From assembly GCA_951406725.2 (NCBI GenBank), contig OX597816.1, positions 169,074,001-169,138,000 on the forward strand: 64,000 nucleotides of DNA, written 5' to 3'. The DNA comes from Octopus vulgaris (Eukaryota). Below the pieces are notes generated by a model. That model did not search any database. It was not told the DNA's origin and saw nothing but the letters and a program-made list of their open reading frames with translations. The translations under genes and the position numbers were made by a program. Positions 1 to 64,000 of this stretch are shown piece by piece (within the stretch, counting starts at the first letter, position 1; each line of letters begins with the position of its first letter).

Positions 1-730
1 TTAATGTTTTTACTCAGTAGAGTTAAGTGGGTCGTCATAAACTGGTGTGATAAATAGTGGGCCGCGACTCTAAAAAGTTTGGGGACCACTAATTTATACA
101 AACTGTTGAACATTTTAAAAAAGTTTATTTTTTTTCTTTGGAAATTTTTCGATGTTGTTGCTTAGTTCAGGTTAGGGTTAGAGTTATATCTAGGACAGTG
201 AAGATGAGCTTATGACACGCAATGGATTTCAAAAATAATAAAAAAAAATAACTCACAGTAATTTCATACCGAAGAAAGCTTAACTATAAAAATTAAACAA
301 CAATAGTAAATATTTACTTTACAAACACCATAGTTTCGGCTTCAGACCCAAGTGTCTTCTCTCATAACCTCGACATATTAAAGCCTTGCCGGTAAAATTT
401 AGTTGATGGAAACTGTATGGAAGCCTGCCAGAGATATTATCCTTGTTTTTTTGTCGCTTGGCATAAGATCACTATTTGTCTTATGAATGTCTTTAGTGGA
501 GTTTACACTGTTGTAAGCATTCAAATCAAGGCCCTGATATGAGAATAGCTACCTCTCTCCCTCCCAACTGTCTCGAAGGTTTTGAAAATGTATAGGGGCA
601 TTGCTCTTCCTTCATTGACCAAGTCATAAAAATGACCAAGTCATAAAAATAGTTAGGGTGTTAGAAACTGGAAAACCGGGCCCATGAGCCTGGCTAGGCT
701 TGAAAAGGGCGCATTTATTTATTTATGAGT

Positions 731-1015
731 GGAGGCATAAATAACCTAGTGGTTAGAGAAGTGGACTCGCGGTCGAGGGATTGTGGGTTCGAATCTCAGA
801 CCGGGCGATGTGTGTGTTTATGAGCGAAACATCTAAGCTCCACGCGGCTCCAACAGAAGGTAATGGCGAACTTCTGCTGATTCTTTCTCTCCCTCTTTCC
901 TCCTGCATCTTGCAGCTTACCTGCGACGGACCGGCGTCCCGTCCAGGTGGGGAACCTATACGCCAAGGAAACCGGGAAACCCGCCCTTATAAGCCAGGCA
1001 TGGCTCGAGAAGGAA
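731..1015 (+). mobile_element. tRNA-derived SINE with Meta-domain-like body
   Basis: A/B-box head (TAGTGGTTAG...GGTTCGAATC); body CCTGCGACGGACCGGCGTCCCGTCCAGG...GAAACCGGG. The Meta-domain assignment is recalled, not aligned. Confidence 0.7.
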
Positions 1016-1396
1016 GGACACTATTAAGTTGCATCCAACTCCAACATTGTCTTTCCGCTCCGTTTCTCTTGTCATCCAAAGTAGATCAGCCAAGCCTGCC
1101 AGCCCTGATCGATAAAACATTTTACTGAATCAATCATTCTCTGGACTGTAGTCCCGATAATATTGTTCTTGTTTAGTCTGACGCTGGTCTGATTGCGTAG
1201 AACTAATGTCAAAGGCAATCGACTTCATACAGATTTAAATTTGCAGGAATCGAAACTATCAAATCGATCACAACACTTTTGAGAAGACTCAGAGTAATAA
1301 CAGACCCATTACTTGTCTAACTTCTTTTTTTGTCTTATCTATAAAAACCAAAGTGTATGTTAATCAATGCTTCAAGATTGCAATATATTCCAGAAT

Positions 1397-1778
1397 GGAG
1401 GCGCAATGGCCCAGTGGTTAGGGCAGCGGACTCGCGGTCATAGGATCGCGGTTTCGATTCCCAGACCGGGCGTTGTGAGTGTTTATTGAGCGAAAACACC
1501 TAAAGCTCCACGAGGCTCCGGCAGGGGATGGTGGTGATCCCTGCTGTACTCTTTCACCACAACTTTCTCTCACTCTTACTTCGTGTTACTGTTGTACCTG
1601 TATTTCAAGGGGCCGGCCTTGTCACTCTCTGTGTCACGCTGAATATCCCCGAGAACTACGTTAAGGGCACACGTGTCTGTGGAGTGTTCAGCCACTTACA
1701 CGTTAATTTCACGAGCAGGCTGTTCCGTTGATTCGGATCAACCGGAACCCTCGTCGTCGTAACCGACGGAGTGCTTCC
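1397..1778 (+). mobile_element. tRNA-derived SINE with 12-bp TSD
   Basis: Pol III head; TSD ATATTCCAGAAT at 1385-1396 and 1779-1790; relatives at ~33000-33335(-), 48208-48525 and 53797-54095. Confidence 0.9.
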
Positions 1779-2050
1779 ATATTCCAGAATAACGTTGTTT
1801 TCGTACAAGTTTTTTTCTTTTAATATATTTAGAAGTTTCGATGATGATGATGTTATTTAGTTCTAATTTAGCACTAATCGACCTATGATCAAAGACATTC
1901 TAGCCGTTGCCAGCCTGTCTATATACATGAAACAGCGATGGCGAGTCTATGAACTCGCTGCAGGAGTGGCATGCGAGCGATTTTGAAAAAAAACCCCCTC
2001 TTCTTGTAACATTATGTTATAAAAACTCATCTATCGGGTGCATCATATAT

Positions 2051-2452
2051 TACTCTTTACTCTCTTACTTGTTTCAGTCATTTGACTGCGGCCATGCTAG
2101 AGCCCCGCCTGTAGTCGAGCAAATCGAACCCAGGACTTATTCTTTGTAAGCCTAGTACTTATTCTATCAGTCTCTTTTGCTGAACCGCTAAGTTACGGGG
2201 ACGTAAACACACCACCATCGGTTGTCAAGCGATGTTGGGGGACAAACAGACACACAAACATATACACACACATACATATATGCATATACATATACACGAC
2301 GGGCTTCTTTCAGTTTCCGTCTACTAAATCCACTCACAAGGCTTTGGTCGGCCTGAGGCTATAGTAGAAGACACTTGACCAAGGTGCCACGCAGTTGGAA
2401 TGAACCCGAAACCATGTGGTTGGTAAGCAAGCTACTTACCACACAGCCACTC
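2051..2452 (-). mobile_element. SINE family A (tRNA head, internal TA/TG microsatellite, ACTGAAACAAGTAAAAGA tail)
   Basis: Ten or more near-identical copies in the window. Confidence 0.9.
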
Positions 2453-2529
2453 GTTTACTTTATCATAGAATAAAAAGTTTACAGGATGATTGTTATATTT
2501 ATTGACAATATTTTACACACACACACATG

Positions 2530-2644
<115 letters not shown>

Positions 2645-3360
2645 CGATGAGTCCACAGAATCGTTAGGACGTCGAGCAAAATGCATGGCGGCATTTCGTC
2701 CTTTTTGACGTTCTAAGTTCAAATTTCGCCGAGGTCGACTTTGTCTGCGATCCTTTAGCGGTCGATGAAATGCGTACCAGTTGATCACTAGAGTCGATGT
2801 AATTGACTTACTTCTTCCCCTGAAATTTCTGGCTTTTCGCCTATATTTTACATATACTTACAATTCAAAATGGCCACATTTTGTTTTCGCCATACACCTT
2901 AATCTTTTCTCGACTGAAGTGCATGACTTATATTTAAATAATGGGTAAATGTATATGCCGCATCCAGATTAGGAATTTATGTAAAACTTAAGTCAAATAC
3001 GTGTAACACTTCAACAACAAGTTTAGTTAAGAAATGAGAATTTAATGTTCTGGAAAAAAAAGTTTCGCCATCACTGGTTTAGGACTACATAGTTGAATAT
3101 TTCTTTATTTTCAGATGATAAGATATGATTTGGGGAGATTTTTTTTGCGTTTGAAATAAAGTTAATTTTAGTAAAAATGTTTTCAAATAATACAAAATTG
3201 TGCATAGTAAAACTGGCATTCAATCGTTTTTATGTTTACATTTGAGACGACATTGATATTAAGTTGTTAGCAATTTTACCATTGTTAAAAAAAATGAAGT
3301 TGAACACCATCAAGAATATCACATTTTAACCTCTCTCTCAAGAATAGTAATAGATAATTA

Positions 3361-3783
3361 GGATCTTTTCGGTTTGAAAGGCAGTTTTTTCTAGTGGTGT
3401 CATATGAAATTGTCACCCATAATTATGACCCTAGTATCGATCTATTGCATTTCAATCTGTTTTAGGGTTAGGGTTAGGGTTAGGGGTGGGGGAAAGGGTA
3501 TCGTTTTTTTTTCTTCAGAAATGTAAATAAACCCAATCTGTTTCTTAAACGAGGGAAATATTTATACGGCACAGAATGTTTTTTACCTCAATAGACGTCA
3601 CTGATTGGGTGAAATTGCAGAAATTGAAGAAAAAACAACAAATATCTTACAAACTATAGAATTTTCTTAGTTAAGCCAAGAGAAAAGATGTTTTATAAAC
3701 ACATTCTACCAGTATACGAAGTTTAAAATTTTTTAGTTACCTAGAAATTATGTTAAAAACTGCCGTTCAAACCGAAAAGATCC
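3361..3783. mobile_element. MITE with ~29-bp TIRs and 8-bp TSD, carrying internal (TTAGGG)n
   Basis: TIRs GGATCTTTTCGGTTTGAA.GGCAGTTTTT / AAAAACTGCCGTTCAAACCGAAAAGATCC; TSD GATAATTA. Confidence 0.9.
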
Positions 3784-4419
3784 GATAATTATCACAATAT
3801 ATTGAATATTTGGAACCACCTAAATGTCAAAATGAATAAAATGTAAGTTTTGTGCTATAGTAAAAAAGAGAAGAAAAAAAAGACTTTAAAATGGGAGAGA
3901 TACTTCGGAGGGTTTTAAAGAATAAAAGACATTAAATGTATAAATGTAATTTTAAATTTTACAAAATCTTTAATCCGCTTTTCTTTTTCAATACAGATGT
4001 TGAAATAAAATATACTGAAAGAGCGTGGATAAGAATATATAAAAAAAATATAGATTATTTCTTTGGGGATTGTAATTGTCAATATGTGAAGGGAAATAAA
4101 GTCTTAGCATAATTATAAAGTTCTGGAATTCAACCGGGAACTTATATTATTCCTCGTACAAAAGTGATCTGAATAATCAAGGAATAGTTCAATATCTTGT
4201 ACAGTCAACAAAAGAGAAGAAAATTACTTTACAAAAGTCTGAAAAGAGAAAGCGTTTTATACTTTCTGTGCTAGAAACTATTTGATATGCTTCGGATGTG
4301 CATAATATAGTTTGTTGGACTAACTACACGGGTTGTTTGCATGGATTAATTTCTACTTTATGTCAAAGATTAAGAATTAAGACACCATATGTATATCGAT
4401 ACACTTGTGTACGTGGAAC

Positions 4420-4745
4420 TTAGGTGGTTCCAAAATGAATGAAAATCTTTGGAATATCGAGTTCTATTGTTCATAAAATTTCGTATGTAATATTTTTTAG
4501 CTGTAATTTTTTTTCCAGTTTAGTTTCGTGCAACCACAAAATATCGTATTGAAAACGTTAGGATGGGAGTCCTACTTTTTACTTGAAATTTAGGTGGTTC
4601 CAAAATGAATGAAAGTCTTTGGAATATTGAGTTCTATTGTTTATAAAATTTCGTATTTTTGTATGTAATATTTTTTCTAGTTTAGTTTCGTGCAACCACA
4701 GAGTATCGTATTTAAAAGGTTGGGATGGAAGTTCTGTCTTTTACA
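4420..4745 (+). repeat. Tandem duplication, ~170-bp unit
   Basis: TTAGGTGGTTCCAAAATGAATGAAA starts both units. Confidence 0.85.
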
Positions 4746-5301
4746 TTTTTTCAAAGATAATATTGATGCAGATTGTTAAAATAAAAATAAAAATTAAAAA
4801 GTTTAGATTAATAAATAATAAATATCTCCCTCAGGATATACTGTTACAATAATTTGGGAAAGAATTGTTTAAAATGATAGACACTATTAAATTTCGAAAA
4901 TAATCGAACCGATTCCCGAACGACATAAAATGTATGCTAAGAAGATTTTATGGCAGTAAAAATATATTTGTCTCTTCTGATAAAAGGAAAATCAAATCTT
5001 TTACTAAATAAATAAGTTTATTTACAGCAATTCCGTTGTAATTCTATTACCGACAACTATGTATGTGTATGTATGTATATGCATATGTATGCATGTATGT
5101 ATATATATATATACGACAGCTTTTAACCGTACAAAACGTAAGACCGAAGAGAATAAGATTGTTAACGAGTTATCATTTTACTTCTATTTTTAGTATTTGA
5201 TACTTCTTAAAGCATTGTTAATTTGCCTGTTTTTCTTTACAATTAATTTCATTGAATGAAACACTCCTTTAAGTTTACAAATGGTGGTAAGCCACTTCAC
5301 C

Positions 5302-6053
5302 GTCAGACATCGTGGCCTACCACAGAATTGTCTTTATCGTAAACATTGTGCAGAGTGGCTTACAGAGAACGAGCCGTCACGACCATTATCCTTTATTAAC
5401 TTTTGGTCTCAGCTTCCAACGATCTTATTGTCTGTGATTCTGTCACGACGTTTAACGCAAAAGAGGAATGGTGCTTAATTACAGTCAGACATCGTGGCTT
5501 ATCTCAGAATTACTTTTATCGTAAGCATTGTGCAAGGCCACTTACAGAGAACGAGCCGTCACGACCATTATAATTTACTTGCAGTATCGCCCGGCGTTGC
5601 TCGGGTTTGTAAGGGAAATAACTATATAAGCATTTTTAGAGAGTTATAGCCAAAAAATAGCAAAGAAATACATTAAAAATGCAAAAGAAATGATGGTAAA
5701 TGTTTTTAAAAATCGTTGACTCATTGTAGACACTTTTAGAGAGTTACTTCCCTTATATAATAGCGAAAAAATGCATTAAAATAGAAAAAAATGATAGTAA
5801 ATTATTTTAAAAATCGTAGACTTATCGTAGACGCGCGCTAATACCCAGAAGGGCTCGATATGAATCACGACTTTAAGATACCCGGTTTTGGTTACACTGC
5901 ACCGCAAAATGTGGGAGTAGTTAGGAATCTAAATCGTAGGAGACAGACACACAACTTGACTTTTATATATAAAGATTAACTTTTGGTCTCAGCTTCCATT
6001 GTTTGTGATTCTGTCACGACGCTAATGCAAAAGAAGAATGGAGCTTAATTACA
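5302..6053 (+). repeat. Tandem duplication, ~180-bp unit; second unit split by a Helitron
   Basis: GTCAGACATCGTGGC...GCTTAATTACA occurs twice. Confidence 0.88.
5578..5975 (-). mobile_element. Non-autonomous Helitron
   Basis: 5' TC, subterminal hairpin CCCGAGCAACGCCGGG, 3' CAAG (variant of CTAG); A^T insertion without TSD. Confidence 0.85.
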
Positions 6054-6740
6054 ATGATTTTAAGAAAATCTCTGCAATTTTACAATATTGTTGTTCTATT
6101 GCGACAACCGAGGCACCTTCTTACAATTATATGGACTGAGCATTTGGCAGTAAGCTTTCTTGTTGACATAGCTGTCCAGTTGTCCGATTGACCCAGCCAC
6201 CCACACCGTTTTGTTAAAATACTATTTTAATAACATGGTATAAATAACAGCACACCACCCCTTTATCCCTTCACTTACTGAAGTCATTGGACCGTGAAGG
6301 TGATGGGGACATTTTTAGCAAATTATTTTGACTTTAGGACTTTGTCTAGTACTTATTTCTTCAACCCGGAAAGACTAAATCTAGGGATTAAATTGACCCC
6401 AGTTCTTGGGAGTAGCTTATTCTATCGATCGTCATCGAAGAAAACTGAGAGTAAAGTCGACTCAGACGACATTTAAACCTATGATGAGAAGGTAACTAAA
6501 TACTGATGAAATAGTTTGTCGGGTATTCTAGCGTTTCTGTCATTAACATTACTCACAATATTTCAGTATGTAGAAATGGATTTTAGTCGGTTTCACGTTG
6601 AGTATTTACTTGGATCAAAAAGAACCTGGAGATTATTTATTTAGGGTGTTAGTGACTGAACAGGCGTAATCTTAACATCATACTCAGAGAGAATCAGCAC
6701 TGGTACAATCTGCCTGATGAATTTTGACATAACCTACGTA

Positions 6741-7140
6741 GGTGCAGGAGTGGCTGTGTGGTAAGTAGCTTGCTTACCAACCACATAGTTCCGGGTTCAG
6801 ACCCACTGCGTGGCACTTTGGGCAAGTGTCTTCTACTATAGCCTCGGGCCGACCAAAGCCTTGTGAGTGGATTTGGTAGATGGAAACTGAAAGAAGCCTG
6901 TCGTGTATATGTATATATATGTGTGTGTGTTTGTGTGTCCGTGTTTGTCCCCCCGACATTGCTTGACAACCGATGCTGGTGTGTTTACGTCCCCGTAACT
7001 TAGCGGTTCGGCAAAAGGGACCGATCGAATAAGTACTGGGCTTACAAAGAATAAGTCCCGGGGTCGATTTGCTCGACTAAAGGCGGTGCTCCAGCATGGC
7101 CGCAGTCAAATGACTGAAACAAGTAAAAGAGTAAAAGAGT
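6741..7140 (+). mobile_element. SINE family A
   Basis: Full copy GGTGCAGGAGTGGCTGTGTGG...AAGTAAAAGAG. Confidence 0.9.
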
Positions 7141-7997
7141 ATACGCAAATCTCAATCACCGAGGCTATACGAACAAACAACTGCTCAAGTTGTCACGCAG
7201 TGGAATCGAAATCAAGACCATGCGATTACGAAGCAAATTTCTTAATCACTCTACTCTGATACGCCCATATACATTAATATATTATATATTTCTAGCACAT
7301 TTACCCACCCCACCCTACCGAAACCATTTACAATTTCCTCATACCACAGCCTTACAGTTAAATTACCACTTCAACAGAAACAGCTCTAATAACAGTTGGT
7401 TATAATGAATACCATGGAAATGAAATTATCTTTCAATTTCACGAATGAAAATCATAGTAAAAGCCTCAGGGTATTTATTCATAGAAATGGAAATAGTAAA
7501 ATTAAAATTTGAAGTGCAGTAAGATTGAATTAATACAATTACTATTTCTGTAGTAGTAGTATAAAATCTATTTAATTATTATTGGCTATTCTATTTTGAA
7601 TTATGTATGAGATCGTAAATGGTATCCCAGCAGCATCTCTAAAAATAGGTAACCATAACTTAAACTAAAACACAAGAAAAATGACTTCACGTTTTGGCAC
7701 AAGGCCAGCAATTTTGGAGTGGACCTAAGTCACTTAAACTGATCCCAGTGTTAAACTGGTATTTATTTTATTGCGAAGCAATCTTAGTTATCACACGATC
7801 AAGGCCAGCAAGTTCAGGGGTGGGGTAAGTCGATTATATCAATTCCAGTACTCAACAAGTACTTATTTCATCGACCCCGAAAGGATGAAAGGCTAAGTCG
7901 ACCTCGGCGGATTTTGAACTCAGAACGTAATGACGGACAAAATATCAGGATATTGCTCGGCGTGTTAATAATTCTTCCAGTTCGCAGCCTTAAAAAC

Positions 7998-8053
<56 letters not shown>

Positions 8054-8055
8054 TA

Positions 8056-8105
<50 letters not shown>

Positions 8106-8136
8106 TAATAATAATAAAAATAGTAATAATAATAAA

Positions 8137-8690
8137 ATGCCCTGATACAGTACCAGGCAATGGCTCTCATATCTTCTGGTCTTAACTGATTGGAAGTGTT
8201 ATGTACATTGTTTTGTCTTGGTATAAAAGATGGGCTACAGCAAATATTTTGCTAAATACCACAGATTTGCTTGTCAGTTGTTTGACTTTAACCAGTTGAG
8301 CATGTCCCTTAGTGGCTGACGATATGTGCATCTCTGACCACAAGCAGAAGTAGAGGGGGAGCATCATAGCCATGTGTTGAGAGGGATTCTTTGGGGTTTG
8401 AATGATTCACCTCTGGAAATATGGGTGTTTTGTTCAACATCCTTAAACAGCCCTTATTCAGGTACCATTTGAGTGGGATGGGTTACTCGACCAGAATAAA
8501 TTTCTAACTGAGCCCCACCTGCAAGGTCATGCGCTGTTTATCTTAGTATGAGATCACCATGTCGCGCACATATGGTTGTGATGCATGTGCCTGGTGTACC
8601 CTTATCTGAGGGGTAGTCATGATGGGTATACTGGGCTTCGTATATTTAACCCCAGTGTCAGTTTGATGACGTGCACTGCTCTCTCACACA
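8137..8690. mobile_element. ~550-bp non-coding element embedded in (TAA)n
   Basis: More GC-rich block with (TAA)n on both sides. Confidence 0.6.
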
Positions 8691-8883
8691 ATAATAATAA
8701 TAATAATAATAATAATGATGATGATGATAATAAAAAAAAAAAAAGGTTTTAAGATAAAAAACAGACATCAAGCCGCTCCTGCAGCCACGATTATGTATGT
8801 ATGTATCAAAATGTGTAAATATGTGTGAACATTTATATACATGGGAATAATAATATAAATGTATACATCCTCACACACACACA

Positions 8884-8917
<34 letters not shown>

Positions 8918-8919
<2 letters not shown>

Positions 8920-9140
8920 CTTTATTGCCCACAAGGAGCTAAACATATTGGGGACAAACAAGGACAGACAAAGGGATTAAACCGATTACATCGACCCTAG
9001 TACACAACTGGCACTTATTTAATCGACCCCGAAAGAATGAAAGGCAAAGTCGACCTCGGCGGAATTTGAACCCAATGTACCGGCAGACGAAATACAGCTA
9101 AGCATTTCGCCCGGCGTGCCAACGATTCTGGCAGCTCCAC
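8918..9140 (-). mobile_element. SINE family B (Tx1-like 3' tail)
   Basis: Core GTCGACTTTGCCTTTCAT.CTTTCGGGGTCGAT on the minus strand; tail TTTAGCTCCTTGTGGGCAATAAAGA. Confidence 0.85.
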
Positions 9141-9149
9141 CAACTATTC

Positions 9150-9382
9150 TGTCTGTTTAGCCGCACACCTTTCAATGCCGTGTATGCCATAAGGTCTGCA
9201 ATTCTAACAGAGGCCTCAAGACACTTTAAGATACACAGAGATCAGAGCGTAACTGCAGCTCTTGGTGTGGTCCAAATCAGATATGTAAAGCGTGTGGGTA
9301 TCTTTTTAATACATTGTCAGGTTTAAAAAGTCACATCAGACATCAAGAGGTGGTCAAACTCTGCATAAGGAGTAGACAACCC
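9150..9382 (+). mobile_element. 3' end of an RTE-like LINE with C2H2 fingers, ending in (CATA)n
   Basis: FQCRVCHKVCNSNRGLK and CKACGYLFNTLSGLKSHIRH. Confidence 0.6.
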
Positions 9383-9597
9383 CATACATACATACATACA
9401 TACATACATACATACATACATACATACATACATACATACATACATACATACATACATACATTCATACATACATACACACACATACATACATATATACATA
9501 CAAACATACATATTTATATGTTATCATAAACCTCCTGAAGAAATTGGTACACTGCTGACCATTATATATCCTGCCGGATGTTGTCCATTTTCCTTAA

Positions 9598-9663
<66 letters not shown>

Positions 9664-10097
9664 ACATCAGACACCAAGAGGTGGTCAAACTCTGCATAAG
9701 GAGTAGACAACCTTTCAAAATGTGACCTCGTGTGTACCGTTGGCGATTTTTTTCCTCTGTCTTCCCTTCTCTGGATTTTTCCTTCTCCTGTGTTTCCGAC
9801 GAAGAGCTCCGCTCGAAACCTTAAACCCTCCTTCTTCCCTTCTTTCCTGAGCGTCTAATAATACTTTATTTGTCCCACGTCCTCGCGTTGTTGTGTTTTT
9901 TGTGTGTTTTCTTGTTCGGATTAACTTTATATATATATATATATAAATATAAATGAAAAAAACACACAAATTTCCACACGAAAGCACGTGATATCTGCCC
10001 TTGGCATGTAGCTTCAACCGTGTTTTTCTGACGTGAATTTGCTATCCAGGTTTCGGTTAACCGAATTATCCATAATAAGATAATTCATTCAACTACT

Positions 10098-10144
<47 letters not shown>

Positions 10145-10705
10145 ACACACACACACAGACGTTACTCCTTTGAGTTACAGGTACAAATTATCCGACCGGC
10201 TTCTTTAGAGTTTCCTTGTACACTCTTTCACTCACTAGGCTTATATATTCATGCATATTCATATGTTAAGTTGGAGAATTAAGAAATCATGTCAAAAGAC
10301 TTCATACTGTAGCACCCGTCTCTTCTGCCAGCCAGCACAACTGTGCATTATGCAAATCTTTGGCAGGGCTCAAGTGTCATATAAGGGCCTCACATTGCAT
10401 TATCAATAACTCATTTCAATGAGTTTTTCTAGCAATGGCTTTTCTCGTATACGAGAAAGCAGCCACTATACTATACTATACTATACTATACTATACTATA
10501 CTATACTATATATATATAATGATATATAATAGGCACATCAACAACAGGGTATTTCTGTTTGCATGTATATATGTATGTGTGTATGTATGTATTCTCGTGC
10601 ATATAGTTGCATATCTAGACATGCTCATGCATGGATGTATGTACGTACGAATGTATGTATGTATGTATGTATGTATGTATGTATGTATGTATGTATGTAT
10701 GTATG

Positions 10706-10742
<37 letters not shown>

Positions 10743-10828
10743 ACTTATATGAGCATGTCTATATATGCAACTATATGCATGAGAATACATACATAAAGCA
10801 AAACATACAAATCTGCACATATACATAT

Positions 10829-10874
<46 letters not shown>

Positions 10875-10905
10875 CACAATCCTTCTGTAGTTTTTTTCAC
10901 ACTTT

Positions 10906-10958
<53 letters not shown>

Positions 10959-11418
10959 CAAACTTATATTAAGTGTAAGCTCTGAAGTAGATACAGCTAT
11001 AAATAGTAGAATATAAATTATTCGGTTAAAAATCTTTGGATAGCAAAACAAAAAAGTGGTGTGGGCAAAGGTTTTCTGCTGCACCATCAACCTTTTATCC
11101 ATGCTAAGATTTTTAACGTAGTGCATTACATGGTATTATTTATTACTTCATCCACTTTCAGACATCTCTTTCAAATGATTTATTTAAAATTTACTCTAAG
11201 ATTCTGTGTTTTTCGCAATGCAAGCACACGCACAGGCGCAGACCTTCAAATGGAAAGAAGGACAACCTTCTTGAGGGAGAAATAGATATATTAGATAGAT
11301 AGGTAGATATATTAGATAGATAGGTAGATATAGAAATAGATATATTAGATAGATAGGTAGATATATAGATATTTGGATGGACAGAACATTTGAGCGAGAG
11401 ACAGACAGTCAAACAGAC

Positions 11419-11469
<51 letters not shown>

Positions 11470-11525
11470 GAGAGGGACAGATAGATGATAGATAAATAGA
11501 TAGATAGTTAGATAGATAGACAGAT

Positions 11526-11825
11526 ATGTTTCTTTATTAGCCACACAGGGCTGCACACAGACAGGACAAAATTACAAGGTAGAGCTTTTCTTTTGGGGGT
11601 AAAAGAAGGGGGTTTGGTTTTCGATCAAAAGGGATCGTAAATGGAAAGAAAGAGGACAAAAGGGGGGGGGATAAAATAAAAAAAAGGGGGGAGGTGAGGA
11701 AAAAATGGAAAGGAAAAAAAATTGATCAATAGGGATCGTTATCACAGAAATGTCAATATGAAGTGTAAAGGGGAGGACAGGTGAGGTTTACCCGTGGAAA
11801 GAAAAGCCTACGGAAAAGACCACGG
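11526..11825 (-). mobile_element. 5'-truncated 3' end of a related Tx1-like LINE subfamily, also in (GATA)n
   Basis: Shares blocks with the full element's 3' UTR: TAGCCACACAGGGCT, TGATCAATAGGGATC and GGAAAGAAAA(G/A)CCTAC..AAAAGACC; GATA repeats on both sides. Confidence 0.85.
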
Positions 11826-11891
11826 ATAGATAGATAGATAAATAGATAGATAGCTAGATAGCTAGATAGATAGATAGACAGATAGATAGAC

Positions 11892-11922
<31 letters not shown>

Positions 11923-11979
11923 GAGATAGAGAGATAGATAGATAGACAGATAGATAGATAGACAGATATATAGACAGAC

Positions 11980-12062
<83 letters not shown>

Positions 12063-12093
12063 CAGATAGATAGACAGATAGATAGATAGATAA

Positions 12094-12148
<55 letters not shown>
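11825..12148. repeat. (GATA)n microsatellite (further tracts at 11283-11525 and 18055-18335)
   Basis: Direct reading. Confidence 0.98.
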
Positions 12149-12149
<1 letters not shown>

Positions 12150-12457
12150 CTTTTTATTGTAGCCACACAGGGCTAAACACAGAATAAAAATGGACGAAAT
12201 ACAATGTAGAATTTTTTCTTTTCGAGGTGGGATGGGTGGGGCAAGAAGAAAAAAAAAAAAAAAAAAAAAAAAAAGTTTGATCAATAGGGATCTGTGGGTT
12301 GTGTGGTGTATAAAAAAGCAATATATATATATATATAAGGTTCACAGTTTAGGTGTAGTCTTGGAAAGAAAAACCTACAAAAAAGACCAAGGTCACCTCA
12401 GGCAATTCGAAAAAGAACACATGAGTAAGTCGCCTTACTTCTCGTTGTCTCTTTTGG

Positions 12458-15400
12458 TTACATATTTATGCTTAAAATAGTGTCGTCTTTCATACTGACC
12501 ATTTTTGCCACTTTTACCCACTTTTTATTAAAACATTCGTTCGACAAAGCCTTCCTCTCTATTCTCATCCTCCTTTTCAAGTGGTACTTGAAAAAGTTGA
12601 CGAGAGACTGACCAGAGAGGAAGGTGTTTGTTTGCAGTCCTTTCAAACGCGTCCACCACACACATTCTTTCGCCATAGCCATCAGCGTAACGAAAACCGT
12701 TTTCCCTTCCCGTTTAAAGGAAGGTGGTGGAACAATATTCACAATAGACTCGGCCGATAGGCGAGCCTGACCTACACGTGACAACAGCTGTTCGACGAAG
12801 GACCACAGCTCTGAAATATCTGGACACTGCACGAGTGCGTGCAGAACGGTTTCGTCGCTCTGACCGCATCTCGGGCAGGTCGGTCCGGTGATGGTTTTCG
12901 AACCGTGTCTGTAGCTCTTCTCTCGAACAGGTAGTGCGTCTCGATAGCACTGCCAAGCCAGGGATTTCTGGAAGTTATCCATAGGCCCCGGCCCGAACGT
13001 CGTTCTGAACAGGCGGGTTAGGAATTCCTCGTCGACGCCCAGGTTTGCCCCGAGTGTGTCGTCGGACCTCCCCTCCACTAGTCCTCTATAGAACGCTTTA
13101 GTCGTTTGGAAGTTGCACAAGTTTGACCCCGGTCGGCAGAGCTGCTGTAGAGCTTGGCGACACTCTCGGTGCCAATCGCCCAGTTTCGGTCTCTTTTTGA
13201 TCCACGTTTGCAGTTCGGTCAGTGAGACGAGCTGCGGGAAGTCGCGCCTCACAAACGGCGCCCACACCTGTTCACCGTCGTCGATGAATTTCCAGAGATG
13301 TCGCAGTCTCAGCGCATGCCTGCGCATCATCAACCACGGCATGCCCAGTCCTCCATTCAACGGATGTTGACAGCAAATGGACTTCCTCACCATCGGAACG
13401 CCACCCTTCCACAGGAAGCGGAAGAGTATGCGTTCCAGTTTGGTGATGGTTGCGTCGGGACAAGGTACGACGGTCAGGCGGTAATCGATGACGGATGCGA
13501 TGTACGCGTTCGCCACCTCCGCCCGGCCTTTTAGAGACAGCTTTCTCTCGGCCCATGTTTGGCTGAGAGCGACCACTCTACTCGTGATCTCGTCCCAGTT
13601 CTTATCCATTTGGAGGTCCGGACTGAACCAGACCCCGAGCAATTTAACCGGTCCGTCCGTCCAGCGTCCCACTACTGAGCCGCAGTCGGACGGCATGGGC
13701 TTGCTTCTCCAGGTGCCGAGTAGCAAACCCACTGACTTTTCCGGGTTAATCTTTGCTCCCGTCACCGTTTCATATTTTCTTAGTGTCTCGCCGACCAGCT
13801 CGATGTGCTGGTAGCTCGACACTATGACGGTGACATCGTCCGCATATGCCGACACGCTCGTCCCGCAACCCAGTTCCCGTGGGATGCCTCTCAGTGTCGC
13901 CAGCTTCCGCAGTAGCGGCTCGAGAGTCAATACATACAGAAGCGCCGACAGGGGACACCCCTGACGGACCGAACGCGTGATGTCAAACGGTTTAGACAGG
14001 TGACCGTTCACCCGAATCACCGATCGGATGCCGCTATACAAGGCAGCGATCCAACCGCGGAAGACGGGACCGAAGCCAGCCGCCCTGAGGACGGCCGCCA
14101 AGTACCGATGGTCGACCCTATCGAAGGCTTTAGACTGATCCAAATTTATCAGCGCCCCACCCATGCCAGGATCCTTAACTACCCTGTCCACAATGTAGCG
14201 CATCAGATGGAGGTTGTCATGTATGGTTCTGCCCGGCACGGCGCATGTTTGCGCCCTGTCGATCAGTTTACCAATGACAAGCGCCAACCTCTCGGCTATT
14301 ACTTTGGCCAAAATTTTCAAATCTGCGTTGAGCAGAGTGATGGGCCTGAAATTATCTATAAAATTCCCCTTGTTTGAGTCTTTCTTCAGCAACGTCACTG
14401 CACCTCGGCTCACGAAACCGGGGATTCTCCCGTTTTGTTGCCAGTTGCAGTAGACTGATGCCAAGAGGTCGCCAAACAAGTCTGGCATTCGACAATACAG
14501 CTCGTAGGGTAAACCATCCAATCCAGGCGACTTATCCCTCGCGCAGCCCGCCATCGCATCCCACACGTCAGCGGCTGTGATGGGACTTTCACAACACTCC
14601 GCTTCTCTTGCCGAGAGCCGCGGCAGGTCGGTCAGGTAGGCACTGAAATCCATCCCTCGTTCCGACCCACCACTCGCACCAAACAGTCGAGCAAAGTGCT
14701 GTTGAAAGGCCTCACACATCCTTTCGGGTTCGAGTAAACTGCATCCCTGTTGATCTATTAGAGACCGAATGGTTGATCTGTTGCCACGCTGCGCCTCCGC
14801 TACCCGGGCCTCTCGCGCAGCTTCAATCCCTTCGTTCCTTAAGGCACGCATTTTAGCTCTGACGACGCAACCTTCGTGCTTGGCGTTGAGGTGTTGGTCG
14901 AGGGCCATCCTCGCAGCCAGCACGTTGGTTGCGCTGCCAGTGGTAAGTGCCTCTTCTAGTTTCTTAACTAAGTCTCCCTCTACTCTATTTCGTTCTATCG
15001 CTAATTCCTTGCTAAACCTAATTGATTCCGATTTTATTGCCATTTTCAGGGCGTACCACCAGCGGTTGTTAACGACCGCTCCTGTCAGCGCCCTCTTAAT
15101 TAACTCGCTAATCCGGTTCCTGTAAACCTGTCGCGCTAACAGCGACGTGTTCAGTTTCCAGTAACCGGGACCCTGCCTATGTGTTTTATCTAAGTCGAGC
15201 GTACACGTAACAAATTTGTGATCTGTGTAGCTGACTATTTTAAATTGTGGACAACCTACACTATCCCTATCCGCTGTCCTGCATAGAATTCTATCTAGAT
15301 AAGATCTCGACGATCCGACGCGGTTTGTCCAAGTCCACGTTGGCACGTTCGGATGGTCGAGTCGGAACCTGTCAGACAAATGGAAACGTCTGAGCAGGTC

Positions 15401-15907
15401 TTTGAGGCTCTTACACCCCCTTCTATTCCTATCCCTTCCCACATAATCTAGATGCGTGTCCAAGGTAGCGTTCCAATCCCCTACTAACAGTAAAGTTCTA
15501 GACGTACCCAGGAAAACCTCTAGACGTCTGAAGAAATCCGCCCGACCCGTTAAGGACGGTGCATAAACTGCCATCAGACGGAATGCACACCCATTTCTGC
15601 CATCCACGTCCAAGACAACCAGCCTACCCTCCGGGTCTAGGAATATTGCTCTTACTTTTACCTTTAGACTCTTTCGAAAAAGCACCGCAGTACCTCCACC
15701 ACCCATGTTCGGCAGACAGGGAGAAAAATAAATGTCAAATTGATTGCCAAACATGGACTCGAGGGCCCGCGGCTTACTGAGTCTGGTTTCGCTGATAGCT
15801 ACTAAATCCACGTCCAGTGACTTGATGTCGTTTAGAAGGTAACCTTGCTTCCAAGCCGACGCCAAGCCACGCGCATTCACACAACCTAATTTAAGCATAC
15901 TTGACAT
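12458..15907 (-). CDS. LINE ORF2: APE endonuclease, reverse transcriptase and C-terminal zinc finger (1149 aa)
   Basis: APE motifs NARGL, ISETRL, VYAP, GDWN, YLDRI, TDH; RT motifs SPGLDG, FRPITLLN, DQSKAFDRVDH, RQGCPLS, YADD; zinc finger CPRC...HALVQC. Confidence 0.97.
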   Translation of the reverse strand: MSSMLKLGCVNARGLASAWKQGYLLNDIKSLDVDLVAISETRLSKPRALESMFGNQFDIYFSPCLPNMGGGGTAVLFRKSLKVKVRAIFLDPEGRLVVLDVDGRNGCAFRLMAVYAPSLTGRADFFRRLEVFLGTSRTLLLVGDWNATLDTHLDYVGRDRNRRGCKSLKDLLRRFHLSDRFRLDHPNVPTWTWTNRVGSSRSYLDRILCRTADRDSVGCPQFKIVSYTDHKFVTCTLDLDKTHRQGPGYWKLNTSLLARQVYRNRISELIKRALTGAVVNNRWWYALKMAIKSESIRFSKELAIERNRVEGDLVKKLEEALTTGSATNVLAARMALDQHLNAKHEGCVVRAKMRALRNEGIEAAREARVAEAQRGNRSTIRSLIDQQGCSLLEPERMCEAFQQHFARLFGASGGSERGMDFSAYLTDLPRLSAREAECCESPITAADVWDAMAGCARDKSPGLDGLPYELYCRMPDLFGDLLASVYCNWQQNGRIPGFVSRGAVTLLKKDSNKGNFIDNFRPITLLNADLKILAKVIAERLALVIGKLIDRAQTCAVPGRTIHDNLHLMRYIVDRVVKDPGMGGALINLDQSKAFDRVDHRYLAAVLRAAGFGPVFRGWIAALYSGIRSVIRVNGHLSKPFDITRSVRQGCPLSALLYVLTLEPLLRKLATLRGIPRELGCGTSVSAYADDVTVIVSSYQHIELVGETLRKYETVTGAKINPEKSVGLLLGTWRSKPMPSDCGSVVGRWTDGPVKLLGVWFSPDLQMDKNWDEITSRVVALSQTWAERKLSLKGRAEVANAYIASVIDYRLTVVPCPDATITKLERILFRFLWKGGVPMVRKSICCQHPLNGGLGMPWLMMRRHALRLRHLWKFIDDGEQVWAPFVRRDFPQLVSLTELQTWIKKRPKLGDWHRECRQALQQLCRPGSNLCNFQTTKAFYRGLVEGRSDDTLGANLGVDEEFLTRLFRTTFGPGPMDNFQKSLAWQCYRDALPVREKSYRHGSKTITGPTCPRCGQSDETVLHALVQCPDISELWSFVEQLLSRVGQARLSAESIVNIVPPPSFKREGKTVFVTLMAMAKECVWWTRLKGLQTNTFLSGQSLVNFFKYHLKRRMRIERKALSNECFNKKWVKVAKMVSMKDDTILSINM

Positions 15908-15964
15908 TTACGAAAATTGTGTTTTACACACTATATTAGAAGAGACAAGAGGCAAGAAGTGAGG

Positions 15965-17854
15965 TCACTTACTCATTTTAAAAGTTTCATTTTTTTCTTC
16001 TTCTTCTTCATTTGTATCGTTTTTGATGAGGTGTTTGTATAGTTTTTTCGACAGGTATCGTTGATACCCGCCTACTGCATTCGGAAATAATGTTTTCAGT
16101 ATGTGGTGTTGTGCTTGTGTTATGTGTAAAATTCTGATGTGTTTCGGTGGTGTGGTGTGCGGATGATTTTTTGTCTTAAAATCATCTTCACAGACGACCA
16201 TGTTAGATTTGATGTAGTCCATTAATTCTTTATTGTCTGTGTCTATTGCAGTTAGTTGTGTGTGTGGTTTTACGGGTTCATTACTTTTTTGATTGTCTAG
16301 GGGAATGTTGTCCTGAGTGAGATATCTCCCTGCTTTAATTCCTTGTTTGGTGGATTTTTTGGATCTTTTTCTTTTACCCCCTGTGGCTATTTGCCATTCC
16401 GTCGAACTTTCTTCGTCCGACGTATCAGTATGGGGTAGAGGAAAAAGAACAGGATCACTATGTATGCTTGTATAAATTGTTGATGTTTTGTGCGGTGTTT
16501 GTGTTGTTGTGGTGTTAGGGGTAGCATTTGTCTTCTCGTCAGTGTTTTCTGTCTTTTTAATTGTCGTCCTGGGTGTGGGCGTGGGTCTATTTTTTGTTAA
16601 TTCAACAGGTTTAATTGGTTGTGAAGTCAACGGTGATTGTGTTGGTACTGTTTTTCTTGGTGATGTTGTTGGGGTTTGTCTGCTGGTTTGTTGTTTTTCT
16701 TGGCGTTGTTCCATAATTGAGTGTGTTGGTGTTGGTGTTGGCAACAAAGGGATTTTATTTGTTTTCTGAATTGTTCTTTCTTGTTTTTTCTGTACCAGAT
16801 CGCACTTGGCAATCAAATGTTCGGGGCTGCCACATTTGTAGCATCTAGGCTTTTTGCCTTCTGCCATAACATATAAGCATTGCCCATTCTCCAAGTATAT
16901 CTTGTCGGGTAGGCTCTCGATAGAGGCCCCCTCAATCTGGATGGTCACTACTACTGTTTTTCCACCCCAATTGTCGTTTAGGTACACGGCTGTTTCTAGA
17001 ATATTGATCTTTTTCAAGTGGTAACAGATTGCCCCTGTTATCCATTTGTTCGGCATATCGGGGGGTACATTTCTGATAGTAATTCTACTCACCCCCTGGT
17101 TTTTATAATAAGGGACCATGATGATTTCATCAATTCCCAGAGACTCAGTAGAGTGAGCTTTTGCCACTTCCTGGTTAGGGAAGCGGACCACTACTGTGTT
17201 AAACTGGGGACCCCAGTTTATATACTCTTTTTCTTTCATTATGTTTTTTAAACATTTCTCCACATCAGTTTTTGTAATCTGTTCATTTGGTTTTTTGTTT
17301 TTTCTAATAATTTTATATACAATTGTCTTATTTTCAATTTCTTCTTTTATATGTTGAGGTGTATGCAGGACTAAATCTTGTCCACGGGTTGTAAAGAGAG
17401 CTCTTGTTTCTATGAGCTCTTCATTTGTGAATGTAACAATCTCCTTTTTCTGGCGAAGAATATCTGCGAAATTTACTGTTGTTGACTTTTTTGTATTGGC
17501 ATCTTCACTATTAGATAGTTCATTTTTATTGTTGTTCTTGTTGTTGCTGTTGTTTTTGTCAATAGTTTTCGTTTCAGTTTTATTTTTATCATTTATGTTG
17601 GTCGTGGTCGTGGTGGTGGTGGTGGTGGAGGTGGTGGTGGTAGCAGTTGTTGTCTCGTGGTTGCTGTTGTTAGTGGTGGTGGTGGCGGTGGTGACAGGGC
17701 TGTTAACGCACGTGGTTGCAGCGTTCCTTTCACCGAATTTCACGTTGGCATTTTCCGTGCGAACGTTCTTTTTTCTCTCTGTCGTTTCCAGACTAGGAAA
17801 ATTTTGTTCCAAAAAAGAACGCGACCAGCGTTCAACAATAAAATTTCTAGACAT
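15965..17854 (-). CDS. LINE ORF1, gag-like nucleic-acid-binding protein (629 aa)
   Basis: Open frame directly upstream of ORF2; CCHC knuckle CYKCGSPEHLIAKC; Thr/Asn low-complexity N-terminus. Confidence 0.9.
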   Translation of the reverse strand: MSRNFIVERWSRSFLEQNFPSLETTERKKNVRTENANVKFGERNAATTCVNSPVTTATTTTNNSNHETTTATTTTSTTTTTTTTTNINDKNKTETKTIDKNNSNNKNNNKNELSNSEDANTKKSTTVNFADILRQKKEIVTFTNEELIETRALFTTRGQDLVLHTPQHIKEEIENKTIVYKIIRKNKKPNEQITKTDVEKCLKNIMKEKEYINWGPQFNTVVVRFPNQEVAKAHSTESLGIDEIIMVPYYKNQGVSRITIRNVPPDMPNKWITGAICYHLKKINILETAVYLNDNWGGKTVVVTIQIEGASIESLPDKIYLENGQCLYVMAEGKKPRCYKCGSPEHLIAKCDLVQKKQERTIQKTNKIPLLPTPTPTHSIMEQRQEKQQTSRQTPTTSPRKTVPTQSPLTSQPIKPVELTKNRPTPTPRTTIKKTENTDEKTNATPNTTTTQTPHKTSTIYTSIHSDPVLFPLPHTDTSDEESSTEWQIATGGKRKRSKKSTKQGIKAGRYLTQDNIPLDNQKSNEPVKPHTQLTAIDTDNKELMDYIKSNMVVCEDDFKTKNHPHTTPPKHIRILHITQAQHHILKTLFPNAVGGYQRYLSKKLYKHLIKNDTNEEEEEKNETFKMSK

Positions 17855-18058
17855 TTTCTAATGTCGAGAAGAAAATAATAGAAATGAAATGGGGTCGAAA
17901 CTGCCCCTAGGGGCGAATTCCTCCCTTGTAAAAGCACTCAAATGAAAGTTGGTTGCCTTACACACCTTATTTGCAAAAATCTACACAAAAATTGGCCTAT
18001 AAATAGTCAAAATAAACGATTACCTTCGGAGCCGAAACGACATCACATCCGTCAATAG

Positions 18059-18089
<31 letters not shown>

Positions 18090-18104
18090 GATAGATAGAT
18101 AGAC

Positions 18105-18163
<59 letters not shown>

Positions 18164-18172
18164 TAGATAGAC

Positions 18173-18253
<81 letters not shown>

Positions 18254-18259
18254 TACAGG

Positions 18260-18293
<34 letters not shown>

Positions 18294-18299
18294 TACAGG

Positions 18300-18335
<36 letters not shown>

Positions 18336-18999
18336 GATAAGAACAGAAAACAGAGAAAGGAACTCGCCGTATTTGACTGTTCAGCTACAATATTTATGGA
18401 TGCCCTTCTTTGTGTATTTGCAGGTATGTGGGCTTACATGTGCACATTTGTACATCTCTAGTTATATATGCATGTGTATAAGTATATGTATGCATGTGCA
18501 GGCGCATAGCCTAGTGATTAGGATGCTGCGCTCACGATCGCGAGACCATGGTTTCGATTCCTGGACCGAGTGTTATGTTGTGTTCTTGGGCAAAACTCTT
18601 CATTTCATGTTGCTCCGCGGCCACTTCGACATCTGATATGCGGCACACTGTACACCTGTACATGCAATGTCGATTTCATTGAGGAACTGGAGCTCTAACG
18701 AGCAGCATAAACATTTGATCACTGCATACAAATCATCTGCGCAGGCGAGGCTGTGTAGCAAGTAGTTTGTTTCATAGCCACATGGTTTCTCATTCAGTCA
18801 TAAAAGAATCATCCATAACTTGCAGTAAGCAACATTTATTAAACGTTATTACTGTTATTTCTTTATTTTTTGCAAACAAAATGCACAAAAACCTACACGT
18901 TTACATTATGTTATATATGCAATAATAATAAAGGACGTTACCATATACATTTTTACAAACCAAGGACGCTATATAGACCTCCTTGACTCAAGTTAGAGA

Positions 19000-19104
19000 A
19001 GGGGTTAGTATTATACACCAGGTTTAGGTTTTTCAGAGGTACAGCCGCCTAAAATTCCCCTGCGTATTATACTCAAGGGCGGACTATACTCGAGGATTTA
19101 CGGT
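19000..19104. mobile_element. pogo/Tigger-like MITE terminus
   Basis: Ends TATACTCGAGGATTTACGG|TA. Confidence 0.5.
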
Positions 19105-19193
19105 ATATATATATATATATATATATTGGTAAAAACGGTAAGATAACAAAAGAAAGAAAGAGACCTCAATATTATGTAAATAGAGGAAATTTA

Positions 19194-19246
<53 letters not shown>

Positions 19247-19257
19247 ACTATCAGTTG

Positions 19258-19326
<69 letters not shown>

Positions 19327-19389
19327 ACTATCAGTTGTCATAAAAAAACCCGTTGAATGAAGAGAAGTTACTCCAGTACGTAGTTTTGG

Positions 19390-19925
19390 TGGCAGTCCAC
19401 GGGACTATCACTCAGACGTAGATGCACACTGCATCGACAACAGATTGCATTCCCAGAATACAGAATGATACCCTTTAGTGAGCATATTGAGAAATGCGCA
19501 AAGCAACTACTACCACAATTTTTAATCTTTCCATTCTATCAATGTGCTATTGGAACACCAACACAAATTAGATTAAACAAGGAAACATTCTTCATTGAAA
19601 AATATAAGCCCAAACTTAACCACTCTAACATTCTTATACAGAGAAACTCACCCCATTAAATAAAAGGGACAAGAAATATAAAGCGATTATCCCCCTTACA
19701 CCGGAAGAAATCACTTATTACCTCCCCTTACCTGGAACTCTTTTTTACACTTCATAACGAAGACATAACACGATATTTTGAGAAATTTGAAAAGTTAACA
19801 CGAAACCGGTAATTTCTTCAAAAACTGTATGAAAAAATTTTATAACATTCTTCTGACATAATGACTCAAATATATTTTTCAACCTTTTAAAACAAGCCTT
19901 CTGTAGTTTTTCACTTTTTACTATT

Positions 19926-19930
<5 letters not shown>
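19390..19930 (+). mobile_element. Penelope-like element 3' fragment (GIY-YIG endonuclease C-terminus plus terminal repeat)
   Basis: TGLSLRRRCTLHRQQIAFPEYRMIPFSEHIEKC...RLNKETFFIEKYKPKLN; lies between (TA)n tracts. Confidence 0.75.
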
Positions 19931-19980
<50 letters not shown>

Positions 19981-20099
19981 GGTGTAAACACATAAATGTG
20001 AAACAAGGTGGAAAAAAGAGTACTCAAATACCGGTGGTAGAGTAATATGCTTTATTTAAAGCAGCAGAAAATTCTGAATTTTCTGCTGCTTTAAATAAA

Positions 20100-20177
<78 letters not shown>

Positions 20178-20455
20178 GAAAATGAAAACGCAAATCCTAG
20201 GCAGTCAACCAAATTCTCGAACGCATTAATGATATTCAATCAATGTAATTGAATCATATATATTTATATACACCAACATAAATCATGCATGTATAGGCAT
20301 AAAGATTCTCCAACGGTATAAAGAATAATACCAAACATACACAAGAATATAGGAGAGATATAATAGCATATAAAATCACACATATAAATAAGGATTACAT
20401 GTATAAAATTATGCGCGATAAGTGTAAGGTGCACAAAGCGAATGAAAGGTTGATA

Positions 20456-20620
20456 GGCGCAGGAGTGGCTGTGTGGTAAGTAGCTTGCTAACCAACCACA
20501 TGGTTGCGGGTTCAGTCCCACTGCGTGGCACTTTGGGCAACTGTCTTCTGCTATAGCTCCGGGCCGACCAATGCCTTGTGAGTTGATTTGGTAGACGGAA
20601 ACTGAAAGAAGCCTGTCGTA

Positions 20621-20664
<44 letters not shown>

Positions 20665-20890
20665 CGTGTGTGTGTGTGTTTGTGTTCTGTGTTTGTCCCC
20701 CTAGCATTGCTTGACAACCGATGCTGGTGTGTTTACGTCCCCGTAACTTAGCGGTTCGGCAAAAGAGACCGATAGAATAAGTACTGGGCTTACAAAGAAT
20801 AAGTCTCGGGGTCGATTTGCTCGACTAAAGGCGGTGCTCCAGCATGGCCGCAGTCAAATGACTGAAACAAGTATAAGAGTATAAGAGTAA
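20456..20890 (+). mobile_element. SINE family A
   Basis: Full copy nested inside an inverted-repeat element. Confidence 0.9.
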
Positions 20891-22159
20891 GAGATATAGG
20901 ATTAAAAATGTCAATCTTCAAAATGGCAGACCGCCTAAATCGTCTAAAATTTCTAATACATCTAAGATATGAGATAAAAGTTTAAGAATAGTAAACAAAA
21001 AAGGATCCGAAAAATGAGGGTGTTACATCTAGGGTTGACTGCCTAGGACTCGCGTTTTCATTTTCCTCTAGTTTTTTCTTATTTCACATTGGGTCTCTAC
21101 GAGCACTCCGTAATTAGTCCATACTTTCTATAATATACTTATTATATATACGAGCAAAACGCCTCCCCCCCGTCCAATGGAGGTACTGAGTTGTCAAACA
21201 TTTAAACCAAATTTTCTCAAAACAACTTGTCCGACCGTCCCATAGGCCTCCCTTTGAGAAACACTGATTTAACCTAAATTTGAGACACCAGCAAATGAAG
21301 AAATAAAGATAGACCTTTTTTCTATTCCAAAGAAGAAAAACGATTTTATTCACACAAATATGCAACCGAAGAGTTTAAAGTATCAGTAATGATAAGGCTG
21401 TTGACTGGGAGAACGGCTTTATCGATCGTATTCTCACCTAGAATCGATTTTTGTAATTTTTTCAAGACTTATACACGTCCTGATACCGTTGGTATCTACA
21501 TATCAAATTTGAGCGCAATCGGATGGAGGATACCTGAGATCCTAGAAGACACACACATAGACAGATAAAACTGATTTTATATAATAGATATGTGTGTGGT
21601 GTGTGAGTGTATATGTAAATGTGTGTGCGTGTTTGTTTGTGAGTGTGCATATATATGCCTTTATATTTGCACGCACACGCGCGCACACACACACATATAT
21701 AGACACACACACACACACACGCATATATACATATGCGTATTTTTAAATTATAAGTATAATTTTTAAATACACACGCACTCAGTCACACACACAACGAATA
21801 CATATTCACACATTTACACAATCAGAATGTATTTCCCTGAATGGTTTGTTAGTCTTAGACAATTTTTGTCACTTGATATTATTCTCTTTCTCTTTTAGAG
21901 TCGGTCCCAAATGCCACCGAGCGATTGTTTAACCTTTTCTGGAAGCGGATGTAATTGAAGAATTCATGTATGTACTATATATACTTTTACTCCTCTCTGT
22001 TGAAGCTACTCAACTCACTGATGTAGCTTCTTGGGGATAAATAAAGATTATGTTTCTGTCCTGAGTACGATTACTTTCGCTTGTATAAACAATCACATGC
22101 ATACATATAAGCATACACACATGTACGTAACGTTTGTGTCTCATATACATACATAATAT

Positions 22160-23175
22160 ATACATACATACATACATACATACATACATACATACATACA
22201 TACATACATACATACATACATACATACATACATACACACATACATACATGCATGCGTGCATACATACATACATACATACACACATACATACATACACACA
22301 TACATACATACATACATACATACATACATACATACACACATACATACATACATACATACATACATACATACATACACATACATACATACATACATACATA
22401 CATACATACATACACACATACATACATACATACATACATACATTCATACATACACACATACATACATACATACATACATACATACATACATACATACATA
22501 CGTGCAGACATACATACATACATACATACACACATACATGCATACATACACACATACATACATACATACATACATACATACATTCATACATACACACATG
22601 CATACATACATACATACATACGTACATACATACATACATACATACATACATACACACATACATACATACATACATACATACATACATACACACATACATA
22701 CATACATACATACATACATACATACATACATACATACATACATACATACATACATACGACATACATACATACATACATACATACATACATACACACATAC
22801 ATACATACATACATACATACATACATGCATACATACATACATACATACATACATACATACATACATACATTCATACATACATACATACATACATACATAC
22901 ATACATACATACATACATACATACATACATACACACATACATACATACATACATACATACATACATTACATACATACATACATACATACACACATTCATA
23001 CATACATACATACATACATACATACATACATACATACATACACACACACACATTCATACATACACACACATACATACATACATACATACATACATACATA
23101 CATACATACATGCATACATACATACACACATACATACATACATACATACATACATACATACATACATACATACGT
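22160..23175. repeat. ~1 kb (CATA)n microsatellite
   Basis: Direct reading. Confidence 0.98.
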
Positions 23176-23297
23176 ACATATGTATGTATGCATATACATG
23201 CGTGATTATGTATACACACATGCGTGTGTATACATAAATACGTGTATAATATATGTGTATACACTAACATGCCTCTCTCTATATACATGTATAATAT

Positions 23298-23610
23298 GTC
23301 TTGCAAACAACTTGCACATGCAAGTGCTACCAGTTAAAAGCTCCGTATACCGGAAGCCAGCAAGTGCATGGGGTCATCAGGAGAGGATGCACGCGCGATT
23401 CGGGGCCTACCGCTCGACAGCATCAATGCACATCGGCCCCACTCACTGATACGAGACCCCGCTTGCTAGATCAGCTGGTTATGAAGAACTCAATATCCTT
23501 CTAGCCATCGCTCATCATTTCTTTTTAACCAAATCCAGTGGCTAGCCTTCTCCACTGTAGATTGGATATCAGTCATGGTGGTATTGACTTTACGATGAGT
23601 TAGGCCTAGC
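23298..23610 (-). mobile_element. 3' fragment of a HERO-like (RLE-type) LINE
   Basis: C-terminus LGLTHRKVNTTMTDIQSTVEKASHWIWLKRNDERWLEGY* (not in the ORF track), then a GC-rich 3' UTR. Confidence 0.65.
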
Positions 23611-24389
23611 GATAACAACAGTTATACAATTTATAAGTATACACAGTATGTATATATCATCAACCTTTCGAGTGTTATGTAACTTATGTTGTATGGAAAT
23701 CACCCATTCATTCTTACGTATACAGCCATTTACAACACACACACACACACACACATATAGACACACTTTAGCAGTATAACATCAATAGTTGAATATCAAA
23801 TGAAATTCAATAATTCTTATAGTTACGAACAGGTTTAATGGACATTAATCACATTAATGTAGTTCGTTTTGGTTTTCTTGTTTTCTCTTGTGTTGATCTC
23901 AGCTGTTTATTTTAAGTGTTACTATGAATTATTAGGTATTATCCTCAACGGGATTATTGCATCAATATCTGAGACGAAAAACGTATTTGTGGCTAGCAAA
24001 GCAGAGCTAGAGATAAAGTTGAGATTGCAAAGTTAGTTCATACGCCTCGTTGAAGCTAATTTACTTTTTTTTTTTTCACTTACCTCCTGTAACACTCGTT
24101 AAAAGAATCGTGAAGGTCACAATATTCATCTTCTAAAAGCTACTCAGGGTTCATTTACTAAATCTCTATCTCTTGATAAATCAATTAATGATGTATACAA
24201 AATTCCTCAATTAATTGGAATTTTTCTTGTTGTTGTTGAAAGAAAACAAAACTTATTTTACATTTAGAAATAAAGTTACGAAAAGTTTTTAACCAATATT
24301 AATTTACATAATTAAAAGATTTGAGCTACAACAAGTTACGCAAGTGAGTTAATGGCGTGGATTTAGATAAATCTGGTAACCTCTTTTCT

Positions 24390-24603
24390 TACCTCTTTTA
24401 CTTGTTTCAGTCATTTGACTGTGGCCATGCTGGAGCACCGCCTTTAGTCGAGCAAATCGACCCCGGGACTAATTCTTTGTAAGCCCAGTACTTATTCTAT
24501 CAGTCTCTTTTGCTGATCCGCTAAGTTACGGGGATGTAAACACACCAGCATCGGTTGTCAAGCAATGCTAGGAGGACAAACACAGACACACAAACACACA
24601 CGC

Positions 24604-24636
<33 letters not shown>

Positions 24637-24802
24637 TACGACAGGCTTCTTTCAGTTTCCGTCAACCAAATCCACTCACAAGGCTTTGGTCGGCCCGAGG
24701 CTATAGTAGAAGACACTTGCCCAAGATGCCACGCAGTGGGACTGAACCCGGAACCATGTGGTTGGTAAACAAGCTACCTACCACACAGCCACTCCTGCGC
24801 CT
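24390..24802 (-). mobile_element. SINE family A
   Basis: Full reverse-complement copy. Confidence 0.9.
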
Positions 24803-25165
24803 GGTAAGGAGAGATGTACTGAATAACTTACACAGAAAATAATTCTCAATTAACTGAAACTTGTCATACAGTTGAAGAAAGAAAACCAAATCCTAGCAGT
24901 AGTTGTTAGCGACCGTCAAAGTAGGGTGAGATAATTTCAAGAAACTCAAATTAAATGTCCCAGAATTAACCTACGTAGTTCTGGGACAATCTGATCTTGT
25001 TGGTAGATAAGAGGCAGCTGCGGATATATTCAGTTTATTAAACCTCATCGGTGAATCAAAGCCAAGATCAAGTTTGTCTTGGCTCCCATGTATTTTGTTT
25101 TCTCTATATGTGAAGTATTTGTCGACTGACCAAGCAGGTTCAAGTTTGAGTATGCTTTGCCGACA

Positions 25166-25558
25166 TCTTTATATATAAAGAGAGGTTGTATGCTGTCTAT
25201 CTCCTACGATTTAGATTCCTAACTACTCCCACATTTTGCGGTGCAGTTTAACCAAAACCGGGTATCTTATAGTCGTGATTCATATCGAGCCCTTCTGGGT
25301 ATTAGCGCGCGTCTACGATGAGTCTACGATTTAAAAAAAAATTACCATCAATTTTTACCATTTTAATGCATTTTTGGCATATATTAGGGAAGTAACTCTC
25401 TAAAAATTTATTAAATCTCAGAACGTAAAAAGCTACAGTAACACCTCCCATCCTTTGTGGTTAGCCATATTGAGATGGCCATTATACTTTACATCTATAA
25501 AAATGCTTATATAGTTATTTTCCTTACAAATCCGAGCAACGCCGGGCGATACTGCTAG
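25166..25558 (+). mobile_element. Non-autonomous Helitron (variant interior)
   Basis: A|TCTTTATATATAAAG...hairpin...CTAG|T. Confidence 0.88.
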
Positions 25559-25743
25559 TATATAATATAATTGTTCGTAAGTTAAAATGTGTAGGATATT
25601 TAAAAAACTAGTTGTCACCTTTTCTGTCAATCAGTTTCCCTTCTAAGTATGTAAATTTACTTTTCTGAAATTAATTCCTAATATTTTGAAACCATAATCT
25701 TAAGCCACAATCATTGTCGAAGAAATGCTTATGAACCGAATGT

Positions 25744-25805
<62 letters not shown>

Positions 25806-26262
25806 TTATACACATATACACTCATAAACATTCATACATCTTTACTCCCATATAAACTTTTATATATATATATAGGAGGAATTCCTACCACGTTTCGTAG
25901 TTTGCTACCTCAACAGCTCCTTTATAGGATCCAGTGGCTAAAGACATCATAAGGAAGAACCACGTCTGATTTCGGCCCCTTCTCCTCTACCGTTTTCGAC
26001 GTGGCGCCCACCCTTTCGGAGGTGTCTTCAGTTCTGATGCTGAGTGTATTTCTTATCATATACATTTTTAAAATTATAGACGTTCACGCTTACAAACATA
26101 AACATATTTAAATCAGTCTAAGATCTATAAATATTCATATGTTTATTTTTGTCAAATATTTCCCTGGTAAGATTCTTACCTATAAACATGAATCTTTATA
26201 AATTTATTATATGTCGGAATTGAAACAATTGCAGGATTATAATATTTATATTTATATAAATA

Positions 26263-26657
26263 CTAGCAGTATCGCCCGGCGTTGCTCGGGTTTGTAAGGG
26301 AAATAACTATACAGCATTTTTAGAGAGTTATAGCAAAAAAATAGCAAAAAAAATGCATTAAAAATGGAAAAAATATGATGGTAAATTTTTTTTTAAATTG
26401 TTGACTCATCGTAGACATTTTTAGAGAGTTACTTCCCTTTAAAAAAATATGCATGAAAATGGAAAAAAATGATGGTAAATTATTTTTAAAATCGTAGACT
26501 CATCGTAGACGCGCGCTAATACCCAGAAGGGCTCGATATGAATCACGACTATAAGATACCCGGTTTTGGTTAAACTGCACCGCAAAATGTGGGAGTAGTT
26601 AGGAATCTAAATCGAAGGGGACAGACACTCACACAACTACAGTTTTATATATAAAGA
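26263..26657 (-). mobile_element. Non-autonomous Helitron
   Basis: Same termini on the reverse strand. Confidence 0.88.
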
Positions 26658-27054
26658 TTATAAACATACACACACATCCAATAAGTTGACCGTGCAAATT
26701 TATGTTCGTTACAAAGGCTGTGTTCGCTGCTGATAGTTAATTCGTACACAGCACGCCAGCGTTTCATGACTTCTCTAACTGTTTACTCAGTGGTAATCTA
26801 TATCAGTTTGACGAGATTTCGGCTTGTCATTCGGTGGTAGGGTGTCTCTGACTGACGAGGTGATGTCGAAATCACGTGATACAACAGTCCCGTCTGACCC
26901 TGCCGACTTAATTTGTGAAATTTAACACTACTGGTTTGGGGTTCGGTTCCACTGCATAGCACTTTGGGCAAGTGTCTTCTACTCTAATCCTGGACCGACC
27001 AATACCTTGTGAGGGAATTTGGTTGGTAGAAACTGTATGGAAGCCTCATATAAT

Positions 27055-27095
<41 letters not shown>

Positions 27096-27156
27096 CGAAT
27101 TTACATACTGAACACTTGGTGAAATTGATTAATTAATTAATTTTACCCTCAATTGT

Positions 27157-27235
<79 letters not shown>

Positions 27236-30200
27236 GGCAGTGCCCCAGCATGGCCACAGCTCGTGAGCTGAAACTAGATAAAAATAAAAAAAATATATAT
27301 ATATGTGTGTGTGCGAGTGTGTATCTTTGTGCTTGTTGCTCTCTGAGTGACAACCGGTGTTAGTTTGTTTATGTCCCCGTAACTTGGGGGTTCTTCAAAA
27401 GAGACCATATAAATACCAACATTTTTTAAAAAGCGTATTTTGGGGTTGATTTGCTCGACTAAACTTTTGAAAGTGGTATCCCATGACTGCAGTCCAATGA
27501 CTCTGTATGTGTGTGTGCGGGTGTTTTTACGCACATGCTCCTTAAGGGTCTTTTCATGAGCGGATGCAAAAATTTTTCACATAAATAAAATAAGCTACAA
27601 CATTCTTCAGTTTCCATGGTTTAAGGAACCAGAAATGTACTGAAAATTTTAGACAGAAGAGCTTCTGCTTAAGAGCACATTAAACGAAACATTTTTGCGG
27701 CATAATGAACTATTTTCGCAAAATTTTAGGTACATAAAAACAGATAATAAAATCTGAGTTTATGTATATCATAAAAACTGTTTATTCTATAATTCAAATG
27801 GAATTAATAGCATATTTTAATTATGTAGGAGACATTAAATAATATACTTTTATATACAACATAGCATAATATGTTCTCAAGAAATAATTTACGACCAAAT
27901 AGTACAAGATTATATTGTATCGGATCACTAGTTATAGGAGTGAAGGTGTTTGATTAAGAGGTGTGTGACTCACTGAAGCAGACGATAGATATAACTGGAT
28001 GTCATTCATTGGCCTTATGTCTTGTCACAAGAAATCAATACCTCGCCTGAAATAAATATCCTGAAGTGTTTATCCTAGAGGTGATATGAGAAATGACAGC
28101 AAATGAGGAAACTATTTCACCAATAATTATTTACGCCATAGAAAATTTTGGTGTAATACATTTCCTATTAGAATACATCAGTTCCATCTAAAGTGTACTT
28201 CAAACGTAGATCGAGTTTATGAATGATAGCTCAACCAGCTGGAAATAGCAGCAAAGTCAATGAATTCAATGGTGTAAATGGCAGAAGTACTCTGTAAGTG
28301 ACAAGTATTTCATAACTTTTCAGCGTAGAGACCAATTCGCTTTATGGGAAAAGTTACTTGCCATAGAATACTTCTATATCCAGTTTGGAATTCACTTTTC
28401 ATTTATTTTATACTATAGAAAGTTGAGTTGAAGAACGGTCAATGAACGTTTGTAAAATGCGTTCTTACAATTAACCGTTCACAAATCTGTTTTTCTGGAC
28501 AATGAACTTCAAGTGCAAACTGTAAAAGAGAGAGATGTCCAGTATTTATCTTTTCTGTTAGTAATTAATTCAGAATGTACATACTTTGAAAAGACCGAAT
28601 ATATTGCAGACTTCTCACAGGAATAAAGTTAGTGTCATATCATTCGAGGAGCTTTGTGAGGTCAATGAAGATCTAACCAGATGTTATGTTAGATATGGAG
28701 AGGCTGCTGACCTTGCTATGGATAGGAGAGCAATAGCAAAAGCGGATTTGGCAGTATTGAGTCCACGACATCTCTCATGTTGTGGACTAGTCCGTTTTGA
28801 AAAGAAGGACGTTGTTGAGAAAAGGATGAATTTCTGTGATTTGGGAACGGTTGAGAACAATGAAGATGTAGATATTTGCAGAAGCTGGTGGATAACAGAA
28901 TTCGTGAAGCACTTGATAAAAAAGCAACATCTAATTATGTTCCTTTTTGTACTGCGTTCAAATTCAAAACGTTGCCTTTCATTTAGATACCATATCATAA
29001 TGCACCAGGAAAGCGCTGATGGCAATGAAATCAACTGTTCATCTTCTCTTTAAAATGTATGCATTTGTGGTAAGGTTAAAAGATTGTATTTTCATAGTTT
29101 TCATTAACTGTGAAACAAATCTAAATAACTGTTTCCTAACATTATCTTCCTATGTCTTTGACTTTAATATCACAGAGCAGGTACACTAAAGCGACTTCAC
29201 TTCGCCTTTTTACGAGTAGGTGTAAGAGTTTTAAGGAAGACGAAAATGAACATCGCAACAGTTATATTAAGGACGTAACCTGGGTAAGTAAACTGAAATC
29301 TAGTCATTAGATTTGTTCGCTCGGAGCCTATCTTAAATTCTACGTGAAACTTGCAAGGTGAGGTGGACAAACTGATGTAATGCATTCCCGAGGCAAAAAA
29401 TACTAATAAACAAAATGTTTTCAAATTGTTTTCTTATCTTCTGTTTAATTTCCTATAACTTCCACAACAGTATTTACTCATATGAACTAACATACTACAT
29501 ATTATTTCCATCTACTCCTCTGTCTTTCATTATCTCTACTGCATCCTGTACTCTAGATTTCCTACAACAATCTTTGACCAATTATTATTTCCTCTCCTAA
29601 GACTGGAACTCACTGAGATTTCCTCTTTGCCCACATTTTACATATAAGCATCAATCTAATGCGGCTTATATTCATGTCAGCTAAGTTGATCACACCATTC
29701 TGAGAAGGCCTACAAAGAGTCAAAAGTGATGCTCTCCTCTAATTCTTTTAGTTGAAAAACGAATAAAATATGAAAATACGTCTTTATAAATATTGGATTT
29801 CTTTTAGCAAAACACAAGAATCAATAAAGTCAATAAATGCAATATCATAAGAGTTATATCAACATTACAGTTTCTTTACAATTAATCTCAATTGAGATGA
29901 AGAGACAAAGAACATGATATACTAAAACGTTAAAATCTTAGTGATTATTGGTCTACTTAGTTTCATTTTCAAACGTTGATGACAGTCCCTATATTTTGAA
30001 GAACGACTTTAAAGTCTTTTAATCAATACAAACACTAAGACAATTAATTGTTCTATACAATAATAAGTTGAAAATTATAAATGATTTTTAATTGAATTTT
30101 GAATTTTTAACAGCAACATGTAGGTATACTAATAATGTATATTTAAAATACTTTATAAATGCAAATGAAGAACGAATGATTGACAACAATTAATCAATGG

Positions 30201-30590
30201 TTTTATGCAGACACACTCCATTCATGTGGATGTTCCATCATAGTTGTCTGAATCGTATAAGTAGCACTTGAAACTTCACCATCACGTTCAGGTTAAAGCA
30301 AACAGTGGGGGAACATTTAAAATTAAAATCTGCTTGTTAATGAACCACTCATTAATTATACAATGATGAATCAACTTACAAGTTGTTCATCTAAGCAGAC
30401 TTATTCAACGAAAGTTGTTTCCTGCTCATGTCGATGAGATGCCTTTAGTAAATATGCTGATTGTTAGAGTTGATTTATAATCAACTCTACCAGTTACGAT
30501 ACCCAACCAGCTGTGAATGTGTATGTAGAGATTACACTGGTTTACTTAACGAGAAAAACGTCGTTGAAAGAGACTTAGCATCATACTTAC

Positions 30591-30806
30591 AAATGTAAGA
30601 CAGCACTTGCTTTCACTACAGACTGACACAATTGCCAGAAGTCCAAACATTAAGGCTGCACAACCTCCTGCAATGACCACATAAGCACCCAGTTCCACAA
30701 TACTGGGTTCCAATCGTTGAAGCTCATTCACTTTGGTGAAAGCTAGCGATGATGCATCGTCAAGAATAATCCAAAGTCCCAGACCAATACTAATGGCCCC
30801 AGAAAA
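30591..30806 (-). CDS. Tetraspanin, second coding exon (end of TM1, small extracellular loop, TM2, ESKCCL)
   Basis: Pyrimidine tract plus TAG acceptor, GTAAGT donor, 216 bp phase 0-0; FSGAISIGLGLWIILD...GAYVVIAGGCAALMFGLLAIVSVCSESKCCLTF. Confidence 0.9.
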
Positions 30807-30922
30807 CTAGAAAAGAAAGAATATGAATTAAATGATATGAAAATAAAATTAAAAAAAAACCCAAAAGGATCTTAGCAAAGCTATACAGAGTTAAACATTC
30901 TTTCTATAAAATAAAATAATCA

Positions 30923-30990
<68 letters not shown>

Positions 30991-30995
<5 letters not shown>

Positions 30996-31320
30996 TAAAT
31001 TAGAGATAAAATCACTATTAGGCAAATCAAACAGTGAAAAACATAAGCCAATCTTTTATTAAACTTTTAATACTTTTGATAAATAAAAGAATTAAAAAAA
31101 TTAATTAATTAATTAATTAATTAATAAAATAATATATAAATATAAAAATATACATACATATATATATATATTTGTATATATATATAAAATGTATAAGTTT
31201 AAATTATTTAAATAATTTTTTATTTTTAACTTTTATATTTTTAAATTCATTTTATGTATCGGCTTATGTTTTTCACTGTTTGATTTGCCTAATAGTGGTT
31301 TTATCTCTAATTTAATATAA
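30991..31320. repeat. AT-rich foldback just upstream of tetraspanin coding exon 2
   Basis: ~60-bp terminal arms TATATTAAATTAGAGATAAAA.CACTATTAGGCAAATCAAACAGTGAAAAACATAAGCC. Confidence 0.85.
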
Positions 31321-31402
31321 TATAATATAATATATTTATACTATAAAATTGGATTTAATCCTAAATCTAATTTTTCCCTGTAAGTTTGGATTTATTCCCT
31401 AA

Positions 31403-31471
<69 letters not shown>

Positions 31472-31619
31472 CTTCCATATAGCAAAGATGGGAGAACGCA
31501 TATGTTATATATCTTAACTTTAATTTGTGAAGATATATGTTGTTTCCACAGACGACTATCAAGCCTACCAAAAGCACTACTAGCCTTGCTGATTCTGTAT
31601 TGAATTTAATCATCAAGAC

Positions 31620-32990
31620 TAGCATTGCTCAAGGTACTTCCTAAATAAGTAAATTTAGGTACAGTCTCCAACCTTTGACCATTCACAGTTATAAAAGGTT
31701 CCACATATATCTTGGAGGGAGCGGTCTGGTACATTATAAAAGTTTTTTAGATTGATTGTTCGACCCAATGCTGCACATGCTGCAGAAATCGCATTCACCA
31801 TGTGCTGCATATTTTTCTGAGAATGTGCCAACAGGTCACAATCATCTGCGTACAGAAACTCAATAATGCAGAACTTTCGTTTTGGCACAGAGTCTTTTGA
31901 GATTGAACAGTTTTCCTGTTGTCCTATATCTTATATAGACCCCTGCATGAAATATTTAAAAGCTATTTGAAAGACTATTGCGAAATATATAGCAAACAGT
32001 GTATAAGAAGGAATGTCACCTTGCTCTACACTATTTTCTACAGAAATTGGATCTGAAAGGTGCCTCCAATATTAACTCTCACTTCCATCTTGTCATGAAA
32101 TTGTCTAAGCATTATCACAAATTTTTCAGGGCATCCTAGCTTTTTTAGGATCTCCCAAAGTGCAATTCTATTGATAAAATCAAACGCTTTTGTTAGGTCA
32201 ATGAAAACCTGGTATAAGTCCATATCCTGTTCGATGCACTTCTCTTGCAAATGTCTAGCCGAAAATATCATATCCATAGTACTCCTACTATCCCTAAACC
32301 CACATTGCGATTCTGGTAGAACCTCATCAGCAATGTGCAGAAGCAATCTATCCAGCATTACCCTACAGAGGACCTTTCCAGCAACAGCTAACAGACAGAT
32401 GCCGCGATAATTATCACAGACATCCTTTTCCACCTTTAGATTTATATAGAATCTCCATAGTTGCATCACACCAATCCGGAGGAACCGCTTCACTTTGCCA
32501 AAATCCTCTGAATCACATCTGCCAACATTGCTCAAAGATGATCACCACCATATTTATATATCTCTGCACCTAGTCCATCCATACCAGAGGCCTTTCCATT
32601 GTTCAATTTCCTGATTGCTGCTTTTATTTCAGCCATGTTTGGAACTTCTGCTATAACATGTTTTATTGGTCTCTCTCAAGAAAAGAGAGATCAACTTCAG
32701 TGGGTCTATTGGGCAACTCATCAAAATATACTTTCCATATCCCAACAGTATCTTTAGGATTTGTTAATAATTCTGTACCATCCTTGCTCCGAAGTGGCGC
32801 AACCTTTGATGAAACTGGTCCATAAACTTTTTTCAAGAGAGAGTAAAAAGGTTTGGAATTATTAGCATTTGAAGCTTCTTGGATTTCATCGCATCTATCA
32901 CTCCACCAATTTTTTCTGCATCATCCGTAGCTTCCTCTGCACAGTTGCTTTTACTGCTTTGAAATATGTAGCCACTGTTCTTTTCGTTGA
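31620..32990 (-). pseudogene. Degenerate RTE-clade LINE reverse transcriptase
   Basis: NYRGICLL, PESQCGFR, FIDLTKAFD and LYADDC in broken frames. Confidence 0.9.
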
Positions 32991-32999
32991 TATATACAT

Positions 33000-33335
33000 C
33001 GTGGCACTCCGTCGGGGGTTCCAGTTGATCCGATCAACAGAACAGACTGCTTGTGAAATTAATGTGCAACTGGCCGAGTACTCCACAAATACGTGTACCC
33101 TTAACGTAGTTCTCGGGGAGATTCAGGGTGACACAGAGTGTGACAAGGCTGCTCCTTTGAAATACAAGTACAGCAGAAACAGGAAGAAAGAGTGAGAGAA
33201 ATTTGTGATGGAAGAATACAGCAGGGTTCGCCACCACCCGCTGCCGGAGCCTCGTGGAGATTTAGGTGTTTTCACTCAATAAACACTCACAACACCCGCG
33301 AGTCCGCTGCCCTAACCACTGGGCCATTGTGCCTC
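33000..33335 (-). mobile_element. SINE, same family as 1397-1778
   Basis: Reverse-complement match to head and body, with an internal deletion. Confidence 0.85.
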
Positions 33336-34234
33336 TACACACACATACACACACACACATACACACACACGCACACATACACACACATATATGAGAGTAG
33401 CTTCCTTGTATTTCATAAAATTTCCCTCCTTTAAAATGTCCCTTTGATTGCTAAACGTTGTCTTGTAAACACTTTAAAATTAGGGGTTACAGCCAGCAAC
33501 ATTAACTAACACTACTATGTGACATAGACTTATAATTAAAATAACGGGATGTGGAGTATTTTTAATGATTTAAAGGTGGAAGGGCAACATCCATGACCTG
33601 TGCGCAGGGCCTCTGACACTTGATGGCAAAAAAGAGGGAGAAAAAACTGCTCAACTAGGTATCAAGTTATTATCTGACTAGGATCAGGTGTTGATGTTAA
33701 ATGGGCGATACATTCGGTGTACCATTCAGAAACATGTGCAATCTATACGACAAACTTCAACAAAATTTTCGTTACAAGACATAGATCGACCCAAACCTAT
33801 GGCAGAAGGCATCAACACAAAATGCCTTGCGGTGTGAGACTGAACATGGGACAGTGTAATCATATTAATCACGCGATCAAGCTAGCTCGCTGTGGCATAA
33901 TAAAATGTAATACAGTGTCAACAAGATGATAATTATCTTGACATTTTCCTTATTTCCTACTTATTGGAGCATTTAATGTTTATACATCTAAGACAGTACA
34001 TGATTCGAAAGGTCGTTGATCCGTTCCTTATCGGAATTGCTCTGTGTTTGTGACCAGAATATTTAACTCTTAAACGAGCCTGCCCACTTAAATATGAATG
34101 GATACTACTGGATATAAACATCTCGCTGTTCTTAGTGCCAACACCTAATACTTAACAAATGCTGTGCCGAGTTCAATCCTCGTGAGCTTGGAGAAGAGAT
34201 CAGAAAACAACTCAACATTCATAGCACTCAATAT

Positions 34235-34648
34235 TCTCTTTACTCTTTTACTTGTTTCAGTCATTTGACTGCGGCCATGCTGGAGCACCGCCTTTAGTCG
34301 AGCAAATCGATCCCCGGACTTATTCTTTGTAAGCCCAGTACTTATTCTATCGGTCTATTTTGCCGAACCGCTGAGTGACGGGGACGTAAACACACCAGCA
34401 TCGGTTGTCAAGCAATGCTAGGGGGACAAACACAGACACACAAACACACACACACACACATACATATATATATATACATATATACGACGGGCTTCTTTCA
34501 GTTTCCGTCTACCAAATCCGCTCACAAGGCATTGGTCGGCCCGGGGCTATAGCAGAAGACACTTGCCCAAGATGCCACGCAGTGGGACTGAACCCGGAAC
34601 CATGTGGCTGGTAAGCAAGCTACTTACCACACAGCCACTCCTGCACCT
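34235..34648 (-). mobile_element. SINE family A
   Basis: Full reverse-complement copy. Confidence 0.9.
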
Positions 34649-35843
34649 CTATGAATATTGGCCCTTCAGTGGTACCCTACAACCAACAAGGTCACGGGAC
34701 TCTGATAACGACGATGAGGTAATTTTTTGTGACATATCGTCATAAGCAGCAGTTTTACGTTGATAGTTGATGTTGGTTTTATGTTAGCATTGTCAGACTG
34801 TGTTGAAATCCATCATACTTTCCTAACTGGAAGTTTAAATTTAGGTTTACACGAGAAGTCTTCAATACGATTAGGTAATTATTAAATTCCATTTTTAGAA
34901 AATACTACGTAATTTGCTTCACAGGTTATAAATGTCTGGTATAGATTTCGCAACAGTACAGTGTATCGACAACATATTCTAAGATACTAGAGTAAATATT
35001 CTAATGCATTATTTCAGACTTCATAAATCTTATCAGTCAGAAACTGTTTATTCTGTGTTTGTTTTAACAATAATAATTTAGCTTTAGTCGCAACGGAACT
35101 TGTGAGTTTCAATTCTTACAAAGAAACAAGCCACATTCTTATCAAGATATAAACTATCAATTTTTATATAATCAAAAGCCATGCTGTCGGAAGCATGTTT
35201 TATTCTTCTCATTGAGTATTCTGTAAATCTTCTTTTAGAGAACTATCAATGTATATCTGCTACAGCAGTTGTAGACGGCTTTTGATATGATATCTGTCAT
35301 ATGCTGAAAGCAACTCAAATTGACTGTTTAGATCTTTTCTAATGGTGTTCAATCAATGACTAGGTTATTATTAAATTCATCTTTTTTGGAAAAAAATAAA
35401 GAATGTAACTTACTTCACGTTGTTACAAAATTAATCGAATACATGCTAGTTCGGTAAGTTCATTTGTACCATTGTAAAGAGAGTAAATTCGTATGTTTCG
35501 GTTCTTGCTTTTAATACGAGAGTGAAAGAAAAGAGGAAATGGTGATATTGCCTCTTGTCCAAGCGATAACACTACCTGTTTCAAAGCATTTCTCTTTCCC
35601 AGACGAGGACAAGACCCAATCAAAAACTTAAATTTTACACATCTCACAATCGGCAAACTAATCAAACCAGAACACACGGCCTCCCCATGTAAGAATAAGA
35701 TCCTGTGGAGGGAGACCCATTATACTGTAATATATTGTTTTGAGTTTATTTTAAGTCTAGCTTTTCAACTAATTGCGAATTTTAGAAACAGCGATTTATA
35801 TTTCTTTATACACAGTTGTAATTACATATCTAAAGTAATTACA

Positions 35844-36241
35844 TCTTTATATATAAAAGTGAAGTTGTGTGTCTGTCTCCTACGATTTAGATTCCTAACT
35901 ACTCCCACATTTTGCGGTGCAGTTTAACCAAAACCGGGTATCTTATAGTCGTGGCTCATATCAAGCCCTTCTGGGTATTAGCGCGCGTCTACGATGAGTC
36001 TATGATTAAAAAAAAAATTTACCATAATTTTTTTCCTTTTTAATGCATTTTTTCGCTATTATATAAGGGAAGTAACTCTCTAAAAATGTCTACGATGAGT
36101 CAATGATTTAAAAAAAAAATGACCATAATTTTTTTTCCATTTTTAATGCATTGTTTTGCTATTTCTTGGCTATAACTCTCTAAAAATGCTTATATAGTTA
36201 TTTCCCTTACAAACCCGAGCAACGCCGGGCGATACTGCTAG
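35844..36241 (+). mobile_element. Non-autonomous Helitron
   Basis: A|TC...CTAG|T with hairpin. Confidence 0.88.
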
Positions 36242-36878
36242 TGATACATAAAACAGAAATTTGAAGAAAGTTTCGAAAAAGAAAATGCTACCTTGGGTTA
36301 CTTATTCCGAAACAGCATTTTTTCTTTTTTTTTTCACATTTCGTTAGAATTTATCTGAATAATATTTCATAAAATGTATTTGTCCCCCACCACTGCTTGA
36401 CAACCGATGCTGGTGTGTTTTGCGGTCTAATATTTTGAAAACGCGGCTTTGTCAGATGGCAGCTAACTTCAATAAGGCCTCTACTTAAGTACTGAGCTAA
36501 CCTAAATACTCTTGAGTTAAATAACTGTAACCAACACATACCTTTACCAGTTTCTTCGGATTGCGAACTTCACTCAATCGAATACAGTTTGATATTTAAG
36601 AATAAATCTTAAATAAGGTTGGAAAGTTGATGTTAGATAGAAAGTTTAAAGTACATGTATTCATGAAATTATTAGCAATTCTTATAAATTGTTAGACAGT
36701 GATTGTCAATATTGACAATATCGACAATATTAATTGCACATAAATTGTCAATATTGACAGTTATCAGAAAAATGGTTTGAATTAGGATTTAATTTTTACG
36801 TGTCTATAAATGACACTTTAAAATGATAAAAGGCAAGAATGTCTTAGAAAACCAAACAATGAAAGTTAATGTACATAC

Positions 36879-36941
36879 CGCAATCAGCAAGTTGAAGAAG
36901 ATAATAAAGCGCTTCAGCAAGCAATGGACTCTGTCGTGCAT
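36879..36941 (-). CDS. Tetraspanin, first coding exon (MHDRVHCLLKRFIIFFNLLIA)
   Basis: 63-bp ATG exon ending at a GTATGT donor (phase 0); K..I.FFNLL TM1 motif; joins in frame to the exon at 30591-30806. Confidence 0.85.
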
Positions 36942-37493
36942 TTTCAGTTTGTTTAACAATCTATCAATAACTTGTGCTGTTCATTGATACCCAAGTCACC
37001 CGCTTGATCAATTAGTATCGATGAATAGGAACTGAAAATGTGAATAAAATCTCAAAGTAAGTATTGTCAGGATTTTGTATAAAACAAAATAAGAAAACAA
37101 AAATATCTTTTAAAAAATGACGATAAAACAACTAACCCTCACTCCACTCCACAAAATGCAGCAGAATAGTTTTGGATGATTCTAGCTATTTCATCCTCTT
37201 TATTTTTTTACACTATGTTTTTTTTTGTTTACAAATGTTTAAAGTATACTGTGATAGATATAAAGGTTTTCAATTGAAAGGAAGCCAAATAATATATACT
37301 TACGTATGTATATGTGCGCGAGTATTTATATATCAAACGTAAATATATATATATGTGCGTGTGCGCGCGTGTGTGTGCGTGCGTGTGTGTGTGTATGTGT
37401 GTGTGTGTGCGTGCGTGTGTGCGCGTATATGTGTGTGTGTGTGTGTGCGTGCGTGTGTGTGTGTGTGTATGTGTGTATGTGTGTGTGTGTAAT

Positions 37494-38317
37494 GTGAAGA
37501 AACAAAAGACCTGGTAATTCAATCCGCAAACATGACTACGATTAGAGACGTATTTAAAAGAACATGATTAAAAATATATAAATACACAGACATTAAAAAA
37601 AAAATCTATAAGTAAATGGATATATCAAAAATATATATGCGTATGGTAATAGATTTTAAAGAATCCTCTTCGGATGTAGACACAAAAACGTTAAAAATGT
37701 TAGAGAAAGACTGAAGTGGTGATGGAAACGAACTAAAAGATACGATGGGGAGCGAAGTTAAAATTCGGAATAGTTAAAGTTAGTTAAAGTAGGGCACCAA
37801 CGGCCGTTTCTGGGTGTTCATTGCGGAAAAAAAAATAAAGGGATAAAATACCCATTACTTGGCATTTCCTCCTTCTTCAGGGTAACGACTATTCGTCATT
37901 CGTCATTTCCAACATGGAAAACTCGTTACCCTGAAGAAGGAAGAATTGCCAAATAATGGGTATTACATCCCTTTATTTTTTCCCCCGCAATGGACTCCAA
38001 GAAACGACCGTTGGTACCCTACTTTAATTTTTATTAATTTTTAATTTCGCTCCTCATCGTATCCATCACCACTTCAGACTTTCTCCAATATTTTTACCTG
38101 TACACGCATGTTTTAACGTTTTTATGTCTACACCTGGAGATTGTTTAAAATCTATTACTTTACACAAATATATTTTTAATACATTCATTTGCTTATAAAT
38201 TTTAAAACATGTCTGTGTATTTATATATTTTTAATCTATCATGTACAATTCTCCTTCAAATCCGTTTCTAATCGGAGTCATGTTTGCGGATTGAATTACC
38301 AGATCTTTTGTTTCTTC
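37494..38317. repeat. ~820-bp imperfect foldback (Penelope-like)
   Basis: Arms are complementary end to end, e.g. GAAGAAACAAAAGA.CTGGTAATTCAATCCGCAAACATGA. Confidence 0.9.
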
Positions 38318-38393
38318 TAAAACCAAACCTCTATATTGTGAGAGAATTTCTAATACATCTTCTTGCTCAAAACAATTATATATATAATGCATG

Positions 38394-38645
<252 letters not shown>

Positions 38646-39065
38646 GTATATGCATTCGTCCTTATATACAGATATTTGTGTATGTGTGTATATATGTGTG
38701 TACACACACACACACATATATATATATACACACATACACACCGCTGAAAGACAGCCAGATAACACTGTAATTGAAATATAGTGTAGAAAATAGCAACACA
38801 AAAGATGCATTTAATAATGTGAGTAATCAAAAATGTTTTAGTAATAATTGATATTGATTTGTTTTGGACTTAAAAGGATAATCTTCGGTACATTTTAAGA
38901 GCTTTGAGTAGAAATAGCAATGTGATGACCGTTCTTTTCCAAAGTAAATGTGTGATGTTGGCGAAGTAAAATGGCTTTGAATGGAGGCTGAAATACGTTA
39001 CGGTCTCAGTTGGCAGAGGTTTTGCCTTTTGCTCAATGCCACGATTCCCTGTAATTATTTCCAAA

Positions 39066-39680
39066 GGCGCAGGCGTAGATGTGTAGTAAGAAGTTTGCTT
39101 CTCAACCATATGGTTCCGGGTTCAGTCCCACTGCGTGTTACCTTAGGTTAGTATCTATTTCTTTACTACCCACAAGGGGCCAAACACAGAGGGGACAAAC
39201 AAGGACAGACAAACAGATTAAGTCGATTACATCGACCCAGTACATAACTGGTACTTAATTTATCGACCCCGAAAGGATGAAAGGCAAAGTCAACCTCGGC
39301 GGAATTTGAACTCAGAACGTGGTGGCAGACGAAGTACGGCTACGCATTTCGCCCGGCGTGCTAACGTTTCTGCCAGCTCGCCGCCTTTAGGTTAGTATCT
39401 TCTACTATAGTCTTGGACCGACCACAGCCTTGGGAGTGAATTTGGCAGAGAGCAACTGAAAGAAGCCCGTCGTATATATATCTACGTGCGCGTGGCTTTG
39501 CATCTGTGTTTGTTCCCCACTACTGCTTAACAACCGGTGTTGGCGAGTTTACGTTCGGCAAAAGAGATCGATAGAGGCTTAGAAAAAGAAAATAAGTACT
39601 AGGGGCGATTCATTCAACTAAAATTCCTTAAGGCGGTGCCCCAGCATGGCCGCAGTCTAATGATTGAAACAAGTGAAAGA
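39066..39680 (+). mobile_element. Diverged SINE family A copy interrupted by a family B SINE
   Basis: Head at 39066-39154; body resumes after 39387. Confidence 0.8.
39155..39386 (-). mobile_element. SINE family B, full length, with TSD
   Basis: TTAGGTTAGTATCT duplicated at 39143-39156 and 39387-39400. Confidence 0.9.
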
Positions 39681-39878
39681 TATTTCCTTATATCACGTAG
39701 CTTCAGACGTGGTTAAGAAGTTTGCTTAGAAACTTGATGTTTTCAGTTTCAATATGGGCCGATCCGACAAATGCTTTGTGAATAATTACGGGAGCTTGAA
39801 ACTTTGCGAAAGCACATCATGTGAGCACGTGCGTGCGTGCGCATGTATGTATGTATGTATGTATGTATGTATGTATGT

Positions 39879-40428
39879 CAGGTCACTTTCGAGTGCTACT
39901 GGTAACATGTAACCCAGTACAACCTGTTGCATGATCGGGTCGTGTGCGACTCAACTGGCAACCCCACCAAGCTTGCTTGGTGAGGAAGGTGTTTATTGGA
40001 CACCCTGCGGGATGAAAAACAAAACCCGTCAAAGGGCGGAGGAACTCTTGAGAGTCAACGGCCATCCTATAAATGTCTTAAGGCTGTATCATGCGCGGGG
40101 ACATAGAAATAATCGGACTGAATACCCGTTCGCGCGGTTAAACCATTGGGAGTGAAGGACTCCTAGCCTTTGTTAAGGCATCCTTCTAGGAGAATGTAAC
40201 TCTGGTAACTGGGATAACTCCGACATAAAACCTGCGGCTCAGTGGTTACCGATGATGTTGACTTGTTCTTCTTTTCGGATTATGGCTGCTGTTGCTTAGT
40301 GAGTGGGATTGACTCAGTGCACAGCCTTTCCTCACTTTAAAAAAATCTTCTTGCACAGGCATTGCACGATAACAACATTGATTAAGCTTCGTGCAATGGC
40401 CATACTCGATAACGAGGGGGCAGCCACC
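39879..40428 (+). mobile_element. Probable non-autonomous RTE-derived element in (TATG)n
   Basis: No long ORF; ends ACTCGATAACGAGGGGGCAGCCACC then (ATGT)n; (ATGT)n upstream as well. Confidence 0.55.
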
Positions 40429-40777
40429 ATGTATGTATGTATGTATGTATGTATGTATGTATGTATGTATGTATGTATGTATGTATGTATGAAACTGATC
40501 TTTCTTGTAGAAGGCAAATGAAGGTTTCGCAATTTCTTGCTGAATAATCTGCACATATGATATGATTATAATGATCAAAATATGATTATAATGATGAAAA
40601 GGTTCACCATGACTAGTTTCATTAAGATCTTCTTGATCAGGGCTGACCTTGGGTGCAACAATCACTTTTTCCAGAACCTTTGGTTCCAAAGCTTTTTTCC
40701 GGATTACTGTTTTTTTTTCTGAACCAGGGACGGTCACCACCATGTTAAACAAATATTAATATATTTACTTAAATAAA

Positions 40778-40990
40778 AGCGGTAGAGTGGTTAAAGCGTT
40801 AGCTCGCCGGGGAAAATTCTTGGTGACATTTCGTCCGTCTTTAAATTTTGAGTTCAAATTCCATCGAGTTCGACTTTGCTTTTCATCTTTTCGGAGTCGA
40901 TAAAATAAGTATCAGTTTCGCACTGGGATCGATGCAATCGACTTACCCCTACCCTTGAAATTGCTGGCCTCGTACCAAAATTTGAAACCA
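40778..40990 (+). mobile_element. SINE family C (family B head and core with GCTGGCCT.GT.CCAAAATTTGAAA tail)
   Basis: Relatives near 2660-2845, 7690-7990, 55425-55805, 60325-60515 and 62845-63048. Confidence 0.75.
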
Positions 40991-41848
40991 ATGTATTTTC
41001 TTAAATAATTAAAAATGAAATGCAGTTACCTGTACGTTGGTATAAACGATACAAGTTTATTAATACTGTACTGTGAAACAGGCCCACACAGTTAAATAAT
41101 CAGGCGGCCTCAGGAATTTCAAATGACTGCTCGTAAATTAGTGTGAATTATAAGAAATTCCAGAGCACCAGTGTTCCTCAAAGTCCTAAAAGTCTATGCT
41201 GTACTTGTATATTAGTTTCGTTTCGCTTGGCACAAAATGTTCGGTTCTCGAAAGGAATAAACATGAAATTGTGATATTCAAACCTGACCTCAGACCATTA
41301 ATAACGAACGTTTTTCAAGCAGGAGTTGGGACATCTTAATGTTAGGCTCTCTACCAAATTATCGTTAGCTATACAGTTCTTGTCAACAAATAATCATATA
41401 ATTATGTAATATAGATGCAAAAACTATAGTAATTAAACGCTCCAATAATTTATAAACGTTATCACCCAACATTACATCGTTTCGTTGATTTATGATATCA
41501 AAATAAAGATTTTTCAGAATATTAAAAAGAAAATAATAAGTATGTAAATAAATGTTGCGATGTAATTATCTTCCAGGTCAATTATCTTTTTCCGATATTT
41601 TTCTTCAAACGGTTATTATGGTTATATTAGAACCAAATCGAATTTCGAGAGCAAGGTGGGCGTTTTTTTTTTTCACTTATTATATCGCTAAAATTAGTTT
41701 CTGTCAGATTGTATATGGATTAAGAAGTTAATTAATATCATTTATCTCCCTCACCTCACAATTTAAACTTTATTTCTCATTCATAGCTCATCAATTTCCG
41801 CATTAAGGACCTTGCGTAATCCATCCTCAAAACTGTTTCCCTCTAGAA

Positions 41849-41995
41849 CAAGCATGGGCAACCTGTCTTGAGAAGTGGACCACATAAGACATGACTCATC
41901 ATCGGGTGGGTTACACTACTAAGAAAGATTGAAGAAAATTTTTCGTTATGCGTGCCACTTAGAAAGTCTTGTGGGCCGCATTTTGCCCGTGATTG
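41849..41995. mobile_element. hAT/Charlie-like MITE
   Basis: Imperfect TIRs CAAGCATGGGCAA / TTGCCCGTGATTG flanked by CTCTAGAA and TTCTAGTA. Confidence 0.6.
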
Positions 41996-43207
41996 TTCTA
42001 GTACTCCCTTAAAGACCCGCGTGTGTAGTACTATAATCACGAATCAGCAGATATTTAAGCTGAATATTGAACTGCTTCGATCTCACCTGTTTCAAAGATC
42101 CTGGTTAAGGCATGTGTATTGCCACACTTTCCTGATTAAAAACACCCTCTCATCTTATCCCCAGTCACTACTCTAAACGTTTCACCCAAACTTTTCTTTT
42201 CTTCTCAATGAATGCATTTAAACATTCAGACTAAACATTATTTATATTAATTCCATTTATGCCTAAATTTCTGAAATGTGTTATGTTGAAGATGATAAAT
42301 TTTTGACTACTAAGCTCATCCCCAGAACCCTTTTCATGGTATTTACATTAAGTTTCTCTCATTTCAATCTCTGATCATCATCATATATTCTTGAATATAT
42401 GAATTGTTCCAGCAGGATTCGAAACAGAGACCTTTACTTTTAAACGAATGGTAGTGATGTTTTCTTCTCACTCAGATGTGACTTTGTCATTCAAAACTGT
42501 ACTGCTAGTCATCGAAGAGTAGTGGATAACAATGATACTTCCTCCTTTTATTTCGAAATAAAGGTTCCTAGTTCAAATCCAGCCAATGTATGCACATTCG
42601 TACGTAACCAAAAATAAATACTTGCTAACTGTCTGAGCTCGAACAGATCGAAACAAAATACCAATGTAAATATAAGTAGTTGTAAATCAGGTGAGTTTAA
42701 TTACAATTAGTCATACATATTCTATAAGACAATATTGAAGAAAGAACTAAAGATCCTTTTCCTCCTTTTCAGATAATCAATGAAAACTATAGAAAAATTC
42801 GATAAGCTCAATTGATATGAAGAGAGAATGGTGCTGTCGCTTTAGCAAGTTAATGGGCAAATATAAAATATAATTCTAATGCTTCATCGATGCCCTAGAA
42901 TGTAAAACTCTCCTCAGTTCTGAGAGGGTACTGAAAATCAGGAATTAGTTTTGATTCTTTGGTTGAAGTAAGTGGGTGAAAAATATATACAGTTCTTTGG
43001 ATAGGATAACAGACCATCTCAGATCAAATTTTCAAAAGCTCTGCTACCTATTTCCTTCACTTTTGAATTGATGTACATTAAGACGAAGGTTCCTGTTCAG
43101 AACACAGCAGAATGTTTTTAGCGGATTAGAACTATTAACTCATGAATTCATAATACAACAAAGTATTTATCTTCTTACAAAGGAAGTTCTTTTTTCTTCT
43201 TTTTTTT

Positions 43208-43638
43208 TCTTTTTACTTATTTCAGTCATTTGACTGCGGCCATGCTGGAGCACCATCTTTAGTCGAACAAATCGACCCCAGGACTTATTCTTTGTAAGCC
43301 TGGTACTTATTCTATCGGTCTCTTGTGTCGAACCGCCAATTTACGAGGACGTAAACACACTAGCATCAGTTGTTAAGCGATGTTGGGGGGGGGGTAAACA
43401 CAGACACACAAGCATATGCACATACACACACACACACACAACACACAACACACACATATATATATATATATATACGACGAGCTTCTTTCAGTTTCCGTCT
43501 ACCAAATCCACTCACAAGGCTTTGGTCGGCCTGAAGCTACAGTAGAAGACACTTGCCCAAGGCGCCACGCTGTGGGACTGAACCCAGAACCATGTGGTTG
43601 GTAAGCAAGCTACTTACCACACAGCCACTCCTGCGCCT
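43208..43638 (-). mobile_element. SINE family A
   Basis: Full reverse-complement copy. Confidence 0.9.
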
Positions 43639-44376
43639 GTTATTCAGAATCGCTACATTCTTGATTAGAATTTTCTGGTTGCATCAAAACTTTGGTCATT
43701 AAAAGAGTAAGTATTGTTATCAAGTGTACTTAGAGATTTTGTTTATTGGATTAGGCGTCTATATAACTGATTAGCTTTTTATCACATCTCTAAAATTTTG
43801 CATTGTATTGTTGAAATGTTATATAAAAATTAAAGCTCTTCACATCGTCTGAAAACAGAGCGTAATTGTTAAAAACAAAGATTATAATTTCAGTTGCCAT
43901 CATAAATGGAAATGGAAATTCTCCTTCGTTGAGTAAATCATGTATATTTACTCAGTTTCACAAGAGGCTATCAATATAATTCCTAAATTCTGATTGGTGT
44001 TAGATTTTTGTGTCTGATTCGAGAATTAAGATAATTAGGTATGTTAGAAAAACTATTGACTTCATTTGGTGACCCTGAAGAGCACTAGCGTAGATAGCAA
44101 AGTCTGTCTCCTTGGTAACGTACATAAAAATGCTACAATGTCATTAAATATTAAAGAAATCACTGAATGCAGATTACTATTCATTAGTAAATATATTACA
44201 CAAACGCCCGTGCGCACGCACAAACAAACACGCTTCTGATAGAATTCTCTTTTCTGTAATGTAGTATTTGAACGGTGACGGAGCTCCGAATAAATAGCAA
44301 GGCTGATGCGCTTTCTAATCGGCGCTTCTCAAGAGGATAGATGTTGAATACCGAATTGTCCTTAGCATATGACTAG

Positions 44377-44792
44377 GGATCTTTTCGGTTTGAACGGCAG
44401 TTTCTTCTAGCGGTGTCATATGAGATTGTCACCCATAATTATGACCCTAGAATCGATCTATTGCATTTCAATCTCTTTTAGGGTTAGGGTTAGGGTTAGG
44501 GGTGGAGGAAGGGTATCTTTTTTTCTTCACAAATGTAAATAAACCCAATCTGTTTCTTAAACGAGGGACATATTCATACGGCACAGAATGTTTTTTTTTA
44601 ACTCAATAGACGTCACTGATTGGTTGAAATTGCAGAAATTGAAGAAAAAAAAACAACAAATATCTTACAAACTATAGAATTTTCTCAATAAAGCCAAGAG
44701 AAAAAGATGTTTTATAAACACATTCTACCAGTATACGAAGTTTAACATTTTTTAGTTACCTAGAAATTATGTTAAAAACTGCCGTTCAAACC
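44377..44792. mobile_element. Second copy of the 3361-3783 MITE, right TIR truncated
   Basis: Colinear high similarity; last 10 bp of the right TIR are missing. Confidence 0.88.
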
Positions 44793-44936
44793 AATAGAAC
44801 AAATAACTGCAAAGTCGCCTGAGTTACGAGGTTATAATATTTCGATTTTCCGATCATATCTCAAGAAATCAGAAGTTTATTGAGATTCATTGTTTGATTT
44901 AGAGTAGAACAAGTGAATTTAACAAAGTTTATATTA

Positions 44937-46420
44937 ATGCAAAGACAACCTTCGATTACATTGGCATAAAAGAAAAGGATTAATATTGGCCATTAATAAG
45001 ATAAACGCGAATTCAGTAACGTTTTCCCAGTTATTCTCAAAGACATGGAAGAAAGCTCTCACAAGACCACTGCAGGTACATTTCCCGAGTTTCCAGGACT
45101 TTAAAAGAAGGTAATCCTATGTCCTTTCCACATAAGAAAGAACTGCCTTGCACAGCTACCACAGCATTATGAACCGTTCAAATGTGGATGTGATGTATCT
45201 TAAATTTTGCCAAGGCCTTCGACAAAGTCGATTTTAGGATGATATATCACAAACTGAGTGGCCTTCGTATCACTGGAAAACTAGGGGAGTGGCAGCACAA
45301 CTTTTTAAAAGATAGGAGTGTGATAATCGCAGTCTATGGTACTCTCTTCGAAGAGACATCAATTTTCAGCGTAGTCCCTCAGTGAACTATACTAGGACCA
45401 TTACTTTTTGTGGTGGTTCTCTAAAGCATGTTTCAATCATACTGTCAGTCAATCTTACCAGCTATGCTGATGATCTAAAAGTATCACGAACAGTCAAGGA
45501 CCCTGGTGATACCTCAATGCGACAGAAAAACCTGAAAGCAATATACAAGTTTTTTTTACAAAAAAAAAAAGAAAAAAAGCCCAACAATATGCAGTTCAAT
45601 GTCACCAAATTTCAAGCACTCTGCTATGGAACCACGAACAGAATGTAATATGATAATATGAAAGAGCAGAGCGTATTGCAGTCCTGGAGTCAGAGTCGGT
45701 GCGTGACTTAGGAATCCACATGAATGGCGATGCGTCATTCCGTGCGTATAATACTAAGATGGCAACAATCTACAGGTGACCGACTGGCTGGCTTAATTCT
45801 AAGATCATTCAGAACATGGAAAATGGAAACCATTTGCTCCTATGGAGAGAACATTCGTTCGCAGTCGTCCGGACTACTGCTACCAATTATGGTCGCCACA
45901 AAGCGTCAAACTAACAACTCAACTCTGGGTAATCCGTTTAAGATTGCCTCGGTGCAGCAGATGAGCTCCTAGGAGAGGCTAAAGAACGAAGGCGCTTCTC
46001 CCTAGAGAGGAGATGCGAAGAATATGCAGTGGTATATAAATGCAAGATCCTGGGAAGTCTAGCACCCAACTTTGGGATTGAAAGCTATAGAAATCACTAG
46101 GTGTCACTCCATTGTTCAAAACATCATAAACTCTCCAACCAGGGTCACACATTTTTGATACCTTACCAAAAGGCCTTAGAAATCTACGAAGGGCAGATGC
46201 GGATGTATTCAAAGAAGATATAGTCAAAATTTAACCCGAGATACGTTTGAACCAGCATCGCAGAAACAAAGAGCAGTTTTGTTCATCTCGCTACTTCACC
46301 AAAACCGATTTCTGAGATAGGATCAGGAAATGAGTCTAAAATAAACAAGCATTAACGCGAATGGGAGTGCCCCAGCATGGTGACAGCTTCTGGCTGAAAC
46401 CAGTAAAAGAAGAAAAGAAT
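44937..46420 (+). pseudogene. Degenerate CR1/L2-group LINE through to its 3' end
   Basis: VDVMYL-FAKAFDKVD, VVPQ, SYADDLK and NNMQFNVTKFQ; ends GTGCCCCAGCATGG...CTGAAACCAGTAAAAGA. Confidence 0.85.
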
Positions 46421-46428
46421 ATTTTACA

Positions 46429-46596
46429 GAGCGCAGGAGTGGCTGTGTGGTAAGTAGCTTGCTTATGAACTACATGGTTCCGGGTTCAGTCCCACTGCGT
46501 GGCATCTTGGGCAAATGTCTTCTACTATAGCCTCCGGCCGACCAAAGCCTTGTGAGTGGATTTGGTAGAAGGAAACTGAAAGAAGCCTGTCGTATG

Positions 46597-46683
<87 letters not shown>

Positions 46684-46975
46684 TGTTTGTGTGTCTGTGT
46701 TTGTCCCCCTAGCATTGTTTGACAACCGATGCTGGTGTGTTTACGTCCCCGTCACTTAGCCATGATATCTTATTAAAAAAGTATTTATATATAAAGACGA
46801 ATATCTCATTAATGTTATAGCAATATATCAACGGTTCGTCAAAAAGAGACCGATAGAATAAGTACTGGGCTTACAAAAGAATAAGTCCCCGGGGTCGATT
46901 TGCTCGACTAAGAGGTGGTGCTCCAGCATGGCCGCAGTCAAATGACTGAAATAAGTAAAAGCAAGTAAGTAAGTA
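46429..46975 (+). mobile_element. SINE family A with a 72-bp internal insertion
   Basis: Consensus CTTAGC|GGTTCG is split by 46761-46832. Confidence 0.88.
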
Positions 46976-47230
46976 AGAGCATGCTTATATAGAAAAGTTT
47001 CACAATAGTTACCATGGAAATGATTAAGAACTGAAATACGCCCAAATAGTTCTGAATAACCAGGTCGAGAAAGAAATGGAAAACCAGCTGAAGAGTGCTG
47101 CGATGCATAGTTCATTGCTCGTGCTTTCTCACGTTGCATGCGTTCTCTTTTCACTTTTGACGTCAGGAATGCAGTGACTAAATACTACAGCAGTTGGAAG
47201 CTTGTAACCATAGGAGCTATTGTTCACAAA

Positions 47231-47615
47231 TCTTTATATATAAAAGTGAGGTTGTGTGGTGTCTGTCTCCTACGATTTAGATTCCTAACTACTCCCACAT
47301 TTTGCGGTGCAGTGTAACCAAAACCGGGTATCTTATAGTCGTGATTCATATCGAGCCCTTCTGGATATTAGCGCGCGTCTACGATGAGTCTACGATTTAA
47401 AAAAAAATTTACCATCATTTTTTTCCATTTTAATGCATTTTTTCGCTATTATATAAGGGAAGTAACTCTCTAAAAATGTCTACGATGAGTCAACGATTTA
47501 AAAAAAAAATTAATTTTTAATGCATTTTTTTGCTATTTTTTGGCTATAACTCTCTAAAAATGCTTATATAGTTATTTCCCTTACAAACCCGAGCAACGCC
47601 GGGCGATACTGCTAG
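47231..47615 (+). mobile_element. Non-autonomous Helitron
   Basis: A|TC...CTAG|T with hairpin. Confidence 0.88.
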
Positions 47616-48207
47616 TTGTGATATAAAATAAATTTAATAAAATAAATAGTCAGGAAAAAAGTATTAAACCTTACGTTTCACATAACTTCACAAAAACCCT
47701 ACAGGTTACCAAATTTCAGATATTATTTTGGTGATAACAGCTCTCAAAGCTGTTGCAGTATATCAGAATACAATATTGCGTTAACGTGTTGCGAAGTCAT
47801 GATATCTTATTAAAAAAAGTATTTATATATAAAGACGAATATCTCATTAATGTTACAACAATATATCAACTTATGATATTCCTTCGACTCTGGAGATATA
47901 AATCAAAAACTAGATATCTTACCAATAATATAGCTGTACATCGATTCCTCATATTCTTAGCAAAACAGTAGTATATATAATTTCGATACTTGTACGATTC
48001 AATAGGCAACGATCATAATTCTCCCCAAATGGTGTACGCTATTAACTTTGTAATACAAATGGCTAAGAAATACCGAGTGGTTATCAGCAGTGACAGCTCT
48101 TTAAAGTGATATGCAAGGGAAAAGTTTGCCAGCCTAAGGTCAAAACTGAGCATGGTTAAAAAAAGCAAAGAACATAAAACTATTGCAGTATAAACTTTAG
48201 TTTAGAG

Positions 48208-48525
48208 TCAGACCGGGCGTTGTGAGTGTTTATTGAGCGAAAACACCTAAAGCTCCACGAGGCTCTGTCAGGGATGGTGGTGGTCCCTGCTGTACTCTTT
48301 CACCACAACTTTCTCTCACTCTTTCTTCCTGTTTCTGTTGTACCTGTATTTCAAAGGGCCGGCCTTAGTCACTCTCTGTGTCACGCTGAATATCCCCGAG
48401 AACTGCTTTAAGGGTACACGTGTCTGTGGAGTGCTCAGCCACTTACACGTTAATTTTACGAGCAGGCTGTTCCGTTGATCGGATCAACCGGAACCCTCGT
48501 CGTCGTAACCGACGGAGTGCTTCCA
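48208..48525 (+). mobile_element. 5'-truncated SINE, same family as 1397-1778
   Basis: Near-identical body through GTAACCGACGGAGTGCTTCCA. Confidence 0.85.
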
Positions 48526-49479
48526 ACCAGTTTAGAGTCCTATCAATCGGCTCAGTCCACCGAGTCATCTGTATCAGATGCAAAATGTGGTTACAACTAC
48601 GGACAGAATTCGATGGCTGTGCTTTTGTTATGTATTTTTATTCATCTTTTATCATTCTTCACATGATGACTACATGAGTTAGGTCGCGTCATGCTACGAG
48701 TTTCGTTAGGAAAATAATTCGATGACTCCTGTTCCTTTTCCTGGTATGTTTAGACGTTTGCTTCATTGTTAAAAGTTCTGCTTTTGTTGTTACTCATTTT
48801 AATAATTCTGCTTAATACTAACACCCACTGCTCATGCAGTAAACTGGACCAATGAGGGAGAAAAGCTTTTGTCGGTCAACAAACTCCCGGATTAATTAAT
48901 ACCAGCATCAGTTACCTGTCAAGTAACACAGCAAAAATAACGAAAATCATTGGTTAATGAATTTGAAAATCGATCCTTAATTACAGTGAATGGAAATGGT
49001 GCGAAAGCTTAATTAATAACAAGCTGTGATTGTTTAACCACGAGCTTGAGTACATTTATTATAAAAGGCATTCAAATCATGAACCTTCTTCGTCTTTGCT
49101 CCTCGGGATTTGTGAATTCCAGACAATATTATCGGATGTATTGTTTCTTAACCCGCCGGTGGTGCAGTGGGGTATCTCATATCCCAGGTGATGTTTATAT
49201 CTTACATTTGCCAGTAGTGATAGTGCTATCCGTCCATGTAATTTCTTGGAACACTCCACTGAGTTAATCCACAACTCCACTCAGTTACTTGCTGAGTGAT
49301 GAGAAGTGTACACACGTGTCATTTGTGTCCGGGGTTGTGCATATCCCACCATACCATCCACTGTACTATTTATTTTTTTTGTTTTCTTTTCTTTATTATT
49401 GTTTATTTTACTCATTTTTATATCTGAGAGGCTGATTATTTCTCGCATAAAATTATATATATTATTGTCAATTGACCAA

Positions 49480-50086
49480 CAATTTTTTTTGGCTGTGGAT
49501 CTTATTTGTATCATTCACAAAATCAGCCGAATTTAATTTTGTTCAGATTGTTTTCAAATCTGGTGTATCGATGCAGTTCTGAATGGTGATTACGCTCAAC
49601 TAATTGCTTTATCTCGTAAAGTAAGAATCTGATGTTATTTGGAATCAAAGTTTGGAAAATTTGGGTAATTTTAGCCAATCAACAGACAGCGAGGCATTAA
49701 CAGCTAGTTACCATGATAACCGCACGTTGTGTTGATTCTTCACACAACGAGATTCACTTCACCAGCACGTTTTGTTTGTGTATATCACTGGTTTTTTGTA
49801 ATTTTTCTGAAAAAATTATATTTATCAATTAGAATTTTATTGTAGATATTTTTCGTCCATTGTTCTAGTATTTTACATTTTTTCATATATTGTTGATAAT
49901 ATATTTTACATATATTAGGCGTAGGAGTGGCCGTGTGGTAAGTAGCTTGCTAACCAACCACATGGTTGCATGTTCAGTCCCACTGCGTGGCATCTTGGGC
50001 AAGTGTCTTCTGCTATAGCCCCGGGCCAACCAATGCCTTGTGAGTGGATTTGGTAGACGGAAACTGAAAGAAGCCTGTCGTATATA

Positions 50087-50147
<61 letters not shown>

Positions 50148-51030
50148 ATGTGTGTCTGTGTTTGTCCCCCTAGCATTGCTTGACAACCGATGCTGGTGTG
50201 TTTACGTCCCCGTCACTTAGCGGTTCGGCAAAAGAGACCGATAGAATAAGTACTGGGCTTACAAAGAATAAGTCCCGGGGTCGATTTGATCGACTAGAGG
50301 CGGTGCTCCAGCATGGCCGCAGTTAAATGACTGAAACAAGTAAAAGAGTAAAGAGTAATGAGAGCATATTTCGCGACGTTTTTCTATGGCGCAGTTCCAG
50401 TCCCATCCATCAAGAGATCACGTTCCTGTAGAAGAAGCCTGTTTGACCAGCAGAAGCCAAATGCCACTCAAAGAAAGGATTGTTGATCAGTAACATTGCA
50501 GAAGGATTGAAAAGCGTCTTGAACGAATCCCACCTGTGGGGCGCAATCTCAATGATTATTGCTGATACGACGAGTGTGAATACAGGACGAAAGAGTGGGG
50601 TAGTGGTTAAATTGCAGAGAATGTTCTTTAGCAAAAGCTATGACAAGTCACAATTCGTGAGCTGCCAACACCATGTCTTGGACAGAATCCTGTACACTGT
50701 TATGGATGAGGAGCTAGCAGGCGCAAGCAATTCACCCAACATCGAATATTTTCTTGTCAAAGAACTCATGACAAGTTATGAAGAACTCTAAAACTCCTTC
50801 CAGGATGGAACTCATGTCATTGAATATCAAGTTGGTTGGAGAGATGATAAGAAGTTTCTGTTCCACTTAACATGTGCCTTCAAGTTCTTCCATGAAAAAG
50901 GAGAAATACCTTTCATCAAGTTTCAAAATATTCCGATCATTCAGAACTGCATCGATACACCAAATTGGGAAATAATCTGAGCAAAATTAAAGGGGGCTGA
51001 TTTTGTGAATGAAATAAACTAGATTTTTTT
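49480..51030 (+). mobile_element. DNA transposon relic (hAT-like DDE/CxxH transposase fragment) with ~90-bp inverted segments
   Basis: ORF 50480-50791 has DTTSVNTG...SCQHHVLD; 49480-49585 is the inverse of 50937-51030. Confidence 0.65.
49918..50357 (+). mobile_element. SINE family A
   Basis: Full copy nested in a DNA transposon relic. Confidence 0.9.
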
Positions 51031-51041
51031 GTTGTTATTAG

Positions 51042-51745
51042 ATGCAGAGACAACCTTCGATTACATTGACATAAAAGAAAAGGATTAATATTGGCCATTA
51101 ATAAGATAAACGCGAATTCAGCAACTGCTCCTGATGGTTTTCCCAGTTATTCTCAAAGACATAGAAGAAAGCTCTCACAAGACCACTGCAGGTACATTTC
51201 CCGAGTTTCCTCGCATGTGACAAATTTTCCAGGACTTTAAAAGAAGGTAATCCTATGTCCTTTCCACATAAGAAAGAACTGCCTTGCACAGCTACCACAG
51301 CATTATGAACCGTTCAAATGTGGATGTGATGTATCTTAACTTTGTCAAGGCCTTCGACAAAGTCGATTGTAGGATGATATATCACAAACTGAGAGGCCTT
51401 CGTATCACTGGAAAACTAGGGGAGTGGCAGCACAACTTTGTAAAAGATAAGTGTGTGATAATCGCAGTCTATGGTACTCTCTTCGAAGAGACATCAATTT
51501 TCAGCGTAGTCCCTCAGTGAACTATACTGGGACCATTACCTTTTGTGGTGGTTCTCTAAAGCATGTTTCAGTCATACTGTCAGTCAATCTTACCAGCTAT
51601 GCTGATGATCTAAAAGTATCACGAACAGTCAAGGACCCTGGTGATACCTCAATACGACAGAAAAACCTGAAAGCAATATACAAGTTTTTTTTTTTGCAAG
51701 GCCTTTGACAGATGATATGTCACAAACTGAGAGGCCTTCGTATCT
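51042..51745 (+). pseudogene. Duplicate of CR1-like RT segment 44937-45557
   Basis: Near-identical ~650 bp, including the same in-frame stop after VVPQ. Confidence 0.88.
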
Positions 51746-52559
51746 GAATGCCATAAAAGTGAGAAATCTTCTTTCCTTTCAGATTCACAATGGATTACGA
51801 GAGACAAATGGAAAAATTGAGAGATGGTTGAGAGAGAATTAGACATAGGAAAATCAGGATCATCTCTTGATGAAGAATCAAATGAAGAAGAATATGAAGA
51901 GGAAGAGGAAGGAGAGTATAACCCGAGGAGGAAACAACAGAAGAAGAAAAAATGACAGATGAAGAGGGAGGAACTGAAGTAGATAGCATGTTGCAGACTT
52001 CACCTGAAGATCTTTTAGAAGAAACAGATGAAGCTAATAATGAAGATGAACAGCAGAGAAAATAGGAACCCAAATAGGTTGGATTTTGGCAATCAAAATA
52101 TATTTTAGCTACATCTGGATGTGTGTAGCTTCTTTTTTGATGACATTTTCATGTATTATTTACAAAAAAAAGAAAGAAAAAATAGAAACTGCACGTATAA
52201 CTTAGAAGCAGCGCTGCGGATGTGCCAACACACACGGGCTTGAGACATGGTCGCCCTCGCGCACTTCTCATGAGGAATTCCAGAAGGAGCTTCGTAAGAC
52301 CACTGCAGAGACGCTTCCGGAAAAAAATTCAGTAACTGTTGGAAAACCGATTGTAGCAGTGACTCGAACAATTCCTAGCGATATCTGAAGAAGGAAATTT
52401 TGTATCCCGAAATATTTTTATTATATCAGACTATGGATAATTAAATTATAACAGTTATTAAAGTCCATTGTTGTTACTGTAGTGCGTTGTTGCGCCATTC
52501 AAGACACATTATTTTTTACAAACAATACACAATGCTTCAAGCGAACTACGATACTCTCC

Positions 52560-52590
<31 letters not shown>

Positions 52591-52694
52591 ATGTGTGCAT
52601 GTATATATATATATGAATGAATGTATACATATATGTATACATATATATATATACCTACATATATATTATATATATATATGTACATATATATACA

Positions 52695-52754
<60 letters not shown>

Positions 52755-52755
52755 T

Positions 52756-52813
<58 letters not shown>

Positions 52814-52842
52814 AAAGTTTGTTTGGTAAAGCACGTGGGTGA

Positions 52843-53277
52843 ATATATAAGAAAATAGTAAAGTGTGAAAAAACGACAGAAGGCTTAAATGTTAAAAGAT
52901 ATATATATTTGTGTCAAAATGTCTGGAGAATATTGGAAAAATTTTTTTCCTTTCCTTAAAATGACATAATTTTTAAATTTTTAAAGAACGTTTCAGCTTT
53001 TCAAATTTCTTGTGACGTTATGTTTATATTGCATGGATTTATCGTTGTTTTATCTCCTGAAATAAAAACAACGATAAATCCATGCAATATAAACATAACG
53101 TCACAAAAATTTGAAAATACACGCGAAACCGGTAATTTCTTTAAAAATTTAAAAATTATGTCATTTTAAGGAAAGGAAAAAATTTTTCCAATATTCTCAC
53201 ATTTTGACACAAATATATATATCTTTTAACATTTAAGCCTTCTGTCGTTTTTTCACACTTTACTATTTTCTTATATA
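52843..53277. repeat. ~430-bp near-perfect foldback in (TA)n
   Basis: Symmetric about ~53056; the arm resembles the Penelope 3' end at 19780-19930. Confidence 0.9.
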
Positions 53278-54119
53278 TATATATATATATACATAAACAT
53301 ATATGTGTGTGTGTGTGTATGTGTGTGTGAATATGTGTGTATATGGATGTGTCCGTGCGTGAGCGTGTGTTTGTGTATATAAATGTAAAAAGGTGCGTCG
53401 ACATATTTTCTTCTACACCAAGCGCAAAACGATTCCATTCGATAAACAGATTTGAATATATAAAGTAAGAATCAAATAATGAGTTTGCTATAATCAACAA
53501 CATTCTCCAATGGCCATGAGCTTGAATTATAAAATATCTATGTTTCGATCTGTTAAGCTGGTATATTTTTGACAAATTCCATTGCTCAATATATGACGTT
53601 GGTCTCTCGTAGGTACCATTTGTATAGTAGAAATGAACTCATTAGTACATGATAACTAAACACTCATTCCTATAAAAGATCTATAACTCTTTAAAATGGC
53701 GAATTATATCAAATAAAAGGAATCCTAACATCTAAGACCATAAAAACATAATACAGTGAGACTGCGAAGCTATTAGAAATTACGATATTTATACCTAGGT
53801 GCATGGCTTAATTATTAGGGTATTTGGCTCGCGATTCTAAGGCCGTGTGGTCGATTCCCTGCTGCGCAGATGTGTTTCCCGTTGATTCAGTCCACTAAAT
53901 CGTCAAAAACGAATGGTACCTGTATTACAAAGGTCAGCCTTGTTACGCTTTGTGTCGCGTTCAGTTTCCCCGAGAGCTACGTTATAGGTTCGCGTGTCTG
54001 TAAAATGCTCTGCCACTTGCACATTCATTTCACGAGCAGGCTGTTCTGTTGATCGAATCAACTGGAACACTCATCTTTGTAACCGAGGGAGTGCCAGAGC
54101 AGGCCAAGCCAAGCCAAGC

Positions 54120-54400
54120 AGAAGTGGGCTCATCCAGTGTACAAGGACTCATCACTAATGACTTCTATTGGTCTTGAATAAATTCAGGAAACAGTTCACT
54201 GCAGTAACTTTTCACGGTCTGCAATGCTGGGTAGTTTCTGTTGCAGAATGTTGTGACCTACTCTGTGGAAAGCTTTATTAAAGACAAAGTAAATGACATC
54301 GGTGGAGGAACCCCTTTCCAGAGCATTTAGAATTCCATCAAAGTGATGCAGAAGCTGCTCTTTATGCAGCCTCTGCCATTAGGAAAACCGTGCCTGTTAG
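54120..54400 (-). pseudogene. Old CR1-like RT fragment
   Basis: DVIYFVFNKAFHRVGHNILQQKL on the minus strand. Confidence 0.6.
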
Positions 54401-56994
54401 AATATCAGGAAACAACTTTTTTTCCGGAAGGTAATTACTTTTGATCTCATAAAAAGCGCAAATATAATAGAAAGGTTTATCATATCATCTTTCATTCGTC
54501 GTTTTGAATATATTTATTGCTTCTTTTTATTTTTTGCAAGAGATTTTATCAAAAAGTTGTGTGTTCAAACATGAAATCTATTTGTATTTTAGTCGTGTCA
54601 TGTTAGTCGATATTTTGTCAGCTGAAAAACACTTATCACAGTTGTGTTCTCTGTTCGTTTTTTTATTTTTATTTCGCTTGATATAACGATCAGAACCTTA
54701 CCTAATGAATTCATTGATTTCTGTTGAATGATGAAACCCTTTGATGATAATGATATTCAGATAAGCAATTCAGTAATTAACTGTACAGAGATCAGATTTG
54801 TTTCAAAATTTCACTGAAATTCATTTTTAATTTCTTGAAATACTTTCTCCTATTCTTGGATAGTCGCTGACAGGTACCGCAAGCTTTAATTTGGTTTCTC
54901 CTACTAACAATCTAATTTCAATTTACTGAAAATGCTATTTTCCTTAGTTCATACTTTTTTGTAACTGTATACAGTATATGTATAAATCAATTAGCTTAAA
55001 AACATTGATTACCATTTTAGAAGTTTAAAACTATCTTCGGACACAAGTAAAATATATTGCTTAAGCCAAAACTGACTATTAGATTCATGTCCGGGCAAAC
55101 AGGCAACTGTTTGCCAGAAAGGGTGAATAACTGAATCAACATGGCGTATATTGATTTCTTACATAGGCATATGGGGATGGAACAGTCAATTGTTTCGCCT
55201 CCAGTATTTCACAAGTACTTCATTTTTTTTAGAACCAGCAAGGATGAAAAGCGAAGTCAACATTAGCAAGATTATTAAGGGTTTAATACTGCAATATATT
55301 TTGTCAGATACTCACACGACTCTGTTACTCTATTATTTTATCGACCACAAAATGTCTGAAGGCGACGTTTATTCTAACGAGATTTGAACTTAGAATAATG
55401 AGGGACATTAAACATTGATTTCACGTTTTGGTACAAGGCCAGCAATTCCAGGGGATGGATAGGTCAATTAGATTGACCCCAGTGCTTAACTGGTGCTTAT
55501 TTTATCGTTTTATCGACCCCGAAAGAATGAGAGGCAAAGTCGACCTCGGAGAAATTAGAACTCAGAACCGGACGAAATGCCGATAAATATTTTGACCGGT
55601 GTGCTAATGATTCTGCCATCTCGTCACCAGAGGGACATTAAATATTCTTTTCTACTCTAGGCACAAGACCCGAAATTTTTGGGGAGGGGCCAGTCGAATA
55701 GATCTACCCCAGTACGCAACTGGTACTTAATTTATCGACCCCGAAAGGATGAAAGGCAAAGTCGACCTCGGTGGAATTTAAAGTCAGAACGTAAAAACAG
55801 ACGAAGGAAGATTAAATATTGTAAAAAAGATAGTCCAGCGTTTATCATTTCTGCTTTAGATACTTTTGACATGGCAAATGTACAATTTTTGTAGCTGAGC
55901 GGGGTTTGATTAAATAGACATATCCATGAATGTGGAAAAAAAATGATTCTAAAGACTCATTCTTCGGTTACACTATTTGGATGATAATAACGATTTCTTA
56001 CTTTAGTCCAGAGCGAATAAAAAAAAAAATTGGGGAGGTGCATAAATTTTCATGTCATGTGAACTACTTTTATAGACTCTGGAGGGCAAGTAAACGCAAG
56101 CTGGATTTGACCACAGAACGCAAAGAGATGTGAAATGACTTGATACAACAAGGCATATAATCTTGTTAAATACAGTTTCCCCTTCTTTCCCATCGTTTTG
56201 CAATCAATTATAAGCCCAAATCTAATATATTCTAGATTCCTGAGAGAAATTCTCGTAATATTTTTATTTTATATTGATACTATAATTCAAATTTTATTTT
56301 CAATAATTTAGACTAAACTAAAAAATGTATATTTGCTGTGAAACTAAATTAAATTTAAATCATAATGTTGTAGAGTTACGTGGATAGATTTCCATTGAGA
56401 AAACGACAGCTTTTAATAGAAATTTAGGAATAGAGTTCAGAATCATGTGGATTAAAAAGAAAAGAAAAAATGTTGTGACACTTTCTACTAAACATAATCG
56501 AGAAACAAGATTACTCCTGAAATGAAACGAGATTTTTAGGGATGAAAAAATCTAGTGGTGAGGGTGAAGGGTGATAAGGATTTAAAAAGAACACACACAC
56601 ATACATTAGAAAACAAAACTAGATGGTGAAAAAGAAATAATTATTTAGAAAAGTGACATTATGAAAATGAAGTGTATGTTGTTGAATACGAGAAAGAACG
56701 GTTCCTTTTAAAAGAGATGCAGTGTGAATTATTGATCGTACCCAAAAGAGAGCTTGCGAAACAAAAGAGGAAAACCAAATAGAATGTGAAAATGGCATAG
56801 GAGTTAGATCATGAATAAGTGTCTTTGAGAAAATCGAATGCTTGGAGGAGATAAGTTTTGGTTTGTTTCTAGAGAATAGAAGAAATGGTATTTAAAGAAC
56901 TGATGCACTAAAAACAAAATAACATGCATGAAATTCCTCAAAAATGAGACATTAGATACCTCTCTCTCGTTCTCTCTCTCTCTTTCTCGTTTTG

Positions 56995-57361
<367 letters not shown>

Positions 57362-57819
57362 ACAGAAAGATGACAATGCCGTGAAAATAACGTGCGGCAC
57401 TCTATATTTATTGCGGAAGAATGAGTTGTCAGGAAGAGAAGGATCTGGAAAGACTAACAATACGATATGGACTATCTTAGAATATAATCGATTACAAGAA
57501 AAATACTACGTAATGAAGTAGAAGAGCAGATAAAACTGCGAATCCCAAAAAGTTACAGAAAACAGAATTGCACTCGTGCATAGAAAGATTTGTAAAATAT
57601 ATACAAACATGTATAGATTTTCCTGCGTTAACAAAAGATATGAACGTACATTGTGTAATCGGAAAATATGAGTATTAGAAATATGAGTATGAAAACGTAA
57701 CAATAGATGGTATTTGACTATCGGAGAAGAAAGCATATCACAATATTATATGCAATGCTAGATTGAGAAGTTAGAAATCAGTTAAGTAAATGATAGTGAC
57801 TGGACCATTGACTATAAAA

Positions 57820-57924
<105 letters not shown>

Positions 57925-57942
57925 TAATATTAGAAAAACATA

Positions 57943-58099
57943 TGAGTGGCTGTGTGGTAAGTAGCTTGCTAACCAGCCACATGGTTCCGGGTTCAGTCCC
58001 ACTGCGTGGCACCTTGGGCAAGTGTCTTCTGCTATAGCCTCGGGCCGACCAAAGGCTTGTGAGTGGATTTGGTAGACGGAAACTGAAAGAAGCCTGTCG

Positions 58100-58136
<37 letters not shown>

Positions 58137-58362
58137 GTATGTGTATGTATGTTTGTGTGTCTGTGTTTGTCCCTCTAGCATTGCTTGACAACCGATGCTG
58201 GTGTGTTTACGTCCCCGTCACTTAGCGGTTCGGCAAAAGAGACCGATAGAATAAGTACTGGGCTTACAAAGAATAAGTCCCGGGGTCGATTTGATCGACT
58301 AAAGGCGGTGCTCCAGCATGGCCGCAGTCAAATGACTGAAACAAGTAAAAGAGCAAAAGAGT
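57943..58362 (+). mobile_element. SINE family A
   Basis: Near-full copy. Confidence 0.9.
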
Positions 58363-59143
58363 ATATATATTATATTGTGTGGAATTTGATTTAGTATTTC
58401 TAAATTGTTTGGATTTTATTCAAATAATAATTATATATATATATATATATGTACACACACATGTACACACACACACACACGCGCGCAAGAGTGGCTATGA
58501 GGTAAGAAGCTTACTTCCCAGAGGGAGGAGCCCATGCCCTGGACAGAGGACGAAGAGTAGCCTTCGCATGTGACTACGAAGATCATATCCGATGTCGCTA
58601 TGGTCAGGGTAATGAACACCTTCTCAAAGGACATGTTTAGGTACGCCTTCTGGGGCTCCGACCTGGAGCTGGAGCATTGCCTAAGGGAAGCGTAAGCCTG
58701 GTCTGGGAGGAGAGGCTTCGTGTATAGTATTTATATATATTATATGTAATTATTGAACTATGTTGTTGTTTGTAATGGACCGATAAGTCCCAAAATTGAA
58801 AAGTTGTAAAAGTTGTAGGAGGTTTAATATCTCGTTTTGTGTTTGGTTTTGAAGAACAATGTTTTAGAGAAGCAGAAGTCGGCGGGCGCTTTTTGTCTTC
58901 TCTTATCCTTATCATCTTTCTTTCATTATCATTGATTTCATTAATGTCCTTGTCCAGCCCGCAAAACTACTTTACTCTATGTACTGCCTTTATGGCAAAT
59001 GTAATGAAATAAAGAAGCTTGCTTCCAACCACATGGTTCCGGGTTCAGTCCCACTGCGTAGCACCTTGAGCAAGTATCTTCTACTATAGCCTCGAGCCGA
59101 CCAAAGCCTTGTGAGTGGATGGAAACTGAAGGAAGCCCCTCGA

Positions 59144-59588
<445 letters not shown>

Positions 59589-59743
59589 AGAATATATATA
59601 TATATAGGCGCAGGAGTGGCTTTGTGGTAAGTAGTTTGCTTCCCAACCACATGGTTCCGGGTTCAGTCCCACTGCGCGGCCATCTTGGACAAGTGTCTTC
59701 TACTATAGCCTCGGGCCAACCAAAGCCTTTGGTGGACGGAAAC

Positions 59744-59813
<70 letters not shown>

Positions 59814-60286
59814 ATGTGTGTGTGAGGAGCTTATTTCCAGAACTGGGCTAAGTGCATATTTGGTCGATTTCATGAAGACCATTAAAACACAATCTGCAAG
59901 CTGCTGGCTTCACTCACGTGAAATTTTTTTTCGGTCAAACTGGGATAGATGCCATATAGACAGACAGTAGACGAATCTTAGTCTTTCAATCAAAATCAGA
60001 TACATTCCAGTTGTTTCCTCAATTACTCAAAAGTCATTTCGATGCATAGATCTGGTTTTGAAAGTAAGCTCTTCAATGTATTTGTGTGTCTGTGTTTGTA
60101 CCCCACCACCATCGCTTGACACCGATGTTGGTGTGTTTACGCCCCTCGTAACTTAACGTTTCGGCAAAAGAGACCGATAGAATAAGTACTAGGCTTACAT
60201 AGAAAAAGTCCTGGGTCGATTTGTTCGACTAAAGGCGGTGCTCCAGCATGGCCGCAGTGAAATGACTGAAACAAGTAAAAGAGTGA

Positions 60287-60327
<41 letters not shown>

Positions 60328-60509
60328 TCTTTCAAATTTTGGCACAAGGTCAGTAATGTCGAGGGCGGGTGTTTCTCGATTGCATCAACTCAAGTGCTCA
60401 GCTGGTACTTACTTTATCGACCCCGAAGAGATGAAATGCATAGTCGACCTCGGTGGAATTTGAACCCAGAGCCGTACCAGCGGACGAAATGCTAACAACT
60501 CTACCAGCT

Positions 60510-61584
60510 TGCCGCCGGCCAAAGGAGGGCGGCAGGGCAATCTTCACTCTGGATTCAGCTGATAGCCGGATCCGTTCTACACGTGACAGCAGGTGTTCAA
60601 CATAAACCCACAAGTCACAATGCTCGGGCATTGGACTAGAGCGTGCAGAACGGTTTCGTTGCTCTCTACGCACCTCGGACAGGCTCGGCTGACGGCACTT
60701 CCGTGCCTGTAGAGTTTATCTCGAACTGGCAGCGCCTCTCGGTAACACTGCCAAATGAGTTATCCTTAGGCTCCTGCCCGAAAGTCCTCAGGAACAGATC
60801 GGGGCGTTGATCCTCATCGATGCCCAGAGTTTCCTCGAGAACATCGTCGCACTTTTTCTCCACTAACCTTCTATAGAACGCTAGAGTGGAACTACCACCG
60901 ACCGCATTGCCCGCCTGGTGGAGGACTGTGAGCGCTTGACTAATCATTTATGGAACGCCATAGTGACACATCCATCGACCTCACTGCTTGATTGGCAGGG
61001 GCCAATGAGTACTTGACAGAATTTAAGTTGCCAAGCACCCTGCTTCGGTCAGCGCTTGATCCAGGACTGCAGCTCTGGCAAAGAGACGAGCTGCGGAAAA
61101 GAGCGTCTAACAAACAGTGTCCACGCCTGCTCACCGCCAAGAAACGCTGGAAATGTCGTTAGCCTCAGAGCATGTCTGCATATCATTAACCACGGTATGC
61201 TTATTCTTCTACCCAGTGGATGTTGACGGTAATTGGACCAGCGGAACACATCCTTTTCAAAAAAAGCGGAAAAGCAAGCATTCCATTCTAGTCAACCATG
61301 AAGTGGGAGAAGGCACGATAGCCAAGCGGTATTAGATGATGGGTACGATGTAGGCATTTGCCACCTCCACCTGATCTTTTGTATCCTCTCATTCCATCTC
61401 TATCAAACTGGTCAGTTTGCTCGTCACCACTTCTCAATTCTTTTCCACCTGATTTTAACCAGTCCGTCCATCCGTCTGTCCAGTGCCCTACGACGCGGTT
61501 GGATGCTATGGTCGAATTGCCGGCCAACGAGTTCTCCTGGTTAAGTTTTGCTCTTGTCACTGACTCGTCCGCATATGCAAACAA
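60510..61584 (-). pseudogene. Degenerate Tx1-like ORF2 C-terminal relic
   Basis: Frameshifted peptides AYADES, VVGHWTDG, RHALRL, FPQLVSLPELQSWIK, FYRRLVE and RLSAES match ORF2 at 12458-15907. Confidence 0.9.
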
Positions 61585-62300
61585 TAATGATAATAAGCCT
61601 GTCTGATGGTTACAGAGTCATGGGGCCAGAGTTTATCCGAATTTTCAAGAAGTTTAATCAGAAGGTACAAGTCTTACTCCTGCCAATCGCAGGATTGAAC
61701 CTTAGGTGCCATAACTACTCCTTTTCAACTGAGTCTAGCGGAGCAACGTAAAATGAAGTCCTTTGCTTTACAGACACAACCCATCGTCTGGGTCAAGAAT
61801 CGAACTCACGACATATGATGATGAGGCTAACTCAATCTATTACGTCACTAATTTTCACTATATAAAAGTTGTAGCCGCATTAAAGTGCCTGCTTTTGACG
61901 ATCGGAATGAAGACATGGTTTGGCATAGCCAAAAGCCTGCTCCTCTATTCTGTGGCACTCAGTGATCAGCAAAAGTATAAAGACATTTATTGATTTGCTT
62001 CTTTGAAATACAACCCATTTCTGAAAGTGTGAATAGGTACACCACCGACTGATATTTATTTTATTGATCTTATCGTATTTATTTAATTGATTACAGAAAT
62101 GATCGATAGGAGACAAAATCGACCCAACCGGGAAATACATATAAGCTATCGAAATAGAGTCTAGGAAGGATATTTTCCGCCTTTTTATGTCGTTCTTTTT
62201 GATTTACTCTTTCACTTTAATAATGATTTCTTACATGGCTACCTTTATAGATAGAGGAAATATAGAAATAGAAAATGCTGCGTATGTATATGTGTGTGCA

Positions 62301-62332
<32 letters not shown>

Positions 62333-63048
62333 TTGAAGGTTTTAATCTCAATCTTTATTCAGTTGATCAATCTAAATTCAATTGGTCGATAAATAACCGC
62401 TACGTTCTTGTACATCAGTCGTAAACAACGTGCATAGCAAAGGCAGGAGCCTCTACCTTAGAAATAGTAGTCAAATCAAACCTCCCTTATACCATAGCTT
62501 ACTGTCTACAATAAAGGATACAACAAAGTCCTAAAATGCAAAAACAAGAGAGGGATTGTCACGGTTAGAATGTCATTGATTAGTCCACTCCATCAACGCT
62601 GATCTTTGGATAAACAACAAAGAACACAATCCATCTCGAAACTAATCGTAATAATCATACATATGTGATTTGTGCAATGTAAATATCGATTTCTTATACT
62701 AGCATCGGGTTTCTTTTGGGTTATAATCGATTGAGTCGCCATTAATAAATGCCAGAAGCTTATTTTATGAGTCAAAGTCGGCCTCAGCAGAACGTGCACT
62801 TAAAGCACAGAGACGAAAGTAACGTATGTTATTCTTTAATATTGCTTTCGAATTTTAGCACAAGGCCAGCAAGTTCAGTAGTGGGGGGGGGGGGGCTAAT
62901 TCGATTACGTCGACTCCAGTGCTCAGCTGATAGGTATTCTATTGACCCCGAAAGGATGAAAGGAACAGGCGACCTCGACGGAATTTGAACTCAGAATGTA
63001 CAGCGGACAAAATGCCGCTAAACATTTTGCTCAGCATGCGAACGATTC

Positions 63049-63636
63049 TTATTTCTTTATTGCCCACTAGGAGCTAACCACAGAGGGAACAAACAAGGAC
63101 AGACAAAGGGACTAAGTCGATTACATCGACCCCAGTGCGTAACTGGTATTTAATTTATCGACCCCGAAAGGATGAAATGCAAAGTCGACCCCGGCGGAAT
63201 TTGAACTCAGAACATAACGGCAGACGAAATACCTATTTCTTTACTACCCACGAGGGACTAAACACAGAGGGAACAAACAAGGACAGAGAGACGGATTAAA
63301 TCGATTACATCGACACCAGTGCGTAACTGGTACTTATTTAATCGACCCCGAAACCATGAAAGGCAAAGTCGACCTCGGCGGAATTTGAACTCAGAACGTA
63401 ACGGCAGACGAAATACCTATTTCTTTACTACCCACAAGGGGCTAAGCACAGAGAGGAGAAACGGATTAAGTCGATTATATTGACCCCAGTGTGCAACTGG
63501 TACTTATTTAATCGACCCCGAAAGAATGAAAGGCAAAGTCGACTACGGCGGAATTTGAACTCAGAACGTAGCGACAGACGAAATACCACTAAGCATTTCG
63601 CCCGGCGCGCTAACGATTCTGCCTGCTCGCTGCCTT
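63049..63636 (-). mobile_element. Tandem trimer of SINE family B
   Basis: Three head-to-tail units (two of ~185 bp plus the full-headed unit) with the recurring junction GACGAAATACCTATTTC. Confidence 0.9.
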
Positions 63637-64000
63637 ATGTTAGTCTTTAGTATTATTCAACCGACATTGTACAAGAGAAATGTAAACGACCGAATTTGAA
63701 CCCAGAACATAAAGGACCGCGAGTAAATACCACAAAGCATGTTATACTACAGATTAACGGTTCAGTCAATCCAATCTCTTCTGCAAGATAAATATTAAGA
63801 AAACATGTGACGGTCTTATACAAAGAACAGGCTGTTATCATTAACACTTTGAAAGTTGTAGCCCTATATTTCTATCTCTCTCCAAGTTGTACTTTATCAT
63901 CTTGAACATTAATGTATCCTTCTATTCGTTATTTCTCTGTCTGATATCATACATATTCAGTAAGGAACCTCATTAAGTATTCTGGACCTTTGTGCGTTCA

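Follow-up and report, generated by a model that had tools for sequence, protein, structure and literature searches.

Microsatellite-specific APE-type LINEs are known as a kind. According to the parts of PMC4494074 and PMC3812793 consulted here, Kibi and Koshi are Tx1 elements of teleosts targeting (TC)n and (TTC)n, respectively (Kojima and Fujiwara 2004, cited in both), the Tx1 families of crocodilians target (TTCC)n/(TTTC)n (PMC4494074), and Dong and Waldo target (TAA)n and (ACAY)n (PMC3812793). The same part of PMC4494074 assigns a target preference to elements in which one type accounts for over 20% of the flanks and links a SINE, SINEU, to Tx1-Mar through shared targets and heads, and that of PMC3812793 describes the gain of microsatellite specificity by LINE endonucleases as poorly understood. 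New here is the target (TATC)n/(GATA)n, absent from the targets given in those parts of the two papers. It is used by a LINE family of Octopus vulgaris, family A, which is probably a young, intact, likely Tx1-type member of the L1 superfamily that occupies pre-existing (TATC)n/(GATA)n arrays with a single orientation and phase, and is likely placed there by its own APE, which would nick the GATA strand and prime reverse transcription.

The window, i.e., the whole 64,000-nucleotide stretch analysed, contains a full-length family A copy of 5908 bp on the (−) strand (12149..18056), whose 5' boundary can be placed only to within 2 nt, as the element begins with bases that prolong the repeat. The 5' UTR of about 200 nt (17855..18056, (−)), which in the best-matching copies starts in one constant (TATC)n phase, is followed by ORF1 (15965..17854, (−); 629 aa counted from the ATG) and ORF2 (12458..15907, (−); 1149 aa), both uninterrupted, as expected from the initial annotation, which described a full-length two-ORF LINE without stops or frameshifts. 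In its centre ORF1 is similar to a pair of RNA-binding domains with a single CCHC knuckle behind them, the type I arrangement, while its ends are of low complexity and rich in Thr, Asn, and Pro. ORF2 comprises an APE endonuclease (15203..15907, (−)), a reverse transcriptase (13628..14380, (−)) with the YADD motif at residues 688–691, and a C-terminal zinc motif of the zf-RVT/CX2CX8HX4C type (12803..12967, (−), from residue 1011; E=7.5e-6, just under the cut-off). In the APE domain N11, E40, Y115, D144, N146, D205, and H230 are all present, and presumably play the catalytic roles of the L1 residues that they match. The 3' UTR (12149..12457, (−)) terminates in a small predicted hairpin (12161–12174) and AATAAAAAGT, directly followed by TATC. 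That the 3' end runs into the repeat had been noticed before, but the exact letters needed correction, AATAAAAAGT having one A fewer than was given. The 3' tail is common to families A, B, C, and D and to one SINE.

The two junctions lie in (GATA)n, read on the (+) strand, and there is no poly(A) tail, both as annotated initially: one array (18055..18335) is situated upstream of the 5' end and the other (11825..12148, 324 bp) separates the 3' end from a neighbouring insertion. The latter (11527..11826, (−)) had been regarded as a diverged 5'-truncated relative in the same orientation some 320 bp away; its position and orientation stand, but it belongs to a sister family, B, and is a 3' UTR fragment alike to that of family A only in three short patches (74–83%). 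Other copies of family B extend further in the 5' direction than this short one. Downstream of it lies a degenerate (GATA)n/(GA)n array (11282..11526, (+); 74% matches) with a (GA)n stretch inside.

With its two ORFs, APE, reverse transcriptase, and C-terminal zinc motif, and a reverse transcriptase closest to that of L1, family A has the makeup of the L1 superfamily (200 bits for ORF2 against L1 ORF2p vs 79 bits against R2). Human L1 ORF2p is its best solved-structure match over the endonuclease and reverse transcriptase (E=3e-58), with the catalytic residues aligned; however, family A differs from human L1 in the lack of a Pfam Transposase_22 match in ORF1, in the lack of poly(A), and in its strict repeat target. 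The bit score against human L1 cannot part L1 from Tx1, since four test proteins, Keno-type included, scored 263–295 bits. Membership in Tx1 fits the anatomy, as judged from sequence. ORF1s of the RRM-like and CCHC type are tied to Tx1 (PMC5203782), and this type is weakly recognizable here: the zf-CCHC match is below the Pfam cut-off in family A (E=0.002) and above it in family C, no Pfam family is found in the B1 copy, and the Atlas look-alikes of the family A ORF1 include ZCCHC3-type RNA-binding domains at 0.91. In trees of 56 and 32 rows, with a very long outgroup branch and a set of sequences that excluded the named Tx1L, Kibi, Koshi, and L1, families A–D and P0001 formed one clade (99/100) separated by a long branch from the U2-inserted Keno-type rows. 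Keno, the U2 snRNA-specific Tx1 element, shares the layout of ORF2 with family A. Two metagenome relatives of Keno type (L236 and L238) sit in U2 genes, but their best segments are only 29% and 26% identical to family A, they occupy a separate tree branch, and they have an A-rich 3' end and U2 genes instead of (TATC)n as flanks.

None of 80 metagenome relatives is flanked by TATC, none of the 20 protein clusters looked up bears a name, the Atlas names are generic, and a literature search, Repbase and Dfam left aside, found no GATA-targeting member. Family A resembles Kibi and Koshi as an APE-type element specific to a microsatellite and differs from them in target and presumably in host group, the comparison being one of descriptions rather than of sequences. 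(TC)n occurs in none of 90 family A 3' flanks; among the families studied the Kibi target is that of sister C only. The crocodilian families, as described in the same part of PMC4494074, are likewise Tx1-type elements with a tetranucleotide target, but their repeats, like TC and TTC, have pure pyrimidine strands, unlike TATC and ATT.

Genome-wide, 215 exact 3' ends of family A and 6,959 of family B were found. In 90 of 90 family A copies sampled in genome order, among them the window's own copy and some near-duplicates or members of tandem clusters, the 3' flank is (TATC)n, as are 48 of 60 pooled 5' flanks, a target preference in the sense applied to Tx1 elements. At least two TATC units occur in 342 of 97,696 random 24-nt positions (0.35%); the TATC flanking of family A is not due to chance. 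The 3' flank is also TATC in 25/30 copies of family B (genome order), and in both families the phase of the 3' end is fixed, though their last bases differ. The proposal that GATA is the target was to be judged by 5' flanks, a preset test that it survived: (TATC)n precedes 30/30 best-matching family A 5' ends, 42 of 45 full-length copies from a genome-order sample, and the breakpoints, at 38 to 1352 nt, of 20/22 truncated family B copies (binomial P about 2e-47 at the 0.35% background), as well as 59 of 68 copies in a wider mixed set.

These flanks bear on the possibility that (TATC)n is merely a self-encoded tail and head, seeding microsatellites at unspecific sites. Among truncated family A copies TATC is present at the 5' junction in only 6/15, and its absence from the other nine (two visibly rearranged, two abutting degenerate repeats, five unexplained) is what such seeding would predict; full-length copies, moreover, may bring the repeat with them, so that, the RNA possibly carrying TATC, their 5' TATC is not independent evidence. 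Truncation leaves no room for a carried head in family B copies, and 20 of the 22 nevertheless show the repeat, which contradicts this explanation; certain 3' flanks have two or three TATC units only, and three family B copies whose insertion sites are (TA)n, (CA)n, or other sequence (L185, L188, and L189) have no TATC beyond the 3' end, therefore it is not an obligatory tail. Target duplications of 13–14 bp, in which bases departing from the repeat recur on each side, were found in truncated copies of family B, namely L156 (14 bp), L200/L217 (13 bp), L194 (14 bp), and L191 (13 bp), and the 3' flank of L194, which follows TATC for no more than 5 nt, reappears at the 5' side. Clean duplications are limited to 4/22 informative truncated copies, three further candidates looking like chance, and 0/6 informative full-length family A copies have one, in a count which merged identical ends and in which the family A numbers are a subset. 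The truncated family B copies together with the duplications indicate that the repeat is a target and not only a tail, and self-seeding is very improbable. Arrays free of these elements also exist (12 of 30 sampled runs).

Even less credible is a passive association, by random insertions surviving in arrays or by one ancestral insertion spread through duplication and unequal crossing over. It would account for the tandem trains (of A/B at the start of contig C1, of D on C4, C47, and C50) and for the few sampled loci that are near-duplicates, but it is contradicted by the copies themselves, which are scattered over many contigs, have outer flanks unrelated to each other, and are truncated at many different positions; besides, orientation and phase are fixed and each family has its own repeat.

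Targeting by the element itself would be driven by its APE, which we infer, by analogy, to be a sequence-specific nickase. On the pattern established for L1 and Tx1 elements, ORF2p would bind the hairpin/AATAAA end of its own RNA and introduce a bottom-strand nick at GATA^GATA or close to it; the RNA would be copied from the nick, and the top strand cut about 13–14 nt away. An RNA starting inside the upstream array would yield a full-length cDNA that could, at its 5' end, anneal to the target. Such pairing would explain that 45/60 family A copies are full length, without visible duplication. As each insertion leaves the target on both sides, arrays can be hit repeatedly and tandem trains form.

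Base pairing could also be the main means of targeting, the (UAUC)n end of a read-through RNA annealing to a (GATA)n strand made accessible by nicking of low specificity. Every copy has an array downstream, from which read-through would supply the repeat, and one non-canonical 12-nt head precedes the element in five family A copies on three contigs, so repeat sequence from the flank can move along with an insertion. The endonuclease hairpin loop, to which specificity is commonly ascribed, is nearly identical in families A and D (one residue apart), whose targets are unlike. This explanation is nevertheless unlikely, given the single 3' phase kept in A and B in spite of different last bases, the L194 flank, where little pairing would be possible, the off-target family B copies devoid of TATC, and the endonuclease specificity reported for Tx1L (cited in the part of PMC4494074 seen). 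Moreover, other endonuclease loops distinguish A/B, C, and D, and the one-residue difference between the A and D hairpin loops points to loops other than the hairpin as specificity determinants.

Three unlike targets are used in one genome by families 59–81% identical. The 3' flank is (TC)n in 28/30 copies of family C and (ATT)n in 30/30 of family D (both in genome order), their ORF2s being 59–71% identical to that of family A. Reading frames are intact in the (TATC)n pair A and B and in D (71% ORF2 identity), while the six family C regions examined contain no fully intact ORF2, and the endonuclease and reverse transcriptase of C were compared from two separate copies. Between A and B1, 306 codons differ silently and 213 by replacement, at a site ratio of 812:2635. 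Dong belongs to the R4 clade and Waldo to R1; the (TAA)n target that D has in common with Dong, as reported, would therefore be convergent. Families A–D form a natural specificity series for testing how LINE endonucleases change target, and the intact A, B, and D frames along with sister C therefore allow the determinants to be mapped directly by domain swaps. A wider reading is offered tentatively: the families may be an undescribed microsatellite-specific LINE radiation that arose independently of Kibi/Koshi. Small alterations of two loops of the endonuclease, at family A residues 61–70 and 115–124 and thus not in the classic hairpin, would have shifted the target between (TATC)n, (TC)n, and (ATT)n; full-length copies would integrate by means of repeat carried at the RNA 5' end, and the lineage would have donated its 3' tail to one of the most abundant SINEs of the genome.

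The window copy has both ORFs open, as do 6/60 other family A copies; ORF2 is open in 13/60. The closest pairs differ by 4 substitutions in 3.45 kb, with no identical pair among 40. This youth and the intact frames suggest that family A may be active at present. Contigs from four runs guessed to be RNA, which may hold DNA, cover 29–30 of 30 bins of the element, the contigs carrying no end or strand information and none showing the 3' end, so that this coverage speaks neither for nor against expression. Intact and associated with a strict, multicopy, non-coding target, an element of this kind offers a starting point for tools of site-directed insertion. With no fewer than 7,174 exact ends of A and B vs 68,171 pure (TATC)6 runs, the families shape host microsatellites, which is relevant to marker design and repeat annotation.

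The GATA-targeting family proposed initially is thus upheld, but its sisters with other targets and the SINE sharing its tail had been overlooked. The SINE, present in 88,000 copies, has the 3' tail of the LINE lineage and not its targets: 0/30 copies lie at TATC, TC, or ATT, and its mobilization by family A at GATA sites was accordingly rejected. SINEU and Tx1-Mar, in the part of PMC4494074 consulted, are likewise a SINE linked to Tx1 elements, but the link here is the 3' tail, without the targets. ARAGORN detected no tRNA in four SINE loci, and no LINE ending in the exact SINE tail was met in passing, outside any dedicated search. Within the window the SINE forms a head-to-tail run outside the element (62897..63634, (−); SINE of 231 bp, period 184), and the last ~55 nt of the SINE resemble the LINE tail.

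The LINE at 12149-18056 of the window (minus strand; family A) is 5908 bp long and carries two open frames, ORF1 of 629 aa and ORF2 of 1149 aa, separated by 57 nt. A Pfam domain search found an APE endonuclease, a reverse transcriptase (RT) and a zf-RVT zinc motif in ORF2 and a weak match to a CCHC knuckle in ORF1, while the top solved-structure match for ORF2 was human L1 ORF2p (E=3e-58). N11, E40, Y115, D144, N146, D205, H230 and the YADD motif are all present in ORF2, and by matching L1 residues we take them to be catalytic. Both ends adjoin (GATA)n arrays, read as (TATC)n on the element's strand, without poly(A), and the intact two-ORF LINE of the initial annotation is confirmed. The 5'-truncated relative it had placed nearby is a truncated copy of a sister family, B (11527-11826, minus strand).

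The genome assembly (2.8 Gb, 227 contigs) was searched with a repeat-free 19-nt pattern from the 3' terminus of family A, giving 215 exact matches. TATC directly follows the 3' end in 90/90 copies (the first 90 listed of the 215, including the window's own copy and a few near-duplicates). For 60 of these, 7 kb of upstream sequence was retrieved; 15 proved truncated and 45 full length, two of the latter carrying an internal insertion or replacement. TATC lies upstream of 42 of the 45 full-length copies, the exceptions having their 5' side in (TA)n, (TC)n and unique DNA. It precedes only 6 of the 15 truncated copies; among the other nine, two are visibly rearranged, two lie next to degenerate repeats and the remaining five are unexplained. 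In a selected set, the 30 copies that best match the family A 5' end, every copy begins in the same TATC phase.

The decisive test comes from truncated copies of family B, which has 6,959 exact 3' ends in the assembly and intact frames elsewhere in the genome (L211). Among the first 30 listed ends, 22 are truncated within 1.5 kb (lengths 38-1352 nt). TATC lies immediately upstream in 20 of these 22, against a background rate of 0.35% in a stretch of flank size. Since a truncated copy is unable to carry a repeat head, the (TATC)n was already present before insertion. In the copies sampled for the proposed flank check, 5' flanks are mostly repeat, not unique sequence, in both families. In a wider, mixed and partly selected set, 59/68 copies have 5' TATC, the misses including two mis-mapped entries. 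Four truncated B copies (4/22 informative cases) have a duplication of 13-14 bp in which the sequence departs from the pure repeat, and three further duplication calls among truncated copies resemble chance. Three B copies located outside TATC have no TATC after the 3' end.

The assembly contains 68,171 (TATC)6 runs; of the first 30 listed, 18 lie near an A or B end and 12 do not. As nine of those 18 come from a single tandem train and four from a single array, the proportion is no estimate for the genome as a whole. A train of A and B copies of about 40 kb, with TATC arrays between copies, occupies positions 18,000-58,000 of contig C1 (L211-L213, L442-L450), at the very beginning of the largest contig.

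Two further sister families lie in other repeats. Family C, recognized from a related tail noticed incidentally, has 369 exact ends; loci L219 and L371-L375 of this (TC)n-flanked family are on contigs C8 and C1. (TC)n follows the 3' end in 28/30 copies, one full-length copy has (CT)n at either side, and about half of the truncated copies, judged by eye, have TC upstream. No fully intact ORF2 was found among the C copies examined. Family D, found with the homologous protein P0001 as query, has 850 exact ends and (ATT)n-flanked loci (L382-L411, L502-L509) at C4:93.80-93.84 Mb, on C47, C50 and others. (ATT)n follows 30/30 of its 3' ends and precedes 8/8 intact 5' ends, less regularly truncated ones. 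Its intact ORF2 has 1145 aa. D copies are arranged in tandem trains that repeat about every 5.87 kb, and such trains make up most of the small contigs C47 and C50. ORF2 identity to A is 81.5% for B, 71% for D and 59-64% for C; A-D and P0001 form one clade (support 99/100), within which A pairs with B (100/99). All four families end in a similar tail, in which a small predicted hairpin precedes AATAAA. Four loci (L473, L489, L490, L497) resemble D only in their last 32-33 nt and are possibly another short element with a borrowed D tail. Two loci look chimeric, L377 with an A-like 5' UTR ahead of a B-type body and L131 with a B-like ORF1 segment within an A copy.

Family A is recent and may still be active. 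Besides the window copy, 6/60 other copies have both frames open, and ORF2 is open in 13/60. Among 40 near-complete ORF2 copies no pair is identical; the nearest pairs are 4 substitutions apart in 3.45 kb, and the window copy is 12 from its nearest relative. Public runs under three organism labels contain 50-76% of the family A words.

Orientation and 3' phase are constant across copies, the repeat type differs by family, and some short duplications occur. From established L1 and Tx1 biology we infer target-primed reverse transcription, which a nick on the GATA strand by the APE-type endonuclease would prime, with the second strand cut about 13-14 nt from the first nick. Two hints, each from few copies, suggest that the RNA starts inside the upstream array: an identical non-canonical 12-nt head is shared by five A copies on three contigs (ORF2 43-66 substitutions apart where compared), and 0/6 informative full-length A copies have a duplication. 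If such a head paired with the target, insertion at full length would be favoured. A read-through RNA end that pairs with the target is the main rival to recognition by the enzyme, and such pairing may also act jointly with the enzyme. As to the enzyme itself, the hairpin aligned with the variable segment of PDB 2V0R (named LTX; a Tx1L loop graft) is identical in A and D except at one residue and so cannot alone separate TATC from ATT. In the endonuclease alignment, A and B resemble each other in the loops at A residues 61-70 and 115-124, where C and D differ; these loops are candidate specificity determinants.

The feature is real, and (TATC)n/(GATA)n is, within the literature searched, a new target for a known type of element; family A works like Kibi and Koshi and may belong to their branch or to Tx1 sensu stricto. 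The Tx1 targets named in the main text of PMC4494074 are (TC)n, (TTC)n, (TTCC)n and (TTTC)n, and 'GATA' and 'TATC' are both absent from that text, further targets being in its figure 3 and supplements. ACAY, AC, TC, TTC and TAA are given as microsatellite targets in the available part of PMC3812793. Parts 1-2 of 3 and the supplement of PMC13282606 report 80 octopus L1-Tx1 families, 13 recently active, and contain no target analysis for them. No GATA-targeting case appears in the available parts of PMC4758252, PMC4824008, PMC11203168, PMC8967140, PMC5203782 and PMC8869645, or in a full-text literature search whose coverage excludes most subscription papers; existing repeat catalogues may already include families A-D, whether or not their targets are noted. 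The sole target-labelled relatives in the tree, U2- and U1-associated elements, share 26-29% identity and lie on separate branches. Metagenome contigs yielded Keno-type elements within U2 snRNA genes (L236, L238) and an element whose end abuts a U1 gene (L249). What makes A-D valuable is that they form a series in which close relatives have three different targets.

A SINE of 231 bp (88,449 exact tail matches) has a tail likely derived from the A-D lineage, judging by the alignment of its last ~55 nt with the tails of A, B and C (scores 33-44 vs maxima of 23-28 in 2000 shuffles for each family tail); the match to the D tail is not significant (89/2000 shuffles). None of 30 SINE copies lies in (TATC)n, (TC)n or (ATT)n, and no LINE partner with its tail was found among the elements examined. 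GGTA follows most copies and is often the start of the next SINE. In the window the SINE runs head-to-tail with a period of 184 at 62897-63634 (minus strand), and at least nine further copies are present, e.g. at 39156-39385. Apparent short target duplications were seen at SINE copies L427 and L433.

Elsewhere in the window lie a 1-kb (ATAC)n array (22145-23180), a stop-free frame of 162 aa without a Pfam match (28565-29053, plus strand) and a reverse transcriptase fragment of another LINE (32038-32541, minus strand; RVT_1, E=5e-14).
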